Source: an uncultured delta proteobacterium
GTDB taxonomy: Bacteria; Desulfobacterota; Desulfobacteria; Desulfobacterales; JAFDCJ01
Length of the DNA stretch: 64,000 nucleotides
Assembly: GCA_963769935.1 (NCBI GenBank)
Contig: CAVYNY010000013.1
Span: 64,001 to 128,000, forward strand
Direction: 5' to 3'
Made by a program: the position numbers and the translations under genes. Positions 1 through 64,000 of the stretch are shown piece by piece. Within the stretch, counting starts at the first letter, position 1. Every line of letters starts with the position of its first letter. The notes beneath the pieces are model-generated. The model was not told where the DNA came from and ran no database searches. It saw only the letters and a program-made list of their open reading frames with translations.

Positions 1-861
1 ATCGACATAAATCGCGATGTCCTTGTGAAAACCCAGAAATGAAAATGCTTCGACTTCCTCCTGATCCGTCGCCATCGGCGTTGCCTCGATCATGATTTTA
101 AGGGCGTCAACGTTGCCTTGTCTGCGAACGTCGCCCTGCGCTCTCTTTTCGATAAAGTCGACCTTCAGCGGCTGGATTCCGCCTGAACGCAGCCGGACGT
201 TTTGCAGCTGCCTTTTGCCGAAGACGCAGACAGACAGCGGCTGCCGGCTTAAGGAATTATCGGCGGCGGAGATGATATAAATCAGCGACAGGTTTTCGGA
301 AACGCTCGGACACCCCAATCGGGCCAAGTCATAAGGATAGAAGGTATCCTTAACATCCGTCCATTTCTCCGGGGCTTGCTTGGCTTCCTGCCGGTCCCCG
401 GGCTCTATCCGGTGCCGGAACACGCCTTCGCGGGTAAAACGATAAATTTTTTTCTGGTCGTCATCGCCCCGGTCCAATCGGACCCATCCCAGCGCCGCGG
501 CATCTTTCGGGTTAAACCAAACCTCATTCCTCATGTTCACCGGTGAACGAAAAATCGGATCTATGCTCATGATGACCGTGCTATGCCAGGCATCGGGAGT
601 TGAAGGCTGAATTGGGATCCCCCGGGGACTTGCGATCAGGGCCGCCTCAACCTCGGCGGCAGGCAACGCCTTCAGTTGAATGTCCACCGTCACCGTAACC
701 GCAAAACTTTTGGCCGAAAACGAAAGCTTAGACCAGGAGACCCGGCCGCCATCGAGTTCAAGATTCTTAAAAGATTGCGCCCGGCTTGAACCCGTACCAA
801 AACCTGCCAGGAAGCTAAACAGGATACTCACTCCGGCCAGCACTTTTATTGTAGAGATCAT
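1..861 (-). CDS. Exported hypothetical protein, runs off the left edge (partial)
   Basis: Manual translation from ATG 861 gives MISTIKVLAGVSILFSFLAGFGTGSSRAQ..., open for 287 codons to position 1, with a signal-peptide-like N-terminus. Not in the ORF track because it has no stop in the window. Confidence 0.75.
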   Translation of the reverse strand, partial: MISTIKVLAGVSILFSFLAGFGTGSSRAQSFKNLELDGGRVSWSKLSFSAKSFAVTVTVDIQLKALPAAEVEAALIASPRGIPIQPSTPDAWHSTVIMSIDPIFRSPVNMRNEVWFNPKDAAALGWVRLDRGDDDQKKIYRFTREGVFRHRIEPGDRQEAKQAPEKWTDVKDTFYPYDLARLGCPSVSENLSLIYIISAADNSLSRQPLSVCVFGKRQLQNVRLRSGGIQPLKVDFIEKRAQGDVRRQGNVDALKIMIEATPMATDQEEVEAFSFLGFHKDIAIYVD

Positions 862-1339
862 CAATGTTTTACCGCCCGGGCCTAAGCCCTCAGGGGGAAT
901 TCACAACCGGGATTCCCCGTCACTCCTGGGTTGCAGGATTGCAGCCTTCATTAACTTCGGGCAACCCTAAAATCAACTTCACCTGGTTCGGAATCCCAAT
1001 ACTATGGCAATAAGCAAGCCCTGCGTCAAGCCAAAGATCATGGTGCACGTCATGCGATCCTTCTGGAAAAATGAAATGGGGGACTATAGTCCCTGAATTA
1101 TCCGCACGCTTGCATTTGAAAAGCAATAGCAATTAAAATTGTTCCGGCAATATTTAAATATTGCAGCGTGAGAGTTACATGTCAAGCCGCAGGGATGATG
1201 GAATTTGTTCAGTTCCGAATTTTCAGATTAGGACACCGGCATCCGCATTTACCACGTCAGCCAGCGCCAAAACTTAAGGTAAAAAGAACGTCCGACCCCT
1301 CATTTAACTATTTATGGCCCTTTTCTTCAAATAAATAGA

Positions 1340-2272
1340 TTAAACGGTTAAGTCCAGTCTTCTGAATCTTTCATTAATAAGATTGACGTATTGACGCTTC
1401 ATGTCTTCGGATAAAAAGCTCTTTCGGATAAGATCTATCCATTGGGGAAATGCTTTTACGATACGATTCAGGGTTTGTTGGATGGTTCTGGGGGTCAACT
1501 CAAGACGCTCTTTTGCAAAGTAAACAAAGAAGTCATCTCTTTTCAGCTTATTTTTCCTTCCGTTCAGCGGCAGCGCCAGTTCTTCCTGGGAATTTAAAAT
1601 GATTGTTGAATTTAAAAGATCATAAGCCGGCGACAATTCAACTTTCACATCCTGTCGGATGACGGAAAAATTTTTCAAATGCATATCTTCATTTCCAATC
1701 AAAAAATTAAACAGCGTCAAATTAAACAGCTTCAACTTCTCGATCGCCGGAAAAGTGCAGAACCTCCCGATAATGGATATAACCCCTTCCATGGACGACT
1801 CATATTTGGTATCCCGGCTTTTCCCGGAAAGCTGGGCGAAATCTTCAACCGGTATTTTCCTGCTTCTGCTTTTGCGATCAAAGCGCCGGATAAAATAAGT
1901 CAGTGTGCCGTCCTTAGAATACACTAAACCATGCAGCGGAACATTGATTCCAATCAGTTCCGCCATCCGCATGGTCACGTCCTCATTTTCCGGAACCTCC
2001 CGATAGGCGATCGTTTGCGGTTTGAATATATAGTGGCCGTTTGTATCCACAACTTCAAAAATCTCATTTTTAACGTTTAAACGAACGCTTAATTTGGGTT
2101 GAACCCCCTGGATTGACATTTTTGAAGCGCGAGCAACTGCCTCTCTGACCTGTTCCTCGGCCGAAAAGGGGAAGTCTTTTAAAGATCTCAATCTCGGCGA
2201 TAGCTTTTTCAATCCCTTGAGCGAATACTTGCCATCTTCACATTTTTCATATGTAATCGGACAACGGATCAT
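1340..2272 (-). CDS. HipA-family Ser/Thr kinase toxin lacking N-subdomain 1 (HipT-like)
   Basis: Gly-rich loop MSIQGVQPK, RRFDR, GNEDMHLKNFS catalytic motif, LSPAYDL; 310 aa. Confidence 0.9.
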   Translation of the reverse strand: MIRCPITYEKCEDGKYSLKGLKKLSPRLRSLKDFPFSAEEQVREAVARASKMSIQGVQPKLSVRLNVKNEIFEVVDTNGHYIFKPQTIAYREVPENEDVTMRMAELIGINVPLHGLVYSKDGTLTYFIRRFDRKSRSRKIPVEDFAQLSGKSRDTKYESSMEGVISIIGRFCTFPAIEKLKLFNLTLFNFLIGNEDMHLKNFSVIRQDVKVELSPAYDLLNSTIILNSQEELALPLNGRKNKLKRDDFFVYFAKERLELTPRTIQQTLNRIVKAFPQWIDLIRKSFLSEDMKRQYVNLINERFRRLDLTV

Positions 2273-2276
2273 CTCT

Positions 2277-2588
2277 TTATTCTAACTCCTGAACGGTAAC
2301 CGCACCCACCAAATCGTTTCCCACTGCTACAAGCTGGCTGAAATAATCATATTTATCAATTTTACATTGCTTCAAAAGCCCCTCGAGAAGAAGCCCTTCG
2401 GGTAACAGTCCGTCGAAAAAAGGAGGAAAACGATCGAAAGTAAATGCCATATCCTCTACCGGCATGGTTATTGAAACAGCAGGACCATCGTAGTTTTCAT
2501 AATAGGCGAATCGGAATTTTTGGCCGGCTTCTAATTCCTCGAGAACACCGGCGGGCAAACCATGCATCGATACCTCAGCTCTTCTCAT
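2277..2588 (-). CDS. HipA N-terminal domain protein (couple_hipA, HipS-like)
   Basis: 103 aa with SITMP and PPFFDGLLPEG motifs, lying between an HTH gene and a HipA kinase gene. Confidence 0.85.
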   Translation of the reverse strand: MRRAEVSMHGLPAGVLEELEAGQKFRFAYYENYDGPAVSITMPVEDMAFTFDRFPPFFDGLLPEGLLLEGLLKQCKIDKYDYFSQLVAVGNDLVGAVTVQELE

Positions 2589-2802
2589 TTGATAACACCT
2601 CCATCAGCGGGCTGGTGAAAGTTATTTTGATATTCAGAGCCTTAAGCACCTTTTGCAAGGTAGATAACCGAATGGTCTCTTTGCCATTTTCAATATCAAA
2701 AACAACGGTCTTGCCGACACCCGCCAGATCAGCCAACTGGTTCCGCGTCAGCCCACTTTTTTTCCTATGAAATAAAACCACTTCACTGAGTTTATAATCC
2801 AT
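2575..2802 (-). CDS. Xre/HTH_3 transcriptional regulator (HipB-like)
   Basis: RKKSGLTRNQLADLAGVGKTVVFDIENGK helix-turn-helix; overlaps the next gene. Confidence 0.9.
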   Translation of the reverse strand: MDYKLSEVVLFHRKKSGLTRNQLADLAGVGKTVVFDIENGKETIRLSTLQKVLKALNIKITFTSPLMEVLSNEKS

Positions 2803-2820
2803 AGATGTTCATTCCTTAAA

Positions 2821-3040
2821 TTACCGCCTTAGAAGTAAATATAATTTATTTTTCTTTCCCAAAACCAAAGTTGGAATCTGGAAAATATTTTTTACTGTTT
2901 TAACGGTAAAAAAATCTGATTTTAAACTCCATGAGAGTAATTTTTACTTGTAAAGCATTTATTTACCGTCATAGCGGTGATAAGTCAAATAAAATTCTTA
3001 AATTATCCTATCATCCTAATTTAATCCCGTCTTTTTACCG
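2821..3040. promoter_or_regulatory. Candidate HipB operator array (TTACCG-N6-CGGTAA)
   Basis: Left half-sites start at 2821, 2892, 2963 and 3035; the best copy is TTTACTG-TTTTAA-CGGTAAA at 2891-2910. Confidence 0.55.
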
Positions 3041-3210
3041 ATACAATTCAACATTCGAATTTCGTCATTCGTCATTCCCTTCACATTCGCCATACGCCGT
3101 TCGCCATTCCCCTATCCCTCCCTCTATATCATCCACTCAAGAGTTTAACCAAACAACCGATATATCCTTGTATCGAATTCGAACTTTTCAAACCGGCATC
3201 ATATCATCCC

Positions 3211-4803
3211 ATGACAAATGGAGTGCATGCCGTGAATCCGACAGGGAGAAGGATAATCGTGTCAAACTCATTTCCGCCTAAACAACAAAAACTGGTTTCC
3301 TTTTTATTTTGTATTTTTTTAGCCGGCAGTGTCATGTTGTCCACTGACAGTTTCGCGGTCCCGCCGGAAAAGGTCAAAGCAATCTATCTGCCTTCCCCTT
3401 GCTTTACCAAGCGCAAAATCACCGAATTCAGCCATTACGCCGGCTTGGCCGGCTTCAATGCCGTTGTGCTGCATGTTAAAGATCCTCATGGTATGATTCG
3501 ATGGAAATCCGGGAACGAATTGGCCAAGGCAAGCGGCGCCGTCGCCTCGTACGGATTGGTGGAACACACCTTAAAGCAGTTAAAAGAGCAGGGATTCTGG
3601 TGTATTGCAAAATTAGATGTTTTTGCCGATCACCGCCTTGTGCGCCATGATCCATATCTTGGCATTTTAGACATACGAACCGGCGGACCGTGGGCTGATA
3701 GAAACGGCTTATACTGGGCCAATCCATTTAATGAAAAGGTTTGGGAGTATAATATATCCCTTTGTCATGAACTGATTGACCTTGGCTTTGACGAAATTCA
3801 ATTTGATTATATTCGGTTTCCCAGTGACGGTGATCTTTCCGTGATGAATTACCCGGTCATGGACGGAACGTTATCCAGGACCCGGTGCATCGGAAAATTT
3901 CTGGAGACGGCCTATGCCCGGCTAAAGCCGACGGGAGTTACGATCTCCGTCGATTTGTTCGGCCTGGTAGCTTGGAAATCTGAAGATTTCGGCGTCGGCC
4001 AACAAATAGAGGCAATTGCGCCGCACGTGGATGTCATCTGCCCGATGTTTTACCCGTCGCATTTTCCGCGCGGTTTTCTTGGCAAGCAAAATCCTGCCAA
4101 ATTTCCGTTGGAAATAATGGAATTAAGTATGAAGCGGATCAAAAGGCGCACGAACAAACGCATTCGCCCGTGGCTTCAGGGATTCTGGTATACCCCGGAG
4201 GACATCAATGCGCAGATCGATGGTGTAATGCTGGCAGAAAATAAGAGTTGGTCGGTCTGGAACCCGGCCGGTAATTACACGGCCACCTACAATGCTATCG
4301 GTGAGCGCTTAAATCAAATTTTTCCCGAACCAAAATTCTATCCCTCGATTGCCGAAATCAGTGAAAAGGCAGAAAGAATCATTCCGGGTAATTCCAGGAT
4401 TGTCAATTTAACCAATTACAGGCAAGGCTACTCCATAATCTCGCTGGATGAAACCAAAGCTGGAGCCGCCCAATCCTATTCAACGCTGATACAGGTCCTG
4501 GGAACAATGGATGAAGGGATAATGGACAGAATCCTAACAAACCGCGATATTCCATTTTCCCGCTTAACCGGTAAATACAAAAAGAAATTGCACCTGGCCG
4601 ATTTGCTCTGCCGGGATCTGCAAATCGACGCCCGAGTTCTGCGGCCCAAACCGATATATGTCGACTGGCAAAACGACTGCCGGTTTACTCCGACCATCCC
4701 TCTGGACCGCTTGAGCAATTACCGAATTGCCGCTGAAGCAGCTTTTGCAAAAGATCGTGACATATACGCAATTCTCTCAAAGCATAAGGACAACTTCCAT
4801 TAA
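3211..4803 (+). CDS. Putative glycoside hydrolase (DUF4015-like TIM barrel) with C-terminal extension, exported
   Basis: N-terminal hydrophobic segment; GFDEIQFDYIRFPSDG, PMFYPSHF and IRPWLQGF motifs. Confidence 0.75.
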   Translation: MTNGVHAVNPTGRRIIVSNSFPPKQQKLVSFLFCIFLAGSVMLSTDSFAVPPEKVKAIYLPSPCFTKRKITEFSHYAGLAGFNAVVLHVKDPHGMIRWKSGNELAKASGAVASYGLVEHTLKQLKEQGFWCIAKLDVFADHRLVRHDPYLGILDIRTGGPWADRNGLYWANPFNEKVWEYNISLCHELIDLGFDEIQFDYIRFPSDGDLSVMNYPVMDGTLSRTRCIGKFLETAYARLKPTGVTISVDLFGLVAWKSEDFGVGQQIEAIAPHVDVICPMFYPSHFPRGFLGKQNPAKFPLEIMELSMKRIKRRTNKRIRPWLQGFWYTPEDINAQIDGVMLAENKSWSVWNPAGNYTATYNAIGERLNQIFPEPKFYPSIAEISEKAERIIPGNSRIVNLTNYRQGYSIISLDETKAGAAQSYSTLIQVLGTMDEGIMDRILTNRDIPFSRLTGKYKKKLHLADLLCRDLQIDARVLRPKPIYVDWQNDCRFTPTIPLDRLSNYRIAAEAAFAKDRDIYAILSKHKDNFH

Positions 4804-4832
4804 TAACTGTATAGCTTTTCAGGGCGGATTAA

Positions 4833-5399
4833 TTAATTCAAAAGCTCACTAACTACGTCCAACAATTCCTGCAGCGCAAATGGCTTATTGAGGGTGTGCG
4901 CACCCAGTTTTTTTGCCATATCAAAATCGATGTCCGTTCCATACCAGCCACCGCCGGACATCGCGATCAGTTTCACATCCGGGTGTGCTTTTTTCAGCTC
5001 GATAATGGTTTCAATCCCTTCCTTTTCCGGCATGATGATATCGGTAATTATCATATCAGCCGGCTTCTCATAAAAATACCTTATGCCCTCGGCACCATTG
5101 GAGGCTTCCACGACGTCATATCCGGCATTTCGTAAGACTTGCCTTAGAACAGAACGGAAAGGCTCTTCATCATCGATGAGCAAAATCACAGGCGTTTTGC
5201 CGACTGACTCCCCCTGCCCGGAAATCCGCTGCAGGTGTGACCTATGATTCAGCACCTCATCATTTCCCGAACCGAATAGGACGTTACCTTTTTCAGGAAG
5301 GCCTCTTTCGAAGGCTTCTTTTTCCAAATCTTCAATATAAAACCCCACCTGTTTGTCAGCACCAGTCTGCGCTCCAACCAATTCCTCAGATTGTTCCAT
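4833..5399 (-). CDS. Single-receiver-domain response regulator with N-terminal extension
   Basis: ILLIDDE, ITDIIMPEKEG, AMSGG and LNKPF receiver motifs. Confidence 0.9.
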   Translation of the reverse strand: MEQSEELVGAQTGADKQVGFYIEDLEKEAFERGLPEKGNVLFGSGNDEVLNHRSHLQRISGQGESVGKTPVILLIDDEEPFRSVLRQVLRNAGYDVVEASNGAEGIRYFYEKPADMIITDIIMPEKEGIETIIELKKAHPDVKLIAMSGGGWYGTDIDFDMAKKLGAHTLNKPFALQELLDVVSELLN

Positions 5400-5541
5400 A
5401 CCCCCCCCAATGGTTAGCTTGAATTTATTGTCTGAAACTTAAGCCGTTATTTGCTTAAAAGCCACCGGCAACCAAATTGTTCAATTTGCGGTTTGACGGC
5501 CTTCCCCCTCGGATCAAAAAAGCTGTCGAACTCATATCACT

Positions 5542-5556
5542 ACAATATTTATGCCA
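5542..5556 (-). promoter_or_regulatory. Possible sigma-54 promoter for the response regulator
   Basis: TGGCAT-AAATA-TTGT on the minus strand (GG at -24, imperfect -12). Confidence 0.4.
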
Positions 5557-5630
5557 GCTTGAAAGACGTGTTAAATTCAATTTATTTACAGTAGCTTAGC
5601 ATAATTCCGCTGTTCGACCCATTGAAAAAT

Positions 5631-5645
5631 TGACAATAATTGTCA
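5631..5645. promoter_or_regulatory. Perfect 7-1-7 palindrome, candidate regulator or enhancer site
   Basis: TGACAAT-A-ATTGTCA in the divergent intergenic region. Confidence 0.5.
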
Positions 5646-5908
5646 TATTATAGACCGGTAAACGTCAAAACGAATGATTTCCACAAATCCCAATGTGTTT
5701 TTTTCTTTTTTTCCAATTCGCGCCCGTTATGATAAAAGAGAGCCCTGTGATATTTACCAGGCCGCATGAATAGGGGCTTTTCACATCGGATCACTTCGGC
5801 ATTGACGCTGCCTGACCGGCTGCCGTAGGAGGTCATAACTGGTACCGAATATGGAACTTTGACTTCCGATACTGCACCGCCCAAAACATAAGATATAGGT
5901 GAAACCGC

Positions 5909-7675
5909 ATGAATGCTTCAACGTTTAAATTGACCAAGACGCCGATGGGAATTAAGCCGCTGAAATCAGACGAAAAGGCCAGGTTTGAGACGAAAGTGGA
6001 AACTGCCGGGCGGGAGGGCCTGCCGGACAACATGGTCCTGGCGGTAATCTTTCTGGCAACTATTTACTGGGTGCTGGATTCTGTCTTAAACATATTTTTC
6101 TCCAACAAATTCAATCTCATTGTCGAACTCATCGGTCCGGACCTTTACGATATCTATCTGCGTGTCATCGTCTTATGCCTGTTTATAATGTTGGGCTCCC
6201 ATGCCCAGTCCGTTATCAACAAACTCAGGGTAGCAAAACAAAAGCTGAATGATTCCGAAGAGCTGTGGCGCTCACTGGTGGCGACCGCACCGGATATGAT
6301 CACGGCGGTAGATCACAATGGGATTATTCGCTTTATAAATCAGGATATTTCCGAGCTGCCGCGGGAAAAGGCCGTCGGAAAAAGTTTCTATAATTTTTTG
6401 CCTCAGGAATATCGCTACCTGGCGGAGGATTGCATCGAAAACGTCTTTCAAAGCGGTGAGACGGAAAGTTTCGAAGTCCGCATGGGCACGCTTATGAATC
6501 CCAAATGGTTTACGTACCGAATCGGTGCTTTGCGACTCGACGGACGCGTCATTGCCGCGACCATTATTTCGACCAACACCACCGAATTCAAACAGGCGGA
6601 AGAGCTGCTGCGGTATAAGGAACTATTTGACAATGTTGCCGAAGGCGTGTTCCTGTTCAACCCCAAGGGTAAATTTATCGAGTCCAATGACCGAATTCTG
6701 GAAAGCACCGGCTACTCCAAGGAAGAGTTGTTGGATCAGAATATCACCAAAATCGTGGAGCCCGAGCAGATACCTTATATCGAAAACATGCTAAAAAGGG
6801 TAAGTCAAGCCAACGAGGTCCGGTTCGAGCTGAATATTAAAACCAAAGACGGCACTATAATACCAAATGAAGTTAACTGCCGCTATGTTACTTATCTTGG
6901 CAAGACCTGCTTTTTATGCGTTGCCAGGGATATAACCACAACAAAATTACTTCAAAATCAATTGCTGCGATCGGAACGATTGGCTGCTACCGGCCAGCTG
7001 GCGGCATCCATCGCCCATGAAATCAATTCCCCCCTGCAGGGTATTACCGCTTTGCTGAGTGTGATCCGAATGAAGCATGCCAACGATGAGGACCTCCTGG
7101 AGAAATTAGACCTGATTAAAAGTGCCTTTATCAGGATACGCAATACGGTGCGCAACCTCATTGACCTCAACCGGCCGGGAAAAGAAAAAAAGCAACCCAT
7201 GGAGGTCAATCAAATTATCGAAAACACGGTCGCTTTGATGCGCAGTTACCTGAAAAAAAACATGGTGGACGTCGAGTTGAATCTGGCCGCTGAAAAATCA
7301 CAAATTATTGCCTCACCCCAGCAGATCGGTCAGGTTATCATGAACCTGGTCAATAATGCCGTCGAAGCCATTGTCCATGCGCCTGGTTTCCAAGACAATT
7401 TAACAGAGTCCCCTCCAATGGGTGGTCAAATCCGCATTGAGACTATCAATCAGGAGCATGAAGTTATAATAACTGTCAAGGACACCGGACCGGGTATAGC
7501 GCCTAAAGATCTTGATCGCATTTTCGATCCTTTTTTCACGCGGAAAAAAACAATGGGATTGGGGGTCGGCCTCTCGATTTGCTGCGGTATCGTTGAAGAT
7601 CATAAGGGGACCATTGCCGGGGATAACATAGCAGATGGCGGAGCCGTATTTACCATCAGATTGCCGGTGGCCTGA
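5909..7675 (+). CDS. Membrane-bound PAS-PAS sensor histidine kinase
   Basis: Two TM helices, two PAS domains, H-box AHEINSPL, N-box NLVNNA, DTGPG, FDPFFT and GLGVGL. Confidence 0.93.
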   Translation: MNASTFKLTKTPMGIKPLKSDEKARFETKVETAGREGLPDNMVLAVIFLATIYWVLDSVLNIFFSNKFNLIVELIGPDLYDIYLRVIVLCLFIMLGSHAQSVINKLRVAKQKLNDSEELWRSLVATAPDMITAVDHNGIIRFINQDISELPREKAVGKSFYNFLPQEYRYLAEDCIENVFQSGETESFEVRMGTLMNPKWFTYRIGALRLDGRVIAATIISTNTTEFKQAEELLRYKELFDNVAEGVFLFNPKGKFIESNDRILESTGYSKEELLDQNITKIVEPEQIPYIENMLKRVSQANEVRFELNIKTKDGTIIPNEVNCRYVTYLGKTCFLCVARDITTTKLLQNQLLRSERLAATGQLAASIAHEINSPLQGITALLSVIRMKHANDEDLLEKLDLIKSAFIRIRNTVRNLIDLNRPGKEKKQPMEVNQIIENTVALMRSYLKKNMVDVELNLAAEKSQIIASPQQIGQVIMNLVNNAVEAIVHAPGFQDNLTESPPMGGQIRIETINQEHEVIITVKDTGPGIAPKDLDRIFDPFFTRKKTMGLGVGLSICCGIVEDHKGTIAGDNIADGGAVFTIRLPVA

Positions 7676-7742
7676 ACCTGTGGGGGGTCTGGGTTCAAGG
7701 TTCAAGGTTAACGGTCGGGGTCTAGCTCAGCCGGCGGTGCAT

Positions 7743-7988
7743 AAATTCCAAATTCCAAGCACCAAATAACAGATAAACCCCAAATCACAATAATCAATGA
7801 CCGAAACCGGCCGGACCAAGAAAATCCAGCTGTTTTATTTTTTTGTGCTTTAGAACTTTCATGCTTTCGTGAAAAAACATCGGTTATTTATCTGAAGCGA
7901 AGACCAACACAGATAACGTCCCGTTTGGAATTTTGATATTTGATCATTGGAATTTGTTTGGGATTTGTTATTTGGAATTTGTGATTTT
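7743..7988. repeat. Gene-less inverted-repeat element built of degenerate 7-mers (AAATTCC-type)
   Basis: Left arm AAATTCC AAATTCC AAGCACC AAATAAC... (7743-7807) is mirrored by ...TTTGTTATTTGGAATTTGTGATTTT (7923-7988). Confidence 0.8.
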
Positions 7989-8047
7989 AATCAGCGCCGG
8001 CCCTGAAAACTGATCCATGCCCCCGATAGGCTTATATGAAACTACAT

Positions 8048-8153
8048 CTCACACAGAGCGCTCAGAGGTCACAGAGGTAAGGGTTGGCAGCCGCCTGCGG
8101 CGAAAGAAAAATGTTCTCCGCGGTCTCTGTGAGCTCTAACGAAGTGGGCGTGA
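8048..8153. repeat. Short inverted-repeat element (CACAGAG-type 9-mers)
   Basis: CTCACACAGAGCGCTCAGAGGTCACAGAG ... CTCCGCGGTCTCTGTGAGCTCT. Confidence 0.65.
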
Positions 8154-8312
8154 TAGTAAATCCAACTGTGTCCGAATTCCCAAAAGTTTTTTTCTCGATT
8201 AATCTGGCCGTCTTTTTGGCCAGCGGCCCGGCTCGTGTGAAACTTAATTAAGATTCTCCACAATCAGATTGGACGCTCGCGGCCAGCGGATGGACTGAAC
8301 CCTGAATCCGCA

Positions 8313-9512
8313 TCACTCGTATCCCGGAGTGCCCTCCCCTGATTTGCCTTCAATTGGGCTCAGCTCCACCTCGATGTTTTGCGGTATGATCTGCACAACT
8401 TTTACGCCGGCCGGCAAATTGACATTTTTAGCTGAAAGCCTGATCCGGTGCTTTCCCGCCCCTAACCCTTTTAAATTCACATGCACCCCCACCCCTTTGG
8501 AAGCAAATGCTTTTATTTCATTCTGCCAGCCGGAAAGTTTCACTTCTACCTCCGGGGTTGAACTTTGCCCTACCTGCATTTCCGCCGGAATGTTGTCAAG
8601 ACGAACCGGGGCAATAACCGTGCGCTCGACTTCCTGCTGACTTGCCAGAAACAGCCAGGCTGCAGCAACCAGTGCAAGAGCGGCCAGTTTCCTTTTCCAA
8701 TTTTTGATAAAAAAATCCTGAAAAAAACGCTGAACGGTCGGCATCTGAATTTCCGGACCTCCCAGCCATTCTCTGAGCTTTTCCTGCAAGGGCTCGGGGC
8801 GCGGCCAGATGATAATTTTACCGCCCACAACACTGGCCACCTCTGATCTTTCTTCGGAAACAACCAGACACACAGCATCGGTCAACTCCGAAAGACCAAG
8901 GGCAGCGCGATGCCGGGTGCCGTATCTTTCCGGCAAGTCCTCTTTTTCAGATAGGGGTAGAATACATCCCATATGGGTCAAAATTTGTTGTGATATGATG
9001 ACCGCACCGTCGTGGGCCGGCGCATGGTGGTTGAAGATGCTCTTGATCAGCATCGGATCCGGCAGCGCCATAATTTTTTGACCGGCATGGATCATTTCAG
9101 AAGGACTATCATCTCTGGTCAACACAATCAGGGCACCCGTTTTTTCCGCGGCCAACTCAAACAAGACCTGGGTCAGGTCTTTGGTAAACGATCCTCGCAA
9201 AACCCGCCGGCGCGATCGAAGATATCGCAGCGGACTGACTTTTTCCAAAACCTGTCGGATCTCTGATTGGAACAGGATCAGCAACAATATTAAAAGAACC
9301 TGCCACAGGATTTGAAAAACCCAGGTAGTCAGAAACAGTCCCCACAACTTGGCCACCGAATAGATACCCCCCAACACCGCCAGTCCAATAAGGACTCGGA
9401 GGGCGCGGGTTTCACGGAACCATTCGTAAAGCTGATAGGCAACCAGGGTAAGAAATAGAATATCGACCAGATCACGCCAGGTGGGAGACGGGATGAAATT
9501 TAGCAATGGCAA
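8313..9512 (-). CDS. cdaA: Diadenylate cyclase (CdaA/DisA_N) fused to a TM helix and a YbbR-like (CdaR) domain
   Basis: Three N-terminal TMs, FQSEIR, HDGA and GTRHRAA catalytic motifs, then KNWKRKLAALALV TM and a YbbR-like beta domain. Confidence 0.85.
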   Translation of the reverse strand: MPLLNFIPSPTWRDLVDILFLTLVAYQLYEWFRETRALRVLIGLAVLGGIYSVAKLWGLFLTTWVFQILWQVLLILLLILFQSEIRQVLEKVSPLRYLRSRRRVLRGSFTKDLTQVLFELAAEKTGALIVLTRDDSPSEMIHAGQKIMALPDPMLIKSIFNHHAPAHDGAVIISQQILTHMGCILPLSEKEDLPERYGTRHRAALGLSELTDAVCLVVSEERSEVASVVGGKIIIWPRPEPLQEKLREWLGGPEIQMPTVQRFFQDFFIKNWKRKLAALALVAAAWLFLASQQEVERTVIAPVRLDNIPAEMQVGQSSTPEVEVKLSGWQNEIKAFASKGVGVHVNLKGLGAGKHRIRLSAKNVNLPAGVKVVQIIPQNIEVELSPIEGKSGEGTPGYE

Positions 9513-9531
9513 GGGAAGGCTCCAGTCTTGG

Positions 9532-9720
9532 GAATGACAAATGACTATTGACGAATGAAGAATTAAGAAATGCTATCTATATAAATCGTCTTCGGCAATT
9601 TTATCGAAGCAAGCCAGTTGATTTTAGGCTTTATAAATTAAAGGAGCAACACGCGGCGCAAGCGCCTGCGCTGCACGAGCGACATCCACAATTCTGCATT
9701 CGACATTCGCAAATCGTCAT
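9532..9720. repeat. Gene-less inverted-repeat element (GAATGAC-type 7-mers)
   Basis: GAATGACAAATGACTATTGACGAATGAAGAATT ... AATTCTGCATTCGACATTCGCAAATCGTCATT; abuts the stop codon at 9717. Confidence 0.7.
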
Positions 9721-10145
9721 TTATAAGGTTTGCCGCATTCTTTGCACCTTCCGTCGGGGCCGATGATTCCGATGCAATTGCCGTCGCGGCACAAAACGCG
9801 ATTTTCCCACTCTCCATCCGCCGGAGATTCCTCTATCGTCTTACTTTCGTCTGCTGCGGCCGGCCTTACTTCATCTTCGTCCACAGCCTGATCTGCCTGC
9901 ACTACAGTACTTCCGTCTGCTGCGGCCGAAATTTCTTCATCCTCGTCCAGGACCTGATCTGCCTGCTCCACGGCGCTTGTCTCCGGCAGCGGCCCTTCAT
10001 ATTTCTTGCCGCACTCTTTACAGCGCCCGTCGGCTCCGATCACGCCGATGCAGTTGCCGTCACTGCATAGGATGCGGTTATCCCAGTTGATACCGGAATC
10101 GGCCCGGTCTTCGTTTTCATTCTCCTGTGGTATCTCAGTTTCCAT
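9717..10145 (-). CDS. Hypothetical protein with two Cys4 motifs and an acidic tandem-repeat linker
   Basis: WxNRxLCxDGNCIGxIGxDGRCKECGK occurs twice; RBS AGGAG upstream. Confidence 0.85.
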   Translation of the reverse strand: METEIPQENENEDRADSGINWDNRILCSDGNCIGVIGADGRCKECGKKYEGPLPETSAVEQADQVLDEDEEISAAADGSTVVQADQAVDEDEVRPAAADESKTIEESPADGEWENRVLCRDGNCIGIIGPDGRCKECGKPYK

Positions 10146-10185
10146 ATTCTCCTACTCCCTGCGCGCATGTCTAGCCGGCAAGCAT

Positions 10186-10803
10186 TCAAAGGTTCAGCAA
10201 CGCTTCAAGATCTTTGAGCGTGTCAATGTGATAGTCGGCTGCCAGATCCCGGTTGCGATAGGCGATCAACGGAATACATGCCGCTTCAGCTGCCAACTCA
10301 TCGAGCTTGGAATCACCGACATAAATCGTTTGGTTGGGTGCGAGCCCGAAATAATGCAATATTTTAAGCAGCTCATCCGGATAGGGCTTGGGCTGCTCAA
10401 CATCACTGGAGGTGACTACCAGATCAAAATATGCTTCCAGTTTAAATTCAGCCAACAGCCGGTTCATTGTGTCGGTCCGGTTGGTGGCTATGGCGGTTTT
10501 TATTCGCGGCCTGAGCTTTTCAAGCAGGGAAACGAGATGGGGTTCAATCACGATATAGCTTAAATATGCTCGATAATCCATGCTTTTGCGAAAATCATGG
10601 GCCGCCGCCCGGCTTTTTTCATTCGCAAATAAATAGTCGATTGATTCGGCAACCGTGTGCATGTGAACAAAGGTAAATTGTTCGTCAGTTACGGCCGGCT
10701 GGCCGAAATGCTCCAGGATCCGGCTGTAATAAACGCGGTTGGCTGCTTCGGTGTCGAAGAGGACACCGTCACAATCAAATACAACAGCTTGGATGTTATT
10801 CAC
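10186..10803 (-). CDS. HAD-superfamily hydrolase (phosphoglycolate phosphatase-like)
   Basis: FDCDGVL, ATNR, KPYP and YVGDS motifs; likely GTG start at 10803 overlapping the upstream stop. Confidence 0.88.
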   Translation of the reverse strand: MNNIQAVVFDCDGVLFDTEAANRVYYSRILEHFGQPAVTDEQFTFVHMHTVAESIDYLFANEKSRAAAHDFRKSMDYRAYLSYIVIEPHLVSLLEKLRPRIKTAIATNRTDTMNRLLAEFKLEAYFDLVVTSSDVEQPKPYPDELLKILHYFGLAPNQTIYVGDSKLDELAAEAACIPLIAYRNRDLAADYHIDTLKDLEALLNL

Positions 10804-11512
10804 TCTTGCGCTCCCGCAGGTATCCATAAACCTTTACATCTAGCTCCGGCTGGACTGGGCTGTCGGTTTGCAAAACGATGGTGTCATAATATCGTCCGCT
10901 TTGCTGGCTGAGATTCTCAACTTTCAATTCATAGGCAGCGCCTTCGGACTTTTGTATTTCATCCAGCTGAATACTGATATTTTTGCCGGATTCGGCTTTG
11001 GCACTAAGGATCTTGAAGGGATATTTTTTTTCGGGAATGATGGCAACCATGCCTTTGATGGAAGCACCGACTTGACCTCTTAAGCTGATGTGTTGCGGCC
11101 GAATCGTGGCAAAATTATCCACCTGCCCGGATATGACGAGATCCTGGTTCGGACGGCTTTTATCATTCGTGTAAACATTCGCCGTTTTCTTTAAGGATCT
11201 GCCGCCGTAGCCTTTGGTGTTGACGCTTAACGTAATTTTTCCCTCGCCGCCGGCGGGGATCTCTCTTGAATAAGAGACAGCCGTGCATCCTCAGGCGGTC
11301 TTTACCTTTTCAACTTTCAGCAAGGCGTTGCCCTTGTTTTGGATGACAAATTCATGCATGACTTTGGTTCCATCCAGCACCGGCGAAAATTCATAGCTGG
11401 TCGCCGGAAAAAAAGCGCTCGGCTGGGCATCCTCCTGGGCGCCGACGCCGATCGCAAGGAAAACTGTCATAAATAGAACACCCCCTAATACTGCAACAGC
11501 CTTAAATCGCAT
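10796..11512 (-). CDS. Exported DUF1573-like selenoprotein, Sec at UGA 11291-11293 (238 aa)
   Basis: The 73-aa and 108-aa track ORFs are one frame joined through TGA: VKTA-U-GCTAVSYSREIPAGGEGKI. This matches the V..SCGCT...IxPG pattern of DUF1573. Signal peptide present, hairpin downstream. Confidence 0.85.
11262..11277 (-). promoter_or_regulatory. Candidate SECIS hairpin of the DUF1573-like gene
   Basis: UCUCUU-AUUC-AAGAGA begins 13 nt after the UGA; possible lower stem GGAU/AUCC; the loop lacks the usual G. Confidence 0.5.
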
Positions 11513-11592
11513 GGTAAACTCCTTTCCCCGGTATAATTATTTGAATCTTGAAAAAATTTTATGACGCCTGCCGAAGAATGTCAAGGCACAAC

Positions 11593-11754
11593 TGTCAGAG
11601 GACGGAGGACAGAAAGAAAGTGAGAAGATCAGAAGGTGAGAAGGTAAGAGGGTAAGAGGGGAGGAGGGAGACAAGCCGGGAAGCTGAGGAGCTGGGTGAT
11701 TAAAGGCCGCAACCTGAAACCTTCCTTATTCATCCAGCATCCAGCACCCAGCAT
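11593..11754. repeat. Degenerate purine-rich 8-mer and CATCCAG 7-mer tandem repeats
   Basis: AGAAGGTG AGAAGGTA AGAGGGTA AGAGGG and (CATCCAG)3 directly after the priA stop. Confidence 0.7.
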
Positions 11755-11755
11755 T

Positions 11756-14221
11756 TCACATCAGAAAGACCGGATCCACGTCAATCGCCACTTGTACCCG
11801 GCGGCGGGTAAAACCGGCCGCGCTTTCAGCCATGAGCTGATTGATGAATTGATGAAGCGCTCGCGTGTCTGAACCTTTTAGCAGTATTTGCCAGCGGTAT
11901 CTGCCGGCTATTCTGGTCACAGACGCCTCAATCGGCCCCATAATCTCAATACTCTGATACGGCACGGGATCGGTTTGTTTCAGCGTCTGGCATAAATTTC
12001 CGATCAGGCGGGCATGATTTGCTGTTTCCTGTGGAATTTGGCCCGATATTTTGAGTTGAACCATCCTGGCAAACGGCGGATAGTTGAGCGCTTGCCGAAA
12101 AATGATCTCCTGTTGATAAAAAGATTTAAAATTCTGGGTTCTGGCGGCGGAAATGCAGAAATGCTCCGGATTGTAAGTTTGTAAAATCACTCTGCCGGGT
12201 CTGTCTCCCCGCCCTGCCCTCCCGGCAACCTGTGCCAGCAATTGAAAGGTGCGTTCTCCGGCTCGAAAATCGGGAAAGCTCAGGGAAAGATCCGCACAGA
12301 TAATTCCCACCAGCGTGATGCTTGGAAAATCATGGCCTTTGGCCACCATCTGGGTGCCTACCAGGATGTCAATATTTTTATGCTTGAGCCCTTTCAGCAG
12401 CTTTAGAATCGAACCCTTACGGGTAGTGGTATCGCGGTCCATGCGGGCAATCCGCGCCTTCCGGAAATGAGATTTCAGCATATCTTCCAACTTTTCGGTG
12501 CCGAGACCCAGTTGTTTAATCTTGGAGGAGCCGCATGTTTCGCAGTTGGATGTGGCGGCACGGCTATACCCGCAGTAGTGGCACCGGTAGGCATTCGTGT
12601 GCTGGTGCAGGGTCAGCGAAATATCGCAGTGTTTGCAGCGCATGGGCTGTCCGCACGCCCCGCAAACCGGAAAACTGGCATAACCCCGCCGGTTTAAGAA
12701 AAGCAAAACCTGTTCCCCGCGCTCGAGCGTCTCTTTAATAGCCACGTAGAGTTCGGGAGCAACATAACGATGAATGCCGCGCGCATCCCTTATTTGACGG
12801 AGGTCAACAATACGGATTTCAGGCAGGGGACGCTGTTCAACCCGTTTTTCAAGGGTCAGTTCGGTAAATTTTTGGGTTACGACATTATAGTAGGACTGGA
12901 TCGAAGGCGTGGCCGATCCCAGCAGCACAATGCATTCATTTTGCTTGGCCCTCACCACCGCCAGATCCCGCGCATTGTACCGCAACATGCCTTCCTGCTT
13001 GTAGGATGAATCGTGCTCTTCGTCGACGATAATAATGCCGAGATTGTCAAAAGGGGCAAATATCGCTGAGCGGGCCCCAATGCCGATCGCGGCTTCCCCC
13101 TGCATGATGCGGGTCCACTGATCATATCGCTCTCCGGCGGACAGCGCGCTGTGCAGCACACAAACACATTCACCAAAGCGTGCCCGGAAGCACCGCTCCA
13201 TCTGGGTAATCAGAGCAATTTCCGGAACCAGGACCAGGACACGGCGCCCCTGTTTTAAAACTTCGTTCGCCACCCGCAGGTAAACTTCGGTTTTACCGCT
13301 TCCGGTCACACCGTTTAAAAGAAACGGCCTGTATCCTTGATTCAGGTCGGCACAAAGACGAGACACCACCTGGTCCTGCTCCCGGTTTAATACGGGAGGC
13401 CGATCGGGCTCGATGGATTCACCCAGCGGATCCCGGAACACCCTTTTATGATCGATTATCAGATAACCCGCGCTCTCAAGGCTTTTTATCAAACCGGTCG
13501 CAGTGGGGACGGCTTCTTTTAGTTTTTTAACCGGAACTTCGCCTTCGGCTTCCAACAGTCCCAATATTTTCTGCCTGGACTCCGACACCTGCGGAACCGG
13601 CGGCTTTTTATCGGCCAGGCGCACAACCCGCTCCAATCTGGCTTTGGTCTTGGCCGCTTTGAGTTCCCAGCTTTTCTCGATCCAGCCGTTTTGCTCAAGA
13701 TTGTACAGCAATACCGCCGGTATGGTTTGACCTACCTTCCTATGGAGTTCTTTCAACCGGCAGGGTTCCGCATCCAATTGTGCCAAAATCCTTCCGGCAT
13801 CCGGTGACAAACCAACGTCATTGCGGGCCTCGCGCCCCTTATCGGTCAGGATGAGCAGCGCATAATCGTAGACATTCAAGCCGCCGGGAAGGGCATTTTT
13901 AACGACCTCCCCGACGGGGTATTTATAATAGTCGGCAATCCATCGAAAAAAAGGGACCATGGAAGGTGGAAAAAGCGGCTGTTCGTCGAGAACATCCAGT
14001 ATCGGCTTGATCTGTTTGTCGGCAATATGCGTGTCTTGATCAAAAATAAACCCGGTGACTCTGCGCCGTCCAAAGGGAACAAGGACTCGTTTTCCAACGG
14101 CAACGGAAGTCAGGAAAGTTTCGGGCGCACTGTAGGTAAAAGTATGATAGACCGGAAGCGCAACGGCCACTTCTATGTAGCAGACGTCGGAGTTCATAGG
14201 CCCAAGGCTAATTTTGTGCAT
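11756..14221 (-). CDS. priA: Primosomal protein N' (replication restart helicase)
   Basis: GVTGSGKTEVY, DEEH, SATPS, four CxxC pairs, GTQMVAKGHDFP and QVAGRAGR. Confidence 0.97.
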   Translation of the reverse strand: MHKISLGPMNSDVCYIEVAVALPVYHTFTYSAPETFLTSVAVGKRVLVPFGRRRVTGFIFDQDTHIADKQIKPILDVLDEQPLFPPSMVPFFRWIADYYKYPVGEVVKNALPGGLNVYDYALLILTDKGREARNDVGLSPDAGRILAQLDAEPCRLKELHRKVGQTIPAVLLYNLEQNGWIEKSWELKAAKTKARLERVVRLADKKPPVPQVSESRQKILGLLEAEGEVPVKKLKEAVPTATGLIKSLESAGYLIIDHKRVFRDPLGESIEPDRPPVLNREQDQVVSRLCADLNQGYRPFLLNGVTGSGKTEVYLRVANEVLKQGRRVLVLVPEIALITQMERCFRARFGECVCVLHSALSAGERYDQWTRIMQGEAAIGIGARSAIFAPFDNLGIIIVDEEHDSSYKQEGMLRYNARDLAVVRAKQNECIVLLGSATPSIQSYYNVVTQKFTELTLEKRVEQRPLPEIRIVDLRQIRDARGIHRYVAPELYVAIKETLERGEQVLLFLNRRGYASFPVCGACGQPMRCKHCDISLTLHQHTNAYRCHYCGYSRAATSNCETCGSSKIKQLGLGTEKLEDMLKSHFRKARIARMDRDTTTRKGSILKLLKGLKHKNIDILVGTQMVAKGHDFPSITLVGIICADLSLSFPDFRAGERTFQLLAQVAGRAGRGDRPGRVILQTYNPEHFCISAARTQNFKSFYQQEIIFRQALNYPPFARMVQLKISGQIPQETANHARLIGNLCQTLKQTDPVPYQSIEIMGPIEASVTRIAGRYRWQILLKGSDTRALHQFINQLMAESAAGFTRRRVQVAIDVDPVFLM

Positions 14222-14262
14222 TTTGTGTCAATATATATTAACGGAAAGAATTAGCCACTCAA

Positions 14263-14586
14263 AGAAATGCCTAAAATTGCGGTATTCTTTCAATTTTCAT
14301 GAATGGCCCGCTATCCGCTAACGCCGAAATTCCGCCGCACTTTGACAAACTGCCGCCGAGTATTAAAAGTCGATTTCTCCTTTTTGTTCACAGCCTATTG
14401 TTCGCAATTAAACTCCTAAAGAGATTAAAATAGGAACGAAAGCTCCGCAGAAATCATATATCGGTTCTCGATTTTTCAATACGCCAAATATCCATCGAAA
14501 AAGGACGCAGCACATCGACACTATAATTTTAGGCATTTTAGCGCATTTTAGGCATTTTAGGCATTTTTTCGGTTTATCCTGGTTAG
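14263..14586. repeat. AAATGCCTA 9-mer inverted-repeat element
   Basis: GAAATGCCTAAAATTGCGGTATTC at 14263-14288 and inverse TTTTAGGCA-like units x4 at 14527-14565, ending in CGGTTTATCCTGGTTAG. Related copies at 16879-16930 and 57294-57330. Confidence 0.75.
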
Positions 14587-14801
14587 ATCAACAAAAATGG
14601 GTGTTGGGCATACCTCGGCAGAGGTCTTGGATCAGGTGTTTCTAACAAACTTATTGAAATTTACAATAAAAAAGCGTTATAATGTTCTCAAGCCTGTCGA
14701 ATTCAACATATTCGGAGGCCGCAATAAACCACAAATCCTAACAGGTTGTGGGGAGTATGCTTTATTTTGGTTCAGATAGCAAACATGTGGAGGAGGAAAA
14801 T

Positions 14802-15104
14802 ATGGCTAAAATTGTTAAAAAATCCCTGGTTCTGGCGGTGGTTGCATCCCTGCTGCTCATACCGTTTGGTTCCGCAGCCCTGGCTCAGATATACACAGAG
14901 ACGCAACCGCCCACCGGCGGCGCCATGATATTTGACCTTTGTGTGGTTCGGCCGGTCGGCATCGTCGCAACGGCCGTAGGCGCTGTTTTTTATGTGGTAT
15001 CCTCGCCCTTTGCGGCTTTAGGAGACAATATCGATGTCGCCGGCCAGAAGCTGGTCAAAGAACCGGCCGCATACACCTTCAAAAGGCCGCTGGGTGAATT
15101 TTAA
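14802..15104 (+). CDS. Small exported or membrane hypothetical protein
   Basis: Strong RBS GGAGGAGG before ATG 14802; signal peptide; DxxVVRPxG...SxPF...YTFKRPLG conserved-looking motif. Confidence 0.8.
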   Translation: MAKIVKKSLVLAVVASLLLIPFGSAALAQIYTETQPPTGGAMIFDLCVVRPVGIVATAVGAVFYVVSSPFAALGDNIDVAGQKLVKEPAAYTFKRPLGEF

Positions 15105-15420
15105 CAAGCTCGTATATTTTAGAATTCGTCCGGCGTCTGGTGTTTAGTCTGCTGTGTCCGGTATGCAATCGTTTTGTTATATCAGCATATCACAAGGCTA
15201 AACACCAGACACCGGAAAAAAACCACCTCTGCAAAACACCTGCCGGAAGGACTGCCGCGGCGTCCATCTTGCATGATACCTCTAGAAATCCCTCTATATC
15301 CTTGACACAAAAAATTTATTTGCATATGACTGGCACCGGACATATTAATTCCAATGCCCCAATATGGTAATTTGTAATCCTTCCTGCAACCGCTAACCAT
15401 TTAGAGACAAGGAGGTCGCT

Positions 15421-16047
15421 GTGCCGGTACATGTCGTGGATCATCCTCTGATCAAACACAAACTCGCTTTAATGAGGGAAAGTGATGTAACTACCAAAGA
15501 TTTTAGAGATCTGGCTGCAGAATTGGCCATGCTGTTGACTTATGAAGCGACTAAAGATCTTGAAACCGAAAAAAAAACCATCACAGGATGGGCCGGACCC
15601 GTCGTGGTAGATAAAATAAAGGGCAAGAAAATAACCGTTGTGCCCATCCTCAGAGCAGGCCTGGGAATGATGGCCGGCGTCCTGAATCTCATACCATCTG
15701 CCAGGGTCAGCGTGGTCGGACTCTACCGCAACGAAGAAACCCTGAAGCCGGTCAGGTATTATGTCAAAATGACCAGCGCGATGGAAGAACGGATTGCTTT
15801 AATTATAGACCCCATGCTGGCCACCGGCGGTTCGTTGATCGCCGCCATCGATTTGATTAAAGAATCCGGTTGCCGACAGATTAAAGGGATATTTATGGTT
15901 GCCGCACCGGAAGGTATCGAAAAATTGACCACTACCCATCCGGATGTGGAAGTCTATGTGGCGGCCATCGACGAAAAGCTGAATGATATCGGATATATCC
16001 TTCCCGGTCTGGGAGATGCGGGGGATAAAATATTCGGAACCAAGTAA
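15421..16047 (+). CDS. upp: Uracil phosphoribosyltransferase
   Basis: [24 protein letters not shown] and [17 protein letters not shown]. Confidence 0.97.
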
Positions 16048-16057
16048 GGAGTTAATC

Positions 16058-16516
16058 TTGGCAGATTTTGTGCGGCTCGAAGACAGCATTCGAGATGCTG
16101 TTTTAACCATAATGAAATATATCAAAGCCCATACAGGAGTTGAGCCGACCCAGCAGGAGGTTGCCGCGATATTGAAGTCCTTTTTCATTCTCAATGAAGT
16201 CGGCAACCAGATCAAATATCAGCTCAAAAAAGATGAACAGAATGATGCAGAAAAGCCAACAAACTTAAAAGGTCCTTTCTGGACTTTGAATTTAAGAAGC
16301 GGTCCCGGGCAAAACATTTTAGCCCGGGCCGGGGTCTTTCACAAAAGCATTCAGGAAGCAATCGAGGCCACCCGGCAGTATATGATAAAAACAACCGGAG
16401 CCGAACCGGGCTACGACACCATAGCTGCAAGCCTCAAGAGTTCCTTTATCCTCAGCGAAATCAAAAACCAAATTGATTACCAGCGCAAGATAACTAAAAA
16501 AAAGAAAGTGTTTTAA
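16058..16516 (+). CDS. Hypothetical protein with two tandem ~50-aa domains
   Basis: TTG start after RBS AAGGAG; TGxEPxxxxxAAxLKSxFILxExxNQIxYQ occurs twice. Confidence 0.8.
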   Translation: MADFVRLEDSIRDAVLTIMKYIKAHTGVEPTQQEVAAILKSFFILNEVGNQIKYQLKKDEQNDAEKPTNLKGPFWTLNLRSGPGQNILARAGVFHKSIQEAIEATRQYMIKTTGAEPGYDTIAASLKSSFILSEIKNQIDYQRKITKKKKVF

Positions 16517-16560
16517 AATCTCCCGCGAACGGCTAACGGGTCTGACAAGGAGAAAAGCGC

Positions 16561-16890
16561 ATGATCAGTCATGTGGTATTAATGAAATTCAACCCGGGCG
16601 TCAGCGAAGTCGATATCGAAGAGCTGGAAAAAATGCTTAATGAACTTCCGAATAAAATTATTGAAATCCACGCTTATGAATTCGGCCGGGACCTGGTTCG
16701 CTCACCAAGGTCGTATGATTTTGCCCTGAATGCTCTTTTTGCCAATCTGGAAGCCCTGGATCGCTATCAAACCCACCCGCAGCATCAGCCCCTAATCAAA
16801 AAAATCCAGGAAATCTGTGAAAGCGTGGTAACCGTCGATTTTGAAGGAGTCCAGGCCGGGTCGATAGACATTGCTCAAAGAAATGCCTAA
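16561..16890 (+). CDS. Dabb family (stress-responsive A/B barrel) protein
   Basis: MISHVVLMKF, YQTHPQH and VDF motifs. Confidence 0.88.
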   Translation: MISHVVLMKFNPGVSEVDIEELEKMLNELPNKIIEIHAYEFGRDLVRSPRSYDFALNALFANLEALDRYQTHPQHQPLIKKIQEICESVVTVDFEGVQAGSIDIAQRNA

Positions 16891-17092
16891 AATTTCAAAT
16901 TGCCTAAACTGCTTAAAATTGCGGTATCCTGTCGATTTTAATGAAGCTGGGGTATAATTCAGTTGAGGTTAAATCAGGAAGACGTCCAGCGTCTTATCTC
17001 GCCGCAAGGCGTGAGATATATTCAGGGTCTTGTTTCTTCGACAACAAACCACAAACAACAGGCAGATTTTTATTCCGCCGAAGTAAAAATTA

Positions 17093-18150
17093 ATGCGCAA
17101 ACACGTCTACATTGCTTACACCGGTGGCACGATCGGGATGAAAAAGTCCGCCGGAGGTTATGCTCCGGTGCCGGGATATCTTCAAATACAGATGGAAAAA
17201 ATTCCGGAATTAAAAAGTGCCGCCCTGCCGGTCTATGACATTCATGAATATGAGCCCTTGCTGGACTCATCAAATATGGCTCCCCGGGACTGGCTTAAAA
17301 TTGCCGAGGACATTGCTTCCCACTATGATCCCTACGACGGCTTTGTGGTCTTGCACGGCACCGATACCATGGCCTATACGGCTTCCGCCTTACCTTTTAT
17401 GCTGCAGGACTTGCAAAAACCGGTCATTTTAACCGGCGCCCAGATACCGCTTTGTGAGCTGCGCAACGATGCCCGGGAAAATTTAATTACCGCTATGCTG
17501 ATTGCGGCCAATTTTGCAATTCCGGAAGTCTGCCTGTGCTTTGGCAGCAAATTACTGCGCGGCAACCGTGCCATCAAAGTCGACGCCGACGGGTTCGATG
17601 CTTTTGACTCGCCAAATTTCCCCCCCTGGGTTCGCTCGGCATTGAAATTAAAATCAACCATGACTTGGTATTGCGCCCGGCCGGCGGGCCTAAACCAGTG
17701 GCCGTCAAACCGATGAAGGCGTCCAGCGTGGCTGTATTGCGGCTGTTCCCCGGCATATCCGCCGATATCGTCCGCAACATTCTGCAACCGCCCATTGAAG
17801 GCCTGGTACTGGAGACTTATGGAATCGGAAACGGGCCGCAGGATCCGTTGCTTATTGCCGAACTGAAAAGGGCGGTGCAACGGGGCGTGGTGATAATCAA
17901 CTGCACCCAGTGCATCAAGGGCACGGTGAATATGGAAGATTATGCGACCGGTTCGGTATTGGCGGAGGCAGGCGTAATCAGCGGCTTTGACATGACGGTG
18001 GAAGCCGCTCTGGCAAAACTGGCTTATCTTTTCAGTCGCAGCCTGCCGCCGGAAGTCGTCAAAGAAAAAATGCAAACCGGTCTGCACGGGGAACTCAGTC
18101 GGCCGCCCAAAGCTTCAACAACTATCAAATATGGAGGCACAATCGAATGA
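17093..18150 (+). CDS. ansA: Type I L-asparaginase, broken by a 1-nt deletion in the C7 run at 17620-17626
   Basis: YTGGTIGM, HGTDTMAY, SPNFPP, then frame 2 LRLFPG, ETYGIGN and DMTVEAALAKL. Adding one C restores a 352-aa protein. Confidence 0.9.
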
Positions 18151-18440
18151 AAAGCAAACTGACTCCCGATACCTGGATCTGGATTGTGGTTCAGAATCCC
18201 GGATCCGACGAGCAGTTTTTGGGCCAGCATGACCAGGATCAAGACGAATCATTTATACCCGCATTCTTCGAAAAGGAGGATGCCCAGCAATGTTTGATTC
18301 ACATGGCTACTCAAAAGGGAGATAAATACGAAGTCCAGGCGGTACCCTTCGGCGAACTCACCAAAGATGCAGCAAAAAATGGTTTCATGATATTCATGCT
18401 GAATGCGGACGGCAAAATCCTGGAAAAAATCAGACCATGA
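18147..18440 (+). CDS. Hypothetical protein
   Basis: 97 aa, RBS GGAGG, ATGA overlap with the ansA stop. Confidence 0.75.
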   Translation: MKSKLTPDTWIWIVVQNPGSDEQFLGQHDQDQDESFIPAFFEKEDAQQCLIHMATQKGDKYEVQAVPFGELTKDAAKNGFMIFMLNADGKILEKIRP

Positions 18441-18447
18441 GTGAGCC

Positions 18448-19911
18448 CTAAGCCACCTTCTTCAGCGGCTGATTCGTCAAAGGGCGTTTCTCTGCTAGTT
18501 TTCTTCGGTTGACGTATTCCGCTAAAGCCTGTTCCAGTCCCTCGTCAATCGCCGGTTTGCTGTAGGTGGCGATGCGGGCGGCCAGCGCTTCGGCGGCGCT
18601 TTGATCAATGCGTTTGGCCCCATTGGCCCACCATTTCTGATAGTCCCGGCGATTGAACAACCGGGGCTGCGACAGGCTTCTAAATCGACTGAAGGTTGTG
18701 GGGTGCAGCAGGTAATTGCCGCCCGCACCGATACTTTTGATGGTTTCCACATCAATGGTTTGGGGGGATATTTCCAGCGGCACCAGCATGCGACGAATGG
18801 TGGCGCAGACCTCCTCATCGATCAGCCATTTTTCAAAGCTCATTGAGATGAAGGATCCCATCTGACCGCAGGCATGCAAAATAAAATTCGCACCATTGCG
18901 CACTGCGGTGCTCATCAGCACGGCCCCTTCGCCGAGGGCCTGCGCATCCGGGCAATGGGAATCCGTCAGTATTCCGCCGGTGCGGCTTGGCAAATGATAA
19001 AATCCCGCAAGCTGCAGGGCCGCCGAAGCAATAACCACGGTTTCCGGCGCCCCTAAAGCAGAAGCGGCTGTTTTCATATCCAGGGGAGCCGAAGTGGCAC
19101 CATAGATCACAGGCGTACCGGGACCGGCCAACTGGGTTAGAACCAGCCCGCCGAGGATTTCAGCATTTTGCAACGCCAGGAGCCCCGGCAAGGATACCGG
19201 GGCAGTGGAACCGGCCAGAAGCATATTCGTAATGGCAACGGGCTGGCGATAGCGCGCCATTTCCATGATCAGGGTTGTCTGTTCCAGGGAATATTGCAAC
19301 GGAGATGTCGGATTGGCAATGACTACCGTAACCGGTTGCTGCATTAATTTATCCTTCCCGCCCCAGACAAGTTCCGCCATTTCAAGAGAATCGCGGGCTG
19401 CCGAACCGGAAGTCGTGGCCGACCCGAAAGGCTTGTCGCACATGACGATGTTGGCATAAACCATGTCCAGGTGAGCCGTGTGCGGGGGAAGGTCGGTCGG
19501 CTGCACCATCAGAAAAGCTGTCAGGTCCAATTGATCGGATGTTTGCACCAGTTTGCAGCAGGTTATGTAATCTTTAAATGTCGCCGGTCGCTGCTCTCCG
19601 CTGACCTCCGCCACGTTCGGCGCTCCGGCCGTCGGAATGAAAACAAAATCATCCTCACCGATGGAAACACTATTTTTCGGGTTTCTGGCAAGTATGGTGA
19701 ACCGCGGCGGCACCGTCTTCAAGGCGTTGGATACGTCGTTTTCAGTAATGAAAACTCGCTTGCCTTCGGTCCTGAAACCCTTTTTTTTAAATAGATCTAC
19801 GGTCGCGGCGTCGTTAAAATTAATACCGGCATGCGCTAAAATATCCATGGATGCGTCATGGAGTTGATTCAATTCATACCGGGTAAAGGTCTGCATTCGA
19901 TCGTGCATCAC
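18448..19911 (-). CDS. Trimethylamine methyltransferase (MttB) family protein, non-pyrrolysine
   Basis: LHDASMDIL, NPTSPLQY, GSTAPVSLPGLLALQNAEIL, GAPE and LPSRTGGILTDS...DAQA; no in-frame TAG. Confidence 0.9.
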   Translation of the reverse strand: MMHDRMQTFTRYELNQLHDASMDILAHAGINFNDAATVDLFKKKGFRTEGKRVFITENDVSNALKTVPPRFTILARNPKNSVSIGEDDFVFIPTAGAPNVAEVSGEQRPATFKDYITCCKLVQTSDQLDLTAFLMVQPTDLPPHTAHLDMVYANIVMCDKPFGSATTSGSAARDSLEMAELVWGGKDKLMQQPVTVVIANPTSPLQYSLEQTTLIMEMARYRQPVAITNMLLAGSTAPVSLPGLLALQNAEILGGLVLTQLAGPGTPVIYGATSAPLDMKTAASALGAPETVVIASAALQLAGFYHLPSRTGGILTDSHCPDAQALGEGAVLMSTAVRNGANFILHACGQMGSFISMSFEKWLIDEEVCATIRRMLVPLEISPQTIDVETIKSIGAGGNYLLHPTTFSRFRSLSQPRLFNRRDYQKWWANGAKRIDQSAAEALAARIATYSKPAIDEGLEQALAEYVNRRKLAEKRPLTNQPLKKVA

Positions 19912-20004
19912 ATAGCTCCGAATTTTTATTAGTGGTGACCGGACTTGATGTGTCTTATTAGGGTCTTTGCGGCAACTTTCTTTGGCGCGTCCGGGTTAGT
20001 ACAT

Positions 20005-20019
20005 TCAAAATCAATGCCA
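20005..20019 (-). promoter_or_regulatory. Possible sigma-54 promoter of the mttB-like gene
   Basis: TGGCAT-TGATT-TTGA about 95 nt upstream of the start. Confidence 0.45.
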
Positions 20020-20241
20020 GTTCGGTAACTATTTATTATTACTTATAATAAAAAATTTTCCCAATATCTTTTTCGGACACGACAAGACCGCTTTCACAGG
20101 GGACACTCCCAGGACCGATTCATATCCTGTACCAAGTACCTGAAATTTTGTAATATAATTTTAAGAACCCGTAATTCTCCTTTAACCGCCTATGAGAACT
20201 GAAAATTCCGAAAATCAGCGACCACCGGCGGAGCCGGTGGC

Positions 20242-20865
20242 TTATGAATGGAGTGAGAAGGATTTAATGGAGTTATCAGCCGGGTTCCACACCATATACA
20301 ATCCTCGGGTCAATGCACCGCAGGTTACCACCGAGGGTATTCTTCCCGCCAGATCGATCTTTTCTCCCGGCCCAAGGCGGTGGGATGTGACTCCCCGACC
20401 CTGCGGCTGGACAATTTCCGGGGAATGGCTGTGACCCCTGAAAATAATATGATGGGGAAATTCATTGAAGGAACGAAGTGCTTCACTTTTGCCCAATGTA
20501 CCGATCATGGAGGAAAGACCCAGCGTGTCGGCAAACGGCAGGGAATGGGTAAAAACCGCATTTTGATAAAATTGGATCAACGGCGCGGCCTGCAGATATC
20601 GCCAAACCCCGGGTGCCGCAAACGGGCATTGACGATCGATGTTATTGGCGATGATCGCCTGATCATTGTTGCCCTTGATCATAGTCACATGCTGTTCCTG
20701 CAGAAGACGCAGACAGGCTTCGGCGGTCTCGGGGTGGGCGGAGTCGCAGACATCGCCAAGATGATAGACGGCCAGACAGGCCAATTTTGACAGCATTTCC
20801 AGGGCGGCCTGAATCGTATCGGGCTGTCCGTGGCTGTCGGCCATGATTCCTATTAAAAGCGTCAT
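20242..20865 (-). CDS. Metallophosphoesterase (calcineurin-like)
   Basis: ADSHG, HLGDV, KGNND and GHSH motifs. Confidence 0.88.
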   Translation of the reverse strand: MTLLIGIMADSHGQPDTIQAALEMLSKLACLAVYHLGDVCDSAHPETAEACLRLLQEQHVTMIKGNNDQAIIANNIDRQCPFAAPGVWRYLQAAPLIQFYQNAVFTHSLPFADTLGLSSMIGTLGKSEALRSFNEFPHHIIFRGHSHSPEIVQPQGRGVTSHRLGPGEKIDLAGRIPSVVTCGALTRGLYMVWNPADNSIKSFSLHS

Positions 20866-21036
20866 TTCATCAACACATGAAACTTAAGAAATGAACATCC
20901 TGCCTGACAGCCGGCCAGAAGCGTCTTTACAATTTTACGGCAACCGGGCTTCGGATGACAACCTAAGTACCTTAAAACTCTTAGAAAAAGAAAAGAAAAC
21001 CCTTTTATACCTGAAGCAAGCCTTTATCCGGCCTTA

Positions 21037-21051
21037 TGGAATAAATTTTGC
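21037..21051 (+). promoter_or_regulatory. Sigma-54 promoter candidate upstream of the CheX-FliN gene
   Basis: TGGAAT-AAATT-TTGC with correct GG/GC spacing. Confidence 0.55.
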
Positions 21052-21310
21052 ATTCCTGACCATGCTAACGACCTCAATACGGTACAAAACCGATAAGAGG
21101 GCTGCCTGGTGCGGTTAAAGAATCATAAACCAAAGGACCCGTCTTTAATTTCAGCCCCCCAGGGGTGTTGGTTGGCGACTGTCGACCAAAGAAACAATGC
21201 AACCATATTGTCAGGATACGCGATTTTCTAATGCATGACAAACTCAAATTTCAATCTTTCGCCCAAGGTTCTCCAATCAACAGCTGCTGGGGATCACTTC
21301 GGAACGCCGC

Positions 21311-22867
21311 ATGAGTATAGAAAATTTTGATATCCGGAGCCATGTCGTCGATTCCATTGTCGAGACGTTCGATACGATGGTATCGATGGAAATCGAGGTT
21401 TCTGATTCCGAACCGCCCGATACCACCGGTGTAAGCCGCATGGTGGCCGCCGTGAATTTTGCCGGTCATGTCATCGGACTGATCAATATCCAGGTTACCT
21501 CTGAATTGTCCCGTCAGATGATGGCCAATATGCAGGAAATCGAACCTGAGGAGGTCGAAGATGAAGCCGAAATCAAGGATATGCTGGCTGAAATCACCAA
21601 CATCGTCGGCGGCAATCTGAAATCGGCTTTGAATGATGCCGGTCACACCTGTGTAATTTCAACGCCTTCGCTGACCTACGGGGCCGATTTTTCCATCAAA
21701 TCCCTCAGTATGGAAAGGTTTGAGCGCTTTGTCTTCAGTTACCGGCAAGAATTTATCATTGTGGAAGTCGGTGTCAAAACCCAGCAGATTTCAGCGGAAG
21801 CGGATGATCTCAATGCCAACGATTCTCTGGGCCGGCTAAAGCATGTCGATATCGAAAAAATTAACGACCTGAATTTAAAGACCATCGTCTCCGAGTCGGT
21901 AATTGATGTTTTTGATACGATGCTTTCGGCCAAGCTGGAAATTACCGATACGATTTCCCCTGATAGTCTGGAAAAGGTCCGCAACGTGGGCTCAGTGAGT
22001 TTTGCCGGAGATGCAACCGGTATGGTCAGCATTCATGTGGGGGATAATTTCTCGCGCGAATTGGCGGCCGACATGCTGGGGATGGAGATTGAGGAGCTTG
22101 AGAGCGATGAAGAGATCCGGGATATGCTCGGCGAGTTGAGCAATATCGTCGGCGGAAATTTAAAATCGACATTTACCGATGCCGGCTTGGTCTGTGCCCT
22201 CTCCACCCCTTCCTTCACTACCGGAGCCGACTTCAAAATCGAATCGCTCAATATGGGTAAATATGAACGGTTCGCTTTTAATTGTGATGACAACATCGTT
22301 TTCGTCGAAATGGGGGTAAAGATATCTGAACTGGTGCAGGCAGCCGGCCAGCAGGGTAAGGACATCCACTATTCCGTAGCGGATGCAGCCGGTGCTGAGA
22401 TCCTCTCCGAGGAAGATATCGCAGCTGCGCTTGCAGCAGCAGCAGAAGAAGCCGCCGAAACTGATGCTGTCTCGCCGGCTCCAGTCGCTGAACTTCCGGC
22501 CGAAAATCAGATAACCGCACCGCCGCAGCACCCACCGGTAGAGCCGTCCGCTCAGGAAGCAAATTATGCAGAGCCTGAAGAAGATGCACCGACCCCTCCT
22601 GAAGATTTCGACCTTGAGCTGTTATTTGATATTCCGCTGGAAATCAAGGTTGAACTTGGCCGGGTCCGAATCCAGATCCAGGAATTGCTGAACCTGGTAC
22701 CCGGATCGGCCGTCAAACTAGTCAAGCTTGAGGGGGAGCCGGTTGATATTCTGGCCAACGATACGTTGATCGCCAGAGGCGAAGTCGTCGTTCAAAGGGA
22801 AAAGTACGGCATACGCGTCACCGAGATTACCAGCCGTCTGGATCGGATGAGAAGTTTTAGCATATAA
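21311..22867 (+). CDS. Tandem CheX-like phosphatase domains fused to a C-terminal FliN (SpoA) domain (FliY-like architecture)
   Basis: Two repeats with ExxN motifs (EITNIVGG, ELSNIVGG) and STPS, an acidic Ala/Pro linker, and LFDIPLEIKVELGR...IARGEVVV...YGIRVTEI. Confidence 0.85.
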   Translation: MSIENFDIRSHVVDSIVETFDTMVSMEIEVSDSEPPDTTGVSRMVAAVNFAGHVIGLINIQVTSELSRQMMANMQEIEPEEVEDEAEIKDMLAEITNIVGGNLKSALNDAGHTCVISTPSLTYGADFSIKSLSMERFERFVFSYRQEFIIVEVGVKTQQISAEADDLNANDSLGRLKHVDIEKINDLNLKTIVSESVIDVFDTMLSAKLEITDTISPDSLEKVRNVGSVSFAGDATGMVSIHVGDNFSRELAADMLGMEIEELESDEEIRDMLGELSNIVGGNLKSTFTDAGLVCALSTPSFTTGADFKIESLNMGKYERFAFNCDDNIVFVEMGVKISELVQAAGQQGKDIHYSVADAAGAEILSEEDIAAALAAAAEEAAETDAVSPAPVAELPAENQITAPPQHPPVEPSAQEANYAEPEEDAPTPPEDFDLELLFDIPLEIKVELGRVRIQIQELLNLVPGSAVKLVKLEGEPVDILANDTLIARGEVVVQREKYGIRVTEITSRLDRMRSFSI

Positions 22868-22880
22868 CTTTCGTCATTCG

Positions 22881-23378
22881 TCAATCGTCATTCAAAGACG
22901 GCACCTTCAATACCCTAACCTCATGGCCGGTTTTGGCGATAAATCGCCTCAAATTCTCGCGGGAAATAACCAGGGTGCTGGTGTTTACCAGCGGATGAAA
23001 CTGAAAAGCCTCTGCTTCCCATAAATTCTCATCGACAATTAGTTCCACCGCCTGGTGGGGATCATTGAAAACGGCGAACAGAGTGACGGAACCGGGTTCT
23101 ACGCCGAGATACTTTTTGAGCCGATCCGCTGATCCAAAACTTAAGCGGTCTGATCCAACCACTTGCGGCAAAGCTTTTATGTCGACCCTTTTTTCAGCCG
23201 GAACGACTACCAGGAAATGCCGCTTTCCTTTTTTATCCCGCAGGAATAGATTCTTGGTCTTGGCGGCCGGCAGCGGCGGCACCAGGCGGCCGGCTTCTTC
23301 TACCGTATAAACCGGCGGATGATCGTGTCGTTCGTACTCAATGCGGTTCTTCTCTAGAAACTTATAAAAATCGTACAT
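22881..23378 (-). CDS. YbaK/ProX family prolyl-tRNA editing protein
   Basis: HPPVYTVEEA, KNLFLRDKKG, LGVEPGSVT and FHPLVNT. Confidence 0.92.
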   Translation of the reverse strand: MYDFYKFLEKNRIEYERHDHPPVYTVEEAGRLVPPLPAAKTKNLFLRDKKGKRHFLVVVPAEKRVDIKALPQVVGSDRLSFGSADRLKKYLGVEPGSVTLFAVFNDPHQAVELIVDENLWEAEAFQFHPLVNTSTLVISRENLRRFIAKTGHEVRVLKVPSLNDD

Positions 23379-23425
23379 GTTTCTCTGCTAAGCCCGATAA
23401 GTCTGAGCCTAATGTGCTCGATGTA

Positions 23426-23560
23426 TGTTGTGTGTTGTGAGTTGCAGGTTGCTGGTTGTGATTAGTTGAGGTGGCGAACGTCATCTTTTAAATCTTCAAG
23501 GATGAAGATAAAAATTCGACGTAATCCGTTTTTACAACAAACCACAAACAACACGCAACC
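23426..23560. repeat. Gene-less inverted-repeat element (GTTGTGT-type 7-mers)
   Basis: TGTTGTGTGTTGTGAGTTGCAGGTTG ... ACAACAAACCACAAACAACACGCAAC; a similar right arm lies at 17041-17060. Confidence 0.65.
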
Positions 23561-23609
23561 GACACTTTGATCAACCCTTAAGCTTCGATCATGGGGTTAA
23601 CTTTCATAC

Positions 23610-23954
23610 TTAATCTGCCTTGTTTATATTGCCGCTATGTCCGTCAATGGTTGATGTCGGGAAAATGGGGGTGTCTTTCAGCGCTTTATCCGGATATTTT
23701 CCAAGGGAGCTGCCGGTATGGCAGCCCGGCCAGCATCGCACCCGGTAATAACGAACCGGATGATCCGGCACCGGACCATCGCTGGGATAATAGATGCCGG
23801 GTGCAATCGGTACCTCCCACGTGATCTTTTCCGGGGACGGGCCCGCGTTAGCTTGTGAACTCTTCGATCCTGCGGTATGGCTGCCGAAAACCGGCAGCAA
23901 CCCCACAACAGATACCAGGAACAAACAGGAAACAAGGAAAATGATAGGTTTCAT
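23610..23954 (-). CDS. Small exported Pro-rich protein with a CX3CH motif
   Basis: RBS AAGGAGG, signal peptide, RCWPGCHTG. Confidence 0.7.
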   Translation of the reverse strand: MKPIIFLVSCLFLVSVVGLLPVFGSHTAGSKSSQANAGPSPEKITWEVPIAPGIYYPSDGPVPDHPVRYYRVRCWPGCHTGSSLGKYPDKALKDTPIFPTSTIDGHSGNINKAD

Positions 23955-24026
23955 TTTAAGTTCCTCCTTTCACCTGTGGTTCGTCCAGAGTAACATTAAA
24001 GTCAGTTTTTGATAAGTCTGCCCTTA

Positions 24027-25424
24027 TTATTCGCTGGCCAGCGCTTCAACCTCTTCAATATTTTTCGCAATGGGTCTTCCCAGTACCCGCCGACCGTCGG
24101 GTAGAACCAGGACATCATCTTCAATGCGAACGCCTCCGAAATCCCGATAGGCTTCGACTTTGGCATAATCAATAAATTCTGCGAATTTTTTTTCAGCCTT
24201 CCACTGATCCATAAGATGGGGCATAAAATACAAACCGGGCTCGACTGTTAGAACAAAACCGGGCTCAAGCTTTCTGGCAAGCCTCAAATAACAAAGACCA
24301 AACTGCGGATTTCTCGAAATGGTATCCGTGTACCCCACATAGTCTTCGCCCAGATCTTCCATGTCATGCACGTCCAGACCCAGCATATGTCCCAGGCCGT
24401 GGGGCAAGAACAGGGCATGCGCACCGGCGGCAACGGCTTCGTCCACGTCGCCCGACATTAAACCCAGGGCTTTTAAACCCAGTACCACCTCTCTGGCTGC
24501 AATAAGATGCACTTCACGGTATTCAATGCCGGTGCGGATACTTTCAATTGCTTTTTGTTGGGCCTGCAAAACGACGGCATAAATTTCCTTTTGCCGCGGG
24601 GTAAATTTCCCGCCGACCGGAAAGGTTCTGGTGATATCGCCGGCATAGTGCAGGGCCGACTCACACCCGGAGTCGTTGATGACCAAAGCCCCGGCTTGCA
24701 TCTGATTGCCGTGTCGTGGATTATGAAGGATCTGCCCTTGCGTCGTAAAAATAATCGGATAGGCCAGCCCGCTGCCGGCCCGGGCATAGGCACACGCGAC
24801 CATGGCTGCGACGATCTCATTTTCACTCATACCCGGCTGCGCCATTCTCATTGCCAGGGTTTGCATATCATAGGTAACATCAAGCGCGGTCTCGATCTGC
24901 TGAATTTCTTCTTCGGTCTTGACAGACCGCTGGGCCACCACGGCTTTGATGAGGGCCGGCGAGGCATGATAGTTGACAACCGCAACGTTCAGCCCCAGCA
25001 AATCCTGAATCTTGATAAGGTTCTCCGGCCGATATTGGGGCAGAAAATGAATACGGCGACCCTTTCGCACGGCTTCATTTATGGTGACATTTAGCTGCGC
25101 CAGGGTGGCCTCATCTTTTACACCACATTTCAGGCAATGCGCTTTTAATGATGGTTGGGGTCCGCTCCAGATGATGTCATCGACCGTCGATTCCGAACCG
25201 AACACGATTTCCCGGTCCTGCTCGATGTCGATGATCGCCGCCAGTCCCGGCAAATCAATACCCCAGAAGTACAGAAAGGAGCTGTCCTGCCGGAATAAAT
25301 ATTGGTTGTCCGGAAAGTTCATCGGACTTCTTTGGTTGCCTAAAAATAAAATGAGGCCGGATTTCAGATCTTCCTGCAAACGTCTGCGTCTGGCGATGTA
25401 CGTCTCTGCTGAAAACATCTTCAT
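24027..25424 (-). CDS. pepP: Xaa-Pro aminopeptidase (M24B)
   Basis: FRQDSSFLY, DITRTFP, HGLGHMLGLDVHD, TVEPGLYF and GGVRIEDD. Confidence 0.93.
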   Translation of the reverse strand: MKMFSAETYIARRRRLQEDLKSGLILFLGNQRSPMNFPDNQYLFRQDSSFLYFWGIDLPGLAAIIDIEQDREIVFGSESTVDDIIWSGPQPSLKAHCLKCGVKDEATLAQLNVTINEAVRKGRRIHFLPQYRPENLIKIQDLLGLNVAVVNYHASPALIKAVVAQRSVKTEEEIQQIETALDVTYDMQTLAMRMAQPGMSENEIVAAMVACAYARAGSGLAYPIIFTTQGQILHNPRHGNQMQAGALVINDSGCESALHYAGDITRTFPVGGKFTPRQKEIYAVVLQAQQKAIESIRTGIEYREVHLIAAREVVLGLKALGLMSGDVDEAVAAGAHALFLPHGLGHMLGLDVHDMEDLGEDYVGYTDTISRNPQFGLCYLRLARKLEPGFVLTVEPGLYFMPHLMDQWKAEKKFAEFIDYAKVEAYRDFGGVRIEDDVLVLPDGRRVLGRPIAKNIEEVEALASE

Positions 25425-25530
25425 TTACTCCCTGATAATATTTAACCGGTTTCTCCAATATCGATCGCGATCTAATTATTTAACTTAACATAGGTAGAAC
25501 GCAAATACTAATAATTATAGCTTTTTTCTA

Positions 25531-25636
25531 CCCTCTGACCTCTGTCTTCTGACACCTGAAACCTCATATCCCTCCTCTGTCTTCCGTCCCTTTTTAATCT
25601 CACCTTCCCAACCTTGCTGCCTTCTTTCTTTCTCAT
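25531..25636. repeat. Pyrimidine-rich degenerate 7/8-mer repeats
   Basis: CCTCTGA CCTCTGT CTTCTGA CACCTGA and TCTCACCT TCCCAACC directly after the oppF-like stop. Confidence 0.65.
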
Positions 25637-26632
25637 CTACCCAAGGGCCTTCAGTCTCACGGGACATGCCACCCAGTGATCACCGGCAACTTTTTCAAGA
25701 ATCGGCATCTCGACTGAGCATTCCGGGATAGCATAGGAGCAGCGGGGATGAAACCGGCACCCCGCGGGCGGATCGATGGCGCTGGGAATCTCACCCTTGG
25801 GAATGGGATCGGTGCGTCGAAACTTGGGGTCCGGCACCGGTACTGCCGCCAGCAGCGAAATTGTATAGGGATGCACCGGACGTTTGAATACTTCATCTAA
25901 GGGGCCTATTTCAAGGATCTGCCCCAGATACATGATGGCAAGGCGGTCGCAGATATATTTACAGGTGGCCAAATCGTGGGTTATAAAAAGATAGGTCAGG
26001 TCGAACTCTTCTTTTAATTTAACCATCAGTTCCAGAATCATCGATCTGACGGAAACGTCGGCCATGGCGATCGGCTCATCAGCCACCACGAAATCCGGAT
26101 TCGTGATCAAGGCCCTGGCAATTACAACCCGCTGGCGCTGACCCCCGGAGAGTTGATGCGGGTATTTCCGGCTCAAAAAACGGGCGGGTGCAAGCCCGAC
26201 CTTTTCCATGATCTCATGGGTCATATCCCTGATTTCAGCCGGTTTGTACGCGGTATGGATTTTCAGCGGATATCCGATGGAAGCCCCGATGCTCATGCGC
26301 GGGCTCAAAGATGCGAAAGGATCTTGAAAAATAACCTGGATTTTTTCACGCATCCGGCGCATCTCCTCTTTCTTTTTCAGGGCCAGAGACTTTCCACGGT
26401 ATAAAATTTCCCCGGCGGTAGGTTCCACCAGCTTCAATACCAATCTGCCGGTAGTGGTCTTCCCGCAACCGCTTTCGCCGGCCAGTCCCAATACTTCGCC
26501 TTCCCGGATAAAGAATGAAATATCGTCAACGGCGTGAACGACCCGCTTTTCCTTCGACAGCAATTGCGCCAGGAACCCCTTGTCCAGCGCAAAATGTTTA
26601 ATCAGATTTTTAACTTCAAGCAATTTTTCCAT
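25637..26632 (-). CDS. Oligopeptide/dipeptide ABC transporter ATPase (OppF-like)
   Basis: GESGCGKT, LSGGQRQR, HPYT and GCRFHPRC. Confidence 0.93.
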   Translation of the reverse strand: MEKLLEVKNLIKHFALDKGFLAQLLSKEKRVVHAVDDISFFIREGEVLGLAGESGCGKTTTGRLVLKLVEPTAGEILYRGKSLALKKKEEMRRMREKIQVIFQDPFASLSPRMSIGASIGYPLKIHTAYKPAEIRDMTHEIMEKVGLAPARFLSRKYPHQLSGGQRQRVVIARALITNPDFVVADEPIAMADVSVRSMILELMVKLKEEFDLTYLFITHDLATCKYICDRLAIMYLGQILEIGPLDEVFKRPVHPYTISLLAAVPVPDPKFRRTDPIPKGEIPSAIDPPAGCRFHPRCSYAIPECSVEMPILEKVAGDHWVACPVRLKALG

Positions 26633-26648
26633 GGTCTAATTCTGAGAC

Positions 26649-27608
26649 TTAATCATACAGCCAGCATGCGGCAAGATGGCCGTCATCTTCAAAAAACGGC
26701 GGAATCTCCCGGCGGCATTTGTCCATGACGTACGGACACCTGGGGTGGAATACGCAGCCGGAGGGCGGATCCACCAGATCCGGCGGTGCGCCCGGCATGG
26801 AGTGAAGCTCCGGCTGGTCCAGTTTGATGTTCGGAATGGATGTCAGAAGCCCCTGAGTGTAAGGATGTCTGGGATCGGCAAATACGGCCTCGACGCTGCC
26901 GGTTTCCGCCAGACGGCCGCCATACATGACCGAAACCCGATCCGCCAGTTGGGCAACGATGCCGATATTGTGAGAGATGAGCAGGATGGTCAGGTTGAAC
27001 TGTCGGCGCAGCTCGTTTAGAAGATCCAGGAATTGGGCTTCAACAATCACATCCAGTGCCGTCGTCGGTTCATCGGCAATAAGCAGATCCGGGTTCAGCA
27101 CCAGGGCGATTCCGATCATTATTCTCTGCCGCATACCGCCGGACATCTGATGGGGGTATTCGTACAGCCGATCCGGTGCAATCCCCAGACGTTCGAGCAT
27201 ATTTGCCGCCCGTTCACGGGCCTCTTTTCTGGAAACCCCTTTTTCATGGGTTTGGATGGTTTCCACGAACTGGTCGCCGACGCGGAAAAGCGGATTGAGC
27301 GATGTCAGCGGGTCTTGAAAAATCATGGCGATACGTTTGCCCCTGATACGCAGGAGTTCGTTTTCACTCATGGTCACAATGTCGGTGCCATGATAGAGTA
27401 TCCGGCCTCCGGCGATTTTTCCCGGGGGTCTGAGCAGCCTGAGAATGGAAAAACCCAGGGTGGATTTGCCGCAGCCGGACTCTCCCACCAGTCCCATGAC
27501 CTCGCCTTGCCTGAGGCCCAGGGTTACATTTTCAACTGCGCGGACCGTCCCGATGTGGATGGGAAAATGCACGTGCAGGTTTTCGATTTCAAGGATATTG
27601 CTGCTCAC
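26649..27608 (-). CDS. Oligopeptide/dipeptide ABC transporter ATPase (OppD-like)
   Basis: [20 protein letters not shown] and DEPTTALD. Confidence 0.93.
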
Positions 27609-27609
27609 A

Positions 27610-28494
27610 CTAGCGCTCCAGCAATCTGGGATTCAAAATTTCAGAAAGCCCTTCACCCAGCATGGTAAACCCTACCGCTAATAGCGAAATCATGGCGCCC
27701 GGAAAAGTAATCAGCCACCACTGGCCCGACGGCAAAAACTTTTTCCCCATGGCAAGATCCATACCCCAGTCCACCACGCTGGGCGGCAGTCCCAAACCCA
27801 GGTAAGTTAAAGCCGCCTCGATCATGATGGCATCCCCGACGTTCATGGTAAACACCACGGCCGTAGTGGCAATGACATTGGGGAAAATATATTTCCACAG
27901 GATCGTTTTACCGGGGGCACCAATGGCCTTGGCCGCCTCGACATACAGCTCTTCCTTGATGGTCAAGGTCTGTCCGCGCACCAGCCGAAAATAGGTCGGA
28001 ATATAAATGATCGCCACAGCGAACGTAATGCTGATGACGCCCGGCTCAAGCATGGCCGCAAAAACGATGGCCAGAATCAGACCCGGGAAGGAGTAAACGG
28101 AGTCCATGACGAGGGATAAAATCCGGTCGAAGGCCCCGCCTGAAAATCCGGATATCAGCCCCATGGTAATGCCGACCAGCGAAGATATGACGGCCGCCAG
28201 AATGGCCACCCCCAGAATCGTCCGGGCGCCGTAAATGATGCGGGAAAACACGTCGCGCTGCAAATTGTCGGTCCCCATTAAATGCGCCTCACTGGGCGGA
28301 GCCAGCTGAGGGCCGGTATTCTGGTCATAAGGACTGTAGGGTGCAATGGCTCCGGCAAACAGGGCCATCAACATAATCCCCACAATGATGACGCCGCCGG
28401 CCACCAGAATCCACCACTCAACGCCGTACTTCTGTCCCATGCGCGCGAAGCGCCCGATCAATCCGGCCAAAGCCTCTGTGGGAGAATGTTTCAT
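27610..28494 (-). CDS. Peptide ABC transporter permease (OppC-like)
   Basis: [28 protein letters not shown] loop and WWLITFPG. Confidence 0.92.
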
Positions 28495-28500
28495 AATAAT

Positions 28501-28998
28501 ATTGAATATTGTAGATTGAAAATTGAATATTTAATGAATTCTGTCGATTTTATCCTTTGCGCTCGCGGTTTTTCTGGAAGCCGCGAAAATTGCAGTTAGC
28601 TCTTTAGATTCATTAAGTAATTGCTCAACCAGTTTCTTTTCCAACAGACCTTCATCGATGATAAATTCCAACCAGAATGCAGTCTCATCTGTTTCCTCCA
28701 AAACGATACTTATCTTTGCAACAAAGCTCGCCTTTGATTGCGATAGGCAAGTTGCTCGATAGTTAGCAGCTGCGGACGTCGAACACCTGATAACCTGTCC
28801 CCGAAGATGTTTGCCCAAAGCAGTTTCCGGCAAGGCCATCGCCAGCTTCACGCAGCGATGGGCAAACTCTTTGGTCCTTTTTACCAGCTCTTCACTTTTC
28901 ATATTCACTCACCGATAGAATCAATCTCCATATTTCTGACAAACAATCAGAAGGATAGAATTCCACAAATATTCAATCTTCAATTTTCAATCTTCAAT
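28501..28998. mobile_element. Four-helix-bundle cassette bounded by 45-bp inverted arms of (A/G)ATTGAA-type 7-mers
   Basis: 28501-28545 versus the reverse complement of 28954-28998: 37 of 45 identical, colinear. Fills the oppB-oppC junction. Mobility is inferred. Confidence 0.65.
28531..28908 (-). CDS. Four helix bundle protein (23S rRNA IVS protein / Avd-like family)
   Basis: RTKEFA, QVIRCSTSAAANYRA, SKASFVAKISIVLEETDETAFWLE and ESKELTAIF. Confidence 0.92.
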   Translation of the reverse strand: MNMKSEELVKRTKEFAHRCVKLAMALPETALGKHLRGQVIRCSTSAAANYRATCLSQSKASFVAKISIVLEETDETAFWLEFIIDEGLLEKKLVEQLLNESKELTAIFAASRKTASAKDKIDRIH

Positions 28999-28999
28999 C

Positions 29000-30016
29000 C
29001 TAGTATCTCACCCTCGGATCCACCAGGGCGTAGATGATGTCAACCAGCAAAGATACCAGGGCAACGATCACTGCAAAAATCACGATGACCCCCTGAATGG
29101 TCGGATAATCCCGCAGGTAGATCCGTTCCAGCAGCAGCCGACCCATTCCGGGCCAGGAGAACGTCGTTTCAGTCAGCACGGCACCGGCCATCAGAAGGGC
29201 GACCTGCAGCCCCATCATGGTCAGGATCGGCACAAAGGCATTCATAATGGCATGTTTGTATACCACGCGCCAGTGTTTAATGCCCCGGGCCTCGGCCGCC
29301 AGAATATAGTCGGACTTGAGAACATCGAGCATGTTGGCCCGTGTCAGACGAATGAATATTCCCGAGAGCGTCAGCCCCAGGGTAACGCACGGCAAAACCA
29401 GATGCATCAGCACGTCGCCGAGGGCCGCAAAGTCTCCGGCTAAAATCGTGTCCAGCACGTAAAAGCCGGTTCGCTCGAAGGCGGCGGTAAACACCCGGGC
29501 ACCGGTTCTGCCGGCGATGGGAAAGATGTCCAGCCATATGCCGAAAATCATCTGCAGCATCAGACCCAGCCAGTAGACCGGAATGCAGTAAATCACGATT
29601 CCATATAGGCGGATGCCGTAGTCCTGTGGCGACCGGCGTTTATCGGCGGCATAGGCTCCCAGGGGAACTCCCACCAGAATCGTAATGAGCATTCCGAAAA
29701 AAGTCAGTTCTCCGGTAGCCGGAAGTTTATCTTTAATGGCATCAACAACCCGCTGTTTGAAGATCATGGAATCCCCCAGATTCAGCCGGCAGATCTGCAG
29801 CAGATAGCTCCCGTATTGAACGATCAGGGGCCGGTTGAGTCCCAATTCCTCCTTTTTTTCTTCGATGACCTTTTCGGGTGCATGGCCTCCCAGCATGGCA
29901 CCGACGGGGTTTCCAGGCATGATGCGGACAACTACGAAGACAATCGACAAAAGGATAAAGAGCATGGGGATGGTGAGCAAGGTCCGCGCAACAATGTATT
30001 GAAGCAGGTTTTTCAT
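29000..30016 (-). CDS. Peptide ABC transporter permease (OppB-like)
   Basis: MPGNP, LGLNRPL, DYILAAEARG, ETTFSWPGMG, RDYP and DPRVRY. Confidence 0.93.
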   Translation of the reverse strand: MKNLLQYIVARTLLTIPMLFILLSIVFVVVRIMPGNPVGAMLGGHAPEKVIEEKKEELGLNRPLIVQYGSYLLQICRLNLGDSMIFKQRVVDAIKDKLPATGELTFFGMLITILVGVPLGAYAADKRRSPQDYGIRLYGIVIYCIPVYWLGLMLQMIFGIWLDIFPIAGRTGARVFTAAFERTGFYVLDTILAGDFAALGDVLMHLVLPCVTLGLTLSGIFIRLTRANMLDVLKSDYILAAEARGIKHWRVVYKHAIMNAFVPILTMMGLQVALLMAGAVLTETTFSWPGMGRLLLERIYLRDYPTIQGVIVIFAVIVALVSLLVDIIYALVDPRVRY

Positions 30017-30065
30017 GAATGCCTGAAGGGTATGTAATCTGGCGCCGTCAAGAATTGAAAGAAAT

Positions 30066-30095
30066 ATGGGATTCGCCTCCTCAGACGAATCCCAT
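30066..30095 (-). terminator. Hairpin after the binding-protein gene (partial terminator or mRNA stabiliser)
   Basis: ATGGGATTCG / CGAATCCCAT 10-bp stem followed by ATTTCTTTC on the minus strand. Confidence 0.65.
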
Positions 30096-30109
30096 TGCGC
30101 AGCCGTTAT

Positions 30110-31668
30110 TTATTTCACCATGTAAACCGGAGCGTAATTTAATTGCAGCGTGGGCGAGATCATAAGGCCTCTGATATTCTTCCGGGCGAACAGGTACAAA
30201 CTGCCTTGAAAGATGGGAGCCGTCGGCACCTGCTGGGTCCACATCTGCTGGATTTTCTTGAAGATTTTGGCGCGCGCCGCCTCGTCGGGGTCCTTTTGCT
30301 CTTCAACAAACATCGCATCCCATTTTGGGTCGGAGAAGTAAATTCCATTTCCCTTGGATCCGGCGGTCCCGGCAAACGCAGCCGTGTAGTTATCCGGATC
30401 GAGGTAGTCCGGATACCAGCCCAGCAGATAGACCGGCATCACCTGATTGCGCCAGTTTTCTTTATAAGTGGCCCATTCCGCCGACTTGACATCGACCGCC
30501 ATCACCCCGGTAGCCTCGAACTGGGCCTTGAGAACCGCCGCCATGTCAACTTCGGTGTCGCCGTAATGACTCGGGGTATACCAGAAGTCAAACTTGAGCT
30601 TGTTATTGGCGTTGAAGCCGGCTTTGGCCAGAAGCGCCTTAGACTTTTCGATATTGCCGTCGCCGAAGGCTTTTTTGAAATCATCCTCATGCGTCCACAT
30701 GCCTGCAGGCACCATGGAGTAAAGCGGGGCATTCTGACCGAGAAACACTTTCTTAATGATTTCCGTCCTGTTGATGGCCGCTGCAACTCCCTGACGGACG
30801 ATTTCGTTGGTAAACGGGTCGATTTTGCATTGAAAGCACAGGTAGCGGATATACGGGCCCTGGCCCTTGATGGTTTTGATCTTTTCTGATTTTTCAAGAT
30901 CACTGACGTCCGAGGGGTTGAAAGACTTGAAAGCAAAATCAAGTTCTCCCTTTTCCAGGGCCAGCCGCATGGTAGTGGCATCGGCAAAATAGCGAATGAC
31001 GACCATGTCGTTTTTCGGTTTTGGTCCGTAAAATTCAGGGTTTTTCTCCATGACGACTTCCTGGTCGCGTTTGAACGAAACGACTTCATAGGGTCCCAGG
31101 CCCACCAACTTGCCGCCTTTTAGTTCAGTGGGGTCCTTCACAATTTTGTCCGGTGGGTATACGTTGGGATTTACGGGGTAGTAGGGCGGGGTGGCTACGA
31201 GGGAAGGGAAATACGCCACGGGATTTTTCAGAACAAATTTCACGCGATGCTGGTCCAGGACTTCCACCCGATCCACAAAGTCGGTTACCAGCCAGGACGG
31301 ATCGCCCTTGAGTCGCATCATGCGATCGATGGACCATTTGACTGTGTTGGCGTCAAACGGAGTCCCATCGGAAAATTTTACGCCTTTCCTGAGTGTGAAA
31401 ATGTAGCCTTTGCCCTCGTCCACAATCTGATACTTATCGGCCAGGTGGCGGCACCAGGTTGGTTTTCCCGGCCGGATACCCCATAAGTCCCTGATAAATG
31501 TTGTAGAAAATTTCCCAGGTGTGGAAGTCGTAGGCATTGGCCGGATCCATATCGGTCACCTTTTCGGTGGTGCCGTAGACCAGGGTGACTTTCGCAAAAC
31601 TGTTGGATGCAAGGAAAATCAGGCCCAAGGCCATAAAACACAACCAGCATCGATTTAATGAGTTTCAT
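30110..31668 (-). CDS. Peptide ABC transporter substrate-binding protein (family 5) with two apparent +1 indels
   Basis: Three track ORFs stitch into MKLIKSMLVVFMALGLIFLASNSFA-KVTL...DPANAYD...LVPHLADKY...LRKGVKFSDGTPF. Extra bases at 31635-31638 and 31447-31448; the repaired protein is 518 aa. Confidence 0.88.
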
Positions 31669-32064
31669 TTTCCATCCTCCTTTCTTTCCGTTACAGGGTT
31701 AGGCGGTTAAAATTCAATCGGTAAAAAAATCAGGTACAGGTCCTCCCCCATGCATCAGCGGGCGGGATGATTAATGAAAAGAAGTAATATCGGGGAAAGG
31801 GTTGGGTAAATCGGGCCGCAGCCTGCTGATTTAGAAAGTATCTTTTATATAAATTTACATGAATTGCAAGACTAAATTGATCCGCCCGGCGATTCCCGGC
31901 GAAAAGCACATATGTTCTTCGAAACACGGCACCCGCTGGAACCGGCATTGACATTCCAATTGGAGAAGGATATTGAGAAAGTAATAAACAATGTCAAAAT
32001 ATTTCGGATCTATCACTCAGAAGAAGTTAATCCAATAAATGAGGGATTTATCCTCAGGTGAAAA

Positions 32065-33072
32065 ATGCCTGCAGGATTGGAGGCAACATGCAAATCAAAG
32101 ACAAACCAGCTGCTTTATCTTTCCCAGGCTGATGTCGCAAATGTCGGTGTGACCATGGCCGAAATTATCGAATCCATGCAGGTCATGTTTCACGCCAAAG
32201 GAGAGGGCCGCACCGAGATGCCCCCCAAACCGGGCATTCACCCCGGCGGCGGCGACAGTTTCCTGCACGCCATGCCGGCCTGCATCCCGGATCTCAAATC
32301 CGCGGGTATCAAATGGGTCAGTGCTTTTCCGGAAAACCCCGCCAAGGGCCTGCCGTATATATCCGGCCTGGTAATCTTCAACGATTTTGAAACAGGCCTG
32401 CCCCTGGCGGTGATGGACTGCGTGTGGATCACCGCCAAAAGAACGGGAGCCGCCAGCGCGATCTCCGCCCGCCATCTGGCGCGCCCGGAATCTTCCGTGA
32501 TGGGAGTGTTGGGGTGCGGGGTTCAGGGACGCAGCCATGTGGAAGCCATGCAGGTACTGTTCCCCCTGAAAAAGGTCATGGTCTTCGACACGAAGCGGGA
32601 TGTCCAGGCGCAGTTTGCCGCGGAAGTGGGACGCAATTTCGAGCTGGAGGTTGTGCCGGTAAAAGATCCGCAGGAAGCCGTCAGCGGCTGTGATATCGTG
32701 GTTACGGCCGGGCCCATGAAGAAAAAGCCCCACGGCACGATTCAGGCCGGCTGGCTGGATGCAGGCGCCTTCGCATCGCTGGTGGATTATGACTCCTACT
32801 GGCAGCCGGCGGCCATGCACGAGGCCGACAAATTTTGCACCGACGACCGGGCCCAGTTTCAGGCGACGCGGCAGGGAGGCTATTTCCCGGATATTCCGGA
32901 AATTCACGCCGACTTGGGCGAGCTGGCCACCGGCCGGAAGCCGGGGCGCGAGACGCCCGCAGAACGCACCATGACCGCCAACCTGGGGCTGGCGTTGAAT
33001 GACATGGCGGTCGCGCCGTTGATTTACCGGAAAGCGAAGGAAAAAGGTATTGGGACGTGGCTGTCTCTCTAG
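32065..33072 (+). CDS. Ornithine cyclodeaminase / mu-crystallin family protein
   Basis: HAMPA, GIKWVS, ITAKRTGAAS, GCGVQG and GLALNDMA. Start uncertain: an out-of-frame GGAGG-CAAC-ATG lies at 32088. Confidence 0.9.
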   Translation: MPAGLEATCKSKTNQLLYLSQADVANVGVTMAEIIESMQVMFHAKGEGRTEMPPKPGIHPGGGDSFLHAMPACIPDLKSAGIKWVSAFPENPAKGLPYISGLVIFNDFETGLPLAVMDCVWITAKRTGAASAISARHLARPESSVMGVLGCGVQGRSHVEAMQVLFPLKKVMVFDTKRDVQAQFAAEVGRNFELEVVPVKDPQEAVSGCDIVVTAGPMKKKPHGTIQAGWLDAGAFASLVDYDSYWQPAAMHEADKFCTDDRAQFQATRQGGYFPDIPEIHADLGELATGRKPGRETPAERTMTANLGLALNDMAVAPLIYRKAKEKGIGTWLSL

Positions 33073-33176
33073 TTTTGCGTCCCGGAAATCCGTTAAAAAA
33101 ATATGTTTCGAATTTCGATATACGTGCTTTGGATTTAGTTCCCTTATTTTGAATTCATTATAGAAAGCTCACAAGC

Positions 33177-34352
33177 ATGATGAACAGCAAAGAATATGAT
33201 GTAATTATAATCGGCGGCGGCATCATGGGCAGTTCCACCGCCTATAATCTCATGAAAGCCGACAAAGCACTCAAAGTGGCCGTAATTGAACCGGACCCTT
33301 CGTACGCCCGGGCGTCTACCACCCTGTCCCTGAGCAATGTTCGCATTCAGTTCAGTCTCAAAGAAAATATCCAGATTTCCCGGTATACCATGGAGGTACT
33401 GGACCGATTCGCAGAGGAAATGACGGTAGAGGACCGCGTACCCAAAGTATACTTTCATCGTGAAGGCAATCTGTTCCTTGTCGATCGCGACAACCGGGCC
33501 GCTGCCGAACGGGCTTTTAATTTGCAAAAAGAGCTGGGCTGCCGGATCGAGTGGTGGCCGCCGGAAAAAATCAGGGAGCAATACCCGCTGTATGAGCCGG
33601 GCCAACTTGTCGGCGGCACATTCGGCCCCGACGACGGTCACATCGATGCCTATGCCATGCTGATGGCCTATAAGGCCAAGGCCAGGTCCTGGGCGGCGAA
33701 ATACATCAGCGATGAGGTTGCGCAAATTCGGACGGCCGGCGACAGGGTGACCGGAGTGGCGCTCGCGGACGGCCGGACCTTGAGCGCGGGGCATGTGATC
33801 GACTGCGCCGGTGCCTGGGCGGCCCGGATCGCGGAATCAGCCGGAGTAAAATTGCCCGTGGTTCCCATCAAACGTCAGGTATTTGCACTGGACACGGCCG
33901 TCAAGCCCGAGCGTCCCCTGCCGTTAACCGTGTTGCCGTCGGGAATGTACTTTCGATCCGAAACCGGAGGACTCATACTGCTTGGCAAATCAATGGATGA
34001 CGATGCGGCGGGGTTTAATTTTTCCTGGGATGAAAAACGCTTTCAGGAGATTTTGTGGCCCGAACTGGCGGAATTCGTCCCGGCCTTTGACAGGCTTAAA
34101 CTGGTCAGAGGCTGGGCCGGACTTTATGCCGTCAATACCCTGGACGGCAATGCCATTCTGGGAGAATGGCCGGAGCTCAACGGTTTTTATCTGGCCAACG
34201 GCTTTTCCGGGCACGGTCTGCAGCAGGCCCCGGCGGTGGGCCGCTATCTGGCCGAACTCATTCTGAAACAACCGTTGTCGCTGGATCTTGCAATATTCAG
34301 CCCGCAGCGGATTCTGGAAAACAAACCGTTGAGCGAAGGGGGGTTGGTTTGA
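33177..34352 (+). CDS. FAD-dependent oxidoreductase, DAO / sarcosine oxidase beta family
   Basis: IIGGGIMG, CAGAWA, WAGLY and NGFSGHGLQQAPAVG. Confidence 0.9.
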   Translation: MMNSKEYDVIIIGGGIMGSSTAYNLMKADKALKVAVIEPDPSYARASTTLSLSNVRIQFSLKENIQISRYTMEVLDRFAEEMTVEDRVPKVYFHREGNLFLVDRDNRAAAERAFNLQKELGCRIEWWPPEKIREQYPLYEPGQLVGGTFGPDDGHIDAYAMLMAYKAKARSWAAKYISDEVAQIRTAGDRVTGVALADGRTLSAGHVIDCAGAWAARIAESAGVKLPVVPIKRQVFALDTAVKPERPLPLTVLPSGMYFRSETGGLILLGKSMDDDAAGFNFSWDEKRFQEILWPELAEFVPAFDRLKLVRGWAGLYAVNTLDGNAILGEWPELNGFYLANGFSGHGLQQAPAVGRYLAELILKQPLSLDLAIFSPQRILENKPLSEGGLV

Positions 34353-34640
34353 AATTGGTTGGGTTAACGCTATAATCGCCTAAAATATTGCATTATATTG
34401 TTTTGACATCCGGGGTTGAGAGCTGTTATGGATACGCCAAAAATATTCCCCAAGTCCGGCAAATGATATAGCGACTGGGTTGACAATCTTGACGTAAAAT
34501 GATTATAAAGCCGATCTATCGCCTGATTTTATCAAAGCAGGCGAATGGGACCAAAACCACAAACTCCAGATAGAATTGCGTGATTGATTATTCGATTGTT
34601 TCGCTAATTGTAAATTTGGAGACCATCCGGGTCGATTGCT

Positions 34641-35415
34641 ATGGCTGAACTAATTCTGGAAAATGTGTCGAAGCGATTCGGCGGTTTGCTGGCGGTCAAC
34701 AAGCTGGACATGAAGGTGCCCGCAGGCACAATACTAAGCCTGATCGGTCCCAACGGCGCCGGCAAAACCACCGTGTTCAACATAATTACCGGCGTTTACC
34801 CCCCCACCGACGGCAAAATTTCCTACAGAGGTAAAACGCTGAACAACCTGAAGAGCCATCGTATCATTTCCCAGGGGATTGCCAGAACTTTTCAGAACAT
34901 CCGGCTGTTCAAATCCATGACAGTCCTTGAAAATGTTCAGGTCGGGAATGCACTGCCGCACCCGCAGCGGTGCAGCAAGGGCCCTGCTGAAAACGCGCAG
35001 TGAAAAGCGTGAGGAAAGGGAAATAACGGAAAAATCGCGGGAAATTTTGAACTTTTTCGGTTTGATCGGTCATCAAAACGACTACGCATCCAACCTGGCT
35101 TATGGTGAACAGCGGCGCCTGGAAATCGCCAGGGCCCTGGCCACACAGCCGGAATTACTGCTTTTGGATGAGCCGGCGGCCGGCATGAATCCCAAAGAGA
35201 CCGCTGAACTGATGGAGTTGATCCTCAAGCTGCGGGATACGGGTTTGACCATTTTTCTGGTGGAACATGACATGCGTCTGGTTATGGGGATTTCGGAAAT
35301 CGTAACCGTACTTGATTACGGCCAAAAAATCGCAGAGGGAACCCCCAAGGAAATCCAGCAGAACGAAAAAGTTATTGAAGCCTACCTGGGAACCGGCGCC
35401 AAAGCGCGGAATTAG
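34641..35415 (+). CDS. livG: Branched-chain amino acid ABC ATPase with a +1 indel at 34944-34948
   Basis: GPNGAGKTT and RTFQNIRLF in frame 1; LAYGEQRRLEIARAL, DEPAAGMN and EAYLG in frame 2. Repaired length 257 aa. Confidence 0.88.
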
Positions 35416-35474
35416 GCTTTGTCCGAAAGATCTTTTGGCTGATTTAGGTCAATAATATTACTAAGGCTTTTGTA

Positions 35475-35636
35475 AAATCCGGATATCGAAATCCGAAATC
35501 CGAAAAAATATTAAAATCCGAATATTTAAAATCCAAAACGAGGAAATTCTGGAACTCAAATAAACCGTTTTGGTCATTCAAATAAATTGATCATTGGCAT
35601 TTGTTTCGAATTTCGGTATTCGATTTTCGGATTTTT
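35475..35636. repeat. Gene-less inverted-repeat element (AAATCCG-type 7-mers) inside the liv operon
   Basis: AAATCCG GATATCG AAATCCG AAATCCG ... TTTCGAATTTCGGTATTCGATTTTCGGATTT; related single arms at 33106-33137 and 59434-59455. Confidence 0.8.
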
Positions 35637-35720
35637 TCCGCTGTACCAGGAAATAAAAAATATCCTGGGTATTTAATCAAGCTGTTAAAAGGGACAACAT
35701 TTAAAAAAGGAGGTAGCATC

Positions 35721-36845
35721 ATGAAAAAGGGTGGAATTCTCGTTCTGTGTTTAGCCTTGGTTCTGGGTTTTCAGAGTATGGTTCTGGCCAAGACTTTGAA
35801 AATCGGTACCTTGAGCCCCCTGACCGGGCCCTACGCCCAAGACGGCACGGACATTCTGCAGGGTGTCAAAACGGCAGTAGCCGTCTTCGGACCGGTTAAG
35901 GGCTACGATAAAGTCGAAGTCCTCCCCGGCGACAGCGCCTGTGACGGCGGCAAAGCCACCATGGCCGCCAATAAGCTGATCAACAGCGGCGTGGACGTTG
36001 TCATCGGTGCCTACTGTTCCTCGGCCACCGAACCGGCGCAGATACCGCTGATGGATGCCAAGATTGTTATGATTACCCCGGCTTCGACCAACGAACGTTT
36101 GACGGCCAAAGGCGACAAGTATTTCTTCCGGATGCCGCCCAGAGACGACGTCCAGGCCTGGTCGACGGTTCAGTTTATCGAGAAAAAGCTGAAAGCCAAA
36201 ACCCTGGCGCTGATCGATGACAAACAGACCTACACCGCCGGCCTGACCGCCAATATCACCAAATTCGCCAAAGAGGGCAACAAGATAAAAATCGTGGCCC
36301 ATGAGTACATCACCCCCGGCGACAGCGACTTTACCGCAGTCCTGACCAAATTGAAGCGGATCAATCCCGACGTCATCTACATGGGTGTCTATCAGCCCGA
36401 AGGCTCCAAAATGATCCAGCAGGCCCGCAAGCTGGGCATGAACAACATCTTCATCTCTGAGGATGCTGTTTATCATCCGAAGTTTTTGGAAGTGGGCGGT
36501 CCGGCGGCCGAAGGCGTTTACCTGACCTTTGCCAAAACCCCTGAAACCCCCGCAAAAGAGCAATTTATCAAGACCTACAAAGCCATGTGGAATGTCGACG
36601 CCGTCGGCACCTACGCTTACTTTGCGTATGACGCGGGCATGATGGCCCTGGCGGCCATTCAAAAAGCCGGGACCACCAACGGGGATGCGCTGCAAAAAAC
36701 CATCCGCGGCAACACCTGGCCGGGTGTAACCGGGGAAATCAAGTTTGATGCCAATGGCGACCGCAAACTGGCCCATATCATCTGGGTCGTCAAGGACAAT
36801 AAGTTTGTACCCTACTGGGATCCGCTGACCGGCAAGGACCTGTAA
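35721..36845 (+). CDS. Branched-chain amino acid ABC substrate-binding protein (LivK/LivJ-like)
   Basis: RBS AAGGAGG, ATG 35721, signal peptide, PLTGPYA, GAYCSS, FFRM and FDANGD. Confidence 0.93.
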   Translation: MKKGGILVLCLALVLGFQSMVLAKTLKIGTLSPLTGPYAQDGTDILQGVKTAVAVFGPVKGYDKVEVLPGDSACDGGKATMAANKLINSGVDVVIGAYCSSATEPAQIPLMDAKIVMITPASTNERLTAKGDKYFFRMPPRDDVQAWSTVQFIEKKLKAKTLALIDDKQTYTAGLTANITKFAKEGNKIKIVAHEYITPGDSDFTAVLTKLKRINPDVIYMGVYQPEGSKMIQQARKLGMNNIFISEDAVYHPKFLEVGGPAAEGVYLTFAKTPETPAKEQFIKTYKAMWNVDAVGTYAYFAYDAGMMALAAIQKAGTTNGDALQKTIRGNTWPGVTGEIKFDANGDRKLAHIIWVVKDNKFVPYWDPLTGKDL

Positions 36846-36856
36846 TCTGTAAACCA

Positions 36857-36881
36857 GACCGGGTGCCGTTGGTGCCCGGTC
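36857..36881 (+). terminator. Hairpin after the binding-protein gene
   Basis: GACCGGG...CCCGGTC followed by CGTCTTT. Confidence 0.55.
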
Positions 36882-36912
36882 CGTCTTTATAGGGTAGCGG
36901 ATAGAAGACAGA

Positions 36913-37345
36913 TTGAACGTCGAACATCGAACGCTCAATATTAATGGCGCTGCTCTTTATTTATACTTAAAAAAGCCAACCGCAAAATTTCAAATGATCG
37001 GTTAGCTCGCGCAACGCACTCGCCGCCTGTTGCTAAGTTTTTTTTTAATTGGCAGAATACCATATTCGATGTTGGACGTTTCACGCCTTGGCGTGATTCA
37101 GTGTTCGACCTGCCCGCAATGCCTTGAAAGCGGTGTGTGTCCAAATGGAACTTTTGATTTATATATCCTTGCTTACGCCAACCCAACGACCTATGCATGG
37201 CAGGCGGGCGTTCATTAGTTTTTTTTTCGATCAAACTGGTCACCCTAAAATATAAAATTCGGCGGCCAGCGGTTGGGCTGACTTCTGTCATTTGACATCT
37301 GTCTTCTGCCATCTGACTTCTGTGTTCAGACATCTGACTTCTGTA
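36913..37345. repeat. Composite of degenerate 7-mer repeat elements
   Basis: GAACGTC GAACATC GAACGCT arm with inverse TTCGATGTTGGACGTT, and a (CTTCTGT/CATCTGA)n tract at 37281-37345. Confidence 0.7.
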
Positions 37346-37369
37346 ATCTAGGGAAGGATTTCAAACCCA

Positions 37370-38290
37370 ATGGATCTGTCCTCTTTTTTACTTCAGCAAA
37401 TCATCAATGCCGTTTTTCTCGGCAGCATATACGCCCTGATTGCCCTTGGCTACACCATGGTGTACGGCATCATTGAACTGATCAATTTTGCCCACGGTGA
37501 ATTATTTACGGCCGGAGCCTTTATCGGGGTCATCGTCCTGACGGCCCTGCAGCAGATCGGATTTGTGGACTCCCATTTCGTCCTCACCTTGATTATCGTG
37601 TTTGCCCTGGCAATGGCTTATGTGGCGGTTTTGGGTGTGGCCCTGGAACATGTCGCCTATAAGCCTTTGCGCGCATCCTCCCGGCTGTCGGCGCTTTTAA
37701 GTGCGCTGGGCATGTCAATTTTCCTGTCCAACGGCATGATGCTCAGCCAGGGAGTTTCCGATCGCGCTTATCCCCAGGTTTTCGGCCTCGAAGGCATCGA
37801 GATTATGGGCGCCAGAATCACGAACGGCCAGGTTTTCATAATTTTGCTGGCTGTCGCCCTGATGGTCGGATTGCAGCTGTTCGTTCACCGCACGCGGCTG
37901 GGCAAGGCCATGCGGGCGACCGCCCAGAACAAAACCATGGCCCGCATCCTGGGGATCGACATCGATCAAACCATTCGGATAACCTTTATGATCGGTCCGG
38001 CCCTGGGCGCTGCCGCGGGCGTGATGGTGGGCCTCTATTACGGCGCGGTCCGATTCGACATGGGGTTTATTTTCATGATCAAGGCTTTTGCGGCAGCCAT
38101 ATTGGGAGGCATCGGTTCGATTCCCGGCGCGATGGTAGGCGGGTTGATTATCGGCACCATTGAAGTGATGTGGGCCGCTTTCCTGCCCAGTGCCTGGAAG
38201 GATGTGACGACATTCACGGTGCTGATTTTGGTTCTTTACTTCAGACCCGCCGGTCTCCTGGGTGAAAGCTCCACGGAGGTGCGCGTCTAA
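37370..38290 (+). CDS. livH: Branched-chain amino acid ABC permease
   Basis: GSIYALIALGYTMVYGIIELINFAHG, TRLGKAMRA and AAILGGIG. Confidence 0.93.
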   Translation: MDLSSFLLQQIINAVFLGSIYALIALGYTMVYGIIELINFAHGELFTAGAFIGVIVLTALQQIGFVDSHFVLTLIIVFALAMAYVAVLGVALEHVAYKPLRASSRLSALLSALGMSIFLSNGMMLSQGVSDRAYPQVFGLEGIEIMGARITNGQVFIILLAVALMVGLQLFVHRTRLGKAMRATAQNKTMARILGIDIDQTIRITFMIGPALGAAAGVMVGLYYGAVRFDMGFIFMIKAFAAAILGGIGSIPGAMVGGLIIGTIEVMWAAFLPSAWKDVTTFTVLILVLYFRPAGLLGESSTEVRV

Positions 38291-39516
38291 TGATACGGCA
38301 AGAACTCAAAAAACTCGTTGTCTACGGTATCTTCCTGGCCATCCTGATCATTCCGATGCTCGGATTCAAAAGCCCGACGTTTGAACCCGGCCGGGCTTTT
38401 AAGACGCTGGGTGTTTTTATGGCGGTCCTCGTTTTAAACTTTGGCGTTAAAATATTCCGCGGCCGGCAAAAAGATCAGGCCGAACGAAAAACGCCTCTGA
38501 CCGAGCGTATCGGTGAACAAATCAATCGCTTCCCCCGAATCTACACGCTGGGCGGGCTGCTGGCGGCGGCCGCAATTTTCCCGCTGTTTGCCGACAACTA
38601 TATGATCGATGTCGGTATTACCTGCCTGATCTATGTCTGCCTGGGTCTGGGATTGAACATCGTGGTCGGCCTGTGCGGATTGCTGGATCTTGGTTATATC
38701 GCCTTTTACGCTGTCGGGGCTTACACCTATTCGCTGCTGAACCTTACCTACGGGGTGTCATTCTGGGCGGCATTGCCCATCGGTGTTGTTCTGGGCATGG
38801 TGGTCGGCTGCATCATCGGCTATCCGACATTGAAGATGCGCGGCGACTATCTGGCCATCGTCACCATGGGCTTCGGTGAGATTGTGCGCCTGGTGCTCAA
38901 CAACTGGGATTCCCTGACCGCCGGACCCAACGGCCTCTTCGGCATGAAGCGGCCCGCTTTGTATTATCCCAGCTTTGCGGATGACGGATTCGCCTGGGCG
39001 GCCTATTATCTTAAATCCTTGCCGGCCCTGTATTATCTTATCCTGGCAATCGCAATCCTGACCATTATCGCCGTCCGGCGCCTGGACCATTCGCGCGTCG
39101 GCCGGGCCTGGATCGCGATTCGCGAGGATGAAGTGGCGGCGGAACTTTCCGGTGTGCCGACCACCTGGATCAAATTGCTGGCATATGCCCTGGGCGCTGC
39201 ATTTGCCTCGGTGGCGGGGGCCTTTTTCGCCGCCAAGTTGAGCTACACCAACCCCAACTTCTTTATATTCATGGAATCCTGCATCGTGCTGAGCATCGTG
39301 GTACTGGGGGGAATCGGCAGCATTCCGGGCGTTATTGTCGCCGCCTTCATTCTGATCGCCGCCCCTGAAATTTTCCGGGGCCTGCAAAATTATCGCATGC
39401 TGGCCTTCGGCGGCATCATGGCCGCCATGATGGTCCTCAAGCCTGAAGGATTAATTCCGGCGTCGCGCCGCCAGCGTGAATTGCACGAAGGCAACGAGCC
39501 TAAACCCAAGGACTGA
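38290..39516 (+). CDS. livM: Branched-chain amino acid ABC permease
   Basis: GLNIVVGLCGLLDLGY, RGDYLAIVTMGFGEI and GRAWIAIREDE. Confidence 0.93.
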   Translation: MIRQELKKLVVYGIFLAILIIPMLGFKSPTFEPGRAFKTLGVFMAVLVLNFGVKIFRGRQKDQAERKTPLTERIGEQINRFPRIYTLGGLLAAAAIFPLFADNYMIDVGITCLIYVCLGLGLNIVVGLCGLLDLGYIAFYAVGAYTYSLLNLTYGVSFWAALPIGVVLGMVVGCIIGYPTLKMRGDYLAIVTMGFGEIVRLVLNNWDSLTAGPNGLFGMKRPALYYPSFADDGFAWAAYYLKSLPALYYLILAIAILTIIAVRRLDHSRVGRAWIAIREDEVAAELSGVPTTWIKLLAYALGAAFASVAGAFFAAKLSYTNPNFFIFMESCIVLSIVVLGGIGSIPGVIVAAFILIAAPEIFRGLQNYRMLAFGGIMAAMMVLKPEGLIPASRRQRELHEGNEPKPKD

Positions 39517-39520
39517 CACG

Positions 39521-40243
<723 letters not shown>

Positions 40244-40249
40244 GTTAAA

Positions 40250-40408
40250 GTGGGATGTGGGAATGCGGAAGGTAAGAAGGTGGGAAGGTAAGAGGGTAAG
40301 AGGGTGAGAATTTGGGAAGTTGGGAAGATTAATTCCGATATAGCCTAATCAACTCAATCAATTCAGTCAACCTAATCAACCCAATAAACATAATCAACTT
40401 AATCAACG
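40250..40408. repeat. Purine-rich 8-mer tract and (C)TAATCAAC 9-mer tract
   Basis: GGAAGGTA AGAAGGTG GGAAGGTA AGAGGGTA AGAGGGTG, then about 7 copies of xxAATCAAC. Confidence 0.8.
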
Positions 40409-40428
40409 AACTTATCGGAGGTAGTTCC

Positions 40429-40635
40429 GTGAAACAGCAGTCCCGCTGGGAAAAATGCCGGATTAAATGTCCGGAAGATAAAGTCGACGCCGAGCTTCTA
40501 GTCGAATGGCGCGAAAAGGACGGCAAATTCGTTCCAAACAGCATCAGCTGCAACAACTCCAAATTGATGGATCTCAAACCCGTCGATTGTCAGTGGTCCT
40601 GCTGGGAGGAAGTCGAAAAAGGCAGGAAAATTTGA
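40429..40635 (+). CDS. Small Cys-rich hypothetical protein
   Basis: RBS GGAGG, GTG start, 68 aa, five Cys (CxxxC...C...CxxxC). Confidence 0.65.
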   Translation: MKQQSRWEKCRIKCPEDKVDAELLVEWREKDGKFVPNSISCNNSKLMDLKPVDCQWSCWEEVEKGRKI

Positions 40636-40807
40636 AGCTATATTTGGCTGTTCAAATTACTCAACTTTGAAACCGGCTTTCCAATTACCGGAATTTTTCT
40701 TTAAGCGCATGCAGCTATAATAAATTTTAAAAAAATAATGCGCCGCATAAAATAATTAATCCGCCACCACTGTTCATCGAAAATTCTTCAGTTTTCATAG
40801 AATAATG

Positions 40808-40841
40808 TCCGCCCTTGGATAATGTGCTTTCCAAGGGCGGA
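40808..40841 (-). terminator. Hairpin directly after msrAB
   Basis: TCCGCCCTTGGA / TCCAAGGGCGGA perfect 12-bp stem. Confidence 0.65.
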
Positions 40842-40845
40842 TTAA

Positions 40846-42003
40846 TTAATTGGAAGAGCTTTGCATATTGCTCGTAAAGAGCTTCGCATATTGCTCGTAA
40901 CCCTCTTCTTTTAATTTATCCTGCGGAATAAATCGCAGGGCCGCTGAGTTGAGGCAGTAACGCAAACCCGTGGGCGGCGGCCCGTCCGGAAATACATGGC
41001 CCAGGTGGGAATCGGCGTGTTTGCTCCTGACTTCGGTACGGACCATAAACAGGCTGCGGTCCTGATGCTCTACGATATTGCCGGGCTCCAGGGGTTTGGT
41101 GAAGCTGGGCCACCCGGTGCCGGAGTCGAATTTATCCGTGGAGCTGAACAACGGTTCACCGGAGACGATGTCGACGTAAATTCCCGGTTTATGGTTATCC
41201 CAGTACTCGTTGCGAAACGGCGGCTCGGTGCCTTCCTGCTGGGTAACATTATACTGCATGGGGGTCAATTTTTGCTTTAAAACGGCATCGTCCGGTTTCG
41301 TATAGCCGGTTCCGGCGGTAGCGGAAGTATTCTGCATCTTTTTGGGGGCAGCTGTTTCTTCTTTGCCCCAGACCTGCGCCAGGAATTGGTCGCGGCCGGA
41401 GCCATAACGGTAATACTTATAACGTAAGGGGTTTTTCTTGTAGTAATCCTGATGATACTCCTCGGCCGGATAAAACGGCCCCAGCTTGACGATTTCGGTG
41501 ACAATGGGTTTGTCGAACCGCCCGGACTGCGCCAGCTTGGCCTTGGATTCTTCGGCCAGACGTCGCTGTTCATCGTCCTGGTAGAAAATGGCGCTGCGGT
41601 ACTGGGTACCGCGGTCCACAAACTGTCCGCCCGCATCGGTCGGATCAATGTGTCGCCAGAAAACATCCAGCAGCTGCTCGTAAGAAACCTTGGCCGGATC
41701 ATATATCACCTGGATGGATTCCGCATGCCCCGTAACGCCGGAGCTCACTTCCTCGTAAGTCGGGTTCTCTGTATGTCCGCCGGTATATCCGGATATAACT
41801 TCCACCACTCCGTCCACTTTTTCAAAATCCGATTCCGTGCACCAGAAACATCCGCCGGCAAAGGTGGCTCGTTTCAAATTTTTATCGTCGTATTGTTTTT
41901 TCATATTGGCAGTTGCATCCTGCTTTTGACTTTTTGCTTGTTGAATGCCTATCAGCACCAATCCCAAAAGAATGATGATGCCGACCCGGATTGTAGTTTT
42001 CAT
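40846..42003 (-). CDS. msrAB: Exported bifunctional methionine sulfoxide reductase MsrA-MsrB
   Basis: RBS AGGAGG before ATG 42003; signal or anchor sequence; GGCFWC, GHAE and AEEYHQDYY (MsrA); [23 protein letters not shown] and RYCLNS (MsrB). Confidence 0.95.
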
Positions 42004-42079
42004 GTTAATCCTCCTGTTGCTCTCAATTAAACTGAGCAATGCTTTAAAAATAATAAGCAGCCGTTGCCGTCAATTCAAG

Positions 42080-42379
42080 CTACCTTGCGGTTCCGATATA
42101 GGTCCCCGCTTTTTTCAGAATATGCTCCATCTCAGCAATGGTGACCCGCGACGGATCATAATAAACTGTGTTTATCTCTTTGAATTTCTGAAACCCTTTT
42201 TCGATCTTTTTTACTCCCGGCAGCCCATCCAGGGCTGCTTGGCCCACATCATATCACTGGACATAAAACACGGTTTTGGCTAATGCGGGATCCTCGGCAT
42301 GTGCGCTGGCGTAACTGCCGAGGATTAAAAGCGTAAAAAAGGCCAACCTGAGGCCAAATTTTCGATTGTGTTTTGGCAT
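42080..42379 (-). CDS. Unannotated exported mini-MsrA-like selenoprotein, 99 aa, Sec42 at UGA 42254-42256
   Basis: MPKHNRKFGLRLAFFTLLILGSYASAHA-EDPALAKTVFYVQ-U-YDVGQAALDGLPGVKKIEKGFQKFKEINTVYYDPSRVTIAEMEHILKKAGTYIGTAR*. RBS AAGGGA, SECIS-like hairpin, gapless alignment to the MsrA N-terminus. Confidence 0.82.
42220..42238 (-). promoter_or_regulatory. SECIS-like hairpin of the mini-MsrA gene
   Basis: GCAGCCC-UGGAU-GGGCUGC, a perfect 7-bp stem starting 15 nt after the UGA with GG in the apical loop. Confidence 0.8.
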
Positions 42380-42470
42380 GGTTTTATCCCTTCGATGGTT
42401 GTTATGCCGGACTGATTATATCGCTATTTTTGGTTCTGTCTTGTTTGATCTGTAATTTAATCAGTCAGCT

Positions 42471-42508
42471 TCACGGGATCATCACGAAATTATAACATTT
42501 CTGTCACA
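42471..42508 (-). promoter_or_regulatory. OmpR/PhoB-type direct-repeat box array
   Basis: TCACG 42471, TCACG 42482, TAACA 42493, TCACA 42504: exact 11-bp period, followed on the minus strand by a TAAATT -10-like hexamer. Confidence 0.7.
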
Positions 42509-42522
42509 AAATTTGCGGAGTC

Positions 42523-42752
42523 CTTACCTTGGATAAACCAGAACCCAAAAAGCAGGCGGTTGCTCGAATTTCATACTTTTATTTAGAAACTATTTAACTA
42601 AAATCACGTCGTGTTTGCACATGAATTATGCAGCAATCAGATTGAATATTTTAGGTATGTTACCGATTTTAAATTTAAAAGACAGAGCGAAGCGATACAA
42701 CAGATATTCAATCTTCAATTTTCAATATTCAATTCCGGCTTGTCCGGGTTAG
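42523..42752. repeat. MITE-like element with imperfect terminal inverted repeats, carrying a four-helix-cassette-type arm
   Basis: CTTACCTTGGATAAACCAGAA ... TTCCGGCTTGTCCGGGTTAG; internal ATATTCAATCTTCAATTTTCAATATTCAAT is nearly identical to 28969-28998. Confidence 0.65.
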
Positions 42753-44242
42753 GGGCGGGTGCGGGCAGGGAGTCGGGCCGGCAGGGAAAATGTAAAACAG
42801 GTGCCGGTTCCCGGTGCACTTTCGACCCTGATGGTTCGATCGTGCAATTCTAGGATGCGCCTGGCAATGGCCAGTCCGAGTCCGGAATATCCTGTTTTGC
42901 CGTTTTGCGTTTGATCTCTGTGATAAAATCGGTCAAAAATAAACGGCATATCTTCCGCAGGGATACCGCAACCGGTATCGCTGACACGCACGGCGATATC
43001 ACCGTTTTGCGGGCTGAAAGCCAGCCGGATCGAACCGCCGGCGGGGGTGTGGCGCACGGCGTTTTCGAGCAGGTTTTCGATGACCCGCTCAATCATGGCG
43101 ATGTCGGCGTTTGCGAAAGGCAGGCTTTGATCAAGGTCGACCTGAATGGCGATTTGTTTTTCACGGGCGGATAAATCGAATTTTTGTACCACATCCTGCG
43201 CCAACTCGCCGATGTTAAACGGTTCATAGCGGGCCTTGGTCTCATGTGAATCCAGTTTGGCGAGTTCGAAAAGCGCATCGACCAGTTTAGCGAGCCTCTC
43301 ACAATGCCGGATGGCAATCTCAAGGTGTTGTTTGCGTTCCTGGGCGGTCAGGTTTTTGTCTTTAAGAAAAAGCGTTTCGATATACCCCTGCAATGTGGCC
43401 AGCGGCGTTCGCAGGTCGTGGGACACGTTGGCGACAAGTTCACGGCGCGACATGTCCGCCTTTTGCAATTTTTCCATTTGCAAATTAATGCGTTCAACGA
43501 GCTGATTAAACGTAAAAGTCAATCGGTCGATTTCATCGCCCTGCTGCCGGTCCTTGACGCGGATGGATTGCAGCCGGGCCGCCGTCTGCGCCCCGTCGAA
43601 GGAATCCATAACGGAGGCCAGGCGTCTCAGTCGACGGGTCAGGTAGGCAAACAACAGCAATCCCGTAACCAGCGCAAAAAAAAGGCTGGCGGCGATCCAC
43701 CAGAAGCTTAACCGCAGGATGTAGCTGCCTTTGAGGTTCTGGACGATGCTGTCGAAAATTTCTCCGCCCAGGATAATGTACAGATATCCCTGCAGCGGGC
43801 CCTGTTCCGGAATGCGCGCGGCCGTAAAAACTTTTTTTCTTCCCGGATTGCGGGGGTCATCGCCGGTCAGCGGAAGCACGACGTCCTTTTCAAACCAGGA
43901 CTTGATCGGCGCCATATCAACGCGGTCCAGCTTGACCTTGCCGGGCGGTGCCGAATAGGCCAGGATCCGGCCGGCGGGATCAAGCAGGTAAACCTCAATG
44001 CTGGGATTGACCACCATCAGCATGTTAAAAATATCTTTGAGCCCCTTCTCATTGATGCGATGCGCCTGCATGAGGATCTTTTGGGCGACGATTTGCCGGG
44101 CCAGATTGCGGTTGAGTTTCTGAACGACTTCCTGCTGGTACATGTCCGATGCAAACTGGGTGACAATGACAATCGACACGCCCAGCAAACAAAACACCCC
44201 GAGCAGTGTCATCGCAAGTTTTGCGTAAAGGGATTTAACCAT
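42749..44242 (-). CDS. HAMP-domain sensor histidine kinase
   Basis: Two TMs around a periplasmic domain, HAMP, NVSHDLRTPL, NLLENA, DTGCG and GLGLAI; TGATG coupling to the regulator. Confidence 0.93.
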   Translation of the reverse strand: MVKSLYAKLAMTLLGVFCLLGVSIVIVTQFASDMYQQEVVQKLNRNLARQIVAQKILMQAHRINEKGLKDIFNMLMVVNPSIEVYLLDPAGRILAYSAPPGKVKLDRVDMAPIKSWFEKDVVLPLTGDDPRNPGRKKVFTAARIPEQGPLQGYLYIILGGEIFDSIVQNLKGSYILRLSFWWIAASLFFALVTGLLLFAYLTRRLRRLASVMDSFDGAQTAARLQSIRVKDRQQGDEIDRLTFTFNQLVERINLQMEKLQKADMSRRELVANVSHDLRTPLATLQGYIETLFLKDKNLTAQERKQHLEIAIRHCERLAKLVDALFELAKLDSHETKARYEPFNIGELAQDVVQKFDLSAREKQIAIQVDLDQSLPFANADIAMIERVIENLLENAVRHTPAGGSIRLAFSPQNGDIAVRVSDTGCGIPAEDMPFIFDRFYHRDQTQNGKTGYSGLGLAIARRILELHDRTIRVESAPGTGTCFTFSLPARLPARTRP

Positions 44243-44964
44243 CAGCCGGATTCTTTCAAAGCTTCGCTGTCTACAAACTTGTAGCCGACCCCCCATACGG
44301 TGAGAATATATACGGGATGAGCGGGATCCTTTTCGATCTTGGCGCGCAGCCGATTGATGTGCGAATTGACCGTATGCTCGTAGCCGTCATGCCCGTAGCC
44401 CCAGACTCTATCCAGCAGCTGGGACCGGGTATAGACCTTGCCGGGGTTGCGGGCAAAATGCAGCAGCAGGTCGAATTCCTTGGCCGTCAGGTCGACGCTT
44501 TGACCCCCGCAGCGGGCAATTCTTTTGGTTGGATCAATCTCCAGGTCGGCGGCCCGGATGACGGCCGGCACAGCCTCACCGGTCCCCTCCGTTAATTCCT
44601 CCACGCGTCTTAAGATGGCTTTGACCCTCGCCAGCAGTTCTCTGATGCTGAACGGTTTGGTGACGTAGTCGTCCGCCCCTATTTCCAGCCCGAGCACCCG
44701 GTCCATTTCCGAGGACTTGGCGGTCAGCATCAGGATGGGCAGGTAAGCGGGCCTGCGGCGCAGGCGCCGGCAGACTTCCATGCCGTCCAGCCCCGGCAGC
44801 ATCAAATCGAGGATCACTAAATCATAATTAACAGAATTTGCTCTGGCAAGCCCTGTTGGACCGTCAAAGGCCACATCGACCTGAAATGCCAGGTCCCGCA
44901 GATGATTTTCTACAAGATGCGCCAGGTCCCGGTTGTCTTCAATGATTAGAATTTTTTTGGTCAT
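44242..44964 (-). CDS. OmpR/PhoB family response regulator
   Basis: ILIIED, LDLMLPG, GADDYVTKPF, LTAKEFDLL, HINRLRAKIE and TVWGVGYKF. Confidence 0.95.
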   Translation of the reverse strand: MTKKILIIEDNRDLAHLVENHLRDLAFQVDVAFDGPTGLARANSVNYDLVILDLMLPGLDGMEVCRRLRRRPAYLPILMLTAKSSEMDRVLGLEIGADDYVTKPFSIRELLARVKAILRRVEELTEGTGEAVPAVIRAADLEIDPTKRIARCGGQSVDLTAKEFDLLLHFARNPGKVYTRSQLLDRVWGYGHDGYEHTVNSHINRLRAKIEKDPAHPVYILTVWGVGYKFVDSEALKESG

Positions 44965-45130
44965 GCGGGTGGTCACTTGATGGATTATTGACGCTTGACG
45001 ATTTAAGGATTTCAATCGTTTTTAATTTTATAAAATGCCAAATTGCCTCAAAAAAGTAAATAAAAGAATATTTTTTTCATTTGACAAAATTTCTGTATTC
45101 AATAATCTTGTTCGCAGATCGATCCAAGCA

Positions 45131-45328
45131 ACCTATTTCGAGACCGAACTGGTTACCCAGATCCGCAACGATCCGGAGCGCTTCAATTTCATCAACGAAC
45201 GCACGCCCATGGGCCGGTGGGGCTATTTGCCCGAGCTGGAAGGCGCCCTGACATTTCTGGTCTCCCCGGCCTCGGATTTCATCACCGGCCGGACGATCTA
45301 TGTCGACGGCGGATGGACGATATGGTAG
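45131..45328 (+). pseudogene. C-terminal fragment of an SDR oxidoreductase
   Basis: TYFETEL...RTPMGRWG...ASDFITGRTIYVDGGW with no Rossmann GxxxGxG or YxxxK upstream. Confidence 0.8.
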
Positions 45329-45403
45329 TTTTTTGTTATAAATCGATAGCTAATAACCATTAAACCATTAACCAAAAACCAATAACTAATACCGGGAGCC
45401 ACC

Positions 45404-46876
45404 ATGAAACTAAAAAACGGGGCGGAATATATCGAAAGTTTGCGTCAATTGAAGCCCAATATATACTACAAAGGCGAGCGCATCACGGATGTCACGCGTC
45501 ATCCAGCGACGGCGCCGCATGTGCGCGCCGCCTCCATGACCTACGCGCTGGCCGCCAAGCCGAAGTACCGCGATCTGGCCACGGCCACTTCCCACCTGAC
45601 GGGCCGCACCATCAGTCGCTTTACCCACGTGCATCAAAACATCGAAGACCTGATCAAAAAGATCAAACTGCTGCGGGTGCTGGGTCAGAAAACCGGCACC
45701 TGTTTTCAGCGCTGTGTGGGATTTGACGGCATCAACGCCGTATATTCGGTGGCCTATGAGATCGATCGGAAGCATGGCACCGATTATCTGAAACGGTTCA
45801 CATCGTGGCTGATCGGCATTCAGGACGAAAACCGGATGGTGGTCGGCGCCATGACCGACCCCAAGGGCGACCGCTCCAAAAGCCCGGCCCAGCAGCCGGA
45901 TCCGGACCAGTATGTGCACGTGGTCGAACGCCGAGCCGACGGCGTGGTCATCCGGGGCGCCAAGCTGCACATGACCGGCGCGGTCAACTCCCATGAAATT
46001 CTGGTCATGCCCACCACCGCGCTGGACGAGCGTTCAAAGGACTTTGCGATGGTGTGTGCGATTCCGATCGACGCCCCCGGCATCACCTTGATTTTCGGCC
46101 GCCAGGCGGGCGACGACCGACGCGACAAGCAGGAGCGGATCGACTCGGGCAAGCCGCGCTTCGGGATCGTGGGCGGCGAGGCCGTGATCGCATTCGAAGA
46201 TGTGTTCGTGCCCAATGAGCGGATTTTCCTGAACGGCGAGACCGAGTTTACCGGCCTGCTGGTCTATCGTTTTGCGGCCCATCACCGGGCCAATTACGGG
46301 GCCTGCAAAACCGGGCTGATGGATGTGCTGACAGGGGCGGTCAGCTACCTCGCGCAGATTCAGGGGGCAGCCCAGGGCTCGCATATCAAAGACAAGGTGA
46401 CCGAGATGATCCACCTGAGCGAGACCCTTTACAGCTCATCGATCGCCTGTTCGGCCGAAGGGGTGCCGACCCCCTCCGGGGCTTACATGGTGGACACGAT
46501 GCTGGCCAACGTCTGCAAGCAGAATGTGACCCGCTTCCACTTCGAAGTGGCGCGGCTGGCCACCGACATTGCGGGCGGGTTCATCGCCACCATGCCCAGC
46601 GAGTACGACCTGAGAAGCGAGGATGTCGGCCATCTGGTCAAAAAGTATTTTGTCGGGGTGTCCGAGATTCCCGTGGAAGACCGCATCAAGATCGGCCGGC
46701 TGATCGAGGCCATGACCGGCGGCACGGCCATGGTGGAGTCCATGCACGGGGCCGGCTCGCCCCAGGCCCAGCGCATCATGATTTTTCGAGAAGGCAAACT
46801 GGCCGAAAAAATCAAGCTCGCCAAAGCCCTGGCGGGGATTCCCCAGCACAAAAAAGGGGAAAAGGCGTCGAAATGA
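45404..46876 (+). CDS. 4-hydroxybutyryl-CoA dehydratase (AbfD)-like FAD/[4Fe-4S] protein (HpaB fold)
   Basis: TGTCFQRCVG, AMTDPKGDRS, HHRANYGACK and ESMHGAGSPQAQR. Confidence 0.88.
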   Translation: MKLKNGAEYIESLRQLKPNIYYKGERITDVTRHPATAPHVRAASMTYALAAKPKYRDLATATSHLTGRTISRFTHVHQNIEDLIKKIKLLRVLGQKTGTCFQRCVGFDGINAVYSVAYEIDRKHGTDYLKRFTSWLIGIQDENRMVVGAMTDPKGDRSKSPAQQPDPDQYVHVVERRADGVVIRGAKLHMTGAVNSHEILVMPTTALDERSKDFAMVCAIPIDAPGITLIFGRQAGDDRRDKQERIDSGKPRFGIVGGEAVIAFEDVFVPNERIFLNGETEFTGLLVYRFAAHHRANYGACKTGLMDVLTGAVSYLAQIQGAAQGSHIKDKVTEMIHLSETLYSSSIACSAEGVPTPSGAYMVDTMLANVCKQNVTRFHFEVARLATDIAGGFIATMPSEYDLRSEDVGHLVKKYFVGVSEIPVEDRIKIGRLIEAMTGGTAMVESMHGAGSPQAQRIMIFREGKLAEKIKLAKALAGIPQHKKGEKASK

Positions 46877-47443
46877 CTTCTTATTACAACCAGAAACCGT
46901 GGCGGGCAACCTATCCCGAATGGCTGCCGGGGGAACTTCCGGTACCGGTGGTCAGCCTGCTGGACGAATTTATACAGTCCGCCACCGCCTATCCGGATGA
47001 TCCGTGTCTCCACTACTATGAACGGATACCGGGAAAAACCGGAGGAAACGGCCAATGCCATTCGCAACGGCCGCTTGCACACCGGCGATGTGGCTAAGCT
47101 CGATGAACACGGCTGGTGTTTCATCGCCGACCGCCAAAAATATCTAATCAACGCCTCCGGGTCTAAAGTCTGGCCGCGCGAAGTGGAGGACGTACTCAAT
47201 CAGCATCCCGGGGTCAGAGAAGCGGCCGTGGTCGGCGTACCGGATGCTTACCGGGGCGAAACAGTCAAAGCTTTTGTTGCCCTGACGGACGAGTACAGAG
47301 AAACCGTCACAGCGAACGACTTGACTCACTTTTGCAAAGAGCGCATGGCAGCCTATAAGTATCCACGGATCGTCGAAATCATCGATGAAGTTCCCAAGAC
47401 GCTGACCGGAAAGTATTTGCGGCGCAAACTGCGCGAGGTCTAA
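46873..47443 (+). pseudogene. Acyl-CoA ligase with a large internal deletion
   Basis: N-terminal KPWRATYPEW...YPDDPCLHYY is joined out of frame near 47018 to C-terminal MNGY...HTGDVA...PKTLTGK; the AMP-binding P-loop is missing. Confidence 0.82.
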
Positions 47444-47514
47444 GGCATAGGATCTCACCGCCGAAAAATTATTACTGCGAATACGTCACCGCAATTACGA
47501 AGAAGAGTACTTAG

Positions 47515-48774
47515 CTAGAAATCCAGGCCGAAAAATTTGATAAAAAACCGCTCGGCACATTTTTGCAGGACGGCATAGGAGTAATGTTTTAAGGCGATTT
47601 CATAATTCGTATTCACCATGATCTCTCGTCGTTCAGGGGATGTTAAAATCTCTTTGACCCGGGATACGGTTCTCCGGTTTAGATATCCGTCCATGGCAAT
47701 CAAATCGAATCCCTTAGGCTCAATATCTCTGACAAAAGTCGCATAACGATTGATGAGCAATGGTTTCCTGAAATAGACGGCATCAAGAAAGGCATTGCCG
47801 AAACCCTCATACAGGCTCGGATAGGTTATGAAATCCGCGTGGGGGTAAACATCCCACAGCGAAATCTGACGGCCATGCGATTCAAAGCCGGCGGGGTCGT
47901 CAGAGCTCGTATTTACCATTCGCAGATCCACGCCCCTTTGCAGGGCACTTTCCTGCAGCCAGATTCCGTATTCATAAGCTTCGGCTTCAACTTCATGAGT
48001 GATAAGCAGCTTGTAACGCGGATCGCCCAATTCCTCCACCAGTTGAATAGCGTGTTCGATACCTTTGCGCGGGATGATGTAGGTCGGCTGCAGAATGATG
48101 ACATCATCCGGTTTGAATCCCAGCGATTCCCGGAATTTTCGGATCTGTTTTTGATGGACTGTCGGGGGATTTTCAAAATCCTGGACATTCGGGATGATTG
48201 TCGACGAGATTCCGGCGCGCAACGCCAGTTCCTCCTGAGCCGCCGAGTTGATAACCACATGTTCTATGTTGGGCAGGTTCGGGGGAAATGCCATTCGCAG
48301 GTAATCTCCCACGGAATTTACCAGAAAACGGGGACTCTCCCAGTAGAAATTGTGGTGGTGCGCGACGGTAGGGATCTGGGTTTCGGCAATCGTTTCGGTC
48401 AGCGCAAGCCCGAGCGGAATGTGAACGGGATTGGTCAGAACATTGTGGGCGATGATAAGGTCTATCTTGAAGCGCCGGATAAATTCCTTGAGCTGCTGCT
48501 TCAAACAAACTTTCAGCTCGTAAATGCTGTCGGTAACCGATGCGTCGCGCCTCTTTTTCCCGAAAACCTGCTGATCGATCCAATGGTTTTTTTCATACAG
48601 GACAGCGGCTTCCGGCACCAGAAAGCTTTTATCCGGCGCACGATCCAGCATACCGGCAAACCAGAAACATTCGTGACTGTTTCTTTCCAGCACGGCAGCA
48701 CATTTGCCCGCTTCAAGGCTGACGCCGTCGGTCCCGGAAAATCGGGTTGCTATAAATCCTATATGCTTGCCCAT
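47515..48774 (-). CDS. Glycosyltransferase family 4 (mannosylglucosylglycerate synthase-like)
   Basis: RFSGTDGVSLE, HHHNFYWE, RKGIEHAI and TYPSLYEGFGNAF. Confidence 0.85.
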   Translation of the reverse strand: MGKHIGFIATRFSGTDGVSLEAGKCAAVLERNSHECFWFAGMLDRAPDKSFLVPEAAVLYEKNHWIDQQVFGKKRRDASVTDSIYELKVCLKQQLKEFIRRFKIDLIIAHNVLTNPVHIPLGLALTETIAETQIPTVAHHHNFYWESPRFLVNSVGDYLRMAFPPNLPNIEHVVINSAAQEELALRAGISSTIIPNVQDFENPPTVHQKQIRKFRESLGFKPDDVIILQPTYIIPRKGIEHAIQLVEELGDPRYKLLITHEVEAEAYEYGIWLQESALQRGVDLRMVNTSSDDPAGFESHGRQISLWDVYPHADFITYPSLYEGFGNAFLDAVYFRKPLLINRYATFVRDIEPKGFDLIAMDGYLNRRTVSRVKEILTSPERREIMVNTNYEIALKHYSYAVLQKCAERFFIKFFGLDF

Positions 48775-48983
48775 GACGTTTTCGTTAGTTTTATATTATC
48801 CGGTGGGAAATCTAAAGGCTGTTTCAGCAGGAACAGATTCGGATCAGATGGAATTAGACGCCCAGATCATTAGATAGTTATATACACAATTCGGATGGAC
48901 CGGGTCAAGTAAATGCTAACATTGCATAAATATTTCTATATCTTCATGTTTGGTAGAAGTAATGCGGTCGTTTTTACCCCGAC

Positions 48984-49080
48984 GATGCTGGCTGCTGGAT
49001 CCTTGATGCTGGATATTCTGGAATGCGCCGCGAGCGTGATCCGGAAACATCCAGTATCCAGAAACCAGTATCCAGGATCA
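48984..49080. repeat. Short inverted-repeat element (GATGCTG/CATCCAG 7-mers)
   Basis: GATGCTGGCTGCTGGATCCTTGATGCTGGAT ... CATCCAGTATCCAGAAACCAGTATCCAGGATC. Confidence 0.75.
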
Positions 49081-49229
49081 GGCAATAATGCCAATGACTT
49101 TCATTACCCGGCTAAATTCAAGAAGATACTTTATGCAACTTAAGGGTAATGATAGGGTTATATAAGGCCGTCCCGCCAAGTAAAGGAACGGCCATTCATA
49201 CTGCCCGCGGCATACCCGCCCGGGATACT

Positions 49230-49952
49230 TTAGTCGAAGGCCATCTCCGTTTTCCAGGCCTGCCAGACTTTTCCGACCAGATCCGGGCCCGGCTTGAGCG
49301 TCGTTTTGCCCGGTTTCCAGCCGGAGGGCGTAGCTTCCTTGCCCTTTGATTCCCGGACAAGCTGGAAGGCCTGGACTTGCCGGAATGTTTCCCCCACGTT
49401 GCGTCCGACCGGCGGCGTCAGCACCTCGTAGCCCTGAATCACACCGTCCGGATCAATGATAAAGCGGCCCCGGTTTTCGACCCCGGCTTCTTCATTGAAG
49501 ACGCCATATACTTTTCCCACCTTGCCCCCGGTATCCGACAACATGGCAAAAGGAATTCCGCCGTCCACCATTTTTGACAACTCGTGGTCATCCCACATTT
49601 TGTGGACAAACACACTGTCGATGCTCATGGATATTACTTCAACGCCCAGCTTCTGAAACTCCGGGTATTTTTCAGCAACTGCTGAAATCTCCGTTGCTCA
49701 GACAAAGGTAAAGTCGCCCGGATAAAAACAGAGCAGTACCCATTTGCCTAAAAACTCCGACAGCTTAAGTGAAATAAATTGTCCCTTGTGATATCCCGGT
49801 GCTGCAAAATCCGGCGCCTTTTGGCCGACATGAATCATAGCTGAAATCTCCTTGCGAGTAGTTGGAATTTCGTTTTTGGTTTCTTCTTCAGCAATCTCAC
49901 CGACCGGACCGCCGGTCGGTCGTGCACAGCCGACATCCATCTTTTCCGCCAT
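49230..49952 (-). CDS. prxU: Selenocysteine-containing peroxiredoxin, Sec at UGA 49698-49700 (240 aa)
   Basis: [31 protein letters not shown] continues in frame into the 132-aa track ORF; U occupies the peroxidatic Cys position of FTFVCPTE. Confidence 0.93.
49670..49687 (-). promoter_or_regulatory. SECIS-like hairpin of prxU
   Basis: UUUCAGC-AGUU-GCUGAAA, a 7-bp stem starting 10 nt after the UGA with G in the loop. Confidence 0.8.
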
Positions 49953-50323
49953 AATTCCCTCCTTTCATTTTATCAATAGTTATGGGATAATGTTCAAAAA
50001 CACATACCGTATTATAATTCTATTGTCAAAAGAAAAACGTTTCCCGCCAAACCCAATAGCCCCGCATTCCATTAGCCTATTACCTCATGCTATTCGATTG
50101 ACCTCCTATCCGATTACCTCCGATATCGACTGGAGAACATAGTTTTCAAAGCAGGGATAAGCACCCGTTCGAATTATGCCGAACTTGATATAAAGCCTGA
50201 GCTGCATTAATGTTAAAGGTCAGCCTTGTGCTATGCATTTATGGATGATACGGGTTGAATTTGACACGTGTGAAATGATTTGGTTATAGGCTTATTTAAA
50301 ACTGGGATAATGGCACACAAGCT

Positions 50324-53300
50324 ATGAAAGATACCGACACTCTCGCTGAAGAAGCAATCCGGCTGGCCACCCGCTGGCAGAATCGCGCCAACGAACTGCA
50401 GACTCCTCAGGAAAAGACACGCCACCGCAAATTCGAACGGCTGTTTACCAACCCCAGGGATAAAGTCATTCTGACCCGGATGATCGATCAGAGTTTTCGA
50501 ACTGCCAATAGACGGCGCGTGGCCGACCAGATCCATTATTTGCTGACCGCCTATGGAATCCCCTCTTTTTTTTCACTCCCCGAAAAGATTCTCATGCACC
50601 TTTTCATCCATGCCGGACGCTACCTGCCCGGGATTAGCGTGCCCCGCATCATCAACAAAATGCGGCAGGACAGCAGCCACATGATCATACCGGGTGAACG
50701 CGAAGCCCTAATGGCTTTTTTACGGAAACGCAGGCGCCAGGGAATTAAAATCAATATCAATCATATCGGCGAGGAGGTGCAGGGAGAGGAAGAGGCCGCT
50801 TCCCGTATGGATTTGTATCTGTCTGACCTCCAAAATCCGGCTGTGGAACACATCTCCATCAAAATTTCAACCATCTTTTCCCAGATTCAGCCGCTGGCGT
50901 TCGACCATACCGTGGATGTCCTGCAAAAACGCCTATCAACGCTTTATCGAACCGCGGCTGAAAATAAATTTGTACGCCAGGACGGCACCCGGATGCAAAA
51001 ATTTGTGCATCTGGACATGGAAGCGTACCGCGATCTGGCCATCACCGCCGAAGCCTTCATCCGCACGCTGGATCAGGCGGAATTTAAAAACTTTACCGCC
51101 GGCATGGCCCTGCAGGCCTATCTGCCCGACTCCTACCATATCCTGCGGGAAATTACCGCCTGGGCGCGCCGGCGCGTGGCCGGCGGCGGCAGCCCTGTTA
51201 AGATTCGCATCGTCAAAGGGGCCAACATGGAGATGGAGCAGGTTGAAGCGGCTTTGTACGATTGGCCCCTGGCACCTTTCGACAGCAAGGTGGAAACGGA
51301 TGCCAGCTGGAAGCGCATGGTTGATTTCGGCATGCAGCCTGAAAACATAAACGCCGTGCGGCTGGGAATCGCTTCGCACAATCTGTTTGACATCGCCTAT
51401 GCCTATCTGCGGGCCCGGGAAAACGGGGTCACCGACTATTTTACCTTTGAAATGATCGAGGGCATGGCCAATCATGTACGCCGCACCATCCAGGAGACCG
51501 GCCGGGAAATGGTGGTGTATGCGCCGGTGGCCACCCAAAAACAGTTCATTCACGCCATCGCCTACCTGATACGACGCCTGGATGAAAACACGGGCCCTGA
51601 AAATTTTCTGCGCCATTTAAACCAGCTGCAAACCAAAACCAGCTCCTGGGAGTTTTTAACGGATCACTTCAAATCATCCATCCGGCACAAGAGCCGGCCC
51701 CCGGCCCAGCCGCACCGCATCCAGAACCGGCTCACCGAAAAATTTCCGGACAAAATGGGCACCTACCATGAGGCCAACTTTAAAAACGAACCGAATACGG
51801 ATTGGTCGCTGGCCGCCAATCGGAAATGGGCGGATGAAATTCGACGCAAATGGAAAAAAGGTCCCCAGGACAAGCCAATGGAAATCCCGCTGGTGGTCGC
51901 CGCCAAAGAAATCTTTAACGGCCGGCGGATCCGGGAGATTATCGACCCTTCCCAAATTAACCGGAAAATCGTGGTCGCCCGCTTTGCCCTGGCCAATGCG
52001 CAGGATATTGAAAAAGCCGTTGCGATCGCCCATGAGGACGCGGACGGCTGGCGCCGCAAAACCCACCGGCAGCGTCACAGGATTCTCTCCCTGGCAGCCC
52101 ATGGAACTGCGCAAGGCGCGCGGAGACCTGATCGGGGCCGCAGCAGCCAATACCGGCAAGATTTTTACCGAGGCCGATGTGGAAGTATCCGAGGCGGTGG
52201 ACTTCACCGAATACTATCCTCACTCCGCCGCGGATTTTTTTGGAATAAGCCATACCCGCTGCCGCGGTAAAGGCGTCGGGGTGGTGATTTCACCCTGGAA
52301 CTTTCCGATTGCCATTCCCTGCGGGGGGATTGCAGCCGCGCTGGCAGCCGGCAACACCGTGATTTTCAAACCTTCATCCGATGCGGTCCTGGTGGCCTGG
52401 GAGGTGTGCCGCTGTTTCTGGCGCGCCGGCGTGCCCCAAACGGTCCTGCAATTTCTGCCCTGCGCCGGCGCCGACACCGCGGTCAGGCTCACCGGCCATC
52501 CGAAGGTGGACTTTATAATCCTGACCGGCGGCACGTCAACCGGGCTCGCCATTTTAAAGCAGCGGCCCGATATCTTTCTGGCGGCTGAAACCGGCGGCAA
52601 AAATGCCGTCATCGTCACCGACATGTCCGACCGCGATCAGGCCCTCAGCGATGTCATTTATTCGGCTTTCGGCAACAGCGGCCAAAAATGCTCGGCCACG
52701 TCGCTGCTTATCCTCGAACCCGAAGTCTATCAAGATTCAGGCTTTAAACGCCAGCTGGTCGACGCCGCCCGCAGCTGGGGTACCGGATCGGCATGGGATT
52801 TTTCCAATAAGATGGGGCCGTTGATTCAACCGCCGCGGAAAGATCTGGCCAAAGCGCTGACGGAATTGGAAGCCGGTGAATCCTGGGCGTTGAAACCCGA
52901 CAATATTGAAGACAACCCTCATTTGTGGACGCCGGGAATCAAGTGGGATGTCAGACCGGGAAGCTACACCCATATGACGGAATTCTTTGGACCGCTGCTG
53001 GCAGTTATGCGGGCCAAAGATCTCAAGCAGGCCGTTGAAATGGTCAATCAGACCGGATACGGCCTGACCTCGGGCCTCGAAAGCCTGGATCGGCGCGAGC
53101 AGGACTACTGGAAGTTGCACATCAAAGCCGGCAACCTGTATATCAATCGGGGCACGACCGGCGCGGTTACCCTGCGCCAGCCCTTCGGCGGGATGGGAAA
53201 ATCCGCCTTGGGAGCCGGCATCAAAGCCGGCAGTCCGAAGTATGTGGCGCAGTTTATGGCGTATGAGGAAAGCGGGCTGCCGGCGGTGGGGCCCGTTGCA

Positions 53301-53921
53301 AAATCTCATCCATTGCTCAAACTGGTGCAGCAATGGCAGCGTAAACTGGACTGGGGCGGATTTCAGGGGATCGAGTCGGACATACAAAAGAGCATTCGGG
53401 CCGTTAAAAGCTACCTCTACCATGTCGAAGCGGAGTTCTCCCGCGATATTGATTACTTTCACCTGCGCGGCCAGGACAACATCCTGCACTATCTGCCGGT
53501 GGGCAAAATGGTCGTCAGGCTGCACGCAGACGACAGCCTGTTTGAGACATTGGCCAGGATTGCGGCCGTAAAAATAACCGGGTGCCGTCTGTGGATCAGC
53601 GTCCCCAAAGGATTGGACAATCCGGTCACCCGCTTTCTGCACGCCAAAGAAGGGCAGCGGCTGACCGCGAAGGCCCCGATTTTTTATGAGCTTGACCAGG
53701 ATATGCTGAAAAGCTTGCCGAGTATCGACCGGATCAGATACGCCGCTCCGGCCAGAGTTTCCCCGGAGGTATATGAGGCCGCGGCAGCCAGCGGCTTCTA
53801 TATCGCCCGCACGCCCGTCATGATGGACGGGCGCCTCGAACTTTTGCAATACTACCGCCAGCAAAGCATTTGCCACAACTACCATCGCTACGGCAACCTC
53901 GGCGAACGCGCCCTGGAATGA
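50324..53921 (+). CDS. putA: Bifunctional proline dehydrogenase / P5C dehydrogenase with a +1 indel at 52098-52100
   Basis: LDMEAY, RIVKGAN, ASHN and YLIRRLDEN (PRODH); SPWNFP, AETGGKN, SGQKCSA, EFFGP and RQPFGG (P5CDH). Repaired length 1198 aa. Confidence 0.92.
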
Positions 53922-53943
53922 AAGGCGGGTGATACTTCATGAC

Positions 53944-53972
53944 TTGACATCCCAGCCGGTTTTGGCCATACT
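53944..53972 (+). promoter_or_regulatory. Sigma-70 promoter candidate for the phosphoribosyltransferase gene
   Basis: TTGACA-N17-CATACT. Confidence 0.6.
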
Positions 53973-54202
53973 CCGAATTCTCTAGCGAAACCGTTCAGGG
54001 GTTCAAAAGCTGAATGCTCATGCCGTAAGCCATCACGCCGGCATGTGAATTTTCATAAAATATTTGCTGCGCTGCAAAGCAGGTCAGGCCGAACCATCAA
54101 CCCTGCGTGTGGGGTCGAAGCCCGAAGGGCGGATCCCCAAACCCTGGACCTTTGAATCCAGAAGACCTGAATATTTGAACCCATAAAAAAGGAAATCCGG
54201 TT

Positions 54203-55414
54203 ATGCCAAACCATCTGGATGCCCATATATTTGATCTACCCGTCCAGGAACTGCGCCGTGGATATCTCAGCGATATTTATTTCTGGCGCGAGAAGATCAC
54301 CCTTGAAAAGCACAATCTGCACCCTGAAGTAACCATGCAGGTATTTCAAAAAAAAGACGCCGTACTGTGCGGGGTGGATGAAGCCGTGGCCGTGCTCAAG
54401 CTGGCGGCCGGCGAATATACGGATTACGAGAAGGCTTATAAGTTGTTCGATAGGCTGATTGAGCTCAAAATCAATGCCCGCCGGCAATTTCTCGGCAATC
54501 ACAAGGCCTATCTCAGGGACATCGAACAGAAGATGGAAGTTTCAAAGCAGCTGGACGAATTGTGGGAAAGCGGTTTCGAAAAGCTGAAAGTTGAAACCCT
54601 GTACGATGGTGCGCACATCTCACCCTGGGAATCGGTGATGCACATTACCGGAGACGCCGGCCTTTTTGCCCATCTGGAGACGGTCTATCTGGGCATTCTG
54701 GCGCGCCGCACCAAGATTGCCAGCAATGTCCGCAGCGTGGTGGCGGCGGCCAACGGCAAGATCGTGCTTTACTTTCCAGCCCGCTTCGATCATTGGGCCT
54801 TGCAGGGCGGCGATGGGTATGCGGCGCACATCGGCGGCGCCACCGGTGTTTCCACCGACGCCCAGGCCCAGTGGTGGGGTGCCAAGGCCTCCGGCACGGT
54901 GCCTCACGCATTGATCGCAGCCGTCGGCGGCGATACGGTAAGGGCCATAACGCTTTTCGGTGAGACCTATCCCGAGGTTGATCTGGTGGCCCTGGTGGAT
55001 TTCGACAACGACTGTGTCGGCACGGCTTTAAAATGCTGTGAAGCTCTGGGAGACAGGCTCTGGGGCGTGAGGCTGGATACATCCAACACTCTGGTGGACA
55101 AGTCCATTATCCCGGTCATGCAAAACTTCAACCCGACCGGAGTCACCCCCCGTCTGGTGGAAATGACGCGTAAGACATTGGACCAGCACGGCTTTAATCA
55201 TGTCAAAATCATTGTGTCCGGCGGATTCAATCCGGACCGCATCGCCGAGTTTGAGAAACTGCAGGTGCCGGTGGATGCCTACGGAGTGGGCAGCTACCTG
55301 ATGCGCGGCGTCAACGCCTTTACCGCTGATGTTGTTCTGCTGGAAGGCAAGCCCTGCGCCAAGGTCGGCAGGAAGTATAGTCCGAATCCACGTCTGGAAT
55401 TGGTGCGATTCTAG
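54203..55414 (+). CDS. pncB: Nicotinate phosphoribosyltransferase (NAPRTase/QAPRTase type II PRTase family)
   Basis: SDIYF, GTVPHAL, LVDFDND, GVRLDTS, IVSGG, YGVGS and AKVGR; nicotinamidase gene nearby. Confidence 0.78.
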   Translation: MPNHLDAHIFDLPVQELRRGYLSDIYFWREKITLEKHNLHPEVTMQVFQKKDAVLCGVDEAVAVLKLAAGEYTDYEKAYKLFDRLIELKINARRQFLGNHKAYLRDIEQKMEVSKQLDELWESGFEKLKVETLYDGAHISPWESVMHITGDAGLFAHLETVYLGILARRTKIASNVRSVVAAANGKIVLYFPARFDHWALQGGDGYAAHIGGATGVSTDAQAQWWGAKASGTVPHALIAAVGGDTVRAITLFGETYPEVDLVALVDFDNDCVGTALKCCEALGDRLWGVRLDTSNTLVDKSIIPVMQNFNPTGVTPRLVEMTRKTLDQHGFNHVKIIVSGGFNPDRIAEFEKLQVPVDAYGVGSYLMRGVNAFTADVVLLEGKPCAKVGRKYSPNPRLELVRF

Positions 55415-55453
55415 AATGAAGGATCGACATCGTCCCAGCCTCGGAAATTCCGA

Positions 55454-56173
55454 TTAAAGCGCACAGTATCTTTCATAAACCACATCTGAGAGTGCATCGA
55501 TCGTACTTTCGTGGCGGATAGCGCCGTGATGGATGAGATAGGCGCGGTTGCAAATAGACCTGGCAAAGTTTAAATTTTGTTCGGCCAGCAGAATCGACAC
55601 GCCCTCATTCTTAAGTTTTTGAATCATCAGCGCCAGCTGATCGACGATGACGGGGGCAAGTCCCTCGGAAGGTTCATCCATGATAATCATTTCAGGGTTG
55701 CCCATGAGGGTGCGGGCAATGGTCAGCATCTGCTGCTCGCCGCCGCTGAGGGTTCTCCCGATCCGGGTGCGTCGCTCAGCCAGATTGGGAAACAATTCAA
55801 ACAACCTCTCCGGATTCCAGGGCTCATAACCTTTCCTGGCAGGCTGCCGGCCCACCTCCAGATTTTCCAAAATGGTGAGGCCGCTGAAAATGCGCCGATC
55901 TTCCGGCACATAACCAAGCCCCAGAGCACAGATCTTAAATGGGGGCAATTTCTCGATCGCCCGTCCTTGATATATTATTTTTCCGCTCTTGGGCGGCACG
56001 ATTCCCATAATACTTTTGAAAGTAGTGGTCTTGCCGGCACCGTTGCGGCCGAGCAGCACGACAACCTCACCCTGTGTGATTTCAAATTCCAGGTTGAATA
56101 GAATTTGGGCTTTTCCGTAAAACGTGTTCAACCCGCTAACCTGAAGGATTTTACCATTTGGCATGACTGCCAT
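55454..56173 (-). CDS. Liv-type ABC transporter ATPase (LivF-like)
   Basis: GRNGAGKTT, VPEDRRIF, LSGGEQQML and DEPSEGLAP. Confidence 0.92.
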   Translation of the reverse strand: MAVMPNGKILQVSGLNTFYGKAQILFNLEFEITQGEVVVLLGRNGAGKTTTFKSIMGIVPPKSGKIIYQGRAIEKLPPFKICALGLGYVPEDRRIFSGLTILENLEVGRQPARKGYEPWNPERLFELFPNLAERRTRIGRTLSGGEQQMLTIARTLMGNPEMIIMDEPSEGLAPVIVDQLALMIQKLKNEGVSILLAEQNLNFARSICNRAYLIHHGAIRHESTIDALSDVVYERYCAL

Positions 56174-56197
56174 AGTTTAGAACGCCTCGCTTTTTGA

Positions 56198-56474
56198 AGA
56201 AAGAAGTTGAGAAGTTGGGAAGTTGAGCAAAAAGACAATAAAAAAACATTTATTAATTGCTAGTCGAATATCACTGAACGGTCCGACAAATCTCATCAAG
56301 ACAATTCAATGGCGCCAACATCCAACCTCCCGGCATCTCAATCTCTCTACTTCTCAATTTCGTATCTTCCCGCTGTTGCATCAAAAGATAGACTTCCGGC
56401 CCTTCTGAACCGTGAACCCTGGGCCCAGAACCTCTGAACCCCTGAACAAATCCCTTTGCCCCCGGCCCCATGCC
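56198..56474. repeat. Composite degenerate 7/8-mer repeat elements between the two ATPase genes
   Basis: AGAAGTTG AGAAGTTG GGAAGTTG arm with inverse CAACATCCAACCTCCC...TCTCAAT, a (CCTCTGAAC)n tract and a CCCCATGCCC tract at the stop codon. Confidence 0.7.
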
Positions 56475-57221
56475 CTATGCCCTCTTACCCAGATAGATTT
56501 CCTGAACTTTCGGACTATTGCGAACTTCCGCCGGTGTGCCTTCAGCGACCAGCTCGCCCCGGTTGAGTACAATGATGCGATCGGCGTGGGTAAAAACAAC
56601 ATCCATGTCATGCTCGGTGAACAAAACACCGATGTTCCGGGTTCTAACGATATTGGTAGTCAATTTCATCAAGGCCCGGCGTTCGGCGGGACCCATACCG
56701 GCGGTCGGCTCATCCATCAGCAGGAGTTTGGGCCTGGTGGCCAGAGCGACGGCCAACTCAACCCGCTTTAAATCCCCGTAGGCCAGCACATCACAGGCCC
56801 TGTCATGCTGATCTTCGATTCCTACCATTTTGAGCAATTCCATGGATTCGTCGCTGTAAAGTTTGCGCACCCTGCTGAAAAAGGATTTGGTCTGCCGGTG
56901 GTAAGACAGCATCGCCATTTTTATATTCTCCAGCACGGTCATCGAGGCAAAGGTGGATGTGATCTGAAATGTTCGGCCCACTCCCAGTTGCCAGACCTGT
57001 CGCGGCCGGTGGCCGTTAATCTTTTTGCCCCTGATAACAATACTGCCGCGATCCGGCCGCAGCTGGCCGTTGATCAGGTTGAAACAGGTCGATTTGCCGG
57101 CGCCGTTCGGGCCGATCATCGCCAGCAACTGGCCTTCACTCAAATCAAAGCTTAAATTGTTGACGGCCTGCACCCCGCCAAACGATTTGGCAAGCTCATG
57201 TACTTCGAGTACTTTTGCCAT
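56475..57221 (-). CDS. Liv-type ABC transporter ATPase (LivG-like)
   Basis: GPNGAGKST, GRTFQ, LAYGDLKRVELA and DEPTAGM. Confidence 0.92.
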   Translation of the reverse strand: MAKVLEVHELAKSFGGVQAVNNLSFDLSEGQLLAMIGPNGAGKSTCFNLINGQLRPDRGSIVIRGKKINGHRPRQVWQLGVGRTFQITSTFASMTVLENIKMAMLSYHRQTKSFFSRVRKLYSDESMELLKMVGIEDQHDRACDVLAYGDLKRVELAVALATRPKLLLMDEPTAGMGPAERRALMKLTTNIVRTRNIGVLFTEHDMDVVFTHADRIIVLNRGELVAEGTPAEVRNSPKVQEIYLGKRA

Positions 57222-57396
57222 TGAGTGTTGTCACCTCATTTTGGAAGCTAAAAAAATTTTCGATTCTACAATCCCCAGTCCTGCTGCTCTGGAAAAATGC
57301 CTGAAATGCGCTAAAATGCCTAAAATTGTCGAGTCGTTGCACTCCGTCCTTCATTATATTGGTTGACACTTGGTAATTTGGAAACGATAGAATTCC

Positions 57397-59283
57397 TTAA
57401 TTCGTCATTCGAAATTCGACGCTCGACGTTCCCTCTTGGGTCTGGTCGGCAAAATACTTGCCGAAGCGGTTGTAAATCCCGCCGACAATCCCCTGGGGGA
57501 ACACCGCTACCAGAAAAATAAAAATAAACCCTAAAATGAGCTGCCAGAAATCGAGCCGTGAAATCTTGTCGTACAGCCAGGTGTAGGCCGCTGATCCGAC
57601 AACCGGTCCGAACAAGGTTTTAACGCCGCCCAACAACACCATGTACAGGAAGTCAAAAGAACGCGGAATGGCCATTTCATCCGGGAAGACACTGCCTTTG
57701 GAAAACACGTAGATACCACCGGCCAATCCGGCGAAGATTCCGGCGACAATAAACGCCAGCCATTGGTGCCGGCGCATGTTAATCCCGATGGAATCCGCCC
57801 GCAGGGCCGAGTCGCGACAGGCGCGCATCGTATAACCGAACGGCGTAAAAACAAGATACCGCAGTGCCAGGATGCCCCCGCTGCACAACACAACGGTAAG
57901 GTAATAAAAAACGATTTTACTGTCGGCCCATTGCGAGGGCCAGATACTTAAAATACCATCGTCTCCACCGGTAAATTCACCCCATTGAAACACAATCGAC
58001 CAGCAGATTTGCGCAAAGGCCAGAGTCAGCATGGCAAAATATATTCCGGACAGCCGCACGCAGAACCAGCCGATAATCAACGCCAACAGTCCGGTCAGCA
58101 GGGGCGCCAACAGCAGGGCCAACTCCATCGGGCTTTGGACATAATGCACCATCAGGGCGGCGGCATACGCGCCACCCCCGAAAAAGGCGGCGTGCCCGAA
58201 TGAGACCATACCTCCCGGTCCGAACAGGAAATACACACTCATGCTGGCCAGTGCAAAGATGGCGATCTCGGTAATCAAAATCAGCTGAAACGTACTCGCA
58301 AACATGGGCATCAGCAGGATCAGAATCAATAAAGCCAGACCGAGAAGCCTCAGCCGGGCCGAGGCCGGCCGCAGCAGGGACCCGGCCCCGTTGGGGGAGC
58401 TATGTGCATGGGCTTCGGCCTTGCCCAGCAGACCATGCGGCCGAATGACCAGCACCACGGCCATTACCAGAAACATCAGAACCAGTGTGCTGGCCGGAAA
58501 AACCAAAACCCCGAATGAACTGAGCTCTCCGATGATGACGGCTGCCAGGTAAGCCCCGAAGATGCTGCCCATGCCTCCTACCACCACAACCACAAAGGCG
58601 GTGGCAATCACATTTAAATCCATTAGAAGATCTGCACCCCCCTTCGGCAGCTGCAGCGCCCCCCCCAGTCCGGCTAAAAAAGAACCCAGGAAAAATACGC
58701 CGGTAAACAGCCGGGTTTGATTTACCCCCAGAGCATCGGACATCTCCCGGTCTTCGGTGGCGGCGCGCACGAGAATACCCCACCGCGTTCGATTCAATAG
58801 CAGCCACAGCCCGCCGAGAATCAGCGGGGCAATGATGATCAGCGCCAGATCGTACTGCGGCTGCAAGGCTCCCATAATGTCAATGCTGCCCTTTAGACCC
58901 GGCGCTCTTGGCCCCAGCAGGTCTTCGGCGCCGAACAGCCAGCGGGACAGATCCTGAAGAATTAAGACGATCCCGAAGGTGGCCAAGAGAATAAAAAGCT
59001 CGGGTGCCTGGTACAAACGCCTCAATAATAACACCTCCACAATGACCCCGATCAAACCCACCACCAGGGCCGCCAGCAGGATGCTGCCCCAGAATGGCAC
59101 AATGCCCGGCGGGAAATAGGCAATCAGGTAGTAAGCCAAATACGCGCCTACCATGTAAAAAGAGCCGTGGGCCAGATTGACGATGCGGGAGACGCCAAAA
59201 ATAAGAGACAAACCGCAGGCCACAAGAAACAGGCCGGAGGCAGCCGATAAGCCGGTGAGAAATTGTACAACGTAAAAGCCCAC
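57397..59283 (-). CDS. Fused LivH-LivM type ABC permease
   Basis: GLSLIFGVSRIVNLAHGSF (LivH half); GMVSFGHAAF and GIYFAMLTLAF (LivM half); 628 aa. Confidence 0.92.
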   Translation of the reverse strand: MGFYVVQFLTGLSAASGLFLVACGLSLIFGVSRIVNLAHGSFYMVGAYLAYYLIAYFPPGIVPFWGSILLAALVVGLIGVIVEVLLLRRLYQAPELFILLATFGIVLILQDLSRWLFGAEDLLGPRAPGLKGSIDIMGALQPQYDLALIIIAPLILGGLWLLLNRTRWGILVRAATEDREMSDALGVNQTRLFTGVFFLGSFLAGLGGALQLPKGGADLLMDLNVIATAFVVVVVGGMGSIFGAYLAAVIIGELSSFGVLVFPASTLVLMFLVMAVVLVIRPHGLLGKAEAHAHSSPNGAGSLLRPASARLRLLGLALLILILLMPMFASTFQLILITEIAIFALASMSVYFLFGPGGMVSFGHAAFFGGGAYAAALMVHYVQSPMELALLLAPLLTGLLALIIGWFCVRLSGIYFAMLTLAFAQICWSIVFQWGEFTGGDDGILSIWPSQWADSKIVFYYLTVVLCSGGILALRYLVFTPFGYTMRACRDSALRADSIGINMRRHQWLAFIVAGIFAGLAGGIYVFSKGSVFPDEMAIPRSFDFLYMVLLGGVKTLFGPVVGSAAYTWLYDKISRLDFWQLILGFIFIFLVAVFPQGIVGGIYNRFGKYFADQTQEGTSSVEFRMTN

Positions 59284-59492
59284 TATGCCTATATCCTAAA
59301 ATCGCTTAGGGGTAGTACACCTTAATAAATAATTGATGATGACAGCGAACGGTCAGACGCCGGTTGTCCATGGTTCGTTGCGTAAGATATGGTGCAAATA
59401 TCCTATTTTAACCAACTGACAACGGACATTATTGAATTTCGATATCCGAATTTGAAAATGGGTGCGGTCCCTTAAACCAGGTCCGACTTCGA

Positions 59493-60704
59493 TTAGTCTT
59501 GCGGCCGCAATTTCATTACCTCGGCATCGCTGGGAAGATAATCTTTGCCGTCTTCATATTGCCAGTCAACCATAATGCCCTTGCCGTTTTTAAACGCTGT
59601 GTATCCCACCCATGCGCCCATGGTGGACTGGTGGTCGATTTTACGGTAGGTGATCGGTCCGATAATCGAATCGAAGGTCAGGCCTTCCATGGCATCCACC
59701 ATTTTCTCCGTATCGGTGCTGCCGGCCTTTTTCAACATGAAGTAAACGGACATCATGGTGTTATAACCCACTATCGATCCGGTGCGCGGATAATCCTTGA
59801 ACTTCTTCTGGTAAGCTTCGACAAACTTCACATGGGGCTGATCTTTGATGTCGTACCATGGATATCCCGTAACCAGCCACCCCTCCGGCGCTTCATCTTT
59901 CAGGGGATCGAGATATTCAGGTTCACCGGTCAATAAACTGACGACATATAAACCTTTAAAAAACCCTCTCAATTTGCCTTCCCGCACAAACTTGGCCAGG
60001 TCGCCGGCAAATGTGACGTTGTATAAGGCTTCCGGTTTGGCATCCGTCAGAGCCTGAATTTCGGCACCGGCATTGATTTTAAAAAGGGCCGGCCATTGCT
60101 CGGCTACAAATTCGACATCCGGGCGTTTGGCTTTCAGCACCGCTTGAAACGACTTTACGGCATCCTTGCCATAGGCATAGTTGGGGGCAATGGTCGCCCA
60201 GCGTTTGGCAGGATTTTTTGCGGCTTTCTCGGCCAGCATGGCTGCCTGCATGTAAGTCGAGGGGCGCAGCCGGAAGGTGTAGCGATTGCCATTTTCCCAT
60301 ACCAGGGCGTCTGAAAGCGGTTCAGCAGCGAGAAACAACACTTTGTTGCGTTTAGCAAAATCCGTTACGGCCAACCCGATGTGGGAAAAGTAGGTTCCCA
60401 TCAGCAGGAGGACTTTATCTCTCCGAACCAGCTCCTCGGCAACTGTGACGGCGGTTCCCGGTTTGCCGGCATCATCGCGGGAGATCACTTCAAGCTGCTT
60501 GCCCATGACACCGCCCGAGTTGTTGATTTCTTCAAGGGCGAGCTGCCAGCCGTTGCGGTAAGGGAAAGTAAAGTTGGTTAATTGGCTGTAGGTTTGAATC
60601 TCGCCGATCTTGATGGTGTCCGCAGCCAGAGCAGCAGAGCTTGCCCCCGCCACGAAAATCGAAACATAGGCTATGACAGCCCAAAAAACTTTTGTTGCTT
60701 TCAT
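59493..60704 (-). CDS. Liv-type (PBP1) ABC substrate-binding protein
   Basis: Signal peptide, IKIG, EINNSGGVMGK, RDDAG, YTFRLRP and NYAYG. Confidence 0.92.
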   Translation of the reverse strand: MKATKVFWAVIAYVSIFVAGASSAALAADTIKIGEIQTYSQLTNFTFPYRNGWQLALEEINNSGGVMGKQLEVISRDDAGKPGTAVTVAEELVRRDKVLLLMGTYFSHIGLAVTDFAKRNKVLFLAAEPLSDALVWENGNRYTFRLRPSTYMQAAMLAEKAAKNPAKRWATIAPNYAYGKDAVKSFQAVLKAKRPDVEFVAEQWPALFKINAGAEIQALTDAKPEALYNVTFAGDLAKFVREGKLRGFFKGLYVVSLLTGEPEYLDPLKDEAPEGWLVTGYPWYDIKDQPHVKFVEAYQKKFKDYPRTGSIVGYNTMMSVYFMLKKAGSTDTEKMVDAMEGLTFDSIIGPITYRKIDHQSTMGAWVGYTAFKNGKGIMVDWQYEDGKDYLPSDAEVMKLRPQD

Positions 60705-60718
60705 TTTCGCTACTCCTT

Positions 60719-61423
60719 TTACACATCCAATTCTGATTTAATCGTTATCCCTTTGGCTTTCATTTCTTCCAGAGCTTTGGCGGTTGTACCGGGTGCCACC
60801 CCTTTGCTCAAACCTTCTATGACGGAAACTTTGTACCCGGCATCCGCGGCATCGATCGCGGTTGCCTTGACGCAATAGTCGGTGGCAATACCGTAAACAA
60901 TCAGCGCTTTGATGCCGTTTTTTTGCAGGATTCGGTTCATTTCCGTTTTAGCGCCGCCATCATCCTGGAATCCGGAGTAGCTGTCATATAGCATGTCCTG
61001 GCCTTTTTTAACAATGGCCAGAAAGAGGTTGTTGTCGATCAGAACCCTGGCATTTTCAGTCCCCTGAACGCAATGCGGCGGCCAGAGCACCTGGGTTCTA
61101 TCTTCGATTTTAATTACGTCAAAGGGTTTTTTGCCCTCATGATTCGTAAAAAAGGACACATGATTTTCAGGGTGCCAGTCCTGGGTTCCGAAAATTGGGT
61201 AACCTTTTTCACTCAGCTCTACGGTTGCTTTTTGGACTTTATCGATAAAGACCTTATCGGTTCCGTCTACTGCAAGGGATCCGCTTTTGTAGGTGGCAAA
61301 GTCGCCCTGTACATCAACCACAATCACGCCGGTTTTCTGCTGCCCAAAGGACGCGGATGCATCTGAGAAATAATATAGGGTGACCATCACAGTGGCGACA
61401 ATAATTAAAATTAATCCTTCCAT
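60719..61423 (-). CDS. pncA: Nicotinamidase/pyrazinamidase with an N-terminal hydrophobic segment
   Basis: VVDVQGDF, TQDWHPENHVSF, LWPPHCVQGT, KKG, DSYSGF and GIATDYCV; RBS AGGAGG before ATG 61423. Confidence 0.9.
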   Translation of the reverse strand: MEGLILIIVATVMVTLYYFSDASASFGQQKTGVIVVDVQGDFATYKSGSLAVDGTDKVFIDKVQKATVELSEKGYPIFGTQDWHPENHVSFFTNHEGKKPFDVIKIEDRTQVLWPPHCVQGTENARVLIDNNLFLAIVKKGQDMLYDSYSGFQDDGGAKTEMNRILQKNGIKALIVYGIATDYCVKATAIDAADAGYKVSVIEGLSKGVAPGTTAKALEEMKAKGITIKSELDV

Positions 61424-61605
61424 TGCAATGCCTCCTGTTTTGAATTTTGGGTTGGAAAAACTCCGGGCTTCAACATTGTTCACTGTGGCCGGTGATCCGT
61501 AAATTCTATACTAAAGAGCTGCTTCAAAGGTCAATTAAAATTAAAATCTCCTTGAATAGTTTACTCGTTGGGATAGTTGTTTGGGGAAATTATAAATATA
61601 ATTGT

Positions 61606-62115
61606 CTATTTGGCAGTTATCGCAGGGGCGTTGCAACCAACAATTTTACTACGTCGTTCCAGGATCAGCGTGGATCGCCAAAGCCCATCCAACTGCGCAA
61701 TCAGCTCTCGCCGGCCCACTTCCCTGAAACCGAATTTTAAGAGCAATCTATGACTGGCTTTATTCTCAGGAAATATGGAGGAATGAATGGTCCAGATGCC
61801 GTTTCTTTCCGATTCGGGGATTAGATGGGCGATGAGTTGGGTGCCGATTCCCCGGCCGGATTGGTCGGGATCGACATAAATGCTTAATTCAGCAACGCCG
61901 GAATAGCATGATCTTTGCGACACCGGACTCAGGGCTGCCCAGCCGGCCACCGTCCCGTTATCGACGCAGACATAGCGGCAGAATTTATGGTGGGACTGAT
62001 TCCATTTCTCTGCCGTGGGCAGCGCTGTTTCAAAAGTGGCATTTCCGGTCTCGATGCCCTTTTGGTAGACATCCAGCACTGCCTGCAAGTCGGCATTATC
62101 CATATTTCGAATCAT
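61606..62115 (-). CDS. GNAT N-acetyltransferase (phosphinothricin acetyltransferase / YncA-like)
   Basis: GNATFET, GWAALSPVS, GRGIG, IFPENKAS and GFREVGRRE. Confidence 0.9.
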   Translation of the reverse strand: MIRNMDNADLQAVLDVYQKGIETGNATFETALPTAEKWNQSHHKFCRYVCVDNGTVAGWAALSPVSQRSCYSGVAELSIYVDPDQSGRGIGTQLIAHLIPESERNGIWTIHSSIFPENKASHRLLLKFGFREVGRRELIAQLDGLWRSTLILERRSKIVGCNAPAITAK

Positions 62116-62179
62116 AAGAGTATTCTCTAAGTCTTCAGCAACATTTTACAGCAGTTCTCTTTAGACTGGCGTTGCATTC

Positions 62180-62446
62180 TCAACCAAGAATTCTTGCGGA
62201 GGCTGCTTTGGAGGTAACTACCGGAATTACTTCAAATTCAACCAGGCCCTGCCATTTTTCAATCCATTTGGAAAAGAGTGACGGATCATCCGTTTCCCTG
62301 AGTTGAAAGCAGCGATCGAAGTCTGTGGCCACCCAGCTATTCACATATTGAAGTCCTGCGGGCAGCATGCGTCCCTTGGTCTGAGCCCGGCGGTATACTT
62401 TCCCGGCGCTATCATTTTTGAAGTGTTCAACTACCATATACAGCAT
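62180..62446 (-). CDS. DUF3303-like small protein
   Basis: MLYMVVEHF, GRMLPAGL, SWV, CFQL and W..LVEFEVIPV. Confidence 0.8.
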   Translation of the reverse strand: MLYMVVEHFKNDSAGKVYRRAQTKGRMLPAGLQYVNSWVATDFDRCFQLRETDDPSLFSKWIEKWQGLVEFEVIPVVTSKAASARILG

Positions 62447-62574
62447 GTTCGCACCCTACATTTTCTCTCTATAAAACTTATCGGTAATTTTCCACAGGTC
62501 CGGCGTAAAGACTCCCTCCACCTTTTTTCGGATGTGCAGCGGGACTTCGCCAAAGAGAACGGCGCATTTCGAGG

Positions 62575-62907
62575 CTATGGGCTGTCAAAGCAGGCCTTGT
62601 CTTTGTCTTCTCCATCATATCTCCAACCCACGATCTTGCGGGTTGTTGGATCGACCGTAAAGACGTAGCGACAGAGTCCCCGAATGTTTTCGAATACATA
62701 GTGGTATTCGATATTCCCATTTGGCAATAGGGTTTTAAAGACCAATTCGGGTCTAACATGCCATGAATATGAAGGCACGTCATCTATGGATTTTCCGATT
62801 TCAGACTGCAATTGGTCCTGGAATTTTTTGTAGGGATTAAAAGTAAGACAGGAAATGGTCATCAGACACAGGATTGCCGGGACGATCCTGAACCGGTGGG
62901 TCACCAA
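62575..62907 (-). CDS. Hypothetical lipoprotein
   Basis: Hydrophobic N-terminus ending TISC; LPNGNIEYHY...CRYVFTVD beta-rich body. Confidence 0.65.
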   Translation of the reverse strand: MVTHRFRIVPAILCLMTISCLTFNPYKKFQDQLQSEIGKSIDDVPSYSWHVRPELVFKTLLPNGNIEYHYVFENIRGLCRYVFTVDPTTRKIVGWRYDGEDKDKACFDSP

Positions 62908-63071
62908 ATTCGTATTCCTTATTTGAAGCCTGACGTGAAAATCAACGGCACGTGACCGCGCGGCCGATCAGTTTATGGATAGCACTGCCGAATTCGCCCT
63001 GCCTGGTTGCATGCCCCCTGCATTTTTTTGTTGTCACCAGCACTTCAGCCAATCCTGGTTTAGAGCATTCC

Positions 63072-64000
63072 TTAAATATAGCCGCCTAGCTGCGCCTGCA
63101 GCTCCGCCTCGATCCCGTCCAGGTATTCACGAGCAAAATCTATCTGCAACTCGACCCACATCGGCAAATGGTCGGACATCTGGTATGTCCGCCAGCTCGC
63201 GTAGCTGGAGTAGAATTCGTTTGAACCGGGCTTGCGCATAAACGGGTGGTAGATGTCTTCCTCATCGGTTCGGTAGACAGTCTCAAAGTAGTCAAAGACA
63301 CCGGCACGATACGGGATAATATGGGTATAGGTCTTGCGGCGCTTTGATTTCCCCATCCACAGTGCGATCTGGTCGTAGAACTTGTCCTGCTTGACGTTGG
63401 AACCAGGGATATTTTGCAGCGGTTGCGGGGTTACGAAGTCGTTCGACTGCAGCGCCTCCATCGTCTCATGCTCGCGATCAACGATGTTGAAGTCGCCCAG
63501 CACGATGAAATACGAGTCGGCGTCCGAATCGCTGTCGCTCTCGGCGCGTTCGGCGAGAAGTTCCGTGAGGCGTCGGATCTCCTCCTTGCGCTGTTCGACT
63601 CCCGCGGCCCCGGTGCCGTAGTATATATGCACCGTAGCCAGATTGATCTTCAGCCAACCGGCCTGAAATGATGCAATGAATGGTGTTCGTGCGAATTGTT
63701 GCGGACCGCCCACGAGCGAGTTCGGGGGCAGTACGATCTCCCCGGCCTCAGGAAGCGTCGGCGTGGACGTCGCCTCGATGGCAATCCCGTTTTCGGCTGT
63801 GATCGGCACGCGCGCGTTATTTGCGAACCGGAGCAACGAGCCGGGCGGCAGAAGGACCTTCGTCCCATCTGGAAGCAGGATGTCGACGTCCTCCGCGAGC
63901 TTCGTCTGGCCGGAGGCAAGCTTGCCGGTCTTCAGACCGGTCGGGGAGGTGAGGATCTGCCCTGCCGGAAGCTCGAACTGCGCTCCACCTTCGATTTTAA
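63072..64000 (-). CDS. Endonuclease/exonuclease/phosphatase (EEP) family protein, N-terminus beyond the window
   Basis: FARTPF, TVHIYYG, LGDFNI, YDQI and MSDHLPMW; the frame stays open upstream of 63836 to the window edge. Confidence 0.88.
   Translation of the reverse strand, partial: KIEGGAQFELPAGQILTSPTGLKTGKLASGQTKLAEDVDILLPDGTKVLLPPGSLLRFANNARVPITAENGIAIEATSTPTLPEAGEIVLPPNSLVGGPQQFARTPFIASFQAGWLKINLATVHIYYGTGAAGVEQRKEEIRRLTELLAERAESDSDSDADSYFIVLGDFNIVDREHETMEALQSNDFVTPQPLQNIPGSNVKQDKFYDQIALWMGKSKRRKTYTHIIPYRAGVFDYFETVYRTDEEDIYHPFMRKPGSNEFYSSYASWRTYQMSDHLPMWVELQIDFAREYLDGIEAELQAQLGGYI

Follow-up and report, generated by a model that had tools for sequence, protein, structure and literature searches.

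A predicted selenoprotein family associated with a putative envelope methionine-oxidation regulon in Desulfobacterales and other bacteria

Four adjacent genes in the genome of an uncultured member of the Desulfobacterales are proposed to form the core of an envelope regulon predicted to respond to methionine oxidation. The small gene among them encodes a predicted selenoprotein, likely exported and of a Sec/Cys family, whose probable role is that of a co-induced redox accessory and not of an obligate electron donor to MsrAB. We place the probability of this reading at roughly 55%. The analysed DNA, hereafter the window, is a stretch of 64,000 nucleotides, and comparison of its sequence with other loci supports the existence of the family, its UGA codon and predicted SECIS hairpin, its Cys counterparts, its linkage to msrA/B or molybdenum enzyme genes, and a kinase-specific operator. 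The genes and operator reported in a preliminary description of this locus were confirmed, as were the in-frame UGA and the SECIS hairpin, and the interpretation given there was partly supported.

Results

Organisation of the locus

All four genes lie on the minus strand, in the common orientation originally reported, as do the other features described here. An OmpR/PhoB-type response regulator of 240 amino acids (44242..44964; PF00072 and PF00486) precedes a sensor histidine kinase of 497 amino acids (42749..44242; HAMP, HisKA and HATPase domains), which has a periplasmic PDC/Cache-like domain, belongs to the group termed clade 1, and has an ATG overlapping the TGA of the regulator by 1 nt. 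The operator array previously placed before the last two genes consists of four GT(G/T)A direct repeats with an 11-bp period (42471..42507), supported by its association with the kinase clade and by a genome scan. It is followed by the mini-selenoprotein gene (42080..42379), which encodes 99 amino acids when one TGA is read through, and, starting 76 nt further downstream, by a signal-bearing MsrA-MsrB fusion of 385 amino acids (40846..42003) exceeding the cut-offs of PF01625, PF01641, TIGR00401 and TIGR00357. Just 3' of the msrAB stop codon, between convergent genes, a 12-bp hairpin (40808..40841) was matched by only 3 of 200 shuffles (z -2.6); this terminator-like structure of the preliminary description has no U-tract and was not listed by a terminator scan. 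No plasmid match was found, and atlas matches, all below 0.9, serve as leads only.

The small gene as a predicted selenoprotein gene

The product of the small gene has a hydrophobic N-terminus, with a predicted signal peptide at approximately residues 1-28, and a 70-residue beta-alpha-beta-beta-alpha-beta domain carrying the motif FxVx-U-YDVG. Its in-frame UGA (42254..42256) would encode Sec42, as indicated by the TGA of relatives, the Cys forms and the Sec machinery of the genome, where tRNA-Sec was detected and SelB scored over cut-off. TGA occupied this site in all 21 matches from relatives that spanned it, and coding sequence was conserved on both flanks of the UGA at 80 further Sec loci, which had been chosen by their TGA pattern. 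Loci were recovered through DNA-pattern searches, protein-pattern locus searches having yielded none. Cys stood at the Sec position in 44 of 73 scorable representatives and Trp in 26 (likely UGA read by table 4), with Cys forms also found in 98 metagenome stretches.

The candidate bacterial SECIS hairpin (42220..42238) has a 7-bp stem and a 5-nt loop, UGGAU, with G in second place, lies 22 nt after the UGA and folds at -18.4 kcal/mol, all within the bSECIS limits (a loop of 3-9 nt having G among its first two positions, a 4-16-bp stem, 16-37 nt from the UGA and a minimum free energy of at most -7.5). Across the alignment, 88.6% of cells were paired, with two-sided changes at 3 pairs. The loop G, at a synonymous site, was present in 80 of 80 Sec loci but only 7 of 22 matched Cys loci, a contrast drawn from positions that the search pattern left free; the other comparison of hairpins between Sec and Cys loci is biased, because the pattern fixed two of the five pairs. 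On the loop-G contrast and the 21 conserved TGA codons, sequencing error or a pseudogene was rejected as the cause of the UGA. The small gene is accordingly predicted to be a genuine selenoprotein gene.

No NCBIfam or Pfam model matched the small protein over cut-off, nor did any model or motif for the 119 selenoprotein families in Table 1 of PMC13188914, a few rows of which lack a model; the TsoY (UxxV, 366 positions) and DF models likewise gave no match. Judged against these three catalogues, it is a likely exported member of an uncatalogued Sec/Cys family, the records of which are labelled Desulfobacterales, Nitrospirota, Myxococcota and SAR324, and the database entries of which are 55-residue fragments beginning after the UGA or read-throughs with Trp. 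As Cys forms keep the same gene order, the module is not selenium-dependent in general, contrary to its initial characterisation.

Sensor kinases, operators and the predicted regulon

The regulator did not reach the cut-off of HprR, of CusR or of any other NCBIfam equivalog listed, with scores of the two-component proteins reaching 165 against 353 for HprR, 127 against 423 for CusS and 171 against 293 for TIGR01386. The model of the sensor domain (pLDDT 82) gave generic PDC/Cache matches, the best being KinD/CitA-type domains (Z 10.0, rmsd 3.3-3.7), with CusS at Z 7.1. The Met residues that had been noticed in this periplasmic domain include Met76, which is invariant across 38 of 38 clade-1 kinases and is one of 23 invariant columns among 136 in the sensor. 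With Met74, kept in 35 of 38, it forms Met74-Leu-Met76 (44015..44023), a candidate oxidation switch. A second kinase clade also occurs beside the small gene. The periplasmic domains of the two clades are unrelated, but both contain an invariant Met (kept in 25 of 25 distinct loops of clade 2), and each clade has its own 11-bp operator. A GTGA-type box lay behind 34 of 35 clade-1 and 0 of 44 clade-2 kinases, and a CTTTAC-type box behind 37 of 44 clade-2 and 0 of 35 clade-1 kinases. The clade-1 box was found at only 1 of 33 Sec loci lacking a nearby kinase.

The four-copy GT(G/T)A array occurs at only two places in the 8-Mb genome. When a matrix built from 33 sites of other genomes was scanned over this genome, the window scored highest (48.0), followed by the genes for a Met-rich peptide (40.8) and a 217-amino-acid molybdenum enzyme (39.0), then by the next site at 25.8; the maxima of five shuffled genomes were 12.6-23.5. 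Within this genome, the box therefore also stands before the genes for an exported Met-rich peptide and for a molybdenum enzyme of the twin-arginine type. The membership of this predicted regulon suggests a response to oxidised envelope methionine, an assignment we regard as quite probable. PF00174 is present in the linked molybdenum enzymes, which are of the sulfite-oxidase family; among five tested from other loci, the best score against the MsrP model NF003767 was 94.5 (cut-off 207), and they score better against sulfite dehydrogenase models; the 218-residue type gave no match at E 1e-12.

Gene neighbourhoods

The preliminary description had proposed comparing gene neighbourhoods, and the small gene is indeed linked to msrA/B and to this two-component system in other genomes, although the locus counts are not independent, because kin and near-duplicates are included. 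Among 49 well-flanked Sec loci (at least 3 kb on each side), msrA/B lay within 3 kb in 32, an Oxidored_molyb gene in 10, either in 40 and neither in 9; msrA/B lay equally close in 52 of 68 distinct Cys loci. The association was less tight among the closest relatives, where the corresponding counts for 20 small-gene matches, some on short contigs, were 5 for msr, 7 for the molybdenum enzyme and 10 for either. An msrB was present somewhere in all 20 of these genomes, and the small gene was found in none of 11 genomes without an msrB match. Met-rich exported peptides were encoded in 8 loci. At locus L054, the neighbour considered as a molybdenum enzyme was rejected as such, being a spondin-domain gene. 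Metatranscriptome contigs from four runs of one study, derived from relatives 90-99% identical, cover msrAB, the kinase and the regulator, and in one run part of the small gene; no piece bridging the small gene and msrAB was among the contigs listed for these runs.

MsrAB and its electron supply

Both MsrAB domains retain their catalytic Cys, and the protein contains three Cys in all, two in GGCFWC and one in the LRYC of MsrB. The MsrB is of the GTGWP type, without the Zn-binding CxxC, as had been observed, and the GCGWP Cys is missing in all 73 MsrBs linked to the small gene. Of 30 control loci fetched from the order, 28 were readable (3 of these linked to the small gene), and all 28 encoded GTGWP, 24 with a GCFWC MsrA; judged from these sequences, the GTGWP/GCFWC form of MsrAB is standard in the order. 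The MsrA has only the GGCFWC pair, as stated previously, and was said to have no C-terminal resolving Cys; the second Cys of GCFWC is put forward, as a proposed and unvalidated recycling Cys of B. subtilis-type MsrA, in PMC13478556, and therefore this MsrA may not lack a resolving Cys. Similarly, the reported absence of a DsbD/CcdA gene holds at the locus but not for the genome, which has three elsewhere, one adjoining an exported TlpA-like gene, as well as a separate true Sec-MsrA. A complex predicted, without controls, between a naturally Cys-containing orthologue and the MsrAB of its own locus, where the genes are ordered as in the window, scored 0.00 and is not counted as evidence.

Fold of the small protein

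The modelled small protein has an HMA-like fold, the best overlay of which is the N-terminal half of MsrA (4lwj: Z 8.3, 1.3 Å over 66 residues; 5fa9: Z 7.7, 1.4 Å; 3bqe: Z 7.0, 1.4 Å). Matches to the MsrA core fold overall spanned Z 7.0-8.3 and 1.3-1.6 Å over 66-68 residues, a Z of about 8 being only moderate. In an alignment free of gaps, the Sec falls on the catalytic Cys of MsrA and G[FW] on its GY; both proteins also have E and YDP. All 68 Cys members also weakly matched, without gaps, the MsrA-like middle of NF041383; the full NF041383 protein was found in none of 41 relatives.

Discussion

In the mechanism we propose, oxidation of the periplasmic Met of the sensor would activate the kinase, and the regulator would bind the 11-bp repeats, inducing the small gene, msrAB, the Met-rich peptide and the molybdenum enzyme. 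The peptide would serve as a sink for oxidant, and MsrA/B and possibly the molybdenum enzyme would re-reduce methionine sulfoxide. The small protein, whose scaffold resembles the catalytic half of MsrA, would use its single exposed Sec/Cys to trap oxidant, or thiol intermediates in their oxidised form, before being re-reduced by the DsbD/CcdA-TlpA proteins encoded elsewhere, or by sulfide. This role for the small protein is tentative, at odds somewhat short of even among the alternatives, and the strong conservation around the Sec speaks for a particular partner or a catalytic site more than for plain sacrifice.

The preliminary description offered two functions for the selenoprotein, and of these oxidant scavenging is the tentatively preferred reading. 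The other, recycling MsrAB in trans, would have the Sec attack a sulfenic acid on MsrB, which has one Cys, or on MsrA, before being resolved by another reductant. The small gene is directly upstream of msrAB in the window and many Cys loci, the linked MsrBs uniformly lack the GCGWP Cys, and every small-gene genome has an msrB; but the control MsrBs have the same form, the small gene adjoins only 6 of 61 msrB matches and was not found with the query used in 30 of 50 msrB-bearing relatives, it often lies beside a molybdenum enzyme or spondin-domain gene instead, three DsbD/CcdA genes are available in trans, and a one-Sec protein alone cannot stand in for a dithiol relay, leaving this function unlikely. 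The small protein might also act back on the kinase, resetting or shielding the sensor Met, a role that its frequent place first after kinase and operator, and the presence of a kinase no more than 5 kb away in 32 of the 49 well-flanked Sec loci, would suit. Nevertheless, it pairs with two unrelated sensor domains, and the small gene is missing beside 9 of the 14 clade-1 kinases matched in relatives, making such feedback very improbable.

The fold bears on two further possibilities, both of which we consider rather improbable. The domain could be a minimal MsrA-derived catalyst for reducing a sulfoxide, chloramine or persulfide, acting by itself, in dimeric form, or with the missing residues contributed by a partner. 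This is consistent with the MsrA N-terminal halves giving the lowest rmsd, the register of the Sec and its surrounding residues, and weak matches of 6 of 68 Cys members to PF01625 against none to PF00403 at E 0.01. However, the GC(U)FW motif is replaced by U-Y-D, with its Trp missing; the active-site Glu and Tyr are missing, a 17-residue deletion having removed the Glu; and the C-terminal half is absent, including the Tyr/His that PMC8000184 places in the pocket of H. pylori MsrA. Moreover, HMA domains reach a higher Z (8-9.8) at a near-equal profile score (54 vs 58). These domains and MerP, the best Z and Foldseek matches, would instead suit a chaperone for a metal or metalloid, belonging to a Cu/Ag (or Hg/As) regulon, with a Met/His metal sensor and Msr co-induced for the repair of Met-rich metal-binding proteins. 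The weak matches of 31 of 68 members to the UxxU metal-binding selenoprotein model, the H-M-x-M of the sensor, and the occurrence, at about 10 of the 80 Sec loci, of a MerA-like oxidoreductase accompanied by a VTT gene agree with this, and Met/His sensors and HMA folds also fit Cu/Ag handling. Yet a six-residue deletion removes the MxCxxC metal loop, leaving a single Sec/Cys, a motif scan of 160 loci found no P1B-ATPase or multicopper-oxidase motif (RND motif in 1, HMA CxxC in 2), and the predicted regulon of this genome contains no metal transporter.

The proposed regulon resembles E. coli HprSR-MsrPQ (HypVW/YedVW; Met72 and Met153), as described in bioRxiv 2021.09.09.459708, in its OmpR-type two-component system, conserved periplasmic Met and adjoining exported methionine sulfoxide reductase, but differs in having thiol-based MsrAB rather than MsrPQ, no MsrQ seen, an additional selenoprotein, its own GTGA operator, and a regulator and kinase below the HprR and CusS cut-offs. 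With the Azospira SigF/NrsF-MrpX-YedY1 system, as described in PMC4436054, it shares a small predicted regulon comprising a Met-rich periplasmic peptide and a molybdenum-family enzyme, but is under two-component control, adds MsrAB and the selenoprotein, and has a molybdenum enzyme that is not MsrP by NCBIfam. The small protein itself shares core fold and Sec position with MsrA, including Sec-MsrA (GUFW), at only 70 residues; it shares fold, size and a similar C-terminus with HMA domains (MerP, CopZ) and the UxxU selenoprotein NF041115, being likely exported, as MerP is, but lacks CxxC/UxxU, scores 26 bits against a cut-off of 95, and lies among methionine-repair rather than metal-export genes. 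Against the VPGUxxT thioredoxin-like selenoprotein type 2 (NF041383), it scores 33 bits (cut-off 275), and stands alone, without the thioredoxin domain or VPGU motif.

A bolder and doubtful reading is that the family represents a free-standing minimal MsrA core bridging HMA metallochaperones and MsrA, with a single Sec/Cys that would serve methionine repair of both the thiol and the molybdenum type as a common redox shuttle or catalyst of the periplasm. In anaerobic sediment bacteria, the family would be connected to two sensor kinases whose Met-switches evolved independently. This work adds a predicted family of selenoproteins whose genes are cut short by gene callers, unannotated in this genome and spread across many sediment bacteria, with a natural 70-residue predicted structure between HMA domains and MsrA. 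Two families of two-component systems not characterised before are also delineated, together with their predicted operators and a proposed Met-switch that is open to direct testing, and the findings suggest how the envelope of sulfate-reducer relatives may be protected at oxic boundaries without MsrPQ.

The four-gene locus

The preliminary description placed four co-oriented genes in the window, and their positions were confirmed on the minus strand: an OmpR-type regulator (44242-44964), a sensor kinase overlapping it by 1 nt (42749-44242), a selenoprotein mini-ORF, hereafter the small gene (42080-42379), and the MsrA-MsrB fusion gene msrAB (40846-42003). The N-terminus of the fusion protein is hydrophobic, and the protein's three Cys residues are the GGCFWC pair and the catalytic one in the MsrB domain, which is of the GTGWP type, in agreement with the MsrB type and CFWC pair described previously. 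The terminator-like hairpin reported 3' of msrAB is real (z -2.6), but is without a U-tract and absent from the terminator-scan list.

Tandem repeats (40854-40899 and 40268-40415) comprise a 23-nt duplication in the 3' end of msrAB, and 8- and 9-nt runs in the adjoining intergenic region. Between kinase and operator, a probable dispersed repeat (42690-42753) takes the form of a short element of high depth and with loose ends, common to many unrelated contigs. Upstream of the regulator is an apparently truncated C-terminal fragment of a short-chain dehydrogenase (45035-45328). A PrxU-type peroxiredoxin split over two ORFs (49233-49952; NF040737) is probably one of the known selenoproteins, with its UGA read through.

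A selenoprotein gene with common Cys forms

The small gene is a selenoprotein gene. This genome contains both tRNA-Sec and SelB, and small-gene matches were found in 20 of 61 genomes searched, with TGA at the Sec site in all 21 matches covering it, two further partial matches stopping short. At least 119 genome contigs matched a TGA-containing DNA pattern; Desulfobacterales, Syntrophales, Nitrospirota, Myxococcota and SAR324 are among the groups named in their titles, and the 80 loci with flanks were analysed. A set of 400 phylum genomes yielded at least 17 matches (11 TGA, one Cys, one Ser, one partial and three weak HMA-like). Cys forms are common, occurring in 44 of the 73 scorable representatives among 150 listed, and in 98 metagenomic stretches (80 analysed, 68 distinct). 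Family members L170 (from genome G068), P0094, P0099, L020 and L346 include forms that have Ser or lack Cys at the Sec position, one copy with a frameshift, and one copy that, at the end of a contig, is apparently joined to part of a regulator.

The SECIS hairpin conforms to all four bSECIS criteria quoted in the portion of PMC13188914 consulted. At synonymous positions left free by the search pattern, to which the contrast was restricted, all 80 Sec loci had the loop G and one stem pair, against 7/22 and 17/22, respectively, of the matched Cys loci. In 78/79 Sec and 74/77 Cys loci the domain follows a hydrophobic, signal-like segment, and the small protein is predicted to be exported.

Elsewhere in this genome, a second MsrA (contig C11, 57542-58213) has TGA in frame where the catalytic residue is encoded (G-U-FW), with a hairpin downstream; its N-terminus is lipoprotein-like, and the reading frame is apparently broken near the C-terminus. 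The same contig carries a tRNA-Pyl (285724-285797), and this genome may use pyrrolysine besides selenocysteine.

As far as could be tested, the small gene appears to lie outside catalogued families. The protein had no Pfam match and two NCBIfam matches far under cut-off (33 vs 275; 26 vs 95); natural Cys members likewise had no catalogued-family match over cut-off, with weak best E-values. Parts 1-2 of 3 of the 119-family selenoprotein table in PMC13188914 hold no corresponding entry, the UxxV and DF entries being unrelated. No description of the family was found in the literature searched, and database entries are unnamed, "hypothetical" or, in one case, "CopZ".

Genomic neighbourhood and regulation

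Neighbourhood conservation, proposed previously as a check on the link to msrAB, was borne out. Among 49 Sec loci flanked by 3 kb or more on both sides, 32 had msrA/B within 3 kb, 10 an Oxidored_molyb (Mo enzyme) gene, 40 either and nine neither; msr genes accompanied 52/68 distinct Cys loci, and 18 of the 20 in which both flanks reached 1.5 kb, many in the window's gene order. The link is looser in the closest relatives, where 20 matches included five with msr, seven with a Mo enzyme and 10 with either, and 16 with msr, Mo enzyme, window-clade kinase or spondin nearby. The linked Mo enzymes score under the MsrP cut-off. Other recurrent neighbours were spondin-domain, YHS-selenoprotein, propeller and DUF7482 genes, a MerA-like oxidoreductase paired with a VTT gene and, at eight loci, Met-rich exported peptides. 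At loci L054, L161, L173, L174, L176 and L335 the same kinase or operator is followed by a bacterial spondin-domain gene (NF038123), a setting that may give a clue to what such genes do.

Kinases found with the small gene fall into two clades, and in each a distinct box of 11-bp period follows the kinase gene. In counts including duplicates and kin, the GTGA-type box followed 34/35 window-clade versus 0/44 other-clade kinases (background 0.009 per 450 nt), and the CTTTAC-type box 0/35 versus 37/44 (0.0002 per 450 nt); an earlier count, in which the motif was less strict and the clades were bounded slightly differently, was 33/35 versus 1/40. Small genes lacking a nearby kinase had the window's GTGA-type box in front in 8/24 Cys and 1/33 Sec cases, against 0/137 in the reverse-strand control.

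A matrix built from 33 sites of other genomes placed three sites of this genome far ahead: the window (48.0), one before an exported 112-aa Met/Lys/Glu repeat peptide (contig C20, near 367436; 40.8), and one before a 217-aa twin-arginine Mo enzyme (C9, 171725-172499; 39.0); for the family of this enzyme, no NCBIfam model scored over cut-off. The next scores were 25.8 and 16.5, with shuffled maxima of 12.6-23.5; the fourth site (C13, 598901; 25.8), slightly over these maxima, precedes a gene for an 834-aa exported protein. As described in the portions of bioRxiv 2021.09.09.459708 and PMC4436054 seen, the HypVW/HprSR two-component system and the SigF-MrpX-YedY regulon run parallel to regulation at this locus, which belongs to neither.

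Role of the small protein

The small protein is most likely a co-induced redox accessory. That it is instead the obligate recycling partner of MsrAB is unlikely: although the GCGWP Cys is missing from all 73 linked MsrBs and all 20 small-gene genomes carry msrB, the control MsrBs, taken from 30 of the 61 msrB matches, were also GTGWP in 28/28 readable cases, 24 of them fused to GCFWC MsrA. Furthermore, only 6/61 msrB matches adjoin the small gene, and 30/50 msrB genomes, many incomplete, lack a match to this query. In general, a two-electron dithiol relay is beyond a single Sec. The absence of CcdA/DsbD genes noted previously does not extend to the genome, which carries three, including a CcdA gene beside an exported TlpA-like CxxC protein (C28, 5190-6573) and a DsbD-type gene (C13, 152257-154149), these being candidate electron paths to exported MsrAB. 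Linked MsrAs retain GCFWC in 77/78 cases, its second Cys being a proposed, unvalidated recycling Cys in the part of PMC13478556 consulted.

Rather than a redox accessory, the small protein might be a minimal catalyst or handle metal, each slightly less probable than obligate recycling. Its predicted structure is confident (pLDDT 95); the highest Z scores were to HMA domains (8-9.8, rmsd 1.8-2.6), and the lowest rmsd to MsrA N-terminal halves (1.3-1.6 A over 66-68 residues, Z 7.0-8.3). Foldseek returned exclusively HMA matches, none reaching E 0.001, and profile comparison was almost tied (MsrA 58, HMA 54). Sec is in gap-free register with the MsrA catalytic Cys, and G-aromatic, E and YDP are shared. 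Sequence and model nevertheless speak against both an MsrA and a canonical HMA protein, because 17 residues including the active-site Glu are deleted relative to MsrA, six CxxC-loop residues are deleted relative to HMA, and the H. pylori MsrA pocket residues named in the available part of PMC8000184 are mostly missing. Feedback on the sensor is the least probable role. The window-clade sensor domain is predicted to be PDC/Cache-like by structure and fold search, with Met76 in 38/38 and Met74 in 35/38, though 23/136 columns are invariant; the other clade has a short unrelated sensor loop, with Met in 25/25 distinct sequences.

No earlier description of the small-protein family, of the two sensor families or of their operators turned up in the literature and databases searched, while the regulon follows a variation on the logic of known systems. 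The locus is probably a real, oxidant-responsive envelope methionine-repair regulon, and contains an uncatalogued Sec/Cys protein family.
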